Origin: Kiritimatiellia bacterium
Lineage (GTDB): Bacteria; Verrucomicrobiota; Kiritimatiellia; RFP12; UBA1067
Direction of reading: 5' to 3'
DNA: 60,834 nucleotides
Assembly: GCA_017628025.1 (NCBI GenBank)
Contig: JAGBZX010000041.1
Span: 1-60,834 of the forward strand
Shown here piece by piece: positions 1 to 60,834 of this stretch. The notes under the pieces are model-generated. The model searched no databases. It worked only from the letters and a program-made list of their open reading frames with translations, and was not told the DNA's origin. Both the position numbers and the translations under genes were made by a program. The stretch's first letter is position 1; every line of letters begins with the position of its first letter.

Positions 1-39
1 GCAAGTCCACCGGGGGTTCGAATCCCCCCCCCTCCGCCA
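1..39 (+). tRNA. 3' part of a tRNA, most likely tRNA-Ser (cut by window edge)
   Basis: T-arm GGGGG-TTCGAAT-CCCCC, acceptor 3' strand CCCCTCC, discriminator G and encoded CCA (37-39). The upstream GCAAGTCCAC fits a long variable arm. The anticodon lies outside the window. Confidence 0.85.
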
Positions 40-71
40 GTTCCAATGAATAATGATGAATTAGTTGCGTT

Positions 72-773
72 GTGAGAGTCAATCGTTCTATCTTACCTCC
101 AGGGCGAATAGGGTTAGCTGTTAGTGGTGGCTCTGATTCCGTCGCATTGGCTTTTTTGCTTACAAAGGGCGGCAACAAGAAAAATGCTGCAGAGCGATTT
201 GTTATTCTTCATGTTGATCACGGCTTAAGAGAAGAGTCTAAAGAAGAATTTACGTTTGTTAAATCATTAGCTAAGCGCCTTGGAGTGCCATTCAAAGGTA
301 TTCATGCAAAAGTTATTAGAAAGGGTGGCGAGTCGTTAGAAATGGCTGCTCGTCGCGTGCGTTTGTCTTTTTTCTCAGACTGCATGAAGAATTTAAAGTT
401 AGATGCCATTGCAACGGGCCATCATATGGATGATGTTGCCGAGACATTTATTATGCGTCTTAAACGCGTTTCTATTTCAAATATTCGCGAAAAAAGTCAA
501 GTAGGAGATATTCGTTTCGTTAGGCCGTTGTTGGGCTGTCGCGATGAAGAACTTAAAACGTATTTGCGTAAATATTCTGAAACTTGGCGCGAAGATGCTT
601 CAAACGACGATACTTCTATTGAGCGAAATAAAGTTCGCCATGAGATAATTCCATATCTTGAGCGTAATTTAGATGTAAATATCGTAAAACATCTTTATCG
701 CCTTTCGCTCATTCAAGCAAGCTTAAATACTAGAGAAAATTCCTTAGTAACACAAGACGATAACGAGTGTTAA
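72..773 (+). CDS. tilS: tRNA(Ile)-lysidine synthetase (short, catalytic domain only)
   Basis: AVSGGSDS PP-loop, HVDHGLR, EMAARRVR, TGHHMDDVAET, RPLL, EDASN..RN.VR motifs. Confidence 0.9.
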   Translation: MRVNRSILPPGRIGLAVSGGSDSVALAFLLTKGGNKKNAAERFVILHVDHGLREESKEEFTFVKSLAKRLGVPFKGIHAKVIRKGGESLEMAARRVRLSFFSDCMKNLKLDAIATGHHMDDVAETFIMRLKRVSISNIREKSQVGDIRFVRPLLGCRDEELKTYLRKYSETWREDASNDDTSIERNKVRHEIIPYLERNLDVNIVKHLYRLSLIQASLNTRENSLVTQDDNEC

Positions 774-1612
774 TTATTATGATTAAAAACCTTAATAAGT
801 TTGAAAGTAAGATAAGATTCTTTATTTTTGGCATAACAATGCTTTCGCTTATTCTAGGGTTTAGGGCGATGCTTTTTGATCACGCGCCAACGGCATTTGC
901 AGCACCAGAGGAAGATATGTCGTATGCATGGTATGTGCCATTATTTTCTCTTTATGTTCTTTATGTTGAACGGCGAAAAATTCTTAATAGTTTAGGCAAT
1001 GGTGATTTACTTGCTTCGCTTTTAATTGTGCCAGCAATATTTGTAGGGTTTCTAGGTGTAAGAGGTATACAGTTAAGATTTGAACAAGTCTCATTTATTT
1101 CGCTATTGCTTATAATCCCTTGGGTTTTTTATGGTAGAGAGCTAGCGAAAAAAATTTTATTTCCTGTTCTATTTTTGCTTTTTTGTATACCCTTAAATTC
1201 TTTTTTAGATATTGTAACAGTGCATTTGCGTATTTTTGCAACTACTACTGCATATGTGCTTTTAAAAGGCTTCGGTGCAGATGTTGTTCGTCAAGGAACG
1301 ATGCTTTTCTCACAAGGCGGAGATTTTTCGATTGATGTTGCGCAACCTTGTAGTGGTATTCGCAGTATTTTTGCACTTATGTCACTTACAGCAGGCTATG
1401 CGTATTTTAACCAGCGCTCTTGGCTAGGGCGAGCTATACTTTTTTCACTTTCAATTCCTCTAGCTATATTAGGTAATGTTGCTCGTATAATTACAATTTG
1501 TTTGGTTGGTCTCTATGCAGATGGTGAGTTTGCTTTAGGTTTTTATCATGATTATTCTGGTTATGTGGTTTTTGTAGTTGCAATTTCTGCAATGGTAGCA
1601 TCTGGTGAATAG
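767..1612 (+). CDS. Exosortase (EpsH family); probably the N-terminal part of an EpsH-EpsI fusion
   Basis: Multi-TM protein with VAQPCSGIRS (Cys), GNVARI (Arg) and FYHDYSG (His) catalytic triad motifs. Confidence 0.88.
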   Translation: MLIIMIKNLNKFESKIRFFIFGITMLSLILGFRAMLFDHAPTAFAAPEEDMSYAWYVPLFSLYVLYVERRKILNSLGNGDLLASLLIVPAIFVGFLGVRGIQLRFEQVSFISLLLIIPWVFYGRELAKKILFPVLFLLFCIPLNSFLDIVTVHLRIFATTTAYVLLKGFGADVVRQGTMLFSQGGDFSIDVAQPCSGIRSIFALMSLTAGYAYFNQRSWLGRAILFSLSIPLAILGNVARIITICLVGLYADGEFALGFYHDYSGYVVFVVAISAMVASGE

Positions 1613-1624
1613 ATTACAAGGATA

Positions 1625-2275
1625 TTGCACACAAATAAAAAAGAAAATAACGAGGAGAATGTTGTATTGCCCAAAAAGGCCGTTACGAGATTTTCTTTTC
1701 TTATTTATTGTTTTTCGTCGCTATTAGTTGTAAGTTCTATGGTTTTGCTTTCTCAATCACCAGAGGCTCGTTTATGTGACGAAAAAAAGGTGAATTTTCC
1801 CGTATTGCCTAATATGACAATGAATATTGAGCCTCCTTCTGAGGCAGAACTTTCAACATTGCCCAAAGATACAATTATAGAAAAACGTTCTTACACTGGT
1901 TCTATAGAAGGTCAATATTTTATCTCCGCAATTACTGGTGGTAGATCTAAAAGTTCTCTTCACCGCCCAGAGCTTTGTTTACCATCACAAGGTTTTGCGA
2001 TGCGAAATCCTCGCACAATAGAAACAGCGACTAGACAATGGCGCGTTATCACAGTTGAAAGTAGTTATTCAGAGAAAAGGTATCATGCTTATACATTTTT
2101 TAATCAAGAGGGTTTTGCTACCGCTTCTCATATGTCGCGCATTTTGCGAGATGTATTTGATCGCACGCTATTTAACCGTATAGATCGCTGGACAATGATT
2201 ACTGTTAATGTCCCAATTTGTAGCGAAGAGAAACTCCTTGAGATTCTTAACGCAATAGGAGATGCAAATGAATGA
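1625..2275 (+). CDS. Exosortase-associated EpsI-like domain
   Basis: SLHRPELCLPSQGF motif typical of EpsI. Same frame as the exosortase, separated by one TAG; no convincing RBS before the TTG. Confidence 0.75.
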   Translation: MHTNKKENNEENVVLPKKAVTRFSFLIYCFSSLLVVSSMVLLSQSPEARLCDEKKVNFPVLPNMTMNIEPPSEAELSTLPKDTIIEKRSYTGSIEGQYFISAITGGRSKSSLHRPELCLPSQGFAMRNPRTIETATRQWRVITVESSYSEKRYHAYTFFNQEGFATASHMSRILRDVFDRTLFNRIDRWTMITVNVPICSEEKLLEILNAIGDANE

Positions 2276-4145
2276 TTTCCTCATACTATTCGTCGTCTCA
2301 TTAGTGTCATCACTTGTTTTTACGCCAATAGTGCGAACTTTATGCAAGCGTTGGGGAATGATTGACTATCCTGGTCATAGGCGTATTAATAAGCTTCCCA
2401 TTCCTCGAGGCGGTGGTTTGGCTATTGTTTTAGTCATGACTTTAATATATCCGCTAATGTCTTATTTGTTAGATTTTGATATATGTTATGGGCGAGATGC
2501 TTATTCGTTTATCCGTATAGGTATTATAGCTATCTTTGTTGCGGTATTAGGTTTTGCCGATGATAGATGGAGTTTGCGTCCAAGTTTAAAATTAGCATTT
2601 CAAATAATAGCGGCAGCGGCAGTTTATTTATGGGCAGGATTAGGGTTTAAGGCTATATTTCCGCTATTGCCCCCATATTTAGATTTTCCAATAACGGTAT
2701 TTTGGATTGTAGGTGCGATAAATGCTTTTAATTTAATAGATGGACTTGATGGCTTGGCTTCTGGGATTGCTTTTATAGCTACGCTCGGTATGGCTGGCGC
2801 CTTGTGGTTTTCTGGTTCGCAAACAGAAGCAGTGTTTTTTCACTGTGCTTTCGCTGCATCAATTTTAGGTTTTCTGCGTTATAATTATAACCCTGCTAGT
2901 GTCTTTTTGGGAGATACTGGATCAATGTTTATAGGCTATACTATGGCTGTTATGCCATTAATGTTCCATGCTACAAATTCATTTTTAGTCTCTGTAGGAG
3001 TGCCTCTTTTAGCGATGGGAGTACCTATATTTGATACGACATTAGCTATTTTAAGGCGTTCATTGCGGTATCTTATCAAGAAAAATGATGTGAATGAAAA
3101 TTCAAATGGTAAGTTAATGACAGCTGACGCAGACCATATTCATCATCGTATTTTAAGAGCAACGGGCTTTAATCAACGAAAAGCAGCATGGTTTCTTTAT
3201 CTTGCCGCTGCCATAACTGTCAGTATTGGGCTTTTTGGTGTTTTGCTAGAATCTAAAGCGGCAGGGCTATGGGTGTTGGCAGTTGCTCTAGCTACTGTGG
3301 TTGTTTTTAGAAGCACCTCACATATAGAGATTTTTGATGCTGGCAGGTTGATAAATTCAAAGGTTCATGATACTAGTTTAACAACAAGGCGATTTATCGC
3401 GCGCATTACTGTGCCTCTATATGTGATACTTGATGTTTGTGCGCTTGTTAGCGCTTTTATGTTTCTTTCTTCGATTTTCTCTGTAGCAGGGATTACGTTA
3501 GCTTCGCGTCAAATTTGGCGTATGTGTTTATTACAAACTGTATTAACTTTTGGATCGCTTATTTGTTTTAAAAATTATCTTATAGTTTGGTCGCGAGCTA
3601 CTCCTAGCGACTATTTTAGGCTTATAATGGCTTCGTTAGTTGGTGCTATTTCGTCAGGGATATCGTTATTATACTTTTTTGATATACCATTTGTAACAAC
3701 TTTTGTTTTTTCAGTTTCCTATACATGTGTTATTTTTGCACTGTTGATTTTTTTAAGATTACTAAGACCGATTTTAAGAGATTCCTTTTTTAGAGTTAAT
3801 AGTGCTAAGTTAAGAAAATCAAATGATGTATCTAGAGTTCTTGTTTATGGAACGGGGCTTAGGTTTCGGGCGTTTTATCGAGAACTTGTACGTGGGCATT
3901 TTAACTCAAATAGGGTGATTGTTGGATTAATAGACGATGATTATTTGCTTTCTAATCGTTATATTGGAGGGTATTTAGTGTCTGGAACGTTGCATGACGC
4001 ACCTAAATTGATAAAGAAGTTGAATGTTGATACTGTTATTGTAGCATGTGAGATGAGTGATGAATGGAAGAAAGTTGTATTAGATATTTTATTGCCGACA
4101 GGAGTTAATATTCAACATTTTAGCTTCTCAGAAGAAAAGTTTTAA
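2262..4145 (+). CDS. WecA/MraY-family polyprenyl-phosphate sugar-1-phosphate transferase fused to a CapD-like membrane + Rossmann-like C-terminal region
   Basis: PRGGGLAI, GFADD, NAFNLIDGLDGLA, NPASVFLGDTGS, ADADHIHH; C-terminal RVLVYGTG...VGLIDDD. Start may be 2268. Confidence 0.85.
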   Translation: MQMNDFLILFVVSLVSSLVFTPIVRTLCKRWGMIDYPGHRRINKLPIPRGGGLAIVLVMTLIYPLMSYLLDFDICYGRDAYSFIRIGIIAIFVAVLGFADDRWSLRPSLKLAFQIIAAAAVYLWAGLGFKAIFPLLPPYLDFPITVFWIVGAINAFNLIDGLDGLASGIAFIATLGMAGALWFSGSQTEAVFFHCAFAASILGFLRYNYNPASVFLGDTGSMFIGYTMAVMPLMFHATNSFLVSVGVPLLAMGVPIFDTTLAILRRSLRYLIKKNDVNENSNGKLMTADADHIHHRILRATGFNQRKAAWFLYLAAAITVSIGLFGVLLESKAAGLWVLAVALATVVVFRSTSHIEIFDAGRLINSKVHDTSLTTRRFIARITVPLYVILDVCALVSAFMFLSSIFSVAGITLASRQIWRMCLLQTVLTFGSLICFKNYLIVWSRATPSDYFRLIMASLVGAISSGISLLYFFDIPFVTTFVFSVSYTCVIFALLIFLRLLRPILRDSFFRVNSAKLRKSNDVSRVLVYGTGLRFRAFYRELVRGHFNSNRVIVGLIDDDYLLSNRYIGGYLVSGTLHDAPKLIKKLNVDTVIVACEMSDEWKKVVLDILLPTGVNIQHFSFSEEKF

Positions 4146-4161
4146 AAGAAGATTCGAAAAT

Positions 4162-4189
4162 ATCGATATTTTCCGTACATAATTCTCAA
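4162..4189 (+). repeat. 28-bp 11-6-11 site, copy 1 (ATCGATATTTT-CCGTAC-ATAATTCTCAA)
   Basis: Aligns with copies at 4491, 4621 and (reverse) 40249. Confidence 0.7.
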
Positions 4190-4232
4190 TTTGATTTCTA
4201 AGGCTTCGGTGTTTGGTGATGATTCATAGCTG

Positions 4233-4398
4233 TTCTCGCTAAATCGCCTCTGAATACAGAGCCGATTTGCGGAGAAAAAGTTCGGGTGAGACATCGATTT
4301 TGCGACCTTTCTTTTTCGCTCCTTAAAGCCATGTTACCCGCGCTCTTAAAAAGAGCGCTTTGGCGAAAAACCGGTGCGTCAAAATCGGGTCGCTTCCG
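4233..4398. other. GC-richer structured non-coding insert (two long imperfect hairpins) between 28-bp sites
   Basis: Hairpin 4233-4276: TTCTC.GC.AAATCG.CTCTG-AATA-CAGAG.CGATTT.GC.GAGAA. Hairpin ~4283-4398: CGATTTTG/CAAAATCG, TTTTTCGC/GCGAAAAA, GCGCTCTT/AAGAGCGC. Confidence 0.6.
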
Positions 4399-4490
4399 CC
4401 TTTTCCTCCGCCGCTGTGAAGGCTTACGAATCATCCCGCCACCTCCGATTGGAGATGTTTATGCGACTTGTTTCAGAAGTGTACTGCGTG

Positions 4491-4518
4491 GTGAGAAATT
4501 TCCGCACATAATTCTCAT
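4491..4518 (+). repeat. 28-bp 11-6-11 site, copy 2 (GTGAGAAATTT-CCGCAC-ATAATTCTCAT)
   Basis: Inverted TGAGAA/TTCTCA arms around the asymmetric core CCGCAC. Confidence 0.8.
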
Positions 4519-4620
4519 TTTACTGATAAGTACTTGTTTTGGGCAAGTATGCTTGATTTTGTAAAGTATCTCCAGCTCTCCTAAACTCCAAATCTCCCAG
4601 TAAGCGTTAGCAATAGTAGT

Positions 4621-4648
4621 ATGAGAATTTTCCGCACGAAGTTCTCAT
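4621..4648 (+). repeat. 28-bp 11-6-11 site, copy 3 (ATGAGAATTTT-CCGCAC-GAAGTTCTCAT)
   Basis: Near-perfect inverted 11-bp arms. A degenerate fourth copy follows at 4650-4677 (TTGAGAACAAGGCACATAAACTTCTAAT). Confidence 0.8.
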
Positions 4649-4691
4649 TTTGAGAACAAGGCACATAAACTTCTAATTTTAAACGAAATTA

Positions 4692-4700
4692 TGATATAAT
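4692..4700 (+). promoter_or_regulatory. Extended -10 promoter (TGATATAAT) for the ilvB operon
   Basis: TGnTATAAT 20 bp upstream of the GTG; AAGGA RBS follows. Confidence 0.65.
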
Positions 4701-4720
4701 ACATAGAAATAAAGGAAATC

Positions 4721-6325
4721 GTGTCATATTCTTCTAGAACAGGAGCGCAGGCGCTTGTTGAGAGCCTTGAAAGGGCAGGCGTCGAGACGCTGTTCGGATA
4801 TCCCGGCGGAAACGTTGTGGATATCTTCGGTTTTTTGCGCAATTCTAAAATGAAGTTTGTTTTAGGTCGCCACGAGCAGGGTTGTGTTCATATGGCAGAT
4901 GGTTACGCTAGGGCTAGTGGTAAGCCAGGCGTAGTTCTAGTTACTAGTGGACCAGGAGCAACAAACGCAATCACGGGTTTGGCTACCGCTAATGTAGATT
5001 CTGTCCCATTGGTTCTTGTTTCAGGACAGGTGCCGCTTTCTCAAATTGGTACAGACGCTTTCCAAGAGGCTGATATGACTGGTATCTGCCGCGCTGTAAC
5101 AAAACATTCATTTCTTCTTAAAAGTGCCGACGAAATTCCTCAAGCAGTAGCAGAAGCGTTTTATATCGCTACACGCGGCAAACCTGGCGCGGTAGTTATT
5201 GACTTGCCACACGACGTGCAGCTTCAAAAGACTTCTGCTCAGTATCCAGAGCGCATTTCCCTTAGAGCCTATCACCCCGACACAGCACCAAAGCCGCGTG
5301 CTGTTGCTGAATTAGCTAGGCTAATTAATTCTTCTAATAGGCCTATTTTTTACGCTGGTGGAGGCGTGATTTCTTCTGGCGCTGCCGACGATTTAAGAGC
5401 GCTTTCTTCAAAAGCAGATATTCCAATTGTAACAACCTTAATGGGGTTAGGTGTAATTGAAAAGACTAGCACTCATGCCCTTGGTATGGCTGGTATGTAT
5501 GGCACAGAGGCTGCTAATATTGCGTTGGCCGAGGCTGATTTAATAATAGCGTTAGGCACTCGATTTAGTGATCGCATGACTACTACTTTAAAAACTAAAG
5601 GTAAAATAGTTCATGTTGATTGCGATCCTTCGTCTATTGAAAAAAATGTTAGTGTAAATTTAGGAATTGTCGCGGATATAAAAGATCTTATAACAACAGT
5701 ATCTTCTCGAATAAAGCCAAATTCTCATACTTCTTGGATGAAACGTATTTCTCAATTAAAGCGCTCATCAAAGAATAAGGTTCGGAAATTTAAAACTTCT
5801 AAAATACATCCTGGAGCGGTGGTTGAAGCTGTTGCTGAAGCTGCAAGTGACGACGCGATAATTGTAACAGACGTTGGTCAACATCAAATGTTTGCAGCTA
5901 GGTATTACCCGACACCAAAACCTAGGCGCTTCCTATCTCCTGGCGGCATGGGGACAATGGGCTTTGCGATACCTGCGGCAATAGGAGCGGCATTATCAAT
6001 GCCAAATGAAAAAGTTGTCGCCTTAATTGGTGATGGTGGCGCTCAAATGACATTTAATGAACTTAAGGTTGCTTCCGATGAGAAGCTCCCCATAACCTTT
6101 ATTGTATTCAATAATTCGTCTCTTGGGATGATTGAACGGATGGGTGAGGATTCGTTTGTTGGCAACTTTTCTAACCCTGATTTCGTTATGATGGCTAAAG
6201 CGTTAGGTTTGAAAGCTAAGAGAGTTTCATTAGTAGAAGAACTCAAATCGGCTGTTACTAATGCTGTTAAGTCATCTCACCCCTCGCTACTTGAAGTAAT
6301 TGTAGATGCCGATGCAAAAATCTGA
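4721..6325 (+). CDS. ilvB: Acetolactate synthase large subunit
   Basis: FGYPGG, RHEQG..HMADGYARASGKPGV, TSGPGATN, TDVGQHQM, TPP motif GDGG...NN. Confidence 0.93.
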   Translation: MSYSSRTGAQALVESLERAGVETLFGYPGGNVVDIFGFLRNSKMKFVLGRHEQGCVHMADGYARASGKPGVVLVTSGPGATNAITGLATANVDSVPLVLVSGQVPLSQIGTDAFQEADMTGICRAVTKHSFLLKSADEIPQAVAEAFYIATRGKPGAVVIDLPHDVQLQKTSAQYPERISLRAYHPDTAPKPRAVAELARLINSSNRPIFYAGGGVISSGAADDLRALSSKADIPIVTTLMGLGVIEKTSTHALGMAGMYGTEAANIALAEADLIIALGTRFSDRMTTTLKTKGKIVHVDCDPSSIEKNVSVNLGIVADIKDLITTVSSRIKPNSHTSWMKRISQLKRSSKNKVRKFKTSKIHPGAVVEAVAEAASDDAIIVTDVGQHQMFAARYYPTPKPRRFLSPGGMGTMGFAIPAAIGAALSMPNEKVVALIGDGGAQMTFNELKVASDEKLPITFIVFNNSSLGMIERMGEDSFVGNFSNPDFVMMAKALGLKAKRVSLVEELKSAVTNAVKSSHPSLLEVIVDADAKI

Positions 6326-6563
6326 ACGCATATATCGACTCAACTGCTTTGTTGAAAATAAACCTGGTGTTTTGGCTAGGATTGTTGGTCTTATTTCAGG
6401 AAGAGGCTATAATATTCAGACATTAAATGTTGGTCCTACCGAAGATGGAACTGTTTCGCGTATGAAGATTGATGTTCTCGGCACAGAAAAGGTCGTAAAT
6501 CAAATAATTTTGCAATTAAGAAACTGCGTCAATGTTATCGAAGTAACAAGACGGCGCAGGTAA
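6306..6563 (+). CDS. ilvN: Acetolactate synthase regulatory subunit (ACT domain only)
   Basis: VENKPGVLARIVGLISGRGYNI..L.VG.TED..VSRM; overlaps ilvB. Confidence 0.9.
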   Translation: MPMQKSERIYRLNCFVENKPGVLARIVGLISGRGYNIQTLNVGPTEDGTVSRMKIDVLGTEKVVNQIILQLRNCVNVIEVTRRRR

Positions 6564-6564
6564 G

Positions 6565-8352
6565 ATGAACGAAAGGAAAATAAAGATGAAAAAATTTCTT
6601 AGCGGAAATGAAGCTATTGCTTATGCAGCAGCGCAGGCTGGTTGTGCCGTTGCCTCAGCATATCCCGGCACGCCTTCAACTGAGATTTTAGAGAATGTTG
6701 CCAAGTTCAAAGACACGATAAATTGCGAATGGGCAGTTAACGAGAAGGTCGCTATGGAAACTGCCATTGGTGCGTCTATGGCTGGTGCTAGAGCGTTAAC
6801 GGCAATGAAGCATGTTGGATTAAATGTAGCGATGGATCCGCTTATGACATTTACCTTTACTGGCGCTACTGGCGGTATGGTAATTATTTCTGCCGATGAT
6901 CCAGGTATGCATTCTTCTCAGAATGAACAGGACAATCGCAATCTGGCAAAGTTTGCTAGAGTACCGCTTCTTGAGCCTTCTGACAGCCAAGAAGCATATG
7001 ATATGTGTATTGAGGCGTTTGATATTTCTGAAAAATTCGAAGTGCCTGTGATGATTCGCCTTACTACTCGCACAAGTCACTCTTCTTCGCTCGTAGAGCT
7101 TGGTGATTTTAAACCAACGCGCCGCGAAAATATTGAGTATGTTCGCGATATTAAAAAACGTTTGCCTGTGCCTATGTTTGCTAGAATGCATCGCTATGCT
7201 GCTCAAAAGCGCACAGATGAGATGAGAGGCGAATCCGAGAAAAGTTCGCTCAACAAAATGGAGATTCTTAATACATCTCTAGGTATTGTTACAAGCGCAG
7301 TTGCGTATCAATACGTTAAAGAAATCTTCCCAGAGTATTCTGTTCTTAAACTAGGGTGGACAAATCCATTACCAATTTCTCTAGTGCGTGATTTTGCTTC
7401 AAAAGTTGATAAGCTTGTAGTTGTAGAAGAATTAGATCCTTTCCTTGAAGATCAGATTCGCGCTTTAGGAATAAGTGTTGTAAATCATGAGACCGAACTA
7501 AACATGATGGAGCTTAATGCTGATCGCTTGCAAAATCTCCGCCATGAGATTATTGGCGATGTTCCTGCGGCGAAACTGCCCACTGAGCCTGAGTCGCCTC
7601 TACCAACGCGTCCACCAGTCCTTTGTGCCGGTTGTGGTCATCGCGGCGTATTTTATATGCTATCAAAATTAGGTGCTACTGTTACTGGTGATATCGGATG
7701 TTATACATTAGGAGCATTTCCTCCGCTAAATGCAATGGATACAACGATATGCATGGGTGCATCGATTGGTAACGCCGCTGGCATGAAAAAAGCAGGTCTT
7801 AAAGGGCGTATTTGTGCTGTCTTAGGTGATTCAACATTTTTCCATTCTGGAATCACTGGCGCTCTTAGCGCACTTTATAATTCTACTCCAGTTACAACAG
7901 TTGTCCTTGATAATCGTATTACCGCGATGACGGGACATCAAGATAATCCTGGCACAGGCAAGACCCTAGCAGGCGATGACGCAAATGTTACTGAAATTGC
8001 AGATATTGCTCGTGCGCTTGGGTATAAAAAGGTCGAAAAGATTTCTGCTGATGATTTTGACGCGCTTGAGAAAACGCTAAAAGAATCTATGGATGGAGAA
8101 GAGCCAGCGCTTATTATCGCGTATGCACCTTGCAGAATCGCTGCTAAACTTACGAAGGAAGGCCTTTGCAAAGTTAATGCAGACAAGTGCAAAGCATGTG
8201 GCCAGTGCTTTAAACTTGGCTGCCCAGCGATAACTCGCGGTCAAGAAGTCTCACAAGGCCGGTTTAAAATGGTTATTGATGAAAGTCAGTGCGCTGGATG
8301 TAGCCATTGTACACAAGTTTGTAAGTTTGCTGCAATTGAACGAATTAGGTGA
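6565..8352 (+). CDS. iorA: Indolepyruvate:ferredoxin oxidoreductase alpha subunit
   Basis: SGNEAIA, YPGTPSTEI, NEKVA, MKHVGLNVA, DDPGMHSSQNEQD, RPPVLCAGCGH, GDSTFFHSG, C-terminal 2x[4Fe-4S]. Start probably 6586. Confidence 0.92.
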   Translation: MNERKIKMKKFLSGNEAIAYAAAQAGCAVASAYPGTPSTEILENVAKFKDTINCEWAVNEKVAMETAIGASMAGARALTAMKHVGLNVAMDPLMTFTFTGATGGMVIISADDPGMHSSQNEQDNRNLAKFARVPLLEPSDSQEAYDMCIEAFDISEKFEVPVMIRLTTRTSHSSSLVELGDFKPTRRENIEYVRDIKKRLPVPMFARMHRYAAQKRTDEMRGESEKSSLNKMEILNTSLGIVTSAVAYQYVKEIFPEYSVLKLGWTNPLPISLVRDFASKVDKLVVVEELDPFLEDQIRALGISVVNHETELNMMELNADRLQNLRHEIIGDVPAAKLPTEPESPLPTRPPVLCAGCGHRGVFYMLSKLGATVTGDIGCYTLGAFPPLNAMDTTICMGASIGNAAGMKKAGLKGRICAVLGDSTFFHSGITGALSALYNSTPVTTVVLDNRITAMTGHQDNPGTGKTLAGDDANVTEIADIARALGYKKVEKISADDFDALEKTLKESMDGEEPALIIAYAPCRIAAKLTKEGLCKVNADKCKACGQCFKLGCPAITRGQEVSQGRFKMVIDESQCAGCSHCTQVCKFAAIERIR

Positions 8353-8379
8353 TTATTAGTGGTCTTAAGTGTAGTTATA

Positions 8380-8388
8380 TGCTATAAT
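8380..8388 (+). promoter_or_regulatory. Extended -10 promoter (TGCTATAAT)
   Basis: Intergenic, upstream of the AGGAG RBS and ATG 8412. Confidence 0.6.
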
Positions 8389-8411
8389 ACACGATTACAA
8401 GGAGATTGAAA

Positions 8412-8984
8412 ATGGCAGATACAGAACGTGAATTAAAGGTTGGTTCAAGAATACGCTCATATCGCGAACGTCTTGATATGAGCATTTACGATCTTTCGCA
8501 AAAAACAGGTATTGACGAAAAGGTAATTAATAACATCGAAAAGGGTTTAGTTCAGCCTGCTCTTGGAGTCCTAACTAAGATATCTCGCGCTCTTGGTCAG
8601 CGCCTTGGTACATTTACTGACGACCAATTTAAGCCAGACCCAATTATTACGAGAGCTTCGGATATTGAGGCGTCAAAGGTTGCTGTAAAAGGCGTCAATG
8701 AGCTTGGCTATTCTAGTCACTCCTTAGCTATCGGTAAGCCCGATCGTCATATGGATCCTTTTAGGATTGAGTTCCAAGCCGACGGGGTTGACGAGCTTTC
8801 CAGCCATGAGGGAGAAGAGCTTATTATTTGTATTAACGGCGAAGTAGAACTTACTTACGGTCAAACTAAGCAAGTTTTAAAACCAGGTGATACTGCGTAC
8901 TATAACTCTGTAGTTAAGCATGGTTTAAGAGCTTTAGGCGGTAAGGGAGCGTCTATCTACGGTATTGTATTTATGCCTTTTTAA
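8412..8984 (+). CDS. XRE-family HTH regulator with C-terminal cupin domain
   Basis: GSRIRSYRE...LSQKTG...IEKG HTH; SHEGEE...L.PGD..YYNS...H cupin. Confidence 0.88.
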   Translation: MADTERELKVGSRIRSYRERLDMSIYDLSQKTGIDEKVINNIEKGLVQPALGVLTKISRALGQRLGTFTDDQFKPDPIITRASDIEASKVAVKGVNELGYSSHSLAIGKPDRHMDPFRIEFQADGVDELSSHEGEELIICINGEVELTYGQTKQVLKPGDTAYYNSVVKHGLRALGGKGASIYGIVFMPF

Positions 8985-9008
8985 ACTATGAATAAATGGA
9001 GGTCACTT

Positions 9009-10136
9009 ATGAAAACAGCAACGTCGTGTGTTATTGGTCTTTTGGCTGGTGCAGTTATTGCTACGCCAAAACCATTTGGTAAACTTTCTGATGGCCGCGA
9101 AGCAAAGCTGTGGAGAATTACTGGCGCTGGTGGTCTTGTTGTCGATGTGACAGACTACGGTGGTCGTATTGTTAGAGTATATGCTCCAGATCGTTTCGGC
9201 AATCTTGACGACGTAACTCTTGGTTGGAACACGGCTGGTGAATATGAAAAGTACGGCTATTCAATGGGTACGCTCATTGGCCGCTTTGGCAACAGAATTG
9301 CAGATGGCAAATTCGTGCTTGATGGTAAGACCTATCAGTTAGAATGCAACGAAACTTCGCCATCTCCTCGTAATTGTAATCTCCATGGTGGCCCTGATGG
9401 TTGGGACAATCGCATTTGGGGCGTTAAAGAAACTTCTTTTGAAGGTTCTCCTGCGCTTGAATTGACGCTCACTAGCCCTGATGGAGACCAAGGCTTCCCA
9501 GGAAAGGTTGATGTAAAAGTTACATATGCTGTAACTAAGGACAACAAGCTTATTGTTGAATATAAGGCTATTACCGATAAGCCTACAGTTATTAATCCTA
9601 CTCACCACGGTTACTGGAATTTAGCAGGCGAGGCTAGTGGTAATGTTCTTTCTCAGCAACTTCAGATTTTTGCTGATGAATATACTCAAATTACTCCTGG
9701 CTTAATACCTGTTAAAAATGTTTCTGTTAAGGGGACAGCTTTTGACTTTACTTCTCTTCGTCGCATTGATGAGAAAAAAGCTGATATGGAAAAAGATGTT
9801 TCTCTTTGCCATACTACACACTGGTATGACCATAACTTTATGCTCCGCGGCAAAACTGGCGAAATGAAAAAGGCTTGCCTTATGGTAGACCCAGTTTCTG
9901 GTCGCCAAATGGAAATTTGGACTACCGAGCCTGCTATGCAGATGTATGGCGCGCAGAATATGGATGGGACAATGCCTGCAAAGCGTGCTGGCGCGTTTTA
10001 TCCTGCTTTCGCAGGTATGGCGCTTGAAACGCAGCATTGCCCAGACTCGCCAAATCACCCTGAATTCCCCTCAACAACGCTTAGGCCTTCTGAGGAATTT
10101 AGCTCTCGTACAGAATATAGATTTTCAGCAAAATAA
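9009..10136 (+). CDS. galM: Aldose 1-epimerase (mutarotase), with putative signal peptide
   Basis: GRFGNRIA, LHGG..G, NPTHHGYWNL, YDHNF, ALETQHCPDSPN; GGAGG RBS before ATG 9009. Confidence 0.9.
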   Translation: MKTATSCVIGLLAGAVIATPKPFGKLSDGREAKLWRITGAGGLVVDVTDYGGRIVRVYAPDRFGNLDDVTLGWNTAGEYEKYGYSMGTLIGRFGNRIADGKFVLDGKTYQLECNETSPSPRNCNLHGGPDGWDNRIWGVKETSFEGSPALELTLTSPDGDQGFPGKVDVKVTYAVTKDNKLIVEYKAITDKPTVINPTHHGYWNLAGEASGNVLSQQLQIFADEYTQITPGLIPVKNVSVKGTAFDFTSLRRIDEKKADMEKDVSLCHTTHWYDHNFMLRGKTGEMKKACLMVDPVSGRQMEIWTTEPAMQMYGAQNMDGTMPAKRAGAFYPAFAGMALETQHCPDSPNHPEFPSTTLRPSEEFSSRTEYRFSAK

Positions 10137-10138
10137 AA

Positions 10139-11572
10139 ATGCAATTCGAAAACACAATCGGTCTTGAGACTCACGTTCAATTAAAGACTGAAACTAAAAT
10201 GTTCTGCTCATGCCGTTTGAAAACGGGTTGTGAGCCAAACGTAAACGTCTGCCCGGTATGCCTAGGCTATCCGGGCGCGTTGCCTGTCATGAACAAACAA
10301 GCTATTAAGTTTACTGTAATGAGTGGCTTGATGCTTGGCTGTGAGATAAATCACCGTGCCACATTTGATAGAAAAAATTATTTCTATCCTGATATGGCAA
10401 AGGATTATCAAATTTCAGAAAATTTCCATCCGCTTTGTATAGGTGGAGGAGTTACGATACAAACTCCTAATGGTCCTAAGTTTATTAGGATTAATCATAT
10501 CCATCTTGAAGAAGATGCCGCTAAAATCAACCACTATGCAAATTCTTCAGGTGTTGATTTTAACCGTGGCGGAACACCTTTGATGGAGATTGTTTCTGAG
10601 CCTGATATCTCATCTGCCGATGAAGCGATTGCATATCTGGAAGCGCTTAAGGAAATGCTTGTGTATGCTGGCGTTAGTGACTGCAACCTTGAAGAAGGCA
10701 ATATGCGTTCTGACGTAAATATTTCAATTCGTCCTCAAGGTTCAGATAAGCTAGGCACGAAAGTTGAAATTAAAAACATGAATTCCTTCTCCGGTATTCA
10801 TGCCGCGCTTCAATACGAAGCAATTCGTCAGCGTCGTGCAATTGCTGCAGGAGTTGAGATTATTCAAGAAACGCGCAGATGGGATGCTGATGCTGGAGAG
10901 ACACTTTCAATGAGAACGAAAGAGAATGCTCACGATTACAGATATTTCCCAGAGCCTGATCTAGTGCCAATTGAACTTGATGAAGAGACTATTGAGTCAT
11001 GGCGTTCACTTTTGCCGGAATTACCAGAAGTTCGCAGAGCGAGAATGATTTCTGATTACGGTATTGCAGAGTATGATGCAGATGTGCTTTCGCGTAATAA
11101 GGCCAATGCTGATTATTTTGAAAATGCCGCGAAGGGGCTAGAAAAGAAAACTGCTAAGCAGCTTTGTAACCTTTTCATGAGTGATGTTATGGCACTTATG
11201 AATGAGACTGGCATTAGCGTTACAGAGTCTCTTTTAACGCCTGAAGCGCTATCTCAACTCGTTCAAATGGCTTCAACTGGAAAAATCAACGGCCCAACAG
11301 TAAAGGAACTACTTCCTGAATTATTTACAAAGGGTGGAGAACCTGTAAAAATAGTTCAGGAGCGTGGGCTAGGAGCTGTAAATGACACAGCAGAGCTTGA
11401 AAGGTTCGTAGATGAAGCTATTAAGGCCAACCCTGGACCAGTAGCAGATTTCAAAAATGGCAAGAAAGCTGCCGCGGGCTTTTTCGTTGGTCAAGTTATG
11501 AAACTTTCAAAGGGCAAAGCAGATCCTAAGATTGTTGGTCAAATAGTTCAGCAAAAACTTTCACAAGCATGA
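10139..11572 (+). CDS. gatB: Asp/Glu-tRNA amidotransferase subunit B
   Basis: IGLETHVQL, FDRKNYFYPD, HLEEDA, EIVSEPD, RSDVNIS, VEIKNMNS, DYRYFPEPD, GQVMK..KGKADP. Confidence 0.97.
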   Translation: MQFENTIGLETHVQLKTETKMFCSCRLKTGCEPNVNVCPVCLGYPGALPVMNKQAIKFTVMSGLMLGCEINHRATFDRKNYFYPDMAKDYQISENFHPLCIGGGVTIQTPNGPKFIRINHIHLEEDAAKINHYANSSGVDFNRGGTPLMEIVSEPDISSADEAIAYLEALKEMLVYAGVSDCNLEEGNMRSDVNISIRPQGSDKLGTKVEIKNMNSFSGIHAALQYEAIRQRRAIAAGVEIIQETRRWDADAGETLSMRTKENAHDYRYFPEPDLVPIELDEETIESWRSLLPELPEVRRARMISDYGIAEYDADVLSRNKANADYFENAAKGLEKKTAKQLCNLFMSDVMALMNETGISVTESLLTPEALSQLVQMASTGKINGPTVKELLPELFTKGGEPVKIVQERGLGAVNDTAELERFVDEAIKANPGPVADFKNGKKAAAGFFVGQVMKLSKGKADPKIVGQIVQQKLSQA

Positions 11573-11991
11573 AAAAACTTTTATCAGCCGTCGTTATTTT
11601 AGCGCTTTCTATGTTTTGTGGGTGCAATACACTTGTGCCAGTGCAAACAATGCTATTTCTAGATGATAACGGCAATGTGATACAAGTGGACTATTCTCGT
11701 GCAAAGAAGGATTATGTAACTACTTATAAGTCGCCGTTAAATGGGGCCGAGCTTACTTTTGGCACAAAACTTCATGTATGTGTGCATATGCCTGATGGCT
11801 ATAGATTTAAAGCGTGGGAGACGAAAAAAATTATCTCAAACGCCACGATGTATATGTCAACAGATGAGCGCTGGCTTTTTCATGCTAGAGGCACAACGTG
11901 CTCAGTGTATGAAAGAACCATTGATAAAAGAGACTATAAGTTAGTTTACGAAGGCGTGATGTGTTCGGCTAAAAAGCCTGGTGAGTTATGA
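11569..11991 (+). CDS. Hypothetical lipoprotein
   Basis: MKK + hydrophobic stretch + FCGC lipobox; ATGA-coupled on both sides. Confidence 0.7.
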   Translation: MKKLLSAVVILALSMFCGCNTLVPVQTMLFLDDNGNVIQVDYSRAKKDYVTTYKSPLNGAELTFGTKLHVCVHMPDGYRFKAWETKKIISNATMYMSTDERWLFHARGTTCSVYERTIDKRDYKLVYEGVMCSAKKPGEL

Positions 11992-12725
11992 TAAATCCAT
12001 TAGACAATATACGCATCGTCCTGGTCGGGACTCTTTATACAGGAAATGTTGGCTCAAGTTGTCGTGCTATGGCGAATATGGGCATTCGTCATTTACGCCT
12101 TGCCGCGCCTAATTTGCAAAATTCATGGGATGAAGGCGAGCGATTGGCGGTGCATGCTACTGACATTATGAATTCTAGAGAAGAATATCCTTCTCTAGAA
12201 GAAGCTGTTAAAGACTGTGTCGCTGTCGTTGGTACAACAGCCAGAGAAGGGCTTTATCGTCAACACTCTAAAACGCCGCGTGAATCTGCTCCAGATTTGC
12301 TTTCGCTAGCGCAGACTGGGCCTGTCGCAATAGTTTTTGGCAGAGAGGACAAAGGGCTTCTTAATGAAGAAATTGCACAATGCACACACTTACTAAGAAT
12401 CCCTGTAAGTGAAGGCTACACATCTATAAATCTTTCGCAAGCTGTCCTTATTACGACATACGAGCTTTTTACTGCTTCTGGCACATATCTTCCGCCAAAG
12501 GAAAAAGCGCCGCCTGCTCCTCAAGCTCAAAAAGCCCAATTGATAAAGAATTGGTCTAAAATGCTTATCGAAACAGGTTTTATGAAGGAAGAGCAAACAG
12601 ATCACTTTATGCAGGGCTTTCAACGAGTTTTCAGCAGAGGAGTATTTTCAAAAGACGACGCTGCTCTAATGTTAGGTGTTGCCAGGCAAGTTTCTTGGGC
12701 AATCAAAAACCAGAGGGAAATATGA
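11988..12725 (+). CDS. trmJ: SPOUT RNA methyltransferase, TrmJ/LasT family
   Basis: GNVGSSCRAMANMG, VGTTAR, VFGREDKGLLNEE, SINLSQAV. Confidence 0.88.
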   Translation: MINPLDNIRIVLVGTLYTGNVGSSCRAMANMGIRHLRLAAPNLQNSWDEGERLAVHATDIMNSREEYPSLEEAVKDCVAVVGTTAREGLYRQHSKTPRESAPDLLSLAQTGPVAIVFGREDKGLLNEEIAQCTHLLRIPVSEGYTSINLSQAVLITTYELFTASGTYLPPKEKAPPAPQAQKAQLIKNWSKMLIETGFMKEEQTDHFMQGFQRVFSRGVFSKDDAALMLGVARQVSWAIKNQREI

Positions 12726-15169
12726 AATATGATGTTTTAGTTATTGGCACTGGTGTTATAGGTTGTGCTATAACTCGTGAATTATCTCGCTACAATCTCA
12801 GTGTTGCAGCTTTAGATGCTGCTAGTGATGTTGCAGAAGGGGCGTCAAAGGCTAATAGCGCTATTGTTCATGCTGGCTTTGATGCTAAGCCTGGTTCTTT
12901 AAAGGCGAAGTTTAATGTTCTAGGTAATAGCATTTTTGAAGATGTTTGCCGCGAGCTTAAAGTCCCGTTTCGTCGTAACGGCTCTTTGGTGCTGGCGTTT
13001 GGGGAAGAAGATGAAGCAACTCTTGCCTCTTTGAAAACGCGCGCCGAAGAAAATGGTGTTCCTGTTGAAATTATCTCACAAGAGGAACTTCGTCGCCGTG
13101 AGAGCAATGTGTCAAAAGAAGCTACTGCTGCACTGTGGGCTCCTACTGGCGGAATATGCTGTCCATACGAATTAACATTTCGTTATGCCGAAAATGCAGC
13201 GGCAAATGGTGCAGAGTTTTTCTTTGATGCGAAGGTAGTTGAGCTTACTAAAGAAGACAATCTCTGGAAGATTTCTTGCGAAGATGGTAGAGTTTTCTTT
13301 GCTCGTGCCGTTGTAAATGCTGCTGGTATAAATTCTGATGAAATAAACAACAAGGTTTGTTCGACTAAATACTCTATTAAAGCTCGTCGTGGTGAATACT
13401 TGATGTTGGATCGTGATGAGGATGGCGTTTTTTCAGCTACGATGTTCCAGTGTCCATCTAAGATGGGCAAGGGGATTCTAGTTTCGCCTACTGTCGACGG
13501 CACAGTTATTGTTGGCCCCACAGCAGAAGATATTGAAGATAAAGAAGATAAAGCTACTACATTTGAAGGTTTAGAAAAAGTTAAATCTGGTGCAATGCAA
13601 ACGTATCCAGGTTTGCCACTTAATAAAGTTATCGCTGAGTTTTCTGGCTTAAGAGCTCATGAAACAACAACAGGAGATTTTGTAATTGGCGAAGCTCCAG
13701 ATGCAGAATTTTTCTTTAACGCTTTAGGTATTGAGTCTCCTGGATTAACTTCAGCGCCTGCCATAGGATTGCATTTAGCAGAGCTTGTTTCTAATCGCCT
13801 AGGTGTTTCTCGCAAAAACCCATCATTAATTTCAAAGGATGTCAGCTGGTGGCCAAAAACTCGCGAAATGAAACCAGAGGAATTGGCCGAATTAGTTGAA
13901 AAAGATCCTTCCTTTGGGCGAATAATTTGCCGTTGTGAAGGTGTAACAGAAGGTGAAATTAGAGCTGCTATTCGCGCCCGAGTTGGAGCACGCACGCTAG
14001 ATGGTATTAAACGCCGTACGCGTAGCGGCATGGGGCGTTGCCAAGGGGGCTTTTGCACGCCTAGACTTATTGAAATACTTGGTGCTGAATTAGGCTTACC
14101 ACCAGAGGCTTTTTTGCTTTCTCGCAAAACTGCACCTATTCAGTTAAAGAAGAATGAATCATCAAGAAAATCTGATGACGGTATAATAGATGTTTTAGTC
14201 GTTGGCGCTGGTCCCGCTGGTCTTGCAGCTGCTTGCGAGGCGAAAGATGCAGGGGCGAAAGAGGTTCTTGTTATTGAGCGCGATGACGCTCCTGGTGGCA
14301 TTCTTCAGCAATGTATCCATAATGGGTTTGGTCTTCACCGCTTTAAAGAAGAATTAACTGGCCCAGAATACGCCCAGCGTTACGTAGATATGGCGATAGA
14401 ACGAGACATCCCCATTATCTGCGGGACGATGGTTCTTGAAATTTCTCCAATCGCTGATGGCACTTGTCACGTAACAACTATGAGTCCTCGTGGGGGGCTG
14501 AAGATTCATCGCACGCGTTCAGTAGTTTTGGCGATGGGATGCCGCGAAAGGCCTCGCGGCGCTCTTATGACTCCTGGCACGAGACCTGCCGGTGTCTATA
14601 CAGCTGGCACTGTGCAAAGGCTAGTAAACATGGATGGCATAATGCCAGGTAAAAAAGTCGTGATTTTAGGCTCTGGTGATATAGGCCTAATAATGGCGCG
14701 CCGTCTTACATTCTCGGGGGCTAAGGTTCTTGCATGTATTGAGATTATGAAGAAGTCTTCAGGTCTTATGCGTAACGTTGTTCAATGCTTGAACGATTAC
14801 GACATTCCTTTACTTTTATCTCATACGGTTACAAATGTAGAAGGCGGTGACCATGTCACAGGCGTTACTGTTGCAAAAGTTGATGATTCATTAAAGCCAA
14901 TTCCAGGCACTGAAATTCATTACGATTGCGACACACTAGTTCTTTCTTGCGGGCTTATTCCCGAAAATGAGCTTACGAAAAAAGCTGGTATTGAGATGGA
15001 TCCAAAAACTCGCGGGCCAAAGGTTGATGAAAAAATGGCTACAAGTGTCCCAGGCATATTTGCCGGTGGCAATGTAGTTAGAGTTTATGATCTTGTTGAC
15101 TGGGTAAGTAGAGACTCTGCTATTGCAGGTCGCTCTGCGGCAGAATATGCTCTAAAGAATGTGAGGTAA
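12722..15169 (+). CDS. Fused FAD-dependent glycerol-3-phosphate dehydrogenase-like domain + BFD [2Fe-2S] + NAD(P)/FAD oxidoreductase
   Basis: GTGVIG, SKANSAIVHAG, GIESPGLTSAPA, ICRCE...MGRCQGGFC. Second Rossmann GAGPAG, QCIHNGFG, ELTGPEY, GSGDIGLIMARR. Confidence 0.85.
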   Translation: MKYDVLVIGTGVIGCAITRELSRYNLSVAALDAASDVAEGASKANSAIVHAGFDAKPGSLKAKFNVLGNSIFEDVCRELKVPFRRNGSLVLAFGEEDEATLASLKTRAEENGVPVEIISQEELRRRESNVSKEATAALWAPTGGICCPYELTFRYAENAAANGAEFFFDAKVVELTKEDNLWKISCEDGRVFFARAVVNAAGINSDEINNKVCSTKYSIKARRGEYLMLDRDEDGVFSATMFQCPSKMGKGILVSPTVDGTVIVGPTAEDIEDKEDKATTFEGLEKVKSGAMQTYPGLPLNKVIAEFSGLRAHETTTGDFVIGEAPDAEFFFNALGIESPGLTSAPAIGLHLAELVSNRLGVSRKNPSLISKDVSWWPKTREMKPEELAELVEKDPSFGRIICRCEGVTEGEIRAAIRARVGARTLDGIKRRTRSGMGRCQGGFCTPRLIEILGAELGLPPEAFLLSRKTAPIQLKKNESSRKSDDGIIDVLVVGAGPAGLAAACEAKDAGAKEVLVIERDDAPGGILQQCIHNGFGLHRFKEELTGPEYAQRYVDMAIERDIPIICGTMVLEISPIADGTCHVTTMSPRGGLKIHRTRSVVLAMGCRERPRGALMTPGTRPAGVYTAGTVQRLVNMDGIMPGKKVVILGSGDIGLIMARRLTFSGAKVLACIEIMKKSSGLMRNVVQCLNDYDIPLLLSHTVTNVEGGDHVTGVTVAKVDDSLKPIPGTEIHYDCDTLVLSCGLIPENELTKKAGIEMDPKTRGPKVDEKMATSVPGIFAGGNVVRVYDLVDWVSRDSAIAGRSAAEYALKNVR

Positions 15170-15174
15170 GTTCT

Positions 15175-15516
15175 ATGAAGATGATCTGTATTAGTTGTCC
15201 GCGCGGATGCGAAATGGACGTCGTTCAAGAAGCTGGTGAAGTAGTTGTAAAAGGAAACGCTTGCCCCAGAGGTGAAGATTACGGCAGAAATGAGTTAATT
15301 AACCCTACGAGAATGGTTACGGGGTTAGTTAAAGTAGCTGGTATGCGTAAGCCATTACCAGTTAAGACTTCTCGCCCCGTTCCTAAGGGAGCGATAGATG
15401 CCGTTCTATTTTCAATGCATCAGATGACCGTACAGTTACCAGTTAAAATTGGTGATGTTATTATCCAAGGGGTAGCTGGTACTGGAGTTGATATCGTTGC
15501 AACAGCAAATATGTAA
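15175..15516 (+). CDS. DUF1667 small Cys-rich subunit
   Basis: CISCPRGC...GNACPRG..Y, PVKT..PVPK, PVKIGDVII. Confidence 0.85.
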   Translation: MKMICISCPRGCEMDVVQEAGEVVVKGNACPRGEDYGRNELINPTRMVTGLVKVAGMRKPLPVKTSRPVPKGAIDAVLFSMHQMTVQLPVKIGDVIIQGVAGTGVDIVATANM

Positions 15517-15524
15517 GGAGTATC

Positions 15525-16373
15525 ATGTTTGATATCACTAAGAAAAAAGCTTTTGTTTGCGATTTAGACGGCACTCTTTTTATGGGGCCAGACCCAATTA
15601 AGCCTGCTGTTGATTTTGTTATTGATTCCATAAACAGTGGGCGTTTTTCGTTTTTCTATTTAACGAACAATACTTCAAAAACACCTGATGAATACATCAA
15701 GAAAATTGCTGGCGCTAATATTCCAGTTAAGCCTGAGCAAATTTTGACGCCCCTTATTACGCTTGAATCTTATATTCGCGAGAAGGGCTATAAGTCGGTT
15801 TATCTTTTGGCAAGCGAGAAAGTTAAATCATATCTCGAAAAACAACTTTCTGATGTTGGCATCAAATTTGAGTATAATCCAGAAGAAAACGAGTTGATTG
15901 CCCTTACGTATGACAAAGAGCTTACATACGAAAAACTCGCTAATGCTACGAGCCTTTGGAACATGCGCAATGTTCCACCTAGTCCAATGTGTCCAATTAG
16001 AACGGCAAATCAGAACAAAGTTGAGTTTGTAGCAACTCATCCTGATAATTGTTGCCCGAGCGAGCGCGGACCAATTCCAGATATCGGTGGGATGATGAAG
16101 TTTTTAGAAATTACTAATGGCATGAAGCCTAGCAATATTTTCGGCAAGCCTAGTCCATCGCTTTTAAAAACTGTTTTGGATAAATTTTCTCCAGAACAAA
16201 TAGCAGTTGTTGGTGATCGTCTTTATACAGATAAAGCCATTGCTGACAATGCTCAAGTTGATTTTGTTTGTGTGCTTTCTGGCGAAACAACAAAGGAAGA
16301 TCTCGCTTCTTATAAGGGGATTGCGCCTGCCGTTACAGTTGATACTTTTAATATGATAGACGACGTCAAGTAA
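15525..16373 (+). CDS. HAD-IIA (NagD-like) phosphatase
   Basis: CDLDGT, LTNNTS, GKPS, VGDRLYTD, VLSGET. Confidence 0.9.
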   Translation: MFDITKKKAFVCDLDGTLFMGPDPIKPAVDFVIDSINSGRFSFFYLTNNTSKTPDEYIKKIAGANIPVKPEQILTPLITLESYIREKGYKSVYLLASEKVKSYLEKQLSDVGIKFEYNPEENELIALTYDKELTYEKLANATSLWNMRNVPPSPMCPIRTANQNKVEFVATHPDNCCPSERGPIPDIGGMMKFLEITNGMKPSNIFGKPSPSLLKTVLDKFSPEQIAVVGDRLYTDKAIADNAQVDFVCVLSGETTKEDLASYKGIAPAVTVDTFNMIDDVK

Positions 16374-16384
16374 GGGGCTAAAAA

Positions 16385-17647
16385 ATGAAAAACGTATTCC
16401 GTTCAGCTCAAACTAAGTTTATCCTCTCTAGTGCCATCGTTTATGCGTTCTTTTATTTGACGCGCAAAAATCTTTCGATGGCACAACCTATAATGCTTGA
16501 GGAGGGTGTAATTTCAACTTACGCATTAGGAACGATGCTCTCTATTCACGGTATTGTCTATGGGTTAAGTCGTTTTGTTAATGGCTTTTGGGCAGATAGA
16601 TTAAACGGCCGCATTTTCATGACGATAGGCATTGCGCTTTCTGCTCTAATGAATTTCTGTTTCGGTTGTACTTCTCTATCTATCCTCTTCACTGTCTTTT
16701 GGGTTTTAAACGGATGGACTCAAGGCATGGGATTTCCTCCGTGTGCAAAAATGTTGACACATTGGATTCATCCAAAGGAACTAGCCACTAAAATGTCTAT
16801 ATGGAATACGTCCCATAGTTTTGGTGCAGTTATGGCGCTAGGCCTTTGTTCGCTTATTCTCGGCCCTCTTGGTTTGGGCTGGAGATGGTGCCTTTGGGTG
16901 CCTGCGGCTCTAGCAGCTGGCGCAGCTGTTTTTTGCTTTTTATGTGTTAAAGATTCTCCTAAAGAAGCGGGCCTACCTGAGTTACAAATTGAAGGCGCAG
17001 TTTCTGAAGAAAGCGTTGAGAATATAACCACTAAACATCGTATGCGTCTAGTCTTCGGTAATAAAGTTATTTGGCTTATTGCTTTAGCTAATTTCTTTGT
17101 TTATATCGTTCGTTTTGGGTTCTTAGATTGGGGCCCGACATTCTTAAAGCAATACAAAGGCATTCCTGTTTCTAAAGGTGGCCTTATGATTATAGCTTTT
17201 GAACTAGCGGCAGTTATTGGAACGATATTCGCCGGTTGGGTAACAGATAAACTTTTTAAAGGTCGCGGCGTTAGAACTTGTGTTTTCTGTATGCTATTTA
17301 CAGCATTATTCGCTTTTGGTTTCTGGTACCTTCCATCGGGTGCTCCTATTTGGCAGGCAACACTTCTTTTAATGGGTGCTGGCTTTTGTATTTATGGGCC
17401 ACAGGCTCTTATTGGAATTGTTGCTGCTAATCAGGCGACAAAAGAAGCTGCCGCGATGGCTAATGGATTTACTGGTATCATGGGGTATTTATCAACGCTT
17501 GTTTCCGGTATTGGTGTAGCGTTTATTAAGACGCATTATGGTTGGGGAGCAACGCTTTGCTCTTTTGCAGGCTTTGCGATTATCGGCATGGTTCTTTTCC
17601 TCCTTGCGTGGTCTTCAAATGCACACGGCTATAATAAGAAGGATTAA
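16385..17647 (+). CDS. MFS organophosphate:Pi antiporter (GlpT/UhpT family)
   Basis: FYLTRKNL, QGMGFPP, WNTSHS.G, YIVRFG..DW.P, IYGPQALI. Confidence 0.88.
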   Translation: MKNVFRSAQTKFILSSAIVYAFFYLTRKNLSMAQPIMLEEGVISTYALGTMLSIHGIVYGLSRFVNGFWADRLNGRIFMTIGIALSALMNFCFGCTSLSILFTVFWVLNGWTQGMGFPPCAKMLTHWIHPKELATKMSIWNTSHSFGAVMALGLCSLILGPLGLGWRWCLWVPAALAAGAAVFCFLCVKDSPKEAGLPELQIEGAVSEESVENITTKHRMRLVFGNKVIWLIALANFFVYIVRFGFLDWGPTFLKQYKGIPVSKGGLMIIAFELAAVIGTIFAGWVTDKLFKGRGVRTCVFCMLFTALFAFGFWYLPSGAPIWQATLLLMGAGFCIYGPQALIGIVAANQATKEAAAMANGFTGIMGYLSTLVSGIGVAFIKTHYGWGATLCSFAGFAIIGMVLFLLAWSSNAHGYNKKD

Positions 17648-17649
17648 GA

Positions 17650-18678
17650 ATGTTTTCTGATATACCGTTTTGGCTTTCCTTAGTCTTCATAGTAGGCGGG
17701 CTTTTAGCGCTAGTATGGTCAAGCGATGTATTTATAGAAGGCTCAGCATCTGTCGCTAGGTCGTTAGGTATATCGCCACTTATTATCGGCATGGTAATAA
17801 TTGGCTTTGGTACTAGTGCTCCAGAGCTTTGTGTCTCTGTAATGTCGGGGCTGTCGCATCATTCTGGTATTTCGCTAGGTAATGCCTACGGCAGTTGCAT
17901 ATTTAATATTGCCGTTATTTTAGGTGCGGCAGCATTGATTTTTCCAATGCGCACGAGACCAGCTTCGTCGCTTTTAGCTGGTCTTATTTTAACAGCATTC
18001 ACTATTTTATCTTTCGTTCTATTGTCAGATGGAATGTGTTCTCGAATGGATGCTGGGCTTTTATTAGTTTTATTTGCAATTACAATGCCGTTTTATTGTT
18101 GGTATGATAATAAGACTAATGCTAATAATGATTCTTTAGAAAAAAATCTCGTTCCAGAGCGTATTCGACTCGATAAGCGTTACATTAAAATTACAAGGCT
18201 GAGATTTTATATATCAATTTTTAAACTTGTAATAGGACTTGTTGTTTTAATTGGCTCGTCTCACATTTTGGTAGTCGGGGCAGTTGATTTAGCGAAATTT
18301 TTAGGCGTTAGTGATTTATTAATTGGCTTAACCATCGTCTCTATTGGTACGTCATTACCAGAATTGGCTAGTGCTGTACAATCTGCCAGAAAAGGTGAGC
18401 ATGATTTTGTTATGGGGAACATCATTGGCTCAAATATTTTTAATATGTTAGCAGTTGTAGGTTTAGCAGTTTTTATAACACCAACTGCAGATTATTCGAA
18501 GAATATCCTTACTAGAGATTTGCCAATATTAGCATTTCTTTCAATCTCAATTCTCTTGTTTGGCTTAAATTGGCGCAAGATACGTGAAAATGGCATTATC
18601 TCGCGTGCCAATGGCGTCGTCTGGATTTTAATTTACGTAGCGTATTTAATTTTGATGTTTTTTGAGGAGGTTCATTAA
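17650..18678 (+). CDS. Calcium/sodium antiporter (YrbG family)
   Basis: Alpha repeats GTSAPEL...GNAYGS and GTSLPEL...GNIIGSN. Confidence 0.9.
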   Translation: MFSDIPFWLSLVFIVGGLLALVWSSDVFIEGSASVARSLGISPLIIGMVIIGFGTSAPELCVSVMSGLSHHSGISLGNAYGSCIFNIAVILGAAALIFPMRTRPASSLLAGLILTAFTILSFVLLSDGMCSRMDAGLLLVLFAITMPFYCWYDNKTNANNDSLEKNLVPERIRLDKRYIKITRLRFYISIFKLVIGLVVLIGSSHILVVGAVDLAKFLGVSDLLIGLTIVSIGTSLPELASAVQSARKGEHDFVMGNIIGSNIFNMLAVVGLAVFITPTADYSKNILTRDLPILAFLSISILLFGLNWRKIRENGIISRANGVVWILIYVAYLILMFFEEVH

Positions 18679-19352
18679 TGAATAAGGTCATTGCAGTAGA
18701 TGGACCATCGGGCTCTGGTAAGTCTTCTGTCTCAAAAGCCGTCGGTAAAAAATTGGGCTTTTTGCATGTAGATTCTGGCGCTCTATATCGCATTATGACA
18801 TATCTTGCAATAAAGGAGGGTGTTGACACAACCTCTCCTGAAGCAGTTCAAACTGTCGCAGAAAAGTGTGATATTGAATTAAAGGTTGAAGATGGGGCAA
18901 TTAAGTATTATATTCAAGGGAGAACTCTTGGAGACGAATTGCGTACGCCAGAAATAAATGCGAATGCTAGCTATGTTGCTCGCGTGAAAGAGGTGCGTGA
19001 TAAAATCACCGAACTATTAAGATCCATGACGAAGTTTGGTGATATAATTGTCGAAGGACGCGACATAACAACTGTTGTTTTCCCAGACACTCCTGCTAGA
19101 TTCTTTTTAACTGCCTCCGCCGAAGCAAGAGCTGCTAGGAGACAAAAGGAAGAAGTTGAAAAAGGTATCGCTGCACAAAGTGCCGAGGAAGTAAAGAATT
19201 CCTTATTAATGAGAGATAAAATTGATTCTTCTCGTAAATTTGCACCTCTCCGCAAGGCAGATGGCGTCATAGAAATAGATTCTTCAAATATGACATTAGA
19301 AGAGTCTATAGAGGCAATGTTATCCTCGTTACCTAGTGATTATGTAGCATAA
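18678..19352 (+). CDS. cmk: Cytidylate kinase
   Basis: DGPSGSGKS, DSGALYR, EGRDI.TVVFP, RDKIDS.R..APL. Confidence 0.95.
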   Translation: MNKVIAVDGPSGSGKSSVSKAVGKKLGFLHVDSGALYRIMTYLAIKEGVDTTSPEAVQTVAEKCDIELKVEDGAIKYYIQGRTLGDELRTPEINANASYVARVKEVRDKITELLRSMTKFGDIIVEGRDITTVVFPDTPARFFLTASAEARAARRQKEEVEKGIAAQSAEEVKNSLLMRDKIDSSRKFAPLRKADGVIEIDSSNMTLEESIEAMLSSLPSDYVA

Positions 19353-19367
19353 GATTTTTATTAAATA

Positions 19368-19376
19368 TGATATAAT
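19368..19376 (+). promoter_or_regulatory. Extended -10 (TGATATAAT), 7 bp before the ATG: likely leaderless transcript
   Basis: TATAAT-ACTTTCT-ATG; no SD. Confidence 0.6.
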
Positions 19377-19383
19377 ACTTTCT

Positions 19384-20757
19384 ATGAAAAAGAAACTTAA
19401 ATTCATCGAACAAGAAAAATATACGTCTGAATATATGAACTATCTTGGCTATGCCAAGACAGAAAGACGTAGCTACTCCAAAAGTATAGAGCTTCTCGAA
19501 AAGAAGGGCTTTAAAGAAATTTCAACATTTAAGAGTTTAAAGCCTGGCGATAAGGTTTGGCGTGGATATGAAGATAGAACCTTAATGGCAGCTGTGATTG
19601 GCTCAAAGTCTGTTACCAATGCTGGTATTAAGGTTGTTGGTGGTCATACCGACGCGCCTCGCTTAGATTTAAAACCAATTCCGCTTTTCTCTAAAGGTGG
19701 CTACATTTATCTTGATACGCACATTTATGGCGGCATTAAGAAGTATCAGTGGCTTGTTATGCCTTTGGCTCTTTATGGAACAGTCGTAAAGAAAAATGGC
19801 AAGAAGGTTGATATCGCTATTGGTGATGAGCCAGGTGATCCTATCTTCATGATAAGCGATATTTTACCTCATCTTGGTAAAGACCAAGCACTAAAAAAAC
19901 GCGACGAATTCTTCCCCGCAGAAGATTTAGATGTTATTTGTTGGACAACTCCAAGCAAAGATGATAAGGATAAGAGTGATAAGAAGGGGCTTGTTGAGTA
20001 CCTTAAAAAGACTTATTCTATCACAGAAGAAGATTTAATGTCTGCAGAGTTAGAGATAGTTCCAGCAGGTATGCCTAGAGAGGTTGGCTTTGACCGCTCT
20101 CTCATTGCAGGTTACGGTCACGACGATCGTGTTTGCTCGTTTGCAGGACTTATGGCTCTACTTGATGTCGCTACTAATGGTGTACCAGAAATTACCGCGT
20201 CAATTCTCATGTGTGACAAGGAAGAGGTGGGCTCAATGGGTTCAACTGGTATGCAGAGCTCGTTCTTTGAAAATACAGTTGCAGAAATCATCGAACGGCA
20301 AGAGAAGAATCCCAGAGACATAATGGTTAGGAGGGCGCTCGAAAAATCCACGATGCTTTCTGCCGATGTTACCGCAATTTCAGATCCGCACTTCCCTGAT
20401 GTTGACTCAACAGGCAATAGCTCTAAATTCCATAAGGGACCTTGTGCTTCAAAATACACAGGAGGCACATCTAAGGGCGGCGCAAGCGATTGCTCGCCTG
20501 AGTTTGTTGCAGAAATCCGTCGTATTCTTGATGAAAATGGCGTTACATGGCAGATGGCAGAACTTGGAAAAATGGAGAAGGGTGGCGGCGGAACGATTTC
20601 TCAATTTATGGCTCGTTTTGGCATGAAGGTTCTTGATATGGGCACAGGGCTTTGGAATATGCACGCGCCATGGGAGCTTGCCTCTAAATTTGACTGCTGG
20701 CAAACATATTGTGCATATAGTGCATATTTAAGAGACGGCGGTGCCTCATGCAATTAG
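19384..20757 (+). CDS. M18 family aminopeptidase
   Basis: GHTDAPRLDLKP, YGGIKKYQW, GHDDR, DKEEVGS, SADV, GGGGTI, MHAP. Confidence 0.92.
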   Translation: MKKKLKFIEQEKYTSEYMNYLGYAKTERRSYSKSIELLEKKGFKEISTFKSLKPGDKVWRGYEDRTLMAAVIGSKSVTNAGIKVVGGHTDAPRLDLKPIPLFSKGGYIYLDTHIYGGIKKYQWLVMPLALYGTVVKKNGKKVDIAIGDEPGDPIFMISDILPHLGKDQALKKRDEFFPAEDLDVICWTTPSKDDKDKSDKKGLVEYLKKTYSITEEDLMSAELEIVPAGMPREVGFDRSLIAGYGHDDRVCSFAGLMALLDVATNGVPEITASILMCDKEEVGSMGSTGMQSSFFENTVAEIIERQEKNPRDIMVRRALEKSTMLSADVTAISDPHFPDVDSTGNSSKFHKGPCASKYTGGTSKGGASDCSPEFVAEIRRILDENGVTWQMAELGKMEKGGGGTISQFMARFGMKVLDMGTGLWNMHAPWELASKFDCWQTYCAYSAYLRDGGASCN

Positions 20758-21941
20758 TCACTTCTGCAATTAAAAACTCGATGGCTTCATCGAGTTGGAT
20801 TCGGAAAATGTTCGAGAAGGGGCTCGAACTAAAGCGTGAATTTGGCGAAGAAAACGTTTGCGACTTTTCTCTCGGCAATCCAGATGTTCCGCCACCAGCA
20901 GAAACTTATGAAGCTTTGCTTGAGATTGCAAATACTGTTGTTAAGCCATTAGGACTAGGATATTGTCCAAATGCTGGAATACCTGCAACTAGACAAGCGT
21001 TAGCCAATCATCTTTCTAAGGAGCAAGAAACTGCTCTTAATAAAGATGATGTAGTTGTTTGTGTTGGTGCTGCAGGAGCGCTCGTAAGCTTTTTTAGGGC
21101 TGTTATTGAACCAGGTGACGAGGTTATTACACCTGCGCCTTATTTCGTTGAATATGGCGCATATGTAGGTCATTTTGGCGGCGTCCTCAAAGCTGTAAAA
21201 TCATTAACTCCCAGTTTTAAGCCGGATATTGATGGAATTAAATCAGCTATAACTCCTAAGACAAGAGCGATAATTCTAAACTCTCCAAATAACCCGACTG
21301 GTGCAGTCTATGACGAGCAAACACTTCGCGAAATTGCAAGCATTGTTGATGAAGTAAACATAACTCGTGATAGACCATTATTCTTACTTTTTGATGAGCC
21401 TTACAGGGCTTTTGCTTATGATGGTGTTAAAATTCCACCGGCGCTTCCTTTAACGAAATTTGCGTGTGTTTTTGGCAGCTTCTCAAAAACACTTTCGTTA
21501 GCAGGAGAACGAATTGGCTATTTTGTTGCTAACCCACAGATGCCTGATGTTAAATCTTTAACGCAAGCAGTAACACTTACCAATCGTACATTAGGTTTTG
21601 TTAATGCACCAGTAATAGGGCAGAAGCTAGTTGAAAAATTAGTTGATTCTACTGTAGATTTAGAGATTTACGATAGAAGGCGTAAATTAATGGCAAAGGT
21701 CCTTACTGAAGCTGGTATTGAATTTGAAATGCCAAAAGGAGCTTTTTATTTCTTCGCAAAAAGTCCAGTTGAGGATGATGCCGAGTTTGTCGATGCACTT
21801 TTAAAGGAAAACATTCTTGTTGTTCCTGGTAAAGGCTTTGGCTTTGAAGGCTATATTCGTCTTTCTTGTTCGGTAGATGAAAAGATTATCGAAAGAAGTG
21901 CTCCAGGCTTTAAAAGGGCGGTAGAAAGGATTCGTTCATGA
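20748..21941 (+). CDS. Class I PLP-dependent (aspartate) aminotransferase
   Basis: SWIRKMFE.G, FSLGNP, NSPNNPTG, DEPY, SFSK.LSLAGERIGY. Confidence 0.92.
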   Translation: MQLVTSAIKNSMASSSWIRKMFEKGLELKREFGEENVCDFSLGNPDVPPPAETYEALLEIANTVVKPLGLGYCPNAGIPATRQALANHLSKEQETALNKDDVVVCVGAAGALVSFFRAVIEPGDEVITPAPYFVEYGAYVGHFGGVLKAVKSLTPSFKPDIDGIKSAITPKTRAIILNSPNNPTGAVYDEQTLREIASIVDEVNITRDRPLFLLFDEPYRAFAYDGVKIPPALPLTKFACVFGSFSKTLSLAGERIGYFVANPQMPDVKSLTQAVTLTNRTLGFVNAPVIGQKLVEKLVDSTVDLEIYDRRRKLMAKVLTEAGIEFEMPKGAFYFFAKSPVEDDAEFVDALLKENILVVPGKGFGFEGYIRLSCSVDEKIIERSAPGFKRAVERIRS

Positions 21942-23008
21942 CGATGTTCTCGTTTGTTTTAGCGGCGGCGTTGACGATAAATCCAAAGGAAAAATCTGTC
22001 ACGATTGGCGTAGTTTCCTGTGATCCAGGCGTAGATCAAGAAATAGAATTCTTGATTGTTGGACCCGATTCTGAACATGCTTATGAGTCGCTATTTACGA
22101 CAGAGGCGCCAATTCTAGATATCGCTAAAGCCTTCGAGAAGGTGGGCCTGCCCAAAGGCAAACCTGTTGAGTTTTGCAGTTATTTCCCGACGGGTCATCG
22201 ACTTGAAATGAAGCCTTCAATCTCAGATTTTATTACCGATTCTCAACCTCAAGAAGAATCATTAAAATCTATTGTTTATACTGGCGGAACTCGTCATCAT
22301 GACGATACGCCAGTTGCATCTACCAATATGCCGTTAGCTCTCTTTGCGCTTTATAATTTGCCCCAGTCACTTATCCAACTCGATGACACGTTGCCACAGT
22401 CGCCAACATATGGTCGTTTTAAGGCTAAAAAGAAAATAAAGAAGGGCGAGCGTTTAGAGATTACTTTTAAGTTAGTGCCAAATTCATGCGATAAATATAT
22501 TGACGCTAAGTTTGATGATTTAAAAAGTGCTAAGAATGTTTTGGCTTCGCTTAAAGCAGAAGCTCAAAACGCTCCAATTTCTGTTAAGCCTATTTTTTCA
22601 GAAAATCTTACTGTTGAAGAGGCTACTGCCATAGCGCAGGCGTTAAGAGCTATTCAGTCGCCAAGAGTTAAAATTAATGGTTTAGAAGATAGGCAACTAT
22701 TTTATTCGTCCTTTTTGCCACTTGAGGCTTGGAAAGATCCTAAACTAAGACTAGTGCAACCAGTAGAAATTTTTCTAGGTCAAACACCTGAGAATGATAA
22801 ATTAAGAATCGTTAATGTAGATTGGTCTGATCCAAATTCAAACGAACCAAAATATGAAGAGAAATTTTACAAAGGCGGACAGTTTGATAAAATTGGCAAA
22901 CAAGATACATGCTTAGTTTATGCTAAAAAAGATACGCCACTAAAAAGAATATATGAACTTAAAAGGCGCTATCCCAAAACAATGGTTAATTGGTACGTGT
23001 ACCCGTAG
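21938..23008 (+). CDS. Exported hypothetical protein, possibly with a YdjY-like domain
   Basis: Short signal peptide; EFLIVG...HAYESLFTT resembles a YdjY motif; coupled to the upstream gene. Confidence 0.55.
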   Translation: MTMFSFVLAAALTINPKEKSVTIGVVSCDPGVDQEIEFLIVGPDSEHAYESLFTTEAPILDIAKAFEKVGLPKGKPVEFCSYFPTGHRLEMKPSISDFITDSQPQEESLKSIVYTGGTRHHDDTPVASTNMPLALFALYNLPQSLIQLDDTLPQSPTYGRFKAKKKIKKGERLEITFKLVPNSCDKYIDAKFDDLKSAKNVLASLKAEAQNAPISVKPIFSENLTVEEATAIAQALRAIQSPRVKINGLEDRQLFYSSFLPLEAWKDPKLRLVQPVEIFLGQTPENDKLRIVNVDWSDPNSNEPKYEEKFYKGGQFDKIGKQDTCLVYAKKDTPLKRIYELKRRYPKTMVNWYVYP

Positions 23009-23034
23009 TTTACATAATGCATATTATGCGCATA
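23007..23034 (-). other. Chromosomal dif site (XerC/XerD)
   Basis: Minus strand TATGCGCATAA-TATGCA-TTATGTAAACT. The left arm matches 9/11 of the E. coli XerC arm, and the right arm is identical to the B. subtilis dif right arm as I recall it. Lies about 1 kb from the point where gene orientation flips. Confidence 0.88.
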
Positions 23035-23048
23035 AGGAGAAATAGGCC

Positions 23049-23999
23049 ATGACACAAGATGAATCTTCAAATTCTACGGCCGTCCGTATATACGGCGATT
23101 CAGATGCTTCTGAGGATTTTCCAGTCTTAAAAGCTTTTCAACAGTATATTGACGCAGAGCAAGCTAAAGCTCGGCGCAGAATCGTTTGGTTAAGCGTTGT
23201 TTTTGGTTTTGTAACTATTTCTTTAGTTGCGCTGTTCTTATTTATTATTTCGATTCTTTCTTCGAAATATGAAAATCGTTTGATTAAATTCTCTCAACGC
23301 AATCAAGAACTTAACGATAAACTAGTTGAGTTTGCGATGAAAGAGCGCGAAAAGCCTGTTGTAGATAATTCTGCAAATCAAGCTACCATGAACATCATGA
23401 AAGATGCCATGACTCAGCAGCGCACACAGATAAACGATTTGCAAAATCTTCTTACAGCCGAGCAAAAGCGCTCTAGTGAGCTTATTGTAGCTCACGCGCA
23501 AAGTCAGGCGCAGTTGAACGCTGAGAAGGTCAGATATGAGCGCGAAAAGCAAGAAAGCGAAGACAAAATCAAGCGTGCTACAGCCCTTCTGGTGGCAGAA
23601 AAAGAAAAAATAAAACAAGAGCGTGAAAAATTAAAAAAACAAGAAATTGAGCTTCACAAGCAACGTTTATATCCTGAATACTATAAGAAAAAACAATCGC
23701 AGGAACAATCTCCTGAACAAGACGAGTCTAAAGAAGTAGAAAATATCGCCCCAAAGAAATTACTACCTAAGGCTTCTCAACTAAACCAATCTCCTGCGCC
23801 CAAAAAATTAAATGATGGAGCTGTACGTTATTTTGATACGTATGAAGAAGATTCTCCTGCTAAAAAGCCCTCTTCTCCTACGCCCCCTCCTTCAATAAAT
23901 AATGGCGCAATTAGATATTTTCAAACTGAAACTTCAAGTTCTCAGCAAAAGAGTAACGATAAAGACGTTCAAGATTTACTTTGGGTAATACCAGAGTAA
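23049..23999 (+). CDS. Hypothetical single-TM coiled-coil protein with Pro-rich tail
   Basis: AAGGAG RBS, one TM helix, long E/K/Q coiled coil, two GA(V/I)RYF motifs. Confidence 0.75.
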   Translation: MTQDESSNSTAVRIYGDSDASEDFPVLKAFQQYIDAEQAKARRRIVWLSVVFGFVTISLVALFLFIISILSSKYENRLIKFSQRNQELNDKLVEFAMKEREKPVVDNSANQATMNIMKDAMTQQRTQINDLQNLLTAEQKRSSELIVAHAQSQAQLNAEKVRYEREKQESEDKIKRATALLVAEKEKIKQEREKLKKQEIELHKQRLYPEYYKKKQSQEQSPEQDESKEVENIAPKKLLPKASQLNQSPAPKKLNDGAVRYFDTYEEDSPAKKPSSPTPPPSINNGAIRYFQTETSSSQQKSNDKDVQDLLWVIPE

Positions 24000-24002
24000 T
24001 AA

Positions 24003-24845
24003 TTATACTGTAAACTCGTCAAGCGCTCTAGAAAGCTTTAAAACTGGCCAGAGACGATTCCACCGCGGGATATGCCTCCAGTAACTTAAAAGCTCTTTAA
24101 GCTTGCCTAGGACGGCATTGGAGCTAAATCTCTCCTTAAGAAGGGTTTCTTTGTAATGCATTAACAATATATTAGCGTCATTTCGTTCACCCAAATGCCG
24201 CACAAATGCCCTCCCAATCATAACTGGTGTTTTAAAGGAATGAGTCATTTGTATATCGCCATTAGCAACGATTGGAATTTTAGATAATTTAATTATCTCG
24301 TTAAGGCGCTCAATATCACATGAACCTTCGTACATTTGCTTGGCAGTTCTAGAATGCACAGTGATAAAGCGCAATGGATAACGATTAAAGACGTCTATGA
24401 ATTTAAAAAGCTCGTCTGGAGAATTTATACCTAATCTAGTTTTTATAGAAAAGCACCCTTCTCCCATAATTGAACACCCACCTTCTATCATGGACTCTAA
24501 TAAAGAAGGATTTGCTAAAAGCCCAGCTCCCCTACATTTATTTCTAACCACTGGATAAGGACATCCAACATTTAAATCTGCTGTTTTATAGCCGGCATCT
24601 AAGATTCGTTTGAGAGATTCCTTTAATGCATAAGGATCTTTACCGATAAATTGTGGTGTTAGAAAGATGCTTTCGCCCCCTTCTAATTCTCTATCACGTA
24701 AAACATCGTAACTAGATGATGCAGGTATAAACGGCGTAACAGCCTCGTCAAATCCTGCTTCTGTAAGTTGTTGAGCAAACGCTAATCTAAACGAGCGTGT
24801 GGTTACACCTCTTAATGGAGCTAGTATTTGACGAGAGTTGTTCAC
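24003..24845 (-). CDS. tRNA-dihydrouridine synthase family protein
   Basis: LAPLRGVT, DLNVGCPYP, GAGLL, SIKTRLG, VHSRTAKQMY, ANGDI, MIGR. Confidence 0.88.
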   Translation of the reverse strand: MNNSRQILAPLRGVTTRSFRLAFAQQLTEAGFDEAVTPFIPASSSYDVLRDRELEGGESIFLTPQFIGKDPYALKESLKRILDAGYKTADLNVGCPYPVVRNKCRGAGLLANPSLLESMIEGGCSIMGEGCFSIKTRLGINSPDELFKFIDVFNRYPLRFITVHSRTAKQMYEGSCDIERLNEIIKLSKIPIVANGDIQMTHSFKTPVMIGRAFVRHLGERNDANILLMHYKETLLKERFSSNAVLGKLKELLSYWRHIPRWNRLWPVLKLSRALDEFTV

Positions 24846-26446
24846 TTGCGGCGTTGTGCAGCCTCGTGATATTCAGAATAAGTTCCTTCAAACCAAACTG
24901 TGCGGCCTGAACTTTCGAATGCAAGGATGTGTGTTGCAATTCTATCAAGAAACCATCTGTCATGAGAGACTACCATTACGCAACCACCAAATTCTTGAAG
25001 ACCTTCTTCTAAGGAGCGAAGAGTCGCCACATCAAGGTCATTGGTAGGTTCGTCTAAAAGTAAAAGATTACCACCGCTAGCAAGAAGCTTAGCTAGGTGA
25101 ACTCTGTTGCGTTCACCACCAGAAAGAACACCAACCTTCTTCTGCTGCTCAGGGCCTCTAAAGTTAAATCTAGAGCAATACGCACGGCCATTCATCATCG
25201 TGGTGCCTGCAAGCTTAACAAATTCACCACCGCCTGTAATTGCTTCATAAACAGTTTCATCGGCTTTAAGTTCGCTACGAGTTTGATCGACATACGCTAA
25301 TTTAACTGTTTCACCAACGCGTAATTCTCCCGCTGTTGGCTTAAGCTGCCCAGTAATTAATTTAAAGAGCGTTGTCTTACCTGCGCCATTTGCACCAATT
25401 ACACCAACGATGCCTCCTCGTGGAAGATTAAAGTTTAGATCATCATAGAGGATCCTGTCGTCAAATGCCATTTTAACGTGTTCAGCTTTAACGACTAAAT
25501 CACCAAGCCTTGGCCCTGGTGGGATGCGTATAACTAAATCATCTTCCTTTGTGGAAACATCACGCTTTTGAAGTTCTTCATAACGTTCGACACGAGCCTT
25601 AGATTTTGCATGGCGCCCTGAAGGATTTGTCTGAATCCACTTAAGTTCATTCTCAAGAAGTTTCTGACGCGATTTTTCAACCTTTGCCTCGCGTTCTAGC
25701 ATCGACTGCTTTTGTTCTAGCCACTTCTCATAGTTGCCCTTATATGGGTAGCAAATGCCGTGGTCAATTTCTAGAATCCATTCAGTAACCTCTGATAAGA
25801 AGTATCTATCGTGTGTAACGACGATTAATGTGCCTTTAAACTCTTTTAAGTATGCTTCAAGACGAAATGTAGTGTCTGCGTCTAAATGGTTTGTAGGTTC
25901 GTCTAAAAGCAAAACATCAGGATTAGAAAGCAGTAATCTTGCAATTGCAACGCGCCTGCGTTCACCGCCAGAAAGAACCTTAATTGGGCGATCGCCAGGA
26001 GGACAACATAAGTCAGCCATACGACGCTCTACGAGATTTTCTAGATTCCAATAATCATTCCTATCAATAATCTCTTGAAGACGTTCCATCTCAGCTGCAG
26101 CTTTTGGATCGTCTAGCTCACAGCAAAGATCTTCATAGCGCTCTACCATTTTCTGCGCTTCTTCAACACCTTCCATGACAGTTTCAAGAACTGTCTTTGA
26201 ATCATCTAAAACAGGTTCCTGAGGAAGATAGCCAACTTTAGTGCCTTTAGCTACTTGCACAGTACCCATTAAATCTGTATCTATGCCAGCGAGAATTTTT
26301 AGAAGCGATGATTTACCAGCACCATTAGCACCTATAACGCCGATATGAGCGCCATAGAAAAAAGAAAGATTAACGTCTTTAAGAATCGTTTTTGTGCCCT
26401 GCTGTTTCGTAACGTCTATTAGGCTAAATTGATATTCACCGGCCAT
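24842..26446 (-). CDS. ettA: ABC-F translational throttle EttA
   Basis: LSFFYGA.IGVIG.NGAGKS, two ABC domains, AKSKARV..YE, IPPGPRLG, LSGGERNRVHLA. Confidence 0.93.
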   Translation of the reverse strand: MAGEYQFSLIDVTKQQGTKTILKDVNLSFFYGAHIGVIGANGAGKSSLLKILAGIDTDLMGTVQVAKGTKVGYLPQEPVLDDSKTVLETVMEGVEEAQKMVERYEDLCCELDDPKAAAEMERLQEIIDRNDYWNLENLVERRMADLCCPPGDRPIKVLSGGERRRVAIARLLLSNPDVLLLDEPTNHLDADTTFRLEAYLKEFKGTLIVVTHDRYFLSEVTEWILEIDHGICYPYKGNYEKWLEQKQSMLEREAKVEKSRQKLLENELKWIQTNPSGRHAKSKARVERYEELQKRDVSTKEDDLVIRIPPGPRLGDLVVKAEHVKMAFDDRILYDDLNFNLPRGGIVGVIGANGAGKTTLFKLITGQLKPTAGELRVGETVKLAYVDQTRSELKADETVYEAITGGGEFVKLAGTTMMNGRAYCSRFNFRGPEQQKKVGVLSGGERNRVHLAKLLASGGNLLLLDEPTNDLDVATLRSLEEGLQEFGGCVMVVSHDRWFLDRIATHILAFESSGRTVWFEGTYSEYHEAAQRRK

Positions 26447-26470
26447 AGTTATGTAAGTTTAAGATTTTTT

Positions 26471-26508
26471 AGAAAAGAGACGCGAGCACGGTAAAGCGCT
26501 CGCGCCCT
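26471..26508 (-). terminator. Intrinsic terminator after hup
   Basis: Minus strand GCGCGAGCGC-TTTACC-GTGCTCGCGT followed by CTCTTTTCT. Confidence 0.65.
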
Positions 26509-26536
26509 AGAGCATCCAATGATGCTACGCCTTTAA

Positions 26537-26824
26537 TTAAGCGAGAACAGCATCCTTGGCGGCCTTTGCCACGCGGAACTTGACAACCTTCTTAGCGGCG
26601 ATTTTAATCTTTTCGCCAGTAGCGGGGTTGTGGCCCCAGCGAGCCTTGCGGCTCACCTTGATGAGTTTGCCGAGACCGGGGATAACGATGCCCTTAGCGG
26701 ACTTCGCACCGGCATAGGCGATCTTGAGGAGTTCGTCATATGCAGTAACTGCCTGCTTCTTTGTGATGCCGGCAGCTGCGGCGATTGCGGTCATGATTTC
26801 ACTCTTCGTTTGAATCTTAGCCAT
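26537..26824 (-). CDS. hup: HU-family DNA-binding protein
   Basis: TKSEI...IA..AGITKKQA, IPGLGKL, RKAR.G.NPATGEKIKIAAKKVVKFR. Confidence 0.93.
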   Translation of the reverse strand: MAKIQTKSEIMTAIAAAAGITKKQAVTAYDELLKIAYAGAKSAKGIVIPGLGKLIKVSRKARWGHNPATGEKIKIAAKKVVKFRVAKAAKDAVLA

Positions 26825-26877
26825 TTTGTTTGCTCCTATTGGATAATCGAGGACTATCCTCGACTTATTTATTACGT

Positions 26878-26906
26878 ATTTTATCTAATTTACACAACTC
26901 ATGCAA
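26878..26906 (-). promoter_or_regulatory. Sigma70-type promoter of hup (TTGCAT-17 bp-TAAAAT)
   Basis: Exact 17-bp spacing; hairpin TCGAGGA-CTA-TCCTCGA in the 5' UTR. Confidence 0.6.
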
Positions 26907-26939
26907 GCAAAATCGTAAAAAAAGCCTTATTTTATTACC

Positions 26940-29384
26940 CTATTTAAATCGGACCTCTGAGCTTTTTACTCCATCGGCATATGCCTTAAGAACGACATCG
27001 CCTTTGCCTTCACGCCTTACAGCTAATCCCATTCGGCCAAAACGAAGCGGATGAGAAGTTACATCCTTAAATGAATCATGTCCGCGAGGATTGCCGTTGC
27101 CGACAGAAATAATTTTGCCATTCGAAGAAATTTCAAATCGCACACGTCTTTCATCACGCGCAATTAAATTACCATTAGCATCTTGAAGCGTAACTTCAAC
27201 AAAAACAATATCTTCACCCTCTGGCAATGTCTTAGACTCTGGTTTTAAAACAAGCTTTTCAGGCTTTGATGCTGTCTCAATTTTGGACACGCCTGCCACA
27301 GAACCATCTTTGTTGTAAGCGACGACTTTCAACTCGCCTTGCTCATATACAACATCGTCCCAAATAAGACGATAACGATTAAGACCATCGTAAGAACGTT
27401 TTGCAACAATTGCCTTTGGATCTTTTTTCCTTCTTCCTAATGATTTACCGTTAAGGAAAAGCTCTGCCTCATCTACACTTGTATAGACATATACAGGCAC
27501 AATCTTACCTTTGCGCTCAGGGAATGTCCAATGAGACGGCACAATATGCAAAGTAAACTCATTTTTGTTCCATTGAGATTTATAAAGATACGTCCTGTCT
27601 TTTGGAAAACACAATATATCATAAATACCATAATAAGTACTGCGAGCGCATTTTTCAAGAGGTATCACAACATCAGATCTACCTATTAGGTTCGTGCCTG
27701 AATAAGGCGTAGGCTCTCCTATATAATCAATGCCCACCCATACAAACTGACCGCAAATATAAGGATCATTTTCAACTGCTTCAAACTCTCTATCAGGAAT
27801 ATCGCTCCAAGCATTGCAATTCCTATCGTAAGAGTCTACACTCATATCTTCTATTGCAAAATCCACTTTGTTTGTCGGCAAATTCTTCGCATAATATCCA
27901 AACTCAGACATTGTAGCGGAAGTTTCAGAATATATCATTGCCTTATCTGGATGAGTATTCTTCATCCATCTGTATGAGCGGCAATAGTTCCAACCAACAA
28001 TATCAAGCGGGTCGTAATCGCCCCTTGGTACTGCTTCTGGAAAACAACTCGCCATGCCGACAGGTCTAGTCTTATCGAGACTTCTTACAACATTACGAAA
28101 CATCTGAGAGCGTTCTGCGCTAGTTCCTATCGCAGCAGTCGCTACCCAATGCTCTTGTCCTGGAGGAACATCCTCGTTTGGACTGATCTCATTACCAATC
28201 GACCAAATAATTACTGAAGGATGGTTTCTATCGCGACGAATAAATTCTTTAAGCTTTTCTGGAACATATGTCTCAATTGGTTCGTCGCCAATACCAGCAG
28301 TCGTGTTCCATTTATCAAAACACTCATCCCAGACTAAAAGCCCTAATTCATCGCAAAGTTCGAGCGTTTCTGGCGAATGCGGATTATGTGCCAAGCGCAC
28401 TGCGTTAGCACCTAAATCTCGAATCGCCTGAAGTTGGCGTTTATTAGTCGAACGATTGTAGGCGACACCAAGAATACCTAAATCGGAATGAAGATTAACT
28501 CCTTTTATCTCAACTCTCCTCCCATTAAGGAAAAAACCTTTATGAGGATCAAACTTAAAATCTCTAAAGCCAACCTTTAATGAAATTTCATCCTTGTCAG
28601 AAAATGTTACAATAAGTTTATAGAGTTTTGCACTCTGCCCATCAACATCCCAAAGTTCTGTAGAACGGGTATTTAGATTCAATTCAAAACATGCTTTGTC
28701 GTATGGGCTTATTTCGACTTTCACTGCACCTTTTGCAACTAAATTTCCAGATGGAGAATAAAGAGAGGCTTTTACCGTCCCTTCTGCATCTTTATGACGC
28801 CTACTAGTAACAGCACCCTTGATGTTAAGAACTGACTTTTGCGTACTGACAACGGGAGTTGTTACATATAAATCTCTCTCGTCTAAATACAAATCATCAG
28901 TTTCTACCATCCTTACACGCCTATACATTCCACCGCCTGGATACCAACGAGAAGTTAATTTTGTTGTATCGGCTTTTACTTTAATCTCATTTAAACCAGG
29001 TTTAAGATAAGGCGTAATATCTGCCTTCACACCGAGATAACCATACTGTTGACGCGCACATGACGAACCATTTACATATATCGTTGAATCGCACATGATA
29101 CCATCAAAATCAAGAAAAACACGCCTATTGAGAGGTTTTTCTTTAAGCGTAATCATCTTACGGTACCAGGCAATTCGCTTATATGGAAGTTTACCTGTAT
29201 GAGGGTCTCCTATTGGATTAAAAGGCCCTTCAATCGCCCAATCATGAGGGATTTCAACACCTACAAAGGTTTTACCATCACTTGAGAATTCCCACCCCTG
29301 ATTGAAATTAGTCACAACCCTTTCGGCAAAGACTGCTGCAGACATGCCTGCAACAACAAGCATAGTTGATATTTTGATTTTCAT
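26940..29384 (-). CDS. Secreted glycoside hydrolase family 2 (beta-galactosidase-like)
   Basis: PHDW, SRWYPGGGMYR, KGVNLHSDLG, R.AHNP, RDRNHPSVIIWSIGNE, DYIGEPTP; signal peptide from MKIKI (start 29384). Confidence 0.92.
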   Translation of the reverse strand: MKIKISTMLVVAGMSAAVFAERVVTNFNQGWEFSSDGKTFVGVEIPHDWAIEGPFNPIGDPHTGKLPYKRIAWYRKMITLKEKPLNRRVFLDFDGIMCDSTIYVNGSSCARQQYGYLGVKADITPYLKPGLNEIKVKADTTKLTSRWYPGGGMYRRVRMVETDDLYLDERDLYVTTPVVSTQKSVLNIKGAVTSRRHKDAEGTVKASLYSPSGNLVAKGAVKVEISPYDKACFELNLNTRSTELWDVDGQSAKLYKLIVTFSDKDEISLKVGFRDFKFDPHKGFFLNGRRVEIKGVNLHSDLGILGVAYNRSTNKRQLQAIRDLGANAVRLAHNPHSPETLELCDELGLLVWDECFDKWNTTAGIGDEPIETYVPEKLKEFIRRDRNHPSVIIWSIGNEISPNEDVPPGQEHWVATAAIGTSAERSQMFRNVVRSLDKTRPVGMASCFPEAVPRGDYDPLDIVGWNYCRSYRWMKNTHPDKAMIYSETSATMSEFGYYAKNLPTNKVDFAIEDMSVDSYDRNCNAWSDIPDREFEAVENDPYICGQFVWVGIDYIGEPTPYSGTNLIGRSDVVIPLEKCARSTYYGIYDILCFPKDRTYLYKSQWNKNEFTLHIVPSHWTFPERKGKIVPVYVYTSVDEAELFLNGKSLGRRKKDPKAIVAKRSYDGLNRYRLIWDDVVYEQGELKVVAYNKDGSVAGVSKIETASKPEKLVLKPESKTLPEGEDIVFVEVTLQDANGNLIARDERRVRFEISSNGKIISVGNGNPRGHDSFKDVTSHPLRFGRMGLAVRREGKGDVVLKAYADGVKSSEVRFK

Positions 29385-29404
29385 ATTTTCTTTTGTATTA
29401 AATA

Positions 29405-30283
29405 TTAATACTGCGGATTTGCGCAATGCTTGTCAAATTCTGCACGAAGAGCTGGCATAAGCGAATCGTTCTTAACCATACGAACAGCATTAACGAGATT
29501 AGTTATATGAATATCCATAAAGAATTCACCCATCTCTTTTGTTGCCTTCGATGGATCGCCGTAAGATTGAGTATCACATTCAGCATACCAATCGATTGGT
29601 GTAAAAAGGCGTGCCTTTGACATATCTCTCTGGCGATATTTTGGCATTGATTCCTCAACATTAATCTTATCCATATGCACTAACTCTGGGAATGCATAGA
29701 GCATAAGTGATGTTTCATAAATGCAAGCGTGGCCATAGGTTGGAACTTCTCCAAAGCGCCTTCTCCACTCTGCATAGTTCTTGTTCGAAAACTTATCTTC
29801 ATGATAATAAACATTGTATGTTCTTGGCTTTTCTAGGCGTGAACGGACAAATGACTGTAAAAACCCACTATTACCACCATGGCAGTTAACAATTACAACG
29901 TTAGTGCAGCCGTTTCTAGCAAACTCATTGCATAAATCATCAAGAACTGCCGTCAATGTGTTATGAGAAATAGCTACTGTGCCGAGCCAGTGTTTAGATT
30001 CCCATACTGCGCCAAGATTACCAATATTGTAAACTAAAACTGGTTCAATTTCTGAGGCCTTCTCACAGAGATACATACCTACTAAAGAATCTGTTCCCAG
30101 AGGAAGATGGCGACCATGCTTTTCAACGCAACCAAATGGCAATAGAACAGTTCCCTTTGCTAGATCTCTGGCCTCTTTAAACTCATTCAATGAAAGCTTA
30201 TCCCAAACTAACGCCTTGGGTAAAGCCATTGCATTAAAAGCGACCATTGTTAACGCCACGATACTTGCTACTTTGATGTTCAT
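29405..30283 (-). CDS. Creatininase-family amidohydrolase with signal peptide
   Basis: LPFGCVEKHGRHLPLGTD, NCHGGN, GHACIYETS, GDPSKAT.E.G. Confidence 0.88.
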   Translation of the reverse strand: MNIKVASIVALTMVAFNAMALPKALVWDKLSLNEFKEARDLAKGTVLLPFGCVEKHGRHLPLGTDSLVGMYLCEKASEIEPVLVYNIGNLGAVWESKHWLGTVAISHNTLTAVLDDLCNEFARNGCTNVVIVNCHGGNSGFLQSFVRSRLEKPRTYNVYYHEDKFSNKNYAEWRRRFGEVPTYGHACIYETSLMLYAFPELVHMDKINVEESMPKYRQRDMSKARLFTPIDWYAECDTQSYGDPSKATKEMGEFFMDIHITNLVNAVRMVKNDSLMPALRAEFDKHCANPQY

Positions 30284-30298
30284 AATTTTATCCTTATT

Positions 30299-31123
30299 TT
30301 ATTTAAATAATACACGACAATAAATACCGCTAGGGCATTGAAACGACGAGCCCTCTAAAAGCATTTCTCCTGACTCCAAGGAAGCCGTCGGAAAAATTTG
30401 CGAAAGAATGTTCTCTGCTACTATTGGAGAGAGACCAGGTGTGTGAGAAGAAAAAAGAACAAATAACGGTTTTTCAGACAGAAGTTCCTTAACTAATGAC
30501 AAGGTCTCAGAGAGATCCTTCTCAATTTTGTACATTTCACCAGACGCACCGCGCCCAAACGTAGGAGGATCTAGAACGATAGCGTCGTATTTTCGACCGC
30601 GACGTATTTCGCGGCGCATAAACTTATGAGCATCATCAACTATCCAGCGAATATTATCTAATTTGTTTTCCGCGGCATTCCTGCGCGCCCACTCAACCAT
30701 TCCTTTAGAAGCATCTAGATGACACGCTTGTGCTCCAGCTAATGCCGCTGCCATCGTACTGCCGCCAGAATAAGCAAAAAGATTTAGTAGATTTATCTTG
30801 CGCGGGGTGTTTTTTATCGTCTCATTTATCCATTTCCATTGCAAACGCTGCTCAGGAAATATACCTAAGTGACCAAAATCTGTACCACCTAAAATAAATT
30901 TAATGCCAGAAGTTTTAATAACCCATTCTTTTGGCAAATTACTACGCCCATGCCAACGATTACCATCAAGTCTATCGAATGACGCATCCGCATTTTCCCA
31001 GCGACGAGCTGGCAGATTCTTGCGCCACAACGCCTGAGAGCAGGGTCTAGAAAGAATAAACTTACCAAACCTTTCTAATTTGAACCCTTCTCCAGAGTCT
31101 ATAAGTTCATAATCGTCAATCAT
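30299..31123 (-). CDS. Class I SAM-dependent methyltransferase (RlmI/RlmK-like)
   Basis: YELIDSG.G.KLERFG, HLGIFPEQ, LNLFAYSG, DPPTFGRG. Confidence 0.88.
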   Translation of the reverse strand: MIDDYELIDSGEGFKLERFGKFILSRPCSQALWRKNLPARRWENADASFDRLDGNRWHGRSNLPKEWVIKTSGIKFILGGTDFGHLGIFPEQRLQWKWINETIKNTPRKINLLNLFAYSGGSTMAAALAGAQACHLDASKGMVEWARRNAAENKLDNIRWIVDDAHKFMRREIRRGRKYDAIVLDPPTFGRGASGEMYKIEKDLSETLSLVKELLSEKPLFVLFSSHTPGLSPIVAENILSQIFPTASLESGEMLLEGSSFQCPSGIYCRVLFK

Positions 31124-32814
31124 TTTATTGAACCTTTCGATGAAGCGCCGAAACGCACTCTCTCTGGAACTTTCGGTAGAAAAGAATTTTTTGCTCTCTG
31201 CCTAGAAAGTTCTTCTTCTCTGTCACTATCTAACCACCAACTCGTAAGAGCGCCTTCCTCACGTGAAAAACGAGGTAGTACATACTTTGGCGTACCAAAC
31301 TTATTCCAATAAAGAATTCTACTTTCTCTGCACTGCCAAAGCAAAACATAAGGCACCTCTGATGCGACTATAGCATCTATGCGTCTATATGTATCATTGC
31401 GTTCAAGTCTTGATTTCATTGAACGCTCTTCGTTTATTAATTTGTCTACCTCTTTGTTTTTAAAACCTGTAATATTATTAGACCCTTTTCTATCTGCCTC
31501 AGTTGAAAGCCATTGTATCGCTGGATATTTAACAAGCCCCGCTCCCCAAGCGGCAATAGTCATATCGAAATTGAAATCATCCATATCACGCATCCAACTA
31601 GCAAAGTCTTTGCGTTCAATTTTCATAGTTATACCAGCTTGGCGAAGGGCTTCTGAAAAAAGCGAAAGATACCTATCTTCATCTGCTCCTCTTGAAAGAT
31701 ATACAAATTCAAGTTTTTTATCACCCTTTATTCTTAATCCTGATTTACTGTCAAGCTTCCATCCTGCTTTATCAAGATACTCTGATGCCTTCTTTGGATT
31801 AAACTCAAAAAACTCATTTTTACAAGGTATCTCGTCAGAATATAAATCTGTGTAGTAAGACTTTAAAAGGAAATATTCTCCATGCATTAGCGTCTTATTC
31901 ATTCTTTCACGATCGACTAGATGAGCGATAGCTTTTCTAACATTTATATCATCAAATGGTGGCCTTCGCATATTCATCGCAAAACCCTGAAACCCTACCG
32001 GCGCTTCATTTTGCACTCTACGCTTGAGAATATAATTGCGACAAAATTCTTCGGAGAAGGTTTGTTGCGCCATTCTACTGGCAGAATACACTGGAAAATA
32101 GTCAATTTTGCCGCGCTTAAAAGCCGTAAACGCATTTTCGCGAGTCGCAAAATATTTAAATTTTATCCTATCAAAATTATATTTATCTTTTAGTTTTTCG
32201 TCAGTAGCTTTCCACCAATTTTTATTTCGCTTTAAAGTAGTTTCTATTTCATCAATTGAAGACTCATACGAATATGGCCCGCCCGACACTTCACCAATCA
32301 TATCGATGCGATTAAAATTTTGAGACTGAAAGCGATGACGCGGCAAAATCCAAAAAGAAGAGCAATTTAAAATATCACGCCAATCTTCTGGCGAGTCGCC
32401 TTTTTTAACAAAAGTTACTGTGTAATCATTTTCTACAATGGGGCTATCAAAAAAAGCAAGCATCGCCTTCCATGGGCCAGTGTCATTGGCAGGCGACATA
32501 ATTGTATCAAATGTCCACTTTACATCGTGTGCAGTTACCTTTTGCCCATCACTCCAATAAGCCTTATCGTCGATTACAAAAGTATATCTACGTAAGTCTT
32601 GTGAGACGCTCCAGCTTTTTGCTAACGCACCTTCTAATTCGCCAGACTCCTCATCATACCCTAAAAGCGTCATGTAAACAAGCCCAAACGCTTCGCTAGT
32701 GTAGTGAGAATTATCTACATAAGCATTGGCGCTTTTCGGTGCGGTACCACCGAACATCGTTATTTGACCGCCCTTCAGGACGGTCGCTGCGATGATTAGC
32801 GCCAAAAAGTTCAT
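31120..32814 (-). CDS. ABC transporter solute-binding protein family 5 (YejA/OppA-like)
   Basis: [34 protein letters not shown]. Confidence 0.85.
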
Positions 32815-34013
32815 AACGCCTTCTTAAATCGTTCAATTGACTCAAGGACATTTTCGCGAGAATTAAAGGCACTAATGCGAATAAAACCTTCGCCAGCAGC
32901 ACCAAAGCCCGCACCTGGAGTTGTCACAACATTCGCTGATTTAAGTATCTTATCGAAAAACTCCCATGAGGAACATTTTACATCAACCCAAACATATGGG
33001 GAATCAACACCACCAACGCATGTATAGCCCAATGAAGTCATAGCCTGGCGTATTAACCTAGCGTTTTCTAGATAAAAATCGATTGTCGATCGAATTTGAG
33101 CGCGTCCCTCAGGCGAATAAATCGCCTCTGCACCACGCTGGGTTAGGTAACTGGCGCCATTAAATTTAGTTGTTTGACGGCGAGTCCACATTGGCTTAAG
33201 TTGCGTTTTTACTCCATTAGCATCTAACGCTTCAACTTCTGTTTGAACAACAGTGTATCCGCATCTAACACCAGTAAAGCCAGCTGTTTTAGAAAAGCTT
33301 CTAAATTCTATTGCACACTTGCGAGCACCTTCTATTTCGTAAATCGAATGAGGAATTTCGGGCGTGCGAATAAATGCTTCATATGCCGCATCAAACAAAA
33401 TAAGCGATGAATTCTCGTTTGCCCAATCCACCCATGCTTTGAGTTGTTGCTTGGTTGCGACAGCACCAGTTGGATTATTTGGATAGCAAAGATAAACCAC
33501 ATCTGGCTTTTCATTGGCAATATCATCTGGCGTTGGAACAAAACCATTTTCCTTTGTACAAAGCATATAAACAATATTATCACGACCAGCCATAATATTA
33601 GTATCAACATATACTGGATAAACCGGATCGGAAACTGCTATGCGAGTATCAGCGGAAAAGAGTTCTTGAATATTGCCGCAGTCACATTTAGCGCCATCGG
33701 AAACGAAAATCTCATCTGCCGAAATTTGAATATTATTTTCCGCAAAATCAACCGCCGCGATTTTATCGCGGAGAAATTGATAGCCCTGCTCTGGGCCATA
33801 ACCATGAAATGACTCGCGATGGGCTTCGTCTTCAACTGCGCGATGCATTGCTTCAACGACTGCGGGACACAACGGCTCAGTAACATCGCCAATACCAAGG
33901 CGAATAATTTGAGCCTCTGGATTTTTTTCTTTATGTTGAGCAACGCGATGAGCAATTTCAGCAAACAAATATGTGGGCTTAATCTTAGAATAATTTGAAT
34001 TGATCTTGAGCAT
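32811..34013 (-). CDS. dapL: LL-diaminopimelate aminotransferase
   Basis: [54 protein letters not shown]. Confidence 0.95.
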
Positions 34014-34035
34014 TATTTTCTCCTAACAAGATAGA

Positions 34036-35538
34036 TTATTCATATTGCCTAGAAGGTAAATATCCTTCTATAGAAGCTAACGAAACAAGTAGCGTCGATA
34101 GAATAGCAGGTGACCTTAGCGGGCAGTCACCTGTAGCATGTACCATAATTGCGATTACACCAAGTAGAATAAAAAGAGCCGCCGCAGGTAACGCAAAGAT
34201 ATGAACTGGCGCAGGTATCTTTAGCCTTTCCTTTGAAAAGCGAATACTTATTATAAGCTGCTTCCATTGAACAAAAATAGGAGCAACAACTAATATCAAA
34301 ATCGATAGCAAGCATAGCGCACCAACCGCACCATGCTCTACCATAAACTGAAGATAGTCATTATGAACATTTGCCGCGCCCGAAGATAAGGTAGAAGCGA
34401 TTTCTTTCTTAGTCATATTCGGCATACGGAAATGCCAATATCCCCAACCGCCAACGCCAAATACGGGATATTGCTTCCAAATTCTCATTGCTACATCTGC
34501 ATGGCACTCTTTTTTGCCAGTCATCCTGTCAAGAACTTCTCGCGCATCAACTGTATCGATCTCACGCCGGACATCATTTGGCATAACTGAAAAACTAATA
34601 ACGACAACTAAGGCTAATACGGAAGCTGCTATTACACCGAGTTTAAAGCGCTTTGCACGTGGTAATTTAACTAACATAGACGCGACACTATGTACTAAAA
34701 AGAGAAGCGCTAGTAATGTAACAAGAATAATTGTCGCGCGTGATAGAGAATTAATCGCGGCAAAATAAGAAATAATAGTAGGAATACCTAGATAATGTTT
34801 TTTCCAGAAAAAATTGCGCGTTTGGGATAAATTAGAATGTTCCTCTTTCTTAGCAAGATTATTTACATCGTCTATATTCCTGCGCCATGTAGCAAACCCA
34901 AGAGCAAAAATAGCCGTAAAAAAAGCTCCTGCCATATTTGAATAGCCAAAAGTTGAAAAGAAATGAATCCTCTGACCTTCTATCTCTCCCCAAAATGGCG
35001 CATCGGCGCCCGTAATCTCTTGGATAGCCCCAAATAACGCTAAAGCAAAGCCATTCCAGACTAAGGTCTTTATTAGAAGACGTTTACCAGCGCGCAAACA
35101 AGAATGCTTTACTGCTAAAACCGCTAATAGCGAAGGCACAAACCAAAGCATTACGCCAAAATGATGTATACGATTTACGCAAAATGGCAAAAATGGCAAC
35201 ATGGGCTTACTGTCTTCTCCAGCAGCAATCCGCGGAAAATCACATACCTGGCAAAGACCAGTGTTAATTGTAGGTATAGTAAGAAGAACAATAAACGCGA
35301 CGATAACCCATGTTAACGCATCAGACTTTAATGATTTCCAGACTCTTGCTCGCGCTGCTTGAAGTGTTTCTTTTTCATAACGCTGAGGAAAAAAGAACAT
35401 GCCTTCTAATAAAATAAGTGTAAGCCATGGTATTACAGGAATCAAATAAGGCCCCATCGTACCACCAAAAACCCAAGAATACACTCCGAGAAGAAGTGCA
35501 ATTTTAAAGACAACAATATTATTATAAAACGACTTCAT
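34036..35538 (-). CDS. O-antigen ligase (Wzy_C)-family membrane protein
   Basis: Multi-TM; STFGYSN.AG, SLSRA, PVFGVGG.G, VHNDYLQFMVEHG.VG. Confidence 0.8.
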   Translation of the reverse strand: MKSFYNNIVVFKIALLLGVYSWVFGGTMGPYLIPVIPWLTLILLEGMFFFPQRYEKETLQAARARVWKSLKSDALTWVIVAFIVLLTIPTINTGLCQVCDFPRIAAGEDSKPMLPFLPFCVNRIHHFGVMLWFVPSLLAVLAVKHSCLRAGKRLLIKTLVWNGFALALFGAIQEITGADAPFWGEIEGQRIHFFSTFGYSNMAGAFFTAIFALGFATWRRNIDDVNNLAKKEEHSNLSQTRNFFWKKHYLGIPTIISYFAAINSLSRATIILVTLLALLFLVHSVASMLVKLPRAKRFKLGVIAASVLALVVVISFSVMPNDVRREIDTVDAREVLDRMTGKKECHADVAMRIWKQYPVFGVGGWGYWHFRMPNMTKKEIASTLSSGAANVHNDYLQFMVEHGAVGALCLLSILILVVAPIFVQWKQLIISIRFSKERLKIPAPVHIFALPAAALFILLGVIAIMVHATGDCPLRSPAILSTLLVSLASIEGYLPSRQYE

Positions 35539-36719
35539 TTCTGCGGCTCCTGAGAAATCCCAGCCTTATCTTCTTGGACGGCATTCTCTAAAGATTCTGA
35601 TTTTTGCTCTTGAGTAGTTTTATATGTATGAATGCGATAGCTGCGTATAGAATCTCTGAAGAGCAAAATACCCATTAATCCCAGAAGCACTACCATAAAT
35701 GCCATTGAAACACCTCTTACAAATTTCTCAGGTAATCGTCTGCGGAAAATAAGCGCAATAAGAGAAAAGAGTATAAGCCCACCATCAAGAACAGGTATTG
35801 GCAGAAGATTTAAAATAGCAAGGTTTACATTTAAAAAGCGCATAAACCCTAAGCCATCAGCAAAACTGTGCCTTACGCTAGAATAAATACCCTGAGCAAT
35901 ACAAACTGGCCCTCCTATCGCAGCACCGGTAGTCTTCATTTCAGCGGGTGTAACTAACCCCTTAAGTATGCGAAAAATACCAGTAGCGTCGTTTAAGAGC
36001 TGCTTTAAAGGATTCCTATCTGTCATCCAAGGAGCAGCCTTCGCATTTGAGTCAGAAACTGAAGCAATCTTTATGTAGCTAGCGCCTGTTTTTTCATCTT
36101 TCTCTGGCGTTACTTCAAATGTAAGCGTTTGACAGACATCGTTTGTACATCTTACAACTTCAAATTTAGACGCCTTTGTGCCAGCGATTTGGACTTCTAC
36201 AAGCATCTCTGTCCAGGTGGTAACTTTATTGCCATTAATTGAAATGACCTTATCGCCCTTCATTATACCTGCTTTCTCTGCTGGGCCTCCTGGAATTACC
36301 TGTCCAACTTCAGTTCCCAAAACACCAAACTTTGCCGATGGAATTAACGAAAGCGTTACAGCAAGTATAACCGCTAAGACGACATTCATTAATGGACCAG
36401 CAACAGCAACGCAGATTTCTTTCCACGGAGGGATAACTTTCTTCTCTGCGGAACTGCCGCCTTGGACAGCTTTTGTGCCTTCTGGATCAACATCTGGGAT
36501 AGACACATAGCCACCAAAAGGAATTAGCGAAATACGATATTCTACATCACCGATAGTTTTCTTCCAAATAGCAGGGCCAAATCCAATTGAAAAACGTTCT
36601 ACTTTAAGCCCTAATTTTAGTGCTACTATAAAATGACCAAATTCATGTATAGCAACTGCTAAAGAAAAGAAGAATACACACAAAACTATATAAGCAAATG
36701 TTACTAAAAGTTCAATCAT
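35535..36719 (-). CDS. rseP: RIP metalloprotease RseP (M50 + PDZ)
   Basis: HEFGH, FSIGFG, AGPLMN, PDZ, NLLPIPVLDGG; downstream of dxr. Confidence 0.92.
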   Translation of the reverse strand: MIELLVTFAYIVLCVFFFSLAVAIHEFGHFIVALKLGLKVERFSIGFGPAIWKKTIGDVEYRISLIPFGGYVSIPDVDPEGTKAVQGGSSAEKKVIPPWKEICVAVAGPLMNVVLAVILAVTLSLIPSAKFGVLGTEVGQVIPGGPAEKAGIMKGDKVISINGNKVTTWTEMLVEVQIAGTKASKFEVVRCTNDVCQTLTFEVTPEKDEKTGASYIKIASVSDSNAKAAPWMTDRNPLKQLLNDATGIFRILKGLVTPAEMKTTGAAIGGPVCIAQGIYSSVRHSFADGLGFMRFLNVNLAILNLLPIPVLDGGLILFSLIALIFRRRLPEKFVRGVSMAFMVVLLGLMGILLFRDSIRSYRIHTYKTTQEQKSESLENAVQEDKAGISQEPQK

Positions 36720-37707
36720 TGTTTAGCGCCTCTTCGCATTTTTTAATTATATCAGTATAAAGTATCTTGCCCTGTAAAAAATCATTAACGGCTTTTTCAT
36801 CGGCTTCTGCCAATCGCCTTGCGGCAGTTCCCCCAGACAAGAGAGCTTTTTTGGCTAAAGACAGCGCAGGGAAACGCTCTAAATCAGGAGCTCTAAACTC
36901 GAGTTTCCCAATTTGCGCTAAGTCTAGAACTTCTCGCTTAGATGGCAACCTTTGAGGCCAAGACAAAGCGTACTGTATAGCTACTCGCATATCAGGAGGT
37001 GAAAGTTGTGCTAAAGTCGCGCCGTCCTTAAACTCAACAAGCGAGTGAACTATCGATTGTGGATGAACCACAACATCAATTTTATCTGGTGGAATACTAA
37101 AAAGCCAATGAGCCTCTATTATCTCAAAACCTTTATTCATCATCGTTGATGAATCTATCGTAACCTTTGGGCCCATCTTCCAACTAGGGTGATTTAACGC
37201 TTCTTCAACAGTTACCTTACTTAAGTCAGAAGGCGAATCTAGGAAAGGACCTCCAGAGGCAGTTAATATCAAGCGTTCTACTTCTCCACCTTGCTGGATG
37301 CACTGAAAAATCGCACTATGTTCGCTATCTACTGGCAGCATCTTAACGCCGCGTCTTTTTGCCGCGGCCATTACTTTAGCGCCTTCCATAACTAGAACTT
37401 CTTTTGTTGCTAGAGCAATATCCATGCCCTTTTCGATAGCCGCTAGCGTGGGCTCTATGCCACTTTCACCAACCAACGCCACGAGGCATAAATCGGCGTC
37501 ATTTTCTTCAATTGCCTTAAGCGCGGCACCTTCGCCAACATAAGATTTTGCAGAAAATTCTGCTGCCAGTGCTTCACACTTCTCTTTGGATTTAAGCGCA
37601 ACAAAAGCAACGGGCTTAAATTCATTACGGTGTTCGCGCATTACTGCAACAGCACTATCACCAATTGACCCTGTTGCTCCTAAGACGATTATCTTCTTTG
37701 GTGTCAA
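36712..37707 (-). CDS. dxr: 1-deoxy-D-xylulose-5-phosphate reductoisomerase
   Basis: LGATGSIG, PVDSEHSAIFQ, LTASGGPF, HPSWKMGPKVTIDS, HPQSIVHS. Confidence 0.95.
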   Translation of the reverse strand: MTPKKIIVLGATGSIGDSAVAVMREHRNEFKPVAFVALKSKEKCEALAAEFSAKSYVGEGAALKAIEENDADLCLVALVGESGIEPTLAAIEKGMDIALATKEVLVMEGAKVMAAAKRRGVKMLPVDSEHSAIFQCIQQGGEVERLILTASGGPFLDSPSDLSKVTVEEALNHPSWKMGPKVTIDSSTMMNKGFEIIEAHWLFSIPPDKIDVVVHPQSIVHSLVEFKDGATLAQLSPPDMRVAIQYALSWPQRLPSKREVLDLAQIGKLEFRAPDLERFPALSLAKKALLSGGTAARRLAEADEKAVNDFLQGKILYTDIIKKCEEALNND

Positions 37708-37718
37708 AATTAATGCCC

Positions 37719-38660
37719 TTAGAAAATACGCTTACGCGAAAGAATAAAGAAAACGGTACCTATTGCAGCAGTCAAAAGCCCCGAGATACCCATCACAATT
37801 GCAAATGCATGCTGATTAGTTTGAAATGGTAGCCCAATATTCATACCATAGAGCGAAGCTATAAGAGTTGGTGCGGCCAACATAATAGTAGCTGCTGTTA
37901 AATACTTCATCACATTGTTAAGGTTGTTGTTGATGAGCGAGGCAAAAGTATCAAGCGTACCATTCAAAATGTTTGCATAAATAGTCGCAGTTTCTAACGC
38001 CTGCTGATATTCAACCATAGCATCTTCGAGGTTGTCTCGATCATCCTCTGAAAGCGTGAGCTGACGGGCTGTATTTGCACGAGCCAACGCTATCGAGTCA
38101 GCCTTTAATGATGTGGTAAAGTAAACAAAGGTCTTTTCAATTTGCAACAACTTCAAGAGTACTTCGTTTGAAATCGATTGATGCAATTCATCTTCAAGAG
38201 CAATTGTACGCTGATGAATGTCGTTAATATAGCGAAGGTATAGAACTCCTCCGTGCCATAAAAGTCGAAATGCGAAACGGTATTTATCGGACGGCGGACA
38301 AACGCGGCGGATTTGATCGAGAAACGCAGAAGTAACGGGCGTATGCGCACTGCAAACAGTAATTACAGAGTCACCAAATAAAATAATACCTAGTGGCACA
38401 GTCCTATAAGGAATAACCTCTTCGTCGCTAATTGACACTGGCACATGCACAATTAAAAGTACATTACCATCTTCGTGATCAAATCGCGGTCTTTCTCCAG
38501 TATCGAGCGGGTCTGTAAGAAAGTCTCTTGGTACGGCACTGAAGGACGCAACTCTTTCAAGTTCTGCGGTAGTTGGCTCAACTAAATTTATCCAACAAGA
38601 CGAAGCAAATTCGGCGGTCTCCTTTAATCCGCCATTTTCCCATTTATAAATGGTCATCAT
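37719..38660 (-). CDS. corA: CorA-family Mg2+ transporter
   Basis: NNNLNNVMK.LT...PTLIASLYGMN plus a second TM. Confidence 0.9.
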   Translation of the reverse strand: MMTIYKWENGGLKETAEFASSCWINLVEPTTAELERVASFSAVPRDFLTDPLDTGERPRFDHEDGNVLLIVHVPVSISDEEVIPYRTVPLGIILFGDSVITVCSAHTPVTSAFLDQIRRVCPPSDKYRFAFRLLWHGGVLYLRYINDIHQRTIALEDELHQSISNEVLLKLLQIEKTFVYFTTSLKADSIALARANTARQLTLSEDDRDNLEDAMVEYQQALETATIYANILNGTLDTFASLINNNLNNVMKYLTAATIMLAAPTLIASLYGMNIGLPFQTNQHAFAIVMGISGLLTAAIGTVFFILSRKRIF

Positions 38661-38686
38661 TTCGCTTCGCCCTCCTCTTTATTTAA

Positions 38687-39706
38687 TCAGCCAAGCTGAC
38701 GAAGAAACCTAATATCGTTCTCGTATAGCCACCTAATATCTGGAATGCCATACTTAATCATCGCGATACGTTCAACACCAAAACCAAAAGCATAGCCAGA
38801 AACTGCACTTGGATCATACCCAACATGTTTAAAGACTCGAGGATCTACCATACCAGCACCAGCTACTTCAATCCAACCAGAATCTTTACATACTCTGCAT
38901 CCTGAGCCTTTGCAAACGTGACAAGAAAAGTCTACTTCAACCGAAGGCTCAGTGAATGGGAAGAAGTGAGGTCTAAATCTAACCTTAACAGAATCACCCA
39001 TCATTTCGCGAGCAAAATATGCCAAAACACTCTTTAAATCTGCTAGCGAAACAGGTTTCTTAGGCAGATTATCAACATAAAGTCCTTCAATTTGATGGAA
39101 GTTGGCAGAATGTGTCGCATCAGTTGTATCGCGTCTATATGTGCGCCCAGGACAAATAATACGAATCGGTGGTTTTGCCGACATCATAGCACGAATTTGA
39201 ACGGGAGATGTTTGAGTACGAAGTAGGCAATCATCGCCAAACCAAAATGTATCACTACGATCCATTGATGGATGATGAGGTGGAGTATTAAGAGCGGTAA
39301 AGTTATTGAACTTATTTTCTAACTCTGGACCATCTGCCACAGTAAAGCCAAGTTTACCGAATATCTCAGCAGTTTCTTCGATAACTCTAGAAAGCGGATG
39401 TTTTATGCCTGGTTCATACCACATACCAGGTTGTGTTAGATCACATTCTACGTGATTCTCTTTTGTAGAGGATGCAATTTTAGCCTGTAGAGCCTCTTCA
39501 AATGAAGCTTTCCACGCCTGCACGGCTTTACCAAAGGCAGGACGTTCTTCTTTAGGAACATCCTTCATTGATTTAATGATAGCAGGAATTAAGCCATTGC
39601 GCCCTAAATACTTAACACGCAAGGCCTCAAGAGCCTGAGCAGTATCTGCTGAAGCAACTTCCTGAAGAGAAATTTCACTAGATTTTTCTAATTCGCACAA
39701 GTCCAT
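38687..39706 (-). CDS. pheS: Phenylalanine-tRNA ligase alpha subunit
   Basis: LRTQTSPVQIR, DATHS..FHQIEG, RFRPHFFPFTEPS, AFGFGVER. Confidence 0.97.
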   Translation of the reverse strand: MDLCELEKSSEISLQEVASADTAQALEALRVKYLGRNGLIPAIIKSMKDVPKEERPAFGKAVQAWKASFEEALQAKIASSTKENHVECDLTQPGMWYEPGIKHPLSRVIEETAEIFGKLGFTVADGPELENKFNNFTALNTPPHHPSMDRSDTFWFGDDCLLRTQTSPVQIRAMMSAKPPIRIICPGRTYRRDTTDATHSANFHQIEGLYVDNLPKKPVSLADLKSVLAYFAREMMGDSVKVRFRPHFFPFTEPSVEVDFSCHVCKGSGCRVCKDSGWIEVAGAGMVDPRVFKHVGYDPSAVSGYAFGFGVERIAMIKYGIPDIRWLYENDIRFLRQLG

Positions 39707-39824
39707 CTTCTACTCCGTTTTTAGATTGTGTTAGTATATCATAAATTCCTATATTTTTGTTCGCAACACTAACAAAAAAGCAAAATCTCAACTAACTGTG
39801 ATATCCAAAAGTAAATGCCGACCG

Positions 39825-40160
39825 CTACGCGGCGAGCGCATCACGCTCATCATCATACTCATTACAAGTACGTTTTGCGGGAGTGATAGTCTCAATCGCA
39901 AGACCTTTTTCCTTTATGGTGGAAAAAAATTCACCAGTTGTAATACCATCTTGCAAGACGCCGACTTGATTTCCACAATCGTCATAAAGAAACACCGATT
40001 CTCGCGTTATATTCTCTGATACAGTTATTTGCCTCGTCATCCTTGATGCCGAACCTTCATAAAAATAAGTCGTTATTCCAATCGGTGTTGTTTGGGATGT
40101 CATTCTCCCCAAGAGGTCATATGTAGATACAGAGTTAGTGACAACTCCGTAATCGTAGTG
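39825..40160 (-). pseudogene. Orphan YD/Rhs-repeat gene fragment
   Basis: TYDLLGRMTSQTTP.G.TTY.Y, FLYDDCGN, EYD repeats; no credible start, far shorter than an Rhs protein. Confidence 0.65.
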
Positions 40161-40171
40161 TTGCCTTGTTG

Positions 40172-40238
40172 AATGTTGCCAGTGTTGCCAATGTTGCCAG
40201 TTTCCAATTGGCAATTGGTATTGGTAATTGGCAACATT
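40172..40238. repeat. Tandem TGTTGCCAR x3 plus AATGTTGCCA...TGGCAACATT hairpin
   Basis: Seen directly; lies 10 bp from 28-bp site copy 4. Confidence 0.75.
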
Positions 40239-40248
40239 TTTAAATAAA

Positions 40249-40276
40249 ATGAGAATCACCTGCGGAAAAATCTCAA
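40249..40276 (-). repeat. 28-bp 11-6-11 site, copy 4 (TTGAGATTTTT-CCGCAG-GTGATTCTCAT)
   Basis: Reverse-orientation match to the sites at 4162-4648. A left-arm half site (TTGAGATTTTG) lies at 39781-39791 on the other side of the Rhs fragment. Confidence 0.75.
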
Positions 40277-40326
40277 AACAATTACTACATTGAGATTTTT
40301 AATGTTGTTTTGATATAATACGCACT

Positions 40327-40683
40327 ATGCAAGAGATAGATTTTACAAAAGATACATTTTCAGATATATTAGCCCGCGATAGACGTTATGACGCAAAAGC
40401 ATACGCTCTTTTACTAGAGGCTTTTTCTATAATCCCTGGTTCCACAAACATCTCATACGCGGAGATTCTTGACGCTTTTAAAGAAGTCTGTCTCACTCAA
40501 TTCGGTCCTCTTGCATATACCGTCTTAACCGAATGGGGGCTTAAAGAGTGCATCGATATTGGAGAGATGATGTTTAATCTCGTCGAGTCTGGCCGCCTAG
40601 CTAAAAATGACGGAGATAACTACGAAGATTTTAGAAATGGCTACAGCTTTAAAGAAGCCTTTATTGATCCTTTTAAAGCTTAA
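40327..40683 (+). CDS. Minf_1886-like PVC conserved hypothetical protein
   Basis: D.RY...AY, QFGPLA.TVL.EWG....DIGEMMFNLVE.G.L.K...D..EDF; leaderless-type promoter at 40311-40319. Confidence 0.8.
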   Translation: MQEIDFTKDTFSDILARDRRYDAKAYALLLEAFSIIPGSTNISYAEILDAFKEVCLTQFGPLAYTVLTEWGLKECIDIGEMMFNLVESGRLAKNDGDNYEDFRNGYSFKEAFIDPFKA

Positions 40684-41546
40684 TGACCTGAACGCTTTTT
40701 GATTTTTAAATAATCAAAGCGATTTTTATAAAAATCAACTAAAACCTTTCGCGGCAAAAATCCTAAACCTCCATTTTGAGAAGCTCCTATAAAACTATCT
40801 AAATTATTGTTATTGCGCTGAACCTGCCAAAGAACATCTAGTAATTGCCTTGCAGCTACTCTATCTCCTTCGACTCGGCCGTAAGAAGCACCAAAACATA
40901 GGAGCCAGCCTGATCTTAAGCGTTTTTCTACAAGCTCTCGCTCTTTATCTATTTTGCGTAAAAACCCGTTTACTTTGTAATTATTTTGAAATTCACCATC
41001 ATAGCGAACAACTTTCCTACGAGAGCCTTCGATGAGGACTTTCTTCTCAACGCTCTTTTTCTGCATTTCTACGCGTTTTACTTTCTTTTTGACCTTTCGT
41101 ACCTCAGTATTTTCACTAGTTGCCAGCACGTCATCTTCAAAAAGACTTTCTAATTCACCGCTAGCAACTTCGACTTCAACCTCTTCTTCAATTTCTACAG
41201 GCACTTCTTCTTCAACTGTTTCTGTCTTGTACTCCCCTTCAGACATCTCAACTCGATAACCCGACTGCGTTTTTAAAAATTGCTCCCAAGGCACAACGGG
41301 ATTTGTAGCCTGACAAGAATTAATGCGAATTACTGTACCATAACGCTCTACTTTATAAGGAGGCTCGATAAATTTGCCATTAATAAAGACAAGCCCCGTT
41401 GTGATAGGTGAACCGATTCGGACTTTAAGCTTTTCTACTGCTCCTATATCAGGTTGTGTAAAAGAACTCTTAACTTGTTGCTGCGCAAAAACACTAAAAA
41501 AACACGTAAATAAAAGAATAAAAAAGATCCCACATTGCCGTAGCAC
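40680..41546 (-). CDS. Exported hypothetical protein
   Basis: Long ORF with a signal peptide after the GTG at 41546 (VLRQCGIFFILLF...VFA). The track's upstream extension overlaps the 6S-like RNA. Confidence 0.65.
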   Translation of the reverse strand: MLRQCGIFFILLFTCFFSVFAQQQVKSSFTQPDIGAVEKLKVRIGSPITTGLVFINGKFIEPPYKVERYGTVIRINSCQATNPVVPWEQFLKTQSGYRVEMSEGEYKTETVEEEVPVEIEEEVEVEVASGELESLFEDDVLATSENTEVRKVKKKVKRVEMQKKSVEKKVLIEGSRRKVVRYDGEFQNNYKVNGFLRKIDKERELVEKRLRSGWLLCFGASYGRVEGDRVAARQLLDVLWQVQRNNNNLDSFIGASQNGGLGFLPRKVLVDFYKNRFDYLKIKKRSGH

Positions 41547-41645
41547 AGAGTCCCCGGAACCAGTATTAATAAAGCTAGAGCTTGCGCCCCGTTTTAAAAT
41601 GTCGGTCGAAGAAATTTCTGCTAAATCCGCGTGCAACACAGGACC
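41526..41645 (-). ncRNA. Compact 6S RNA-like rod (~120 nt)
   Basis: Closing stem GGUCCUGUGUUGC/GCAAUGUGGGAUC with G-U pairs valid only on the minus strand. Inner helices UAGCA/UGCUA, UUCUUCG/CGGGGA, ACC/GGU. A/U-rich central bubble, apical GGGGC-GCAA-GCUCU, then a U-run. Directly downstream of pheT. Confidence 0.65.
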
Positions 41646-41651
41646 TACGCC

Positions 41652-44024
41652 TTACTGAAATTGTTTTACAGCTTCTACAATCTTATCAAACGCTTGACCT
41701 ACTTCTTCGTCAGTCAATGTGCGTTCAGGACTGCGGAACTCAAGCGAATACGCCCTAGAATCTTTAAAGACGTCAAAAAGCTCAACCTTAACGAGATTCT
41801 TGCCGCCGTTAGCGCGTATAACTTGAGTAATTTCGCTATCCTTAACACCCTTCTTAGCCTTAACAGCAATATCACGCATTACTCCTGGGAACTGAGGAAC
41901 AGGCGAAACCTTTCCAGTCTCAGAAGTATGCTTAAGAAGCATCTTAACTTCTAATTCTGCTAAAACTAGTTGGGTTGTAAGACGGAAAGGATGACGATGC
42001 GCCGCGTCTACCGCGCCTAAAACACCAATAGCCTTACCGTTTAATTTGATCTCAAGAGCTGCGGCAAATGGCTTGCGATTAACAGGTGAAAACTCAACCT
42101 TGCCAGCATGAAGACGCTTTAGAAGCAACTCTACAGCACCCTTCATCCAAAGGACAGCCTCTTCTTCTCCAAGCTGAGGACGACGGCGAAGAATCTCGCG
42201 ACCAACAGGCCCACAGAAACCAAGACAGAGCATTTGCTTTTCGCACGGCCTATCGTTTGCGGTAAAGAACACCTTACCAGTTTCAAAAAGCATCACGCCA
42301 TTAGGCTCGTGAGAAGCATTGCGACCTAATGTCTGATACATTTGTGGCATCAAACTTGGACGCATCACACCATACTCTACAGAGACTGGATCTGGTATTA
42401 CAAGTCGCGAGGATGCGTTAGAATCGTCAAAATCATCTAACTCTCTAGCGCTTAAGAACGAATAATGCATCGCTTGACTAAAACCAAGCGACATACAGAG
42501 TTCTGAAACGCGTGAAAGCGCTTTAAATGGCTTTTCATCAAGCGTGGAAACACTTGGAGCAGAAGGCATCTCGTCGGGAATATTGTCTAGCCCATAGAGT
42601 CTAGCGGCCTCCTCTGCTAAATCTGCTTCAAGTGATATATCCCAACGCCATGACGGGACTTTAAAAACAGCTTTCGTTTCATCTTTTGAGACTAGTTTTA
42701 AATCAACAGATTCAAGAAGCGAAACCATCTTGTCATTAGACAAATCAATACCGATAAGAGCTCTAACTCTATCAAAGTTAAGTTCAACATCGTCGTTAAG
42801 AGGCATTGTTCTATTATCAACATCAATTACCCCGCGAGCAATTTTAGCATCTCCATATTTCTGAAGGAGGTGCGCTGCACGACGAGATGCAAAATCTGCA
42901 ATGTCTTTATCGACGCCACGAATGTATCTATAGGAAGCCTCACTTGAAATACCAAGCTTAGTAGCCGTATACTTCGTCGAGGCTGGGTCGAAAAGAGCAC
43001 TTTCTAACATTACGCTACGAGTAACTTGAGCAATCTCCGATTCTTCGCCACCCATAACGCCTGCCACTGCATTAGGCTTTTCGGCATCACAAATAACAAG
43101 CATCGAAGTATCAAGCTCTCTATCAATACCATCGAGAGTTTTGATTTTCTCGCCATCACGCGCAGTTCTAACGACAATAGTTCTATCTTTTAATGTCGTG
43201 TGATCAAAGGCATGTAAAGGAGCGCCAAGTTCCATTAAAACATAGTTTGTAACGTCTACCACAAGCCCTAGGCTACGCATACCACAAAGCTCAAGACGCT
43301 TAGCAATTAATTCAGGTGAAGGCCCATCATTGACAGATGTAATAACACGAGCTGTGTAACGCGGACATTTTAGAGTATCTTCTACTTGAACCTTTACTTC
43401 ATTAGTAACATCTTCATCACTTTCAACGAAGTCAACTTCAGGCCATTTCCATGGACGACCTAAAATCGCGGCAAAATCGCGAGCAATACCGATAACAGAA
43501 AGAGCATCTGGGCGATTCCACGTAACCTCAATATCAAGAACAACCTCTGGCTTTTCTAGAGAAACAACATCGCGAACGAGCGTTCCTGCTTTTATATCGC
43601 TCGAAAACTCCATAATCCCGGAGTGGTCGTCTCCAAGCTTAAGTTCTTTAGAAGAGCAGCACATACCAAACGACTCAACGCCGCGAAGCTTGCCCTTTTT
43701 GATTTTAAAACCACCTTCTGGAACAACTGCACCAATTTTTGCAAAAGCCGTTTTAATACCCTTGCGCATATTTGGCGCACCGCACACGACTTGATATTCT
43801 TCAGTGCCGTCAGAAACTTTGCAAACGTGAAGATGATCACTATTTGGGTGATCTTCGCATTCAAGCACATCTACAACAACGAAAAGCTCTGAAAGAAGTT
43901 CTTGTCCGATAGTTTCAATCGTCTCAACTTGAAGTCCTGCGCGAGTAAGTTTTTCTGCTAATTCTTCTGGCTTTATATCATCAATCTTTACAAATTCATT
44001 AAGCCAACTCAGGGGCACTCTCAT
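41652..44024 (-). CDS. pheT: Phenylalanine-tRNA ligase beta subunit
   Basis: MRVPLSWL, HPNSDHL, VCGAPN, NRPDALS..GIAR, VDVTNYV..ELG.PLHAFD, C-terminal FDX-ACB. Confidence 0.97.
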   Translation of the reverse strand: MRVPLSWLNEFVKIDDIKPEELAEKLTRAGLQVETIETIGQELLSELFVVVDVLECEDHPNSDHLHVCKVSDGTEEYQVVCGAPNMRKGIKTAFAKIGAVVPEGGFKIKKGKLRGVESFGMCCSSKELKLGDDHSGIMEFSSDIKAGTLVRDVVSLEKPEVVLDIEVTWNRPDALSVIGIARDFAAILGRPWKWPEVDFVESDEDVTNEVKVQVEDTLKCPRYTARVITSVNDGPSPELIAKRLELCGMRSLGLVVDVTNYVLMELGAPLHAFDHTTLKDRTIVVRTARDGEKIKTLDGIDRELDTSMLVICDAEKPNAVAGVMGGEESEIAQVTRSVMLESALFDPASTKYTATKLGISSEASYRYIRGVDKDIADFASRRAAHLLQKYGDAKIARGVIDVDNRTMPLNDDVELNFDRVRALIGIDLSNDKMVSLLESVDLKLVSKDETKAVFKVPSWRWDISLEADLAEEAARLYGLDNIPDEMPSAPSVSTLDEKPFKALSRVSELCMSLGFSQAMHYSFLSARELDDFDDSNASSRLVIPDPVSVEYGVMRPSLMPQMYQTLGRNASHEPNGVMLFETGKVFFTANDRPCEKQMLCLGFCGPVGREILRRRPQLGEEEAVLWMKGAVELLLKRLHAGKVEFSPVNRKPFAAALEIKLNGKAIGVLGAVDAAHRHPFRLTTQLVLAELEVKMLLKHTSETGKVSPVPQFPGVMRDIAVKAKKGVKDSEITQVIRANGGKNLVKVELFDVFKDSRAYSLEFRSPERTLTDEEVGQAFDKIVEAVKQFQ

Positions 44025-45354
44025 CTTTAACCTCCTCAACCTTCTTCTCCGAAGGCTCTTCTATAATTGATTCTGCCGCTACTTCTAGATCTGTAGCTTT
44101 TGATGATTCTTTCTTGTCTTTACGCCATGACGGCCCATACTTAGGAAATTTCTCGACAGCAGCATAAGCACCATTTGTAAAATTAATTACATGACCAGTT
44201 GTCACAAGCCACTGAAGATGCTTCTCGTCATCTGGCTCATTTACAATCTCGTTTTTAAATCTGCAAGGATTTTCTGCGATAAATACTGCTATCTTTCTAA
44301 GTTCAGGTATCGCGTGTTCAACATCTAAGGGTTTGTATTCAATTGAAGAAACAAACTCTTGACCATGAGAATCATTAACTCTAAAGAAGTGCATCTTGCG
44401 ATAATGAAACGCTCCATGTAGCGCAAAACACATCGCTCTTGGCGAAAGCCTCTCATCATGAAGCGCCTTGCGTGCCGCAATAGCAAGCGGCTTAAACGGC
44501 GACGACATCGCCTTCTCTGCCGTGATCATAAGATTTTTAGGGGCACTAATTAAGGAAGGAAGATAATTAATCTTAAAGCGCCCTTCTGCTTGTTCACGCG
44601 TCAGATTATATACCTCGTCTTCGCCTGCGCCTTTTAATCTATACAAGGTTTTCTTGCATGAACTATTGCGCCAAGCCTCAATAGCCTCAGCATCACGAAC
44701 AATTTCAATATGAGAACGATATTCCTGTTCGCTCATATTAGGATAACGCGTGCGAATAATTTCACGAATATTGGAATTATAATCATGAATATTAGGCGGC
44801 CCAATATAAATACCAGATAAACCGCACTTAGCTACACAAGAAAAATTGCCTTTTGGCGGCTCAATTTCTACTTCAGAAAATTCAAAGTAGTCTTCAAGAT
44901 GCGCAGAAAGTATATGCTGAGAAACTTCATCTGCTGAAGGTGAAGCAAAACCGCAAACCTTGCACTGATGGAACGATACTTTATCTTTAGGAACAACCTT
45001 AAGCAAAACAGAAGAAGGATTGTCTAGGAAAAAATACGCTAAATCTTTAAGCTTAAAAGCGTGAGTATCATGCTGAAGCTTTTTAATTATTGTACCAAGC
45101 GCTTTTGTGTCAGGCAAAACTTTAATATCAGCCGTAAAAGGCGGCAATTGTTCAAACTTCGGCCTAGGAGCTTGTGAACGCGAAAAAGATTTCTTTTTCG
45201 CATTGAAGCGGCCTTCGGTTTGACGAGGTTTTTCGCCAGTACGCTCCTCGCTAAGTGGACGCGTTTTACCAATATTAACGCCAGCGTCTTTCTTCGCCCA
45301 ATCTGGTGTAAAGTCAAACGCCCCAATTGAAAGTTTAGTATCTTCTATTTCCAT
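43999..45354 (-). CDS. Conserved-looking hypothetical protein with a C2H2-like Zn motif
   Basis: Long ORF with CKVC...HILSAH; the start ATG 45354 lies 7 bp after TGATATAAT (45362-45370). Confidence 0.75.
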   Translation of the reverse strand: MEIEDTKLSIGAFDFTPDWAKKDAGVNIGKTRPLSEERTGEKPRQTEGRFNAKKKSFSRSQAPRPKFEQLPPFTADIKVLPDTKALGTIIKKLQHDTHAFKLKDLAYFFLDNPSSVLLKVVPKDKVSFHQCKVCGFASPSADEVSQHILSAHLEDYFEFSEVEIEPPKGNFSCVAKCGLSGIYIGPPNIHDYNSNIREIIRTRYPNMSEQEYRSHIEIVRDAEAIEAWRNSSCKKTLYRLKGAGEDEVYNLTREQAEGRFKINYLPSLISAPKNLMITAEKAMSSPFKPLAIAARKALHDERLSPRAMCFALHGAFHYRKMHFFRVNDSHGQEFVSSIEYKPLDVEHAIPELRKIAVFIAENPCRFKNEIVNEPDDEKHLQWLVTTGHVINFTNGAYAAVEKFPKYGPSWRKDKKESSKATDLEVAAESIIEEPSEKKVEEVKDESAPELA

Positions 45355-45457
45355 GTGTTGAATTATATCAAATTGCCTAAAAACTAGCAATAATTCTTGC
45401 TAATGTGTAAGTATTTTTGAAATCTTACGAAAATCGCTTTATTTTCATAAAGAGACT

Positions 45458-45477
45458 TTATTGAACGCGTTCAATAA
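45458..45477. promoter_or_regulatory. Perfect 20-bp palindrome TTATTGAACGCGTTCAATAA (operator or terminator)
   Basis: Seen directly, 8 bp past the stop of the 855-aa gene. Confidence 0.5.
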
Positions 45478-45485
45478 TATGGATT

Positions 45486-48053
45486 TTATCTAATACTTAA
45501 CGAAAAACCTGGCCAAATCCAATTTATATTATCTCCTTTATTTGAAGAAGCTCGCGCTTTGATTGTTTGGCCAAGCGAAGCATCAGAATGATCTACTGTT
45601 ACATGTTTAACTAATACGTTAGCTCCTGGCGCTACATTCAAGGACCATAACTCGTCTTCAACGGCAGGCGATAATATCACATTGCCTTCTTTGTTTCCAT
45701 TAAATACAAGAGAACCGCCTTCTGCTATATTTACGCAATTTGTACTACCAGTACCAAAAAGTAGTTTTTTGCCAGGTGTTGTGCAAACTAAATTATTAAA
45801 AACACACGTTCCTGTAATAAGCGAGTCATCTGGACCACAAAAACGAAGCTCACCAGTATATGCCTGTAATTTAGGAGCATTAAGTCCTGCGTTAAAATCG
45901 CCGTAAATTTCTATATTCTTATCTGCTATCCCAACATGAGCGGCATTACGCATTATTAGAGTACCAATCTTACCAAGGCCAAATTTTTCATCAAGCGGTG
46001 TATACGCTACATAACGATCTATAGCTGAAGAATTATTCTGAATGACATTTAGGTTATCAACAATCAACGTAGCATTTGTTGGCGTTTGATTGTATGCTTG
46101 AAGATATATTGTTCCAGCAGCAGCAGATGATACCCCTTGCTTATTAGAAACATATCCACCGTACGCAGTAATCGTTCCTGTGAAGAAAGTACTAAAATCC
46201 ACAGCCGAAGAATCTGTTTGATAAAGAGCGATACGCCCACCACTGCCACTTTTACCTTTCATCGTGCATCCGCCATTAGCATAAATCTTCCCTGTTCCAT
46301 ATAATTTTGCGCATTTTATCCAAATCGCGCCCCCTGCTCCACTTTGTGATTGGGTGCTAGCATTGTCTCCATTTGCATTTATAGTGCCATTTAAAACTAA
46401 ATCCCCATCTACAAACAATCGAACAACTCCACCACCAGCGCCATAATAACCACCAGCTCCTGCCATTGAAGGCTCTAACGCTGAATCATACGCGTAATTA
46501 GAACTAGCAGTACACCCTCCATGACAAGCAGCTGAACCACCCGATCCAATAGTGCCTGTCGGCGAGCCTCGATAATATCCACAAGCTGCAACATTAATTA
46601 AGGCGTCAGATTCAATCGTCATATTACCGCCTACATCAAGCCACATCTTATAAGCCAATGTTTGAGATACTGGAGGTCTAGATTTATGCGAAAGCGTTGC
46701 GCGACTCTTTAGATAAACATCCCCTGTAATAGTATTTGTGTATGTGTGATTCATTATTAATTTACACGAACCCTCTCCACCACCTAGCTCAAGCGAGGCT
46801 ACTTTTATTGGCTCTATAACTGTTATCGTATCCGTTGTCCCCGCATTAACCGCATTAGAGATAATAACAGAATTATTAATAGATGGAGCAAAATTAGCAG
46901 GCGTTCCACCAGCTAGAAGCCACTTTGAGGAATCTTCAAATGCACCACTTCCTCCTGCCCAATACAAAACAGCATTATTTGGAATGGTTGTTGCGCTAAT
47001 ATCTTCAAAAAGAGGCCTCATGAGAGAAATAGTCACTGTATCATTTATTGAGTCATTAGGCAAAACACAGTTCTTACCTAGCCCTTTCCATACAAAACTC
47101 ACATTAGGTTCAGACGAACGCACTTTAAGCTTTACAACTTCTCCTGCCGGACGCCATGTGTCTATCGATGAAGCCCATGTCAAGCCATCATCAATTGAGT
47201 ACTCTATTTTATTGTCGGCACTAGTAACAACTAGCTTAACTTCCGTTCCATTTTCTCCTTCTCGTATTCTGGTAAAAGCATTAGCCTCATCCGCACCAAA
47301 ATAACGCACTTCATCAACTATTGCGTTTTGAATTCTCTCAGATGGTGAAAGAACTTTATTATACATACGAACAGAACGAACTTGTGCTTTAGCATAAGAG
47401 AATAGTATCGTGTCAACATTCCCTAGAGAGTGGTTTGCAACACCAGTATTTACAAATGCGACAGGGCCATCATCAAATGATAAACTTGCCCCATTAGCAT
47501 CAACAACTATAGTAACAAGAACAAAGTCATTTAAGTACTTCGCTGTTGAGAATGGCAATATTTCCGTTTTACCAGCATACGTAAACTTACGAAATGGGTG
47601 TGCAGGAATCAGGCTAGAGGCATCTCCTAACGCTAAACCACTGCTTAGCGAGATATAGGACGAATCTGCATAGAAAGATGTTTGTTTTACAAGAATTTGA
47701 AATGTACAGTTTTTATTTTTTAAAGCCGTTCGAAAATTTGAATTGCCAAACCTAATGCCGCCCAAACTACCATTTGAACCTAATGTTACATAATCAGTAC
47801 CGTCATATGTATAACAAAATTGATTTTTAGTTTTTACTGTTCCAATATCAGCAGTAAGTTCCTTCCATAATGCAGGAGTGCCATGAATCTCCTCTTTTGT
47901 TTCAGCATTAACACCATTATTTGCGATTGCATCAAAATGTCCAACAAGCCCTTCTTGAATATACGACTTCACCCAAAGCGTATCAGCAAAAAGAGAAGAA
48001 GCAAAGGAAACTACAACAGTAAAAAAAGTAGTTGCAAATAATTTTAAAGACAT
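45486..48053 (-). CDS. Secreted/surface protein: LamG-like N-domain, Gly-rich beta-helix-like region, C-terminal GFSLSIR
   Basis: Signal peptide; GLVGHFDA...VRMYNKVLS..E (LamG-like); GAGGGVVRL/GAGGAIWI/GSGGRIAL repeats. Confidence 0.75.
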   Translation of the reverse strand: MSLKLFATTFFTVVVSFASSLFADTLWVKSYIQEGLVGHFDAIANNGVNAETKEEIHGTPALWKELTADIGTVKTKNQFCYTYDGTDYVTLGSNGSLGGIRFGNSNFRTALKNKNCTFQILVKQTSFYADSSYISLSSGLALGDASSLIPAHPFRKFTYAGKTEILPFSTAKYLNDFVLVTIVVDANGASLSFDDGPVAFVNTGVANHSLGNVDTILFSYAKAQVRSVRMYNKVLSPSERIQNAIVDEVRYFGADEANAFTRIREGENGTEVKLVVTSADNKIEYSIDDGLTWASSIDTWRPAGEVVKLKVRSSEPNVSFVWKGLGKNCVLPNDSINDTVTISLMRPLFEDISATTIPNNAVLYWAGGSGAFEDSSKWLLAGGTPANFAPSINNSVIISNAVNAGTTDTITVIEPIKVASLELGGGEGSCKLIMNHTYTNTITGDVYLKSRATLSHKSRPPVSQTLAYKMWLDVGGNMTIESDALINVAACGYYRGSPTGTIGSGGSAACHGGCTASSNYAYDSALEPSMAGAGGYYGAGGGVVRLFVDGDLVLNGTINANGDNASTQSQSGAGGAIWIKCAKLYGTGKIYANGGCTMKGKSGSGGRIALYQTDSSAVDFSTFFTGTITAYGGYVSNKQGVSSAAAGTIYLQAYNQTPTNATLIVDNLNVIQNNSSAIDRYVAYTPLDEKFGLGKIGTLIMRNAAHVGIADKNIEIYGDFNAGLNAPKLQAYTGELRFCGPDDSLITGTCVFNNLVCTTPGKKLLFGTGSTNCVNIAEGGSLVFNGNKEGNVILSPAVEDELWSLNVAPGANVLVKHVTVDHSDASLGQTIKARASSNKGDNINWIWPGFSLSIR

Positions 48054-48079
48054 AACACGCCCTTTCCTATTATGCTAGT

Positions 48080-48110
48080 ATTTTAGAAATTACCCCCCCC
48101 CCCCTGTCAA
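48080..48110 (-). promoter_or_regulatory. Promoter with a G12 tract between -35 TTGACA and -10 TAAAAT (phase-variable candidate)
   Basis: Minus strand TTGACA-G12-TAATTTC-TAAAAT (19-bp spacer) with upstream T-tracts; RBS and ATG 48053 follow. Confidence 0.75.
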
Positions 48111-48237
48111 GAAAAAAAATAAAAAAAAACAACCGGCAAAGTAATCGGATTAACACGAAAAAGACAAGAGCTTGGGAACACTTTCCCTTGTAGGGAGTAT
48201 CAGTGGTTATAATTCTCTAAAAGTGCGAGTAATCACA

Positions 48238-48714
48238 TTACTTCCAGTAATAGCAAAGGATTGTTGCCCATACAATGCCTGTAATCATCCCGCAAAAAAC
48301 TTCAAGCCGTGTATGACCTAAAAGTTCACGGAGACGCTCTTTGGGTTTAAACTTTAACTCTCTAATATCACGCACTATTGCATTTAAAATTTTTGCATGC
48401 TCTCCTGCTGCATGTCTTAAAGTGGCTGCGTCAAACATCGTTACTACTGCAAAGCCTACTGCAATTGTCGCTATTGGCGTATTAAAGCCTTCTGTATAAC
48501 CGATACTAAATGCTAACGCAGAAACAGCTGCAGAGTGACTCGATGGCATGCCACCTGTCGAAACTAAATACGCAAAATCAAACTCCTTTGTCTTGCATGC
48601 GGCGATAATTATTTTAATAAAACTAGCTACAACCCAGCCTCCTATACCGCACCAAAACCATTTATTTACAAAAAGATCCCAAAACTCACAATGTTCTATA
48701 GCTGCTAATACCAT
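48238..48714 (-). CDS. Divergent PAP2 family (DUF212/YuiD-like) membrane protein
   Basis: TGGMPSSHSA, MFDA..LR..AG.HA..LN, L.ELLGHT..EV. Confidence 0.88.
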   Translation of the reverse strand: MVLAAIEHCEFWDLFVNKWFWCGIGGWVVASFIKIIIAACKTKEFDFAYLVSTGGMPSSHSAAVSALAFSIGYTEGFNTPIATIAVGFAVVTMFDAATLRHAAGEHAKILNAIVRDIRELKFKPKERLRELLGHTRLEVFCGMITGIVWATILCYYWK

Positions 48715-48742
48715 TTTATTTGTTCCTTAAATATTTTGATGA

Positions 48743-49426
48743 CTAATTACGCTCAAGCTTATAGCCTCGCGCTCTCTCACAAACAACTTTTGAACCGCAC
48801 GCACCTAATTTTTTACGAAGATTGCATACATGCACGTATAGCATAGTATCTACACAAGCAAACCCCAAGCCACGCAAGGAGGATATGATTGAATTCACAC
48901 TTAAGAAGGCACCATTTGCATTATAAAGAAGTTTAAGTAAATCAGATTCTGTCTTTGTAAGGTGATCTATTACCTTCTCTTTTGAGTATATCGCACCTAA
49001 AGAAAAATCTATTTTCAACTCTCCAATCTGCGCTAAATCTTGAACCTCATCACCTGCTATTTCAATCGTTCTCTCTAGTGCCCTTCTAACACGCGCTACT
49101 AAAAGACATCCTTCAACGCTCTTCGATATAAAATCATGAGCACCGACACTAAAAGCGTGCATTTCATCCGCGTCAGAATCTTTAGCCGTTAGAAAAATTA
49201 TCGGCACTTTACTATCAATTTCATAGATCTTTTTTGCTGCGGCATAGCCATTCATCTTTGGCATCATAACATCCATCACCACTAAATCAGGCTTGGCTTG
49301 AGCAAATTTAATCAATGCAATTTCACCATTTGAAGCGATGCGAACAGAATATCCTTCACTCTCAAAAAGAAGTTTCAATTGTTCACGCACAATGCGTTCA
49401 TCATCTACTATTAAAAGCTCAGACAT
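48743..49426 (-). CDS. OmpR-family response regulator (no cognate kinase in window)
   Basis: LIVDDE, DVMMP.MNG, IFLTAK; winged helix VHVCNLRKKL...RGYKL. Confidence 0.88.
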   Translation of the reverse strand: MSELLIVDDERIVREQLKLLFESEGYSVRIASNGEIALIKFAQAKPDLVVMDVMMPKMNGYAAAKKIYEIDSKVPIIFLTAKDSDADEMHAFSVGAHDFISKSVEGCLLVARVRRALERTIEIAGDEVQDLAQIGELKIDFSLGAIYSKEKVIDHLTKTESDLLKLLYNANGAFLSVNSIISSLRGLGFACVDTMLYVHVCNLRKKLGACGSKVVCERARGYKLERN

Positions 49427-50305
49427 TTAATCTTCTGAACGAGTTTCTAAAATTTTCTTCAAATACTGACCGTAGGTAGAATTACCATAGTCTTCTAAGA
49501 CCTTTGCAAACATTTCTTCAGTAATCCAGCCACGTGAAAGTGCTATTTCTTCAATGCAACTAATCTGAAGTCCTTGTCGTTCAATAATTGCACGAACAAA
49601 ATTTGTCGCATCCGCTAATGACTGATGAGTACCTGTATCAAGCCAGGCATAACCTCTACCCATTGTCTTAACTTGAAGTTGCCCACGAGAAAGATATTCT
49701 TTGTTAATATCAGTTATCTCATATTCTCCTCTGGGAGATGGCTTAAGCTGTAATGCGATTTTAACAACATCATTAGGATAAAAATAAAGACCAGGAATAG
49801 CATAATGAGATTTTGGGCACTTAGGCTTTTCTTCAAGAGAAACAGCAGAGCCCTTATCATCGAATTCAACCACACCATATCGCTCAGGATCCGCTACTCT
49901 ATACCCAAAAATAGTTGGCTCTTTAGACGCGTTTACCTCTTTAAGCATTCGCGGCAGATCCGCACCATAAAAAATATTATCGCCGAGAACTAAGCATACA
50001 TCATCATCACCAATAAAATCTTTTCCAATAACAAATGCCTGCGCTAACCCATTGGGAACTAATTGCTCTTTATAGGTAAACGACATCCCTAAATTGGAAC
50101 CATCTCCCAAAAGACGCTTGAAATTAGGCAAATCTACTGGAGTAGAAATTATAAGAATCTCTCTTATTCCTGCTAACATCAGCGTTGAGAGGGGATAATA
50201 AATCATAGGCTTATCAAACACCGGCAAAAGCTGCTTCGACACAGCCTTTGTAATAGGATGCAGACGCGTCCCTGCCCCCCCTGCTAATATAATGCCCTTT
50301 CTCAC
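49427..50305 (-). CDS. rfbA: Glucose-1-phosphate thymidylyltransferase
   Basis: [53 protein letters not shown]. Confidence 0.96.
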
Positions 50306-51174
50306 TTTACTTCCTCGTAGTTTTTACCGTTGAACGAAACGGAAACTCCTGTGCAGAGCCATTTAGTAAGTTCTACAAGTTCCGACTCAGAAAGTCCTTC
50401 TTGAGGCCAAACAAGCTTTTCGACGTGAGAATCAGCAAATACTAAATGAGCACATACTGTGCGCTTTGAAGTACGATGGTTAAAGCCGATGTATTCAGGC
50501 GTTGTGCCGCACCCGTCAAACTGAAGCGTGCAATCATTTTTAAAACCTGGGTCTTCTGACGTATCTACTTCACCTTCTGTACCTAGAAACGGTAATTCTG
50601 CAAATAACAAGCGGCGCTCTCTAGCCGTACCGGAACGAGTTCCTGGCGGCGCCTTTTTAACTATCGCAGATGCCCAGCCATAATTAGCGTTCATAACGTA
50701 ACTCCAAGCTGGTTTAATGCGCTTTTTCTTCATTACCGCTAAGTGTGTTGGACACAGGAAGCAGTCAGTATTACCCTGAAGAATAGAAAAGAACGTTCCA
50801 TTAGTATAGGCATACATCTGCGTCTCGGGGTCTTGGTTGTATGCTGAGATAAGCATACTTTGATTTGCCGACTGGGAATCGGAGCTTGAGCTACCCCTAT
50901 CGTCCCAACCTAGCCACCCCATACGACGCTGAAACGAAAATCCCTTTCTTGACATTATTTTAGTGTTTGGCTGACTGCCTGCTCTCAATGGCTGATTTTT
51001 TTCATCTGTAAGAATCGATGCAGCTACCGCTAAAGACCTAAGATTTGCCATACACTTTACGGCTCTTGCTGACTCCGTTGAGCCCGAAAATAGCCCAACT
51101 AATACAGCCACCAAAAGCGCTAATATACCAATAACAACAAGTAGCTCAACGAGCGTAAAGGCTTTTCTTTTCAA
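50302..51174 (-). CDS. Prepilin-type N-terminal methylation protein with H-X9-DG-like C-terminus
   Basis: [12 protein letters not shown]...C..NLR, FLCP, FNH...AHLVFADSH. Confidence 0.8.
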
Positions 51175-51188
51175 ATCAAACTCCTTTT

Positions 51189-54100
51189 TTATTCAAACTG
51201 TCTATAAAAGAGAACTCGAGTACGGTGTGGCCCATTGCCTGTAGAAGGTCTCTTAGGATCTCTCCAAACCAAAGCAACTGCTCTGACACCTAACTGAGGG
51301 GGAACTTGGTTTTCTCCACCACCACCCATCATAAGAGGCTCTGCTCTGACGAAAACTAGATAAAGCTGCTGCTGTGCAGCAAAGCACTCTCTCCAATAAC
51401 CATACAAAAACTTCTTGTCGGCGCCCCAGAGCGTCACTCCTGAATTACTCAAGTCGATATTAAATAATTCATCTGGACCACCATACCAATCTAGCTGCTC
51501 ATTCCATGTCTTACCCCAATCATAAATAGTATCGCCTGAACGCATCGCATCCATAAATTTACCTGCTATCTTACGCAAATCTTCCCACTTGATTTTATTA
51601 GTCTCTTTATCAGCGTAAGCGCAATACGCGTATTTTTTATTGAAGTCTGCGGCAGAAAGTTTTTCTAACTCTTCTTCATTATTCGTAGAAGCCACTCTCC
51701 AATCTAGCGGTGTATTTGCAAAAGCGGCAATAATTACATTCGTAGAATCTGAATAAGGATTTACCTTTACGCCTCGTCCTATAGAAGTAAAAGGAAGTTT
51801 TTCAAAGCCTTCATAATCATAGTCAATTGGATCAAACGTGCGCCACATATACTCTTTATTTACGATTTCATTAAACGAATCTGCGATTGATGTACGGCGC
51901 ATGTTATTAAGAGATGTCATTGAACCTATGACCTTTGCATCGCCTGATGAAGTAAAATTCTTAAAGCGCGGCAAAAATGCTAACTCATATATTGACTGTA
52001 AATAGCCTTGGTCGCTAGTTGACATAAAAATATCAGTATCTCTTTCGTCACCTTGACCGACCATGCAACTTTCAAGCCATTTCTCCTCAGTAAGTGTTGA
52101 ATTAATTGAATACCAATACTCTGGAGCAAAATTAAACCTTGGGTCTGCCACAATCATAGAACTAGGATAAAGTTTGAATTGCTTAGGCTCTTCTGTGGCT
52201 ATTTTATCTAGCCCTTCCACACTAAAATCGAACTCTATTGATTGGCCCTTGCCACCTGCAGTATCAAAACGCATAAGTGGATACTCTATACCGCAAATCT
52301 CTTTGCCGATTTCACTCATCAACTGTGCACCAACACCACCTGACGCACCAGATGAAGCATCATCAGCAAAACAAGCTGGCACCATATCTACAACTCTAGG
52401 ATCATCGCCAGAGGATTTTACTCTAAGCCAAATAGCCGCATTAAGTCTTAATGAACACAAAGAACTAGAATAACCACCCTGAAGTTTACCTAATAAAGAA
52501 TCTTGTGCAAAAGGCTCTTCAATCGGCACACCCTTCTCATCAAGTGGTCTCCATGATGTACGAGCTTCTTGGAGATACTTTTGACCTTGCGAGTTTTGCC
52601 CGCCAGGATTTTTCATAACTGAATCAATAAAATACTGATCTCTATCACTGTTTTTAGGCAGTTCCCAGACATATTTTAATTCTAAAAGTAGGTTACCACT
52701 TTCTGCTAATGCCGTGTCCAAGGCAAGAGCATTTGCTAACGACAAAAGAGAATTGCTACCTTCTCCTGAGACTACTTTAATAGCGTCCTTTTCTTCTTGA
52801 ATATTCTCGGGATCAAACTTTACATCAACACCATTAGGAGAAAGATTAATCGAAATTTGTCCAAGCTCAGCTTTAACAGCACTTTGTGCATCAAACTCAG
52901 ATGCCTCTGGATGAAGCTTATCTTGAGAGCCTGTTCTAAGACCTAAATTAGCATCCTTTTGAGAGAAGAAAAGTTTAAATATTCCACTTACACTAAACTT
53001 CATATCGTCAGAAGTTAATTCTCCTGGCTTACTAAAAGGATAAACAGCTAAAGCCTTAACGAGCGAAGTCATATCAAACATCTCTTTTAAGCGGAGTTTG
53101 TATTTGACAGTCGTGTTATAAGTTGTAATTGGATTTTCAGGCGTTCCCCCAATAGTGCCTTCACTATGCTCTATTTCGCGCTCGATTTTAAATCTTGAGT
53201 CATTTTTTACCATCGGCTCTATACCGCATATCATAGCATGACGCTCTGTAGTAGGTATAGCTAAGGACAATGGATTACGGTCATAGTCAAGATAATCCCA
53301 AAGTGCCGCCAAACCTAGACCACTTAAATAATTCTGCCACAGAAACTTCCCACCATCTGGATCATTTACTGTATTACCATCATTGTCTTTTGGTTCGGTG
53401 TCCTTAGTCTGACAAAGTTCACCAAGAATCACCTTATATGCTGAAGCGTTTGCACGCTCCAAATCGGGCATTCTAAATGGCTGATTTTCGCTCAAATTTA
53501 AATCTGCTATAGGAGTTTGAGACGATGTTTGCTCTAAAGATGTTGACTTAATATGAGAAATCAATGAATCCGTAACAAAAGTTTGACGCTCAACTTTATC
53601 TTCATCGTCTTGACTTCCTGTATTGTAGTAGCCAGCTCGCTGTCCACTTGCACCTATATAATCGCAAAAATAACTTTTAAAATTAGCCGCCCCCGATTGT
53701 CCTAGAGCGAGATTATAGTCGCAAAGTGAAATAAGCGGGAATTTACTTGAATAACTTATAGCCTTATTTTCATCAACGTCGCGGAATTTCTCCATAAATT
53801 GATCCCACGACTGAGCCCCAGAAGGAGATGAATCATGATTGAGTCCATTTTCAAAAATGTAAGATAAGGTAACTCTTTTATCAGGAGCAGACGACCTACC
53901 GATATCAGCAAACATTCTATTAATATCGAAATAATCAGAAACATCAACTGCTGTAAACGCATAGCGACCAGTATCGAAACCAAAGTGATGCCATTTCGCC
54001 GTTGGCGTCATGCGCGAATAATACCTAACAGCATTAACTAATGGCGGGGGAAGATACGCAAGCCCCTCTAGCGTTAATGTAGGCACTGTTGATTCTACTG

Positions 54101-54386
54101 TAGAAATTGCATTTGTCCCAAAAAGGACTCTGCCATACCAAATGTTTTTACCTGTTTGAGGAACATTTGGATGAGGATTAGAGGCAACTGACTCCTCAAC
54201 GGCGTCTATTGCTCTAGCCATTGCAGCCTTCGCTAACTGACGCGTCGAAGAAGTTCTCCTTAAAAAGCTAGACGGCAAACGGGATTGCCTCATATAAACA
54301 GAGAAAGAAACTGCTGAAACAATCAGCACCGCTAATACTCCTAGCACTACGAGAAGCGCACTGCCTTTTCTGACACGCATATTCAT
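51189..54386 (-). CDS. Large PilX/GspK-type minor pilin (Verru_Chthon cassette A-like)
   Basis: RKGSALLVVLGVLAVL N-terminus lacking E5, GRYAFTAVDVS, C-terminal RVLFYRQFE. Confidence 0.7.
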   Translation of the reverse strand: MNMRVRKGSALLVVLGVLAVLIVSAVSFSVYMRQSRLPSSFLRRTSSTRQLAKAAMARAIDAVEESVASNPHPNVPQTGKNIWYGRVLFGTNAISTVESTVPTLTLEGLAYLPPPLVNAVRYYSRMTPTAKWHHFGFDTGRYAFTAVDVSDYFDINRMFADIGRSSAPDKRVTLSYIFENGLNHDSSPSGAQSWDQFMEKFRDVDENKAISYSSKFPLISLCDYNLALGQSGAANFKSYFCDYIGASGQRAGYYNTGSQDDEDKVERQTFVTDSLISHIKSTSLEQTSSQTPIADLNLSENQPFRMPDLERANASAYKVILGELCQTKDTEPKDNDGNTVNDPDGGKFLWQNYLSGLGLAALWDYLDYDRNPLSLAIPTTERHAMICGIEPMVKNDSRFKIEREIEHSEGTIGGTPENPITTYNTTVKYKLRLKEMFDMTSLVKALAVYPFSKPGELTSDDMKFSVSGIFKLFFSQKDANLGLRTGSQDKLHPEASEFDAQSAVKAELGQISINLSPNGVDVKFDPENIQEEKDAIKVVSGEGSNSLLSLANALALDTALAESGNLLLELKYVWELPKNSDRDQYFIDSVMKNPGGQNSQGQKYLQEARTSWRPLDEKGVPIEEPFAQDSLLGKLQGGYSSSLCSLRLNAAIWLRVKSSGDDPRVVDMVPACFADDASSGASGGVGAQLMSEIGKEICGIEYPLMRFDTAGGKGQSIEFDFSVEGLDKIATEEPKQFKLYPSSMIVADPRFNFAPEYWYSINSTLTEEKWLESCMVGQGDERDTDIFMSTSDQGYLQSIYELAFLPRFKNFTSSGDAKVIGSMTSLNNMRRTSIADSFNEIVNKEYMWRTFDPIDYDYEGFEKLPFTSIGRGVKVNPYSDSTNVIIAAFANTPLDWRVASTNNEEELEKLSAADFNKKYAYCAYADKETNKIKWEDLRKIAGKFMDAMRSGDTIYDWGKTWNEQLDWYGGPDELFNIDLSNSGVTLWGADKKFLYGYWRECFAAQQQLYLVFVRAEPLMMGGGGENQVPPQLGVRAVALVWRDPKRPSTGNGPHRTRVLFYRQFE

Positions 54387-54868
54387 TTACGCTCCCCCTC
54401 GGTTAAATGGTAATGGTTTGGAACTACGAAGCCTGTTCTCATTGTAGTATTTGCGCTTTGTATCTTAATTCTAGCATTACTTTTCTGGATATTAATAAGA
54501 TAAGGCTTACCCCACGGGTCTAGCATCTTACCACCAGAGCTTAATGCAGCTAATAATAACGAAGGAATTTTGCCAGATTCTGTACTTTCCCCTTCGCCGA
54601 TAAGAAAACTAAGAGCCGAACGATCCGCCTCTTTGTCGTTCATTAACGGTAACTCAAACTTCTCTCCGCCACGATTAAAGTTTTCGTACGCAAGAATAGC
54701 CTGCGAGATAACCTTAACCTCACTGACTGCCTTTTGAATTTTGGCACGATTTTTCGCACCAGCAATTGATGTAAGAAGTGCCGCGACAATCATAGCAATC
54801 ATTGCTACGACTACCATAAGCTCAACTAGCGTAAAACCGCTTCTATTACCACCATTGCGAAGGATCAT
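54383..54868 (-). CDS. Type II secretion/type IV pilin-like protein (GspG-like)
   Basis: GFTLVELMVV, KA.SEVK.I..AI..Y, LDPWGKPY; GGAG RBS before ATG 54868. Confidence 0.8.
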   Translation of the reverse strand: MILRNGGNRSGFTLVELMVVVAMIAMIVAALLTSIAGAKNRAKIQKAVSEVKVISQAILAYENFNRGGEKFELPLMNDKEADRSALSFLIGEGESTESGKIPSLLLAALSSGGKMLDPWGKPYLINIQKSNARIKIQSANTTMRTGFVVPNHYHLTEGERK

Positions 54869-55337
54869 CGGGATAACTCCATATATCGTCCCATGTATCA
54901 AGTACGCCGTCAGGACCGGCACACTTAACATTAACTGTATAAGTAAAAAAGCCTGCATTTGAAACACCATTACCTACGGCAACATCTTTATACTGATGAG
55001 GTTTTGTATCTTCAGTTGCAGAAGAATTGCCTTTTAAAAATGTTGGTGTATCACTTGATTGGGTATCTTCGCAGCTATATGCTCTTTTACGAAGAGTTCC
55101 ATCTTCTTTCCATGGCGAAAGAATCTTAAACATATCGCTTTTCCATACATAAAGATTATCAGCCTCTTCACGGACGGTAGCGATATTTTCTCTAACCTCA
55201 TCGAGATCAACAACCGTCGCAGTGCCTGTTCTCCATGCAATAGAGCTTTGATTGAAAATCATAGTAAGGATAGTAACGAGCATCCCTAAAAGGAGGCTAG
55301 CAACTAATACTTCAATTATAGTAAAACCGCGCTTCAT
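54846..55337 (-). CDS. Minor pilin (PilW/GspJ-like)
   Basis: GFTIIEVLVA..LL; C-terminal AGPDG..DT.DDI. Confidence 0.78.
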   Translation of the reverse strand: MKRGFTIIEVLVASLLLGMLVTILTMIFNQSSIAWRTGTATVVDLDEVRENIATVREEADNLYVWKSDMFKILSPWKEDGTLRKRAYSCEDTQSSDTPTFLKGNSSATEDTKPHQYKDVAVGNGVSNAGFFTYTVNVKCAGPDGVLDTWDDIWSYPDDPSQWW

Positions 55338-55867
55338 TTTTCGGGATCTCCCTGAAAGCGGACCTCTGTGTAGTATAAAGGTTGGCTTAATAATGTCTGC
55401 TCTGTCTTAGCAGCCCTAAAACCAATACGCACTATCGCACTTTCATCATCGTGCTGCACAACTAATGCCGCTTTTAAATCTCCCGCCACTCCAGCCGGCC
55501 ATGAATTAGGCCAACTAGGCTGGAGCTGACTAGTCCATCTAGCAAACTCTTGTTTGGCAATACTATCAATATTGCGTTTTATGCGACCATCAGACTCTAA
55601 ATAAGCTTCCCATCCAGATTCAGATGTCTGGCCCTTATGATTTTTAAATGTGCTCCATTGGAGATTAGTCTGTGAAATAGCCATTACAAGTTGACTTATA
55701 ACTGCATCAGCATACGCGGCACTTGCTACATCTTCATTAGACTGCGCGCTTTCGCGGTAACCAAAAGCAAATAATGAAATTACACTCAAAACGCCTAAAG
55801 CCATAATCGAAATGGCTAAATTAATTTCCATCAATGTAAAGGCGCGTGAAAACCTCTTAATCATCAC
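55334..55867 (-). CDS. Minor pilin (PilV/GspI, Verru_Chthon B-like)
   Basis: AFTLMEINLAISIMALGVLSVISLF..G. Confidence 0.78.
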   Translation of the reverse strand: MMIKRFSRAFTLMEINLAISIMALGVLSVISLFAFGYRESAQSNEDVASAAYADAVISQLVMAISQTNLQWSTFKNHKGQTSESGWEAYLESDGRIKRNIDSIAKQEFARWTSQLQPSWPNSWPAGVAGDLKAALVVQHDDESAIVRIGFRAAKTEQTLLSQPLYYTEVRFQGDPEK

Positions 55868-56772
55868 TGAGCCTCCCTTGGATCTACCGTTTTACCAATA
55901 TTGACTGTAGCCATCTCACCTTGCTTATTAGGCCTTATTGCTGAAATTTCAAAAGAATAATCTGATGCTTCTCCTGAAGAGCCCGACCCGGAATTAACGC
56001 CAGGCAAGAATCGCGGCACTATAGAAAGGTTCTTTATTGGGCTACCTTCAGTTTTTGAATAATCAGTACCGAAAATATAGTTGTGCGGCAAAGTTAACTC
56101 TTGAAACTCAAAACCATACGCATCGCCAGTCTCCCATGTAACTCCACTTTGGTCAGCGCTAGATTTAACATAGCAATAAACTGGAATTTCTATCATATTT
56201 GATGACGATTGTGACGCCGTTGAAGATGATGAATTTTGGCTATTACCGCCTTTAAGTACTTTAACACCTAAAACTGGCTCTGTAAGAAGAATTTTCTTCG
56301 TCGTTTGGCTTATAAGCGTTCTGCGCATTGGCGCACTAGAAGTATCAACCTTATAAATATATGTGCGATTACCTGCTTCATCGCGACCAGAATACTGCGA
56401 CTCTGAGCCATCATCAATGTCTTTGACATAAGCGTTACTCTGTAAATCTCCAAATTCATCGTAAAGGAAATTACCCTGAACGCCCGTTATACGACCAAAT
56501 GGTCTGACAGCTACTGCGTGACCAACAACAACTAAATCCTGATTTTCTTTCTCTTCTGCAATCGTTTCATTCCAAAGATAAACAACAACAGGACGCCTAT
56601 CAATTTGCGCACGCGAATATGCACTCTTGAGAAACTGATTAACATTTTGCATTACACCGCGTTCTTCCATGCCGCGCTGCATGCTTCGATACGCACCAAC
56701 GGTAACAGAACCCATCATACCCATGATGGCCATCACGAGAAGTAGTTCTAAAAGTGTAAAAGCTCGTTTCAT
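55864..56772 (-). CDS. Minor pilin (FimT/GspH, Verru_Chthon D-like)
   Basis: AFTLLELLLVMAIM; L..A..RA...RRPV.V. Confidence 0.78.
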   Translation of the reverse strand: MKRAFTLLELLLVMAIMGMMGSVTVGAYRSMQRGMEERGVMQNVNQFLKSAYSRAQIDRRPVVVYLWNETIAEEKENQDLVVVGHAVAVRPFGRITGVQGNFLYDEFGDLQSNAYVKDIDDGSESQYSGRDEAGNRTYIYKVDTSSAPMRRTLISQTTKKILLTEPVLGVKVLKGGNSQNSSSSTASQSSSNMIEIPVYCYVKSSADQSGVTWETGDAYGFEFQELTLPHNYIFGTDYSKTEGSPIKNLSIVPRFLPGVNSGSGSSGEASDYSFEISAIRPNKQGEMATVNIGKTVDPREAQ

Positions 56773-56793
56773 TTTTTGTTATTGAACCATATC

Positions 56794-57306
56794 TTATGGG
56801 GTAACAACTAATAACTGATCTGACGCATAAACATACTTCATTTGAAGCGACACGAAGCGTCCATTACTTTTATTTGGATAACCAAAATACATTTCTGGTA
56901 CTTTCATCTTTCGTGATGTTCTACGCGTACCTCTAACCGCCGACATAAAATCTAAACCATACTTTCTATCACGAGAAACGAAAAGCCCAGAGACATCAAA
57001 CATGGGATTGCCATTCTTGCATTCCTCAAGCATCTTTACCATGCATTGGCGAACTTCACTTTCGTTAAGCATATAAAAGTTTGATTCTGAAGCAGTGGCT
57101 TTATTTTCTAAACCTGTTATTGGCCACTGGCCCTTTTGAGCATGATAAACATCAAGACCTTGCTGTACTATACTTCTTATTGCTTCTGCCCTATCCTCAC
57201 GAGCATCATTAATGGCGCCTTTAGCAACTAACACAACAATAGTCACCAAGACCGCGATAATCGCGATAACCATCATAAGCTCTATGATTGTAAAAGCCTT
57301 CTTCAT
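56794..57306 (-). CDS. Prepilin-type protein
   Basis: MKKAFTIIELMMVIAII; YHAQKGQWP. Confidence 0.8.
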   Translation of the reverse strand: MKKAFTIIELMMVIAIIAVLVTIVVLVAKGAINDAREDRAEAIRSIVQQGLDVYHAQKGQWPITGLENKATASESNFYMLNESEVRQCMVKMLEECKNGNPMFDVSGLFVSRDRKYGLDFMSAVRGTRRTSRKMKVPEMYFGYPNKSNGRFVSLQMKYVYASDQLLVVTP

Positions 57307-57917
57307 TTAACCACCTGCCCATACTGCCAGCTATGAACGTCATCTGTTTTGACGCCTTCGGCAAACGGTAGAATCTTTCCATCTCGCCCACAGCACCATA
57401 CCATAACATTGGCTCTTACTGTAAGAGTTTCGCCGCCAACGTTAACATCCTCTATTAAACCATCTCCGTCAAGGTCAATTTCAAAGCGGAGTCTATGATC
57501 TGCTACCGTAGTATCGGAACCTACCTTTGACGACTCTGTTGCTTTGCTACCTAGACGCTTTACTACACGAGCGGCATAAGGCGAAAGTATGCCAAACCTA
57601 TCAAGACCTTTCGTCTGCTCTTTTGTTTTATCAACTTCTAAAGACATAACGCCATTTTTAACTAAAGCATACGCCGCCTTGCCGTCTAAAACTTTTACGC
57701 CATTTTCTTGCTTCGCATTTCTAAGGCTTCTAGGCCAAGATCCATTATTCTGATATATCTCAGCTATGGCAGTAGCGGTATTTGAAACTAATTCTCTAGT
57801 TTTTGTTTTTTCTGCCGATACGAGCATTTTTTGGTAGCCTACTAAACTAGCTGCAGTAAGAATTGAAATAATTCCAATTACCACAAGCATCTCAACTAAT
57901 GTAAAAGCTTTCTTCAT
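57303..57917 (-). CDS. Prepilin-type protein
   Basis: MKKAFTLVEMLVVIGII; YQNNGSWP; WCCGRDG...DDV. Confidence 0.8.
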   Translation of the reverse strand: MKKAFTLVEMLVVIGIISILTAASLVGYQKMLVSAEKTKTRELVSNTATAIAEIYQNNGSWPRSLRNAKQENGVKVLDGKAAYALVKNGVMSLEVDKTKEQTKGLDRFGILSPYAARVVKRLGSKATESSKVGSDTTVADHRLRFEIDLDGDGLIEDVNVGGETLTVRANVMVWCCGRDGKILPFAEGVKTDDVHSWQYGQVVK

Positions 57918-57930
57918 TTAAATCCCTTTC

Positions 57931-59163
57931 TCAGTTACTTAACTGCATAATATCGTCGCGTGTCCAAGTACGGACGCAGTCATTAGCTTTTTGGCTTAAA
58001 TCTTCACGAGCTACCCATGGCGGGAATGTGCGTAAATTTGGACCAGCACTCCAAAGCTGATACCTTTGGTGAGGAGATGGGGAATAATAATAATACTCTT
58101 GACCCCAGCCATCTTTAACGGTAATATAATCAAGAATATACTGATCGCGATACCCATCAGCATCACCAGGCGTAAAGCACTCAGGAAAACCTTGCATATA
58201 AGTCTCTCCAGCTGAGCTTACGAGCACCTTTACTGCTGGAGGGAATGTCTCTGGCTCTGTAATCTGAATACCATAGATAGAACGAGTCTGCGCGCTCTCG
58301 CAAATACCTTCTAGATTAGGTAGCCACCTCGGACATACCTTTTGAGAAGGAATATTAAGTATCCTGCCATAACGCGAATTATTATTCATATCTGTATTGC
58401 CGTCAAGCTCTTCGTCGGACAGATTTTTACTTATATTCGCAATTTGATTCCAGCTCATTTGCTGCCCAGTATATGGATCGTGAGGTTCGGTATTATTTTG
58501 TGTCCACTGGGAATACTGATAAAAATCAGAATTTGCAGATGTCATAAGAACGTAACGAGGCAAAATATAACTCATTAAGCCAAACCTAAAAAGTTGTAAC
58601 TCTCGCCAATCTAACTGCGTGCGATAGCGATTAAGTTCACCTGCCGCAGAAGAGCCGCTTCTTAACGCTGTAAAGCCAGCGGCAATTTTCGCTCTGGTTT
58701 TTTCACTAAGTCCATCAGCAGTTTCTGCTGCTTCTTGACAAGTCAAAGACCAATTATCTACGATATCCTGAAATTCTGCCCTATCTGAAAACGGGAAGTT
58801 ACTAATAACAGGCTGTGAACGACAAGCGGCATTAACTTGTGCCCAAGCTTCTCGTTCGTTATCCTCGCCAATATTTTCCCAATTCCAAATACCCTCTGTA
58901 CGAGATCCGTCTGTTTTTTGAACTCCATCTTCGTTGACTGATTGGAAAATATCTCTAGAGCCATGTAGCGCTACAGGCGGATAACTGCCAAAAGCCGCAT
59001 AATACCCAGAAAGGCAATTCTCTAAACGTTGTAAGCGAATTATTGTCTTAACGCGACGAGCCTGCTCATCGTTGGATGCAACAAGATTAAAAACCAATGT
59101 CATCAATGTCGCGAGTACCGCGACAACTATGAGCATCTCAACGAGAGTAAAGGCTTTTTTCAT
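57931..59163 (-). CDS. Large prepilin-type protein (GspG-like C-terminus)
   Basis: MKKAFTLVEML; YYAAFGSYPP; DGWGQEYYY...LWSAGPN...DDI. Confidence 0.8.
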   Translation of the reverse strand: MKKAFTLVEMLIVVAVLATLMTLVFNLVASNDEQARRVKTIIRLQRLENCLSGYYAAFGSYPPVALHGSRDIFQSVNEDGVQKTDGSRTEGIWNWENIGEDNEREAWAQVNAACRSQPVISNFPFSDRAEFQDIVDNWSLTCQEAAETADGLSEKTRAKIAAGFTALRSGSSAAGELNRYRTQLDWRELQLFRFGLMSYILPRYVLMTSANSDFYQYSQWTQNNTEPHDPYTGQQMSWNQIANISKNLSDEELDGNTDMNNNSRYGRILNIPSQKVCPRWLPNLEGICESAQTRSIYGIQITEPETFPPAVKVLVSSAGETYMQGFPECFTPGDADGYRDQYILDYITVKDGWGQEYYYYSPSPHQRYQLWSAGPNLRTFPPWVAREDLSQKANDCVRTWTRDDIMQLSN

Positions 59164-59165
59164 AA

Positions 59166-60527
59166 TTACATCGCTCCTCCGCCAGAAACCTTGGAGATAA
59201 TACCAATCATAGGCAAGAACATAGCGATAACAATCGTACCAACAACAACTGCGAGAACAATAATAAGAGCGGGCTCAATAGCAGCAGTCATACCCGCTAC
59301 GGCATTATCAACTTCGTCATCGTAAGTATTTGCGACTCTTGTCAACATGTCGGCCAATGCACCAGTTTCTTCACCGACTTCTACCATCGAAATAACCATC
59401 GGTGGGAACACCCAGCATTGTGAAAGAGGCTGTGTCATACCTTCACCCTCTTTAACAGCATCATGGACATTTTGAAGCGCGGTAGAAACGACTCTATTGC
59501 CGGTAGTATCGCGAACGATAACTAGAGACTGAAGAATCGGCACACCAGAAGAAAGAAGCGTACCCAATGTGCGCGTAACGCGAGAAACGGCCGTTCTCTG
59601 AACCAATGTACCAGTTACTGGCATTTTAAGAGAAAGCCAATCGTAAAAATGTGCTCCTTGAGGAGTTTTGCCGACAATCTTTTTGATTACAACTATTGCA
59701 GCGATAAACGAGGCCACCACAAAGCCATTATTTTGAACAAACTTTGACGCGTTAATAACACACTGCGTAATGCCAGGCAACTTATCACCACCCATCATAT
59801 CAGCGAATACCTGCTCAAACTTAGGAATGACGGTGTAAAGCAAAAATGCCGTAATGCCGACAGCAGCACAAAGAACAACGACAGGATAAATCATCGCACC
59901 CTTAACTTTGTTTTTAATCTTCTCTGCCTTTTCTGCAAATTCAGCTAGACGACCGAGAACAACTTCAAGAACACCGCCTGCTTCGCCCGCTTTAACCATG
60001 TTTACATAAAGATTATCGAAAATCTTCGGGTGAGCTGATAGAGCCTCGGAGAACGTTCCTCCAGAAGAGATGTTCTCACTAATAGCCTCTAAGGCCTCCT
60101 TCATCTGCGGATCTTTCATCTGACGCTTGAGAACATCCAAACCTCTCATCAGCGGGAGACCAGCATTAACGAGAGTAGCGAGCTGGCGGGTAAATTGAGT
60201 AAGGACTTTCGTTTTTACTTTGCCGCGCATCCAGGAAGGAAGCTTAATGTTGAGATTAATCTCAGTATTAAGACCAGTTCCTTTTTTCTTCGTCTCTGGC
60301 TTTTTAAACCTATCAGCAACAGAAGAATTGCCTTTACGACCAGCGGGATTAGAGGAAGATTTTTCCTGTTGAGGAGCGTTAGCTTGGCTCTTCACTTCAC
60401 CAAGGGCAGTAGGGAAAAGATGCTGCGCACGAACAGCGGCGATAGCTGAAGCTCTATCTGCAGCTTCAATTTGGCCTTGAACCTCTGCACCTGAGGAATC
60501 TTTCGCAATATATCTAAATGTCGCCAT
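59166..60527 (-). CDS. pilC: Type IV pilus/T2SS inner-membrane platform protein PilC/GspF
   Basis: FTRQLATLVNAGLPL, NMVKAGEAGG.L, AMIYP, LGTLLSSGVPIL, VGEETG.L, IEP.LI..L. Confidence 0.92.
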   Translation of the reverse strand: MATFRYIAKDSSGAEVQGQIEAADRASAIAAVRAQHLFPTALGEVKSQANAPQQEKSSSNPAGRKGNSSVADRFKKPETKKKGTGLNTEINLNIKLPSWMRGKVKTKVLTQFTRQLATLVNAGLPLMRGLDVLKRQMKDPQMKEALEAISENISSGGTFSEALSAHPKIFDNLYVNMVKAGEAGGVLEVVLGRLAEFAEKAEKIKNKVKGAMIYPVVVLCAAVGITAFLLYTVIPKFEQVFADMMGGDKLPGITQCVINASKFVQNNGFVVASFIAAIVVIKKIVGKTPQGAHFYDWLSLKMPVTGTLVQRTAVSRVTRTLGTLLSSGVPILQSLVIVRDTTGNRVVSTALQNVHDAVKEGEGMTQPLSQCWVFPPMVISMVEVGEETGALADMLTRVANTYDDEVDNAVAGMTAAIEPALIIVLAVVVGTIVIAMFLPMIGIISKVSGGGAM

Positions 60528-60558
60528 ATGAAAAACCTTATAATTTTTGTTTTCTGCT

Positions 60559-60567
60559 ATTATATCA
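60559..60567 (-). promoter_or_regulatory. Extended -10 promoter (TGATATAAT) for the pilC/pilin operon
   Basis: About 30 bp upstream of ATG 60527, with an AAGG RBS. Confidence 0.55.
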
Positions 60568-60834
60568 AAAAATCTGACTTAATTGGAAAAGAATTTGCAG
60601 CATAGTCCCGGAAAGTAGTGTACATGGTCTGCGTTTAGCATAAACACACACTACTTAGCAAAAAAGCAATTTCTCAGCACATGCTAATGAAATTTAATAA
60701 CGCTTTATCAAAATATAGAAATACTGGACACTATCAACAAAGACAACCTATTTCCATTTTGACACCCATTTGCCAAATACAAGACACTGTCGGTAAAATA
60801 TAAGAATCAAATCAATGTCTAAAATGACCACAGA

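Follow-up and report, generated by a model that had tools for sequence, protein, structure and literature searches.

The question raised by this locus is what the short, similar sequences are that recur in the spacer upstream of ilvB in a Kiritimatiellia genome, and how they came to join stretches of non-coding DNA there. The stretch of DNA analyzed, called here the window, is 60,834 nucleotides long. The original prediction took the sequences for sites of a tyrosine recombinase, with inverted 11-bp arms around a 6-bp centre, which would delimit unrelated inserts as part of a lineage-specific cassette system with its enzyme encoded elsewhere. We consider it probable that the motif is instead the end sequence of lineage-specific small mobile elements, and that the array in the window is a gene-less mosaic of the NIME/dRS3 kind.

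The array upstream of ilvB

All five predicted sites were found, with coordinates that agree within one base (Table 1); the number of motif matches expected by chance was 0.00 (100 dinucleotide shuffles of the window). Sites 1 to 4 are all in direct orientation, with start-to-start distances of 329, 130 and 29 bp, and site 1 has a paralogue with the same downstream context on another contig (C35:684, class D7). The fifth, solitary copy had been placed beside an Rhs fragment. The copy is there, but its neighbour scores 21.5 bits against RHS_repeat, for which the cut-off is 22.

Table 1. Features of the array locus and of the solitary motif copy (positions in the window)
Feature	Position	Strand	Description
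Upstream gene	2262..4145	+	627 aa, Glycos_transf_4 and CoA_binding_3 (Pfam E 8.9e-37); left boundary of the 575-bp spacer
Site 1	4163-4188	+	Left arm degenerate; core and right arm TTTCCGTACATAATTCTCA, 1 mismatch in 19
Module 1	4189..4491		~301 bp, composite and repetitive, with a long imperfect palindrome; last ~30 bp are class U3
Site 2	4492-4517	+	Canonical copy TGAGAAATTTCCGCACATAATTCTCA, followed by TTTT; 0 mismatches to the originally predicted consensus
Module 2	4518..4621		~102 bp; begins with class D3, ends with class U1; recurrent "130-bp unit"
Site 3	4622-4647	+	Copy TGAGAATTTTCCGCACGAAGTTCTCA; 0 mismatches to the originally predicted consensus
Module D6	4648..4680	+	Holds site 4; also follows motif copies at C19:21428 and C27:16517
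Site 4 (degenerate)	4651-4676	+	Within module D6; 67% identity to site 2
Host extended -10 box	4690..4700	+	TATGATATAAT, consensus, upstream of ilvB; host-derived rather than element-derived
Downstream gene (ilvB)	4721..6325	+	534-aa TPP enzyme of the acetolactate-synthase large-subunit type
Solitary distant copy	40250-40275	-	2 mismatches; followed by module D4 (GTTGCCAAT-like words), then a short YD/Rhs-like ORF

Inverted arms can be drawn around a 6-bp centre as predicted, but their complementarity is partial: with 10-base arms, 7-9 positions pair at sites 2 and 3 and five at site 1. In the copies that form the ends of the element described below, 6-7 of 10 pair. Such a geometry is drawable, but the dyad is weak. 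An apparent covariation between arms at a few loci (AGAATT with AATTCT, AGATTT with AAATCT) was not consistent, because the element ends of G000 pair AGATTT with AATTCT.

Partial dyad symmetry followed by a T-run, in intergenic copies that are co-oriented with genes, would suit an RNA or DNA hairpin, that is, an intrinsic terminator or a REP/REPIN moved by a RAYT-type Y1 transposase, and the assembly does encode two RAYT-like Y1 proteins. The predicted RNA hairpin energies of five copies are, however, weak and inconsistent (-5.3, -9.9, 0, -5.1 and -2.2 kcal/mol, the zero being that of site 1). One of the five beats its shuffles, and a clear hairpin is seen at site 3 alone (-9.9 kcal/mol, z -3.1). 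A scan of 4000-4900 gave 0 terminator-like sites, and with energies ranging from 0 to -9.9 kcal/mol the intrinsic terminator was rejected. As to REP/REPINs, in which a stable hairpin flanks the RAYT gene, the RAYT-like gene on contig C13 is flanked by a different palindrome of ~39 nt, present in ~10 copies, and neither RAYT-like gene has a copy of our motif within 1.5 kb. We regard the hairpin explanation as extremely unlikely. A CRISPR array was also discarded, since the spacings are irregular and the would-be spacers recur at other loci.

Repeated modules in shuffled combinations

The source assembly measures 1.45 Mb and is 71% complete, for a full genome of ~2 Mb. It contains 54 copies of the motif (at most 3 mismatches); a pattern of 13 specified bases has 45 exact matches in it versus 0 for the reversed pattern, which had 0 matches in all 61 genomes searched. 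Genome-wide enrichment, which had been anticipated, was therefore confirmed, and with 54 copies the motif is no isolated docking site. Its core reads TCCGCA-N4-AWTCTCA, preceded by (T/C)(A/G)AGAWTT and followed by a T-run, 26-30 bp in all. Twenty-two of the copies belong to a ~1.4-kb element, whose two ends they form in inverted orientation. The remaining 32 are all intergenic, and 25 of these touch a repeated module.

These modules are combinatorial. We counted three upstream and five downstream classes, and upstream classes U1-U3 meet downstream classes D3-D6 in nine different pairings. Sequence variants of the motif segregate now with the upstream module, now with the downstream one. The non-element copies are also co-oriented with genes: the downstream gene lies on the same strand for 26 of 30, although copies within one array are not independent. 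The motif thus bounds short non-coding modules in shuffled combinations, as had been proposed.

The two inserts of the window, originally thought unrelated, are both repeats found again on other contigs. Pieces of module 1 recur on C17, C1, C19, C12 and C26 at 77-98% identity, and module 2 recurs on C1, C4, C10, C12 and C43, each time flanked by two motif copies in direct orientation, with partial copies on C20 and C14. Short gaps excepted, the whole of 4164-4677 is repeated elsewhere in the assembly. Since the motif copies around the window modules and the 130-bp unit are direct, not inverted, a MITE was rejected. The fold z-score of module 1 is -4.0 for the plus strand and -7.1 for the minus strand. 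The module had no match in Rfam, and when 3900-5000 and four loci with elements or arrays were compared with Rfam, only a chance HIV stem-loop (E 0.21) came up.

Six gut-metagenome runs from three studies, available as contigs only, contain all or part of the stretch, and four were examined across it. Public contigs across the array end at 4206 and restart at 4578, with no joints reported. Loose ends in the assembly graph fall at 4492/4494, 4521 and 4650, and they do no more than reproduce module combinations present elsewhere in the assembly.

Two possible derivations from the ORF-bearing element were not upheld. Local alignments of the modules to the element interior reach z <= 3, inside the range of shuffled sequences, and because this similarity is not significant an origin of the modules from the element is unproven except for the motif itself. 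A 14-nt identity had suggested that the ilvB promoter descends from the left end of the element; this was rejected because 36 of the 50 copies of TATGATATAAT in the genome have no adjoining motif, the sequence being the general -10 consensus of the host.

A multi-copy element with the motif at both ends

The 22 element ends fall into 14 "left" ends, which share the same promoter and ORF start, and eight "right" ends, which share another sequence. All lie at most 372 bp from a contig end, with unique outside flanks in 22 of 22, and the element accounts for breaks at 22 of the 90 contig ends of the assembly. A database protein of 332 aa (P0273), 95% identical to the N-terminus of the assembled ORF, matches both kinds of end in tblastn: residues 1-101 map to the 14 left ends, and residues 303-332 are found at 100% identity, on the opposite strand, at the three right ends that reach far enough. 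The motif therefore forms the ends of a multi-copy element bearing an ORF, and the gene that travels with it lies outside the window, as had been supposed.

The element is ~1.2-1.5 kb long, and its ORF in this assembly has about 310-330 aa. One complete copy (L009/L044; 1366 bp) consists of the motif, 240 bp, an ORF of 309 aa, a promoter and the inverted motif, and every complete copy examined has a single ORF. Inverted motif copies surround the ORF in G000, L044-46, L055, L062, L071, L064-66 and L088-93. Direct flanking of the coding element is not supported; it is bounded in a transposon-like manner. Exceptions are found in seven of 30 loci of relatives, where the second of the motif copies near the ORF is in direct orientation. 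In 23 of the 30 loci, the ORF-proximal copy lies directly upstream of the extended -10 box of the ORF, at a fixed distance. The original prediction had set mobile sites against sites at fixed promoter positions; the ORF-proximal copies do sit at such a position, but those of the window array do not.

Several features of an insertion sequence (IS) are therefore present: multiple copies at unique sites (the ORF is multi-copy in many relatives, with up to 12 matches) and, with the exceptions above, terminal inverted repeats. The ORF, however, matches no recognised transposase class. A search for direct repeats in the flanks of nine complete copies gave no target-site duplications, which leaves the exact termini of the element undefined.

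A C-rich tract lies directly outside the motif at most element ends.

Motif and ORF in related genomes

When 60 relatives from the genus were classified by the presence of at least three motif copies and of the ORF, the counts were 23/5/2/30 (Fisher p 1e-9); motif and ORF were also correlated (Spearman rho 0.74), the genomes being related and not independent. The linkage persists across genera, down to ~30-50% protein identity. GC-rich homologues of the ORF (L064-66) lie between inverted repeats of 30 nt that are 93% complementary and contain this core, and in other genera and a second family (L088-93) six of six loci have inverted motif copies on both sides. The ends in other genera often carry 2-4 direct motif copies each. 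Throughout, conservation of the motif is highest in the central TCCGCA block, and adjoining positions vary.

Arrays are found in relatives too. Genome G021 has similar shuffled arrays upstream of the ORF, with copies 74-94 bp apart, and G032, with 139 motif copies, has arrays of up to eight. None of the ilvB loci of 29 relatives has the motif or the same upstream gene, and the motif thus has no conserved position before ilvB; the ilvB of the closest genomes is at most 68% identical.

The array copies could be inert relics with no local function, shuffled by ordinary homologous recombination or gene conversion over identities of 26-30 bp. Sites 1 and 4 are degenerate, and variants that segregate with either neighbouring module fit crossovers anywhere in the repeat; Bentley et al. 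(2007) weighed homologous recombination as one route to NIME arrays (PMC1797815, in the part available). Against this reading stands the strong bias in transcription orientation described above. Identities of 26-30 bp are, moreover, short for efficient RecA-dependent exchange. Finally, comparable arrays occur in different genera with the core nearly unchanged, which speaks for ongoing selection on the motif or ongoing activity at it. We consider the relic explanation quite unlikely.

A family of predicted helical proteins

The uncharacterised ORF family comprises 845 matches and 487 clusters at 50% identity, with proteins of ~290-330 aa and a conserved core at approximately residues 100-245. 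Ten columns are invariant, and the residues R113, R131, D178, R192 and Y211 are among them. The model of the protein (pLDDT 84.7) is almost all helical, with one beta hairpin, and residues ~112-137 of P0273 form a hydrophobic stretch that is a candidate membrane helix. No match better than E 0.04 was obtained for the ORF in Pfam, NCBIfam or PHROGs, Phage_integrase (PF00589) did not match it, and ten further family members had no Pfam domain. A profile search of PDB gave only chance rows (E >= 0.75), and Foldseek searches with the model found nothing at E<=0.001, either in PDB or in BFVD. The matches in ESM Atlas were all hypothetical clusters or named rows at chance level, and PADLOC gave a single row (E 0.044). 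The protein had no tblastn match in 72,556 plasmid and 50,697 phage records. The modelled helical fold is unlike that of DDE, DEDD, HUH or serine enzymes.

This raises the possibility that the ORF is cargo with an unrelated role, possibly at the membrane, or a motif-binding autoregulator, and that another enzyme acting in trans, either unassembled or from a further unknown family, moves the motif-bounded DNA. The predicted fold is neither nuclease-like nor recombinase-like, the candidate membrane helix would fit, and the fixed distance between motif and -10 box is consistent with an operator. TnpB-only IS200/605 elements are IS-like units whose gene is not the transposase. NTS-ssnA-NTS is another precedent for an IS-like unit whose gene is no transposase (PMC11893778, in the part available). 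With an assembly only 71% complete, there would also be room for such an enzyme. However, the ORF is the sole one in every complete copy examined, and its link to the motif is kept across genera at low protein identity. The assembly, at its 71% completeness, yielded no other class of transposase when searched for DDE_Tnp_1, rve, IS110 DEDD, the TnpB domain and resolvase, and the RAYT-like genes have a different hairpin repeat of their own. On this evidence we find a cargo or regulatory role of the ORF rather unlikely.

The tyrosine-recombinase reading

According to the original prediction, the motif would be an 11-6-11 core site at which an Xer-like enzyme or integrase encoded elsewhere excises modules as circles and integrates them at other sites. 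Several observations suit this. Partly palindromic arms can be traced in the window copies on either side of a centre that is asymmetric; direct array copies are as expected from integration of one-site circles, and modules are shuffled at the sites; target-site duplications were not seen; and the proteins of the assembly include an XerD-like recombinase of 300 aa and a phage-type integrase, the latter truncated. No recombinase gene was found in the window, as had been stated, and the PF00589 and PF01797 matches of the genome lie on other contigs.

The structure of the motif points the other way. At dif sites, according to the available part of PMC6449649, the 6-bp centre is variable and the inner arm positions are highly conserved. 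The Kiritimatiellia motif is the reverse, with a TCCGCA centre invariant across genera and a left arm that is its least conserved part. With a tyrosine recombinase, inverted copies around the coding element would give inversion, not movement. The expected co-occurring tyrosine recombinase was not found either: the ORF that covaries with the motif matches neither an integrase nor the fold of a solved recombinase, and neither of the two PF00589 genes (one at 36.7 kb of C3, the other at the end of C42) has a motif copy beside it. Units of 74-130 bp would probably also be very short for double-stranded circles. With its strongest conservation in the central block, and with no linked integrase, the motif gives no support to the tyrosine-recombinase or dif reading, which we judge very unlikely. 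What partly survives of the cassette system first proposed is the broader idea of lineage-specific mobile modules, shuffled, with a linked gene outside the window; the tyrosine recombinase does not.

Comparison with known repeats and elements

The likeness to dif and pdif sites, and to the dif modules of Acinetobacter, lies in a site of ~28 bp, drawable with two arms around a 6-bp centre, which bounds discrete modules shuffled between locations (PMC6449649; PMC13141974; PMC10132070, each in the part available). As far as these partial sources go, dif modules carry genes and occur on plasmids, whereas the Kiritimatiellia modules are non-coding, 100-300 bp long and chromosomal, with direct array copies and no link to Xer.

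MITEs resemble the modules as short, non-coding, multi-copy units with end sequences common to a coding element. The flanking copies here are direct, however, the modules have no detectable similarity to the element interior, and the units are chained in arrays in which neighbours share one motif copy.

Some bacterial ISs carry inverted repeats at their termini, with a promoter inside the left one of their ends, and IS21, Tn7 and Mu have several subterminal binding sites per end. Our element is like the former as a 1.2-1.5-kb, single-ORF, multi-copy unit with inverted ends of ~30 bp and a promoter over one of them, and like the latter in the 2-4 direct end-motif copies per end in several genera. 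In contrast to ISs, its ORF matches no model of an IS family in NCBIfam or Pfam and lacks a fold of the RNase-H-like, HUH, serine recombinase or tyrosine recombinase type, and target-site duplications were not seen. The end motif is far more conserved across genera than IS ends usually are, and the ORF-less derivatives are bounded by direct, not inverted, copies.

[quoted passage not shown] The Kiritimatiellia arrays are likewise intergenic, with module order and number that vary (PMC1797815, in part), and both systems include an IS-like motif-gene-motif unit, NTS-ssnA-NTS in Neisseria and motif-ORF-motif here (PMC11893778, in part). The match is architectural only, because the sequences are unrelated. 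The protein linked to the motif has ~310 aa and a fold without known counterpart, in contrast to the 94-aa GIY-YIG nuclease or the IS110-like phage recombinase of Neisseria (PMC11893778, in part). The Kiritimatiellia motif is, moreover, a poor hairpin, and the ORF-bearing unit is itself high-copy, present at least 14 times in a genome of ~2 Mb. Its host, an anaerobe of the gut, belongs to another phylum, and natural transformation is, to our knowledge, not known for it. Mosaic arrays like those of NIMEs are present, but a partner of the Ssn-type GIY-YIG or IS110-like kind was not found: in the 71%-complete assembly a frame of 500 aa holds the single GIY-YIG match, and there was none for IS110 DEDD.

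A model for the element and its arrays

In the reading that we prefer, the motif as the end sequence of small mobile elements, the autonomous element would consist of the motif, placed over the -35 region of an extended -10 promoter, followed by the ORF, ~240-300 bp of non-coding DNA and the inverted motif, and its hosts would be one order of gut and rumen Kiritimatiellia. The array at 4163-4676 would then be a gene-less derivative, in which three to four direct motif copies join short repeat modules that reappear elsewhere in the genome in other combinations. It has the same orientation as the genes on either side and lies between them in a spacer that would tolerate such DNA. As to how the element spreads and arrays are built, we infer that its own protein may bind the motif and may catalyse or direct the DNA breakage and joining that spread the element. 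Arrays could be built and shuffled by that activity or by plain recombination between the 26-30-bp copies, and binding at the promoter-proximal copy would autoregulate the ORF.

A bolder proposal is that the ~310-aa helical protein represents a new class of DNA transposase or site-specific recombinase, unlike DDE, DEDD, HUH, serine or tyrosine enzymes in its fold, which reads the motif, moves the 1.4-kb element without target duplications, and builds and reshuffles the arrays beside host genes throughout an order of gut Kiritimatiellia. Two observations speak against an enzymatic role: the model has no fold match to known transposases, recombinases or nucleases (Foldseek, PDB and BFVD), and a candidate membrane helix, as in P0273, is odd for a DNA enzyme. 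We put the new-class proposal forward tentatively, as possible but somewhat doubtful.

Our search of the literature on insertion sequences, transposases, inverted repeats and MITEs of Kiritimatiellia, supplementary files left out, found no paper on such an element. In our reading, gut and rumen Kiritimatiellia have an abundant mobile element that has gone unannotated; it accounts for about a quarter of the contig ends of this genome and leaves hundreds of motif copies in related ones. If our reading holds, the ORF protein would be a new kind of mobile-DNA enzyme, or else a known enzyme class would be hidden elsewhere. NIME-like mosaics would not be limited to Neisseria, and the Kiritimatiellia would offer a second, independent system in which to ask how mosaic arrays form and whether neighbouring genes are affected by them. 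The motif could also serve as a marker of assembly breaks and of repeat-rich spacers in the metagenome-assembled genomes of this group.

Motif copies in the window and the host genome

The spacer between the Glycos_transf_4/CoA_binding_3 gene and the TPP enzyme gene is 575 bp long, and the expected number of chance matches to the motif (a repeat of about 26 bp, core TCCGCA-N4-AWTCTCA) was 0.00 in the shuffled window. The sites and consensus of the original prediction were present, with coordinates differing from ours by at most one base. Of the inverted arms it described, scored over ten bases, 7-9 of 10 bases match in sites 2 and 3, and 5 of 10 in site 1; the dyad symmetry of the motif is only partial.

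Positions of motif copies, bordering genes and related features (window coordinates, unless a contig of the host assembly, G000, is named)
Feature	Position	Remark
Upstream gene, Glycos_transf_4/CoA_binding_3	2262-4145	left border of spacer
Motif site 1	4163-4188	direct copy
Motif site 2	4492-4517	direct copy
Motif site 3	4622-4647	direct copy
Degenerate motif copy (site 4)	4651-4676	
Downstream gene, acetolactate-synthase-type TPP enzyme (ilvB)	4721-6325	right border of spacer
Module D4	40150-40249; G000 C4:34958, C22:17594, C26:1516, C45:12531	window copy on minus strand
Distant motif copy	40250-40275	minus strand
RAYT-like gene	G000:C13:45504-47382	locus L076
RAYT-like gene	G000:C6:36135-37370	locus L077

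A genome-wide scan found 54 copies of TTTCCGCACATAATTCTCA (up to 3 mismatches allowed) in G000 (45 contigs, 1.45 Mb, 71% complete), of which the window is contig C29. Fourteen are followed by TTTTATGATATAATA and the start of an ORF up to the contig end (“left” ends), and 8 by another common sequence, likewise up to the contig end (“right” ends). Each of these 22 is at most 372 bp from a contig end, with unique DNA on its outer side: they are both ends of one repeat, whose interior was dropped by the assembler, and they explain 22 of the 90 contig ends. The 101 N-terminal residues that were assembled match a database protein, P0273 (332 aa), at 95% identity. By tblastn, residues 1-101 of P0273 map to the 14 left ends, and residues 303-332 (100% identity, opposite strand) to the three right ends long enough to include them. 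From this placement of the two termini at opposite ends, the element consists of the motif, a promoter, the ORF of ~1 kb, ~280 bp of non-coding DNA and an inverted motif, about 1.4 kb in all in G000. A relative carries a complete copy of 1366 bp with the same layout (locus L009/L044). We regard it as almost certain that a multi-copy element bearing the ORF has the motif as its ends. No target-site duplications were found at nine complete copies. Directly outside the motif, most ends (among the 22 in G000 and those of loci L044-L072), left and right alike, carry 3-5 C-rich bases (CCCC, CCCT or CACCC, read inward), which may be where the element really ends or may reflect a preferred target.

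Linkage of the motif and the ORF across relatives

Within the genus, the TCCGCANNNNAWTCTCA pattern occurs 0 to 58 times per genome, and its reversed control 0 times in every genome. The ORF was detected in 25 of the 60 relatives, many of which had more than one copy; 23 genomes had both the ORF and at least three motif copies, 5 only the motif copies, 2 only the ORF and 30 neither (Fisher p 1e-9, rho 0.74), a test that overstates the link because the genomes are related. G000 is not picked up by the ORF search, its assembly containing the ORF only as fragments. A motif copy directly precedes TTT(T)ATGNTATAAT and the ORF in 23 of 30 ORF loci, and in 7 of 30 the second copy near the ORF is direct, not inverted.

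In a 200-genome sample of the phylum, the ORF family was found in two families of a single order only, that of the window (6 of 8 genomes) and one other (1 of 1). All six loci examined from this sample had inverted motif copies on both sides of the ORF, each end often having 2-4 direct copies at a spacing of 90-140 bp. Around GC-rich ORF homologues there are inverted repeats of 30 nt (93% complementarity) with the same core, as GATTTCG-TCCGCAC-CGTAATCTCA. Since inverted copies surround ORF homologues across genera, the core is conserved far beyond the level of protein divergence. A genome of the other family (G032) has 139 exact motif copies (reversed control 0), nearly all reading TCCGCACCGTAATCTCA, in direct arrays of up to 8 (e.g., C98:25946-26961).

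The protein encoded by the element

P0001 (309 aa), the ORF product of the relative with the 1366-bp copy, is 48% identical to P0273 across 222 residues (E 2e-75). The family has 845 matches at E<=0.001, most of them on contigs of 1-2 kb, forming 487 clusters at 50% identity; among the matches listed, every source name was “hypothetical protein” and the sole organism named was a Kiritimatiellae bacterium. Within a conserved core (residues ~100-245), ten columns are invariant in 45 diverse members: R113, R131, P144, L173, D178, R192, G195, Y211, Q226 and P233. Searches of P0001 against Pfam, NCBIfam and PHROGs gave nothing better than E 0.04, Pfam recognised no domain in ten longer members of the family, PADLOC returned a single row (E 0.044, for P0273), and a sequence-profile search of the PDB gave no meaningful match. 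The AlphaFold model is confident (pLDDT 84.7) and, apart from one beta hairpin, helical; Foldseek searches of PDB and BFVD with it gave no match at E<=0.001. G000, an incomplete assembly, had no match to the classical transposase domains DDE_Tnp_1, rve, IS110 DEDD and TnpB, or to resolvase. We give roughly even odds to the ORF product being the enzyme that acts on the motif. N-terminal of the core there is a hydrophobic stretch (residues ~112-137 in P0273, ~66-84 in P0001); that of P0273 is long enough for a membrane helix, which would be unexpected in a DNA-acting protein.

The window array is a mosaic of repeat modules

Nearly all of 4164-4677 has repeats elsewhere in the genome. From the flanks of all 54 motif copies we defined three upstream (U1-U3) and five downstream (D3-D7) module classes, found in nine combinations: U1 with D4, D5, D6 or unique DNA, U2 with D3 or D5, and U3 with D3, D4 or D6. 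The window array reads unique, D7...U3, D3...U1, D6, and its 102-bp module, bracketed by a pair of direct motif copies, is found again on five further contigs. Among the 32 copies not at element ends, 25 adjoin a repeated module, the other 7 standing alone. A crude ORF call places every one of the 32 between genes, and 26 of 30 share their strand with the gene downstream, copies within one array not being independent; counted per locus, co-directional sites were same-strand in 14 cases and opposite-strand in 2. No significant similarity of the modules to the element interior was found. The best ilvB identity to a relative is 68%, and public-run contigs covering this stretch break inside the array.

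Similar arrays are seen at the element itself in the relative G021, with 2-4 direct motif copies 74-94 bp apart upstream of the ORF promoter and shuffled modules between them. These spacings (74, 80-85 or 94 bp; L079-L087, L051) approximate 7, 8 and 9 helical turns, and may place the sites on one face of the DNA.

When folded, the 301-bp module (4189-4491) forms a long, imperfect palindrome, with an MFE of -103.8 kcal/mol (z -4.0) for the plus strand and of -109.8 kcal/mol (z -7.1) for the minus strand. The module is itself pieced together from repeats that also occur on C1, C12, C17, C19 and C26. It has no match in Rfam and may represent an independent repeat of hairpin type within the array. 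Module D4, after five motif copies, is made up of short words in tandem that resemble GTTGCCAAT; its window copy continues into a short ORF of YD/Rhs-like type (21.5 bits for RHS_repeat, slightly below cut-off). Class U2, preceding the motif at C10:28077, C17:15104, C20:95611, C35:584 and C38:14252, ends in a small G+C-rich hairpin and a T-run resembling a terminator, so that some arrays may carry transcription stops. Around the window array a terminator scan found none, and the RNA energies of the motif copies (-5.3, -9.9, 0, -5.1 and -2.2 kcal/mol) are weak, only site 3 exceeding its own shuffles; a hairpin or terminator role of the motif is very unlikely.

Comparison with known systems

G000 encodes two RAYT-like Y1 (IS200-like) proteins (359 and 411 aa) with a C-terminal winged-helix tail, which would fit a REP/RAYT origin of the motif. 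The C13 gene, however, is flanked on both sides by a different, ~39-nt perfect-stem palindrome with about 10 copies (C3, C4, C6, C13, C41), and both genes are more than 1.5 kb from any motif copy. These genes and their palindrome are a separate REP/RAYT-type system.

A role as generic promoter element was rejected. The box TATGATATAAT(A) (window 4690-4700) has 50 copies in the 1.45 Mb of G000, and TGATATAAT has 148, mostly directly upstream of genes. TATGATATAAT looks like the extended -10 promoter consensus of the host; a -35 box is not obvious. Since 36 of the 50 boxes stand without the motif, the motif is not a general promoter part; and, the box being a host consensus, the ilvB promoter is no evidence of element origin.

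The original prediction also took the sites for tyrosine-recombinase targets of dif-like geometry. Variation among dif sites falls in their 6-bp centre (PMC6449649), whereas in this motif the centre is conserved; moreover, the XerD-like gene and the truncated integrase of G000 are not near motif copies. The interpretation was partly right: lineage-specific mobile DNA bounded by the motif, with its gene elsewhere, stands. Because the motif is not a dif-like site, it was wrong in kind.

The window array has instead the architecture of Neisseria NIMEs, a short repeat bounding shuffled intergenic modules. There, a short semi-palindromic repeat bounds many 50-150-bp repeat families in dynamic intergenic arrays, for which Bentley et al. 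proposed a site-specific recombinase (PMC1797815); later work connected part of these repeats with a gene for a small nuclease, which lies in a motif-gene-motif unit of IS-like layout (PMC11893778). The literature searched, with supplementary files and ISfinder outside its scope, held no account of such an element for this group. In our best reading, an undescribed family of IS-like elements, encoding a single protein without known relatives, has the motif as its recognition end, and the window array is a gene-less, NIME-like mosaic built on that element end.
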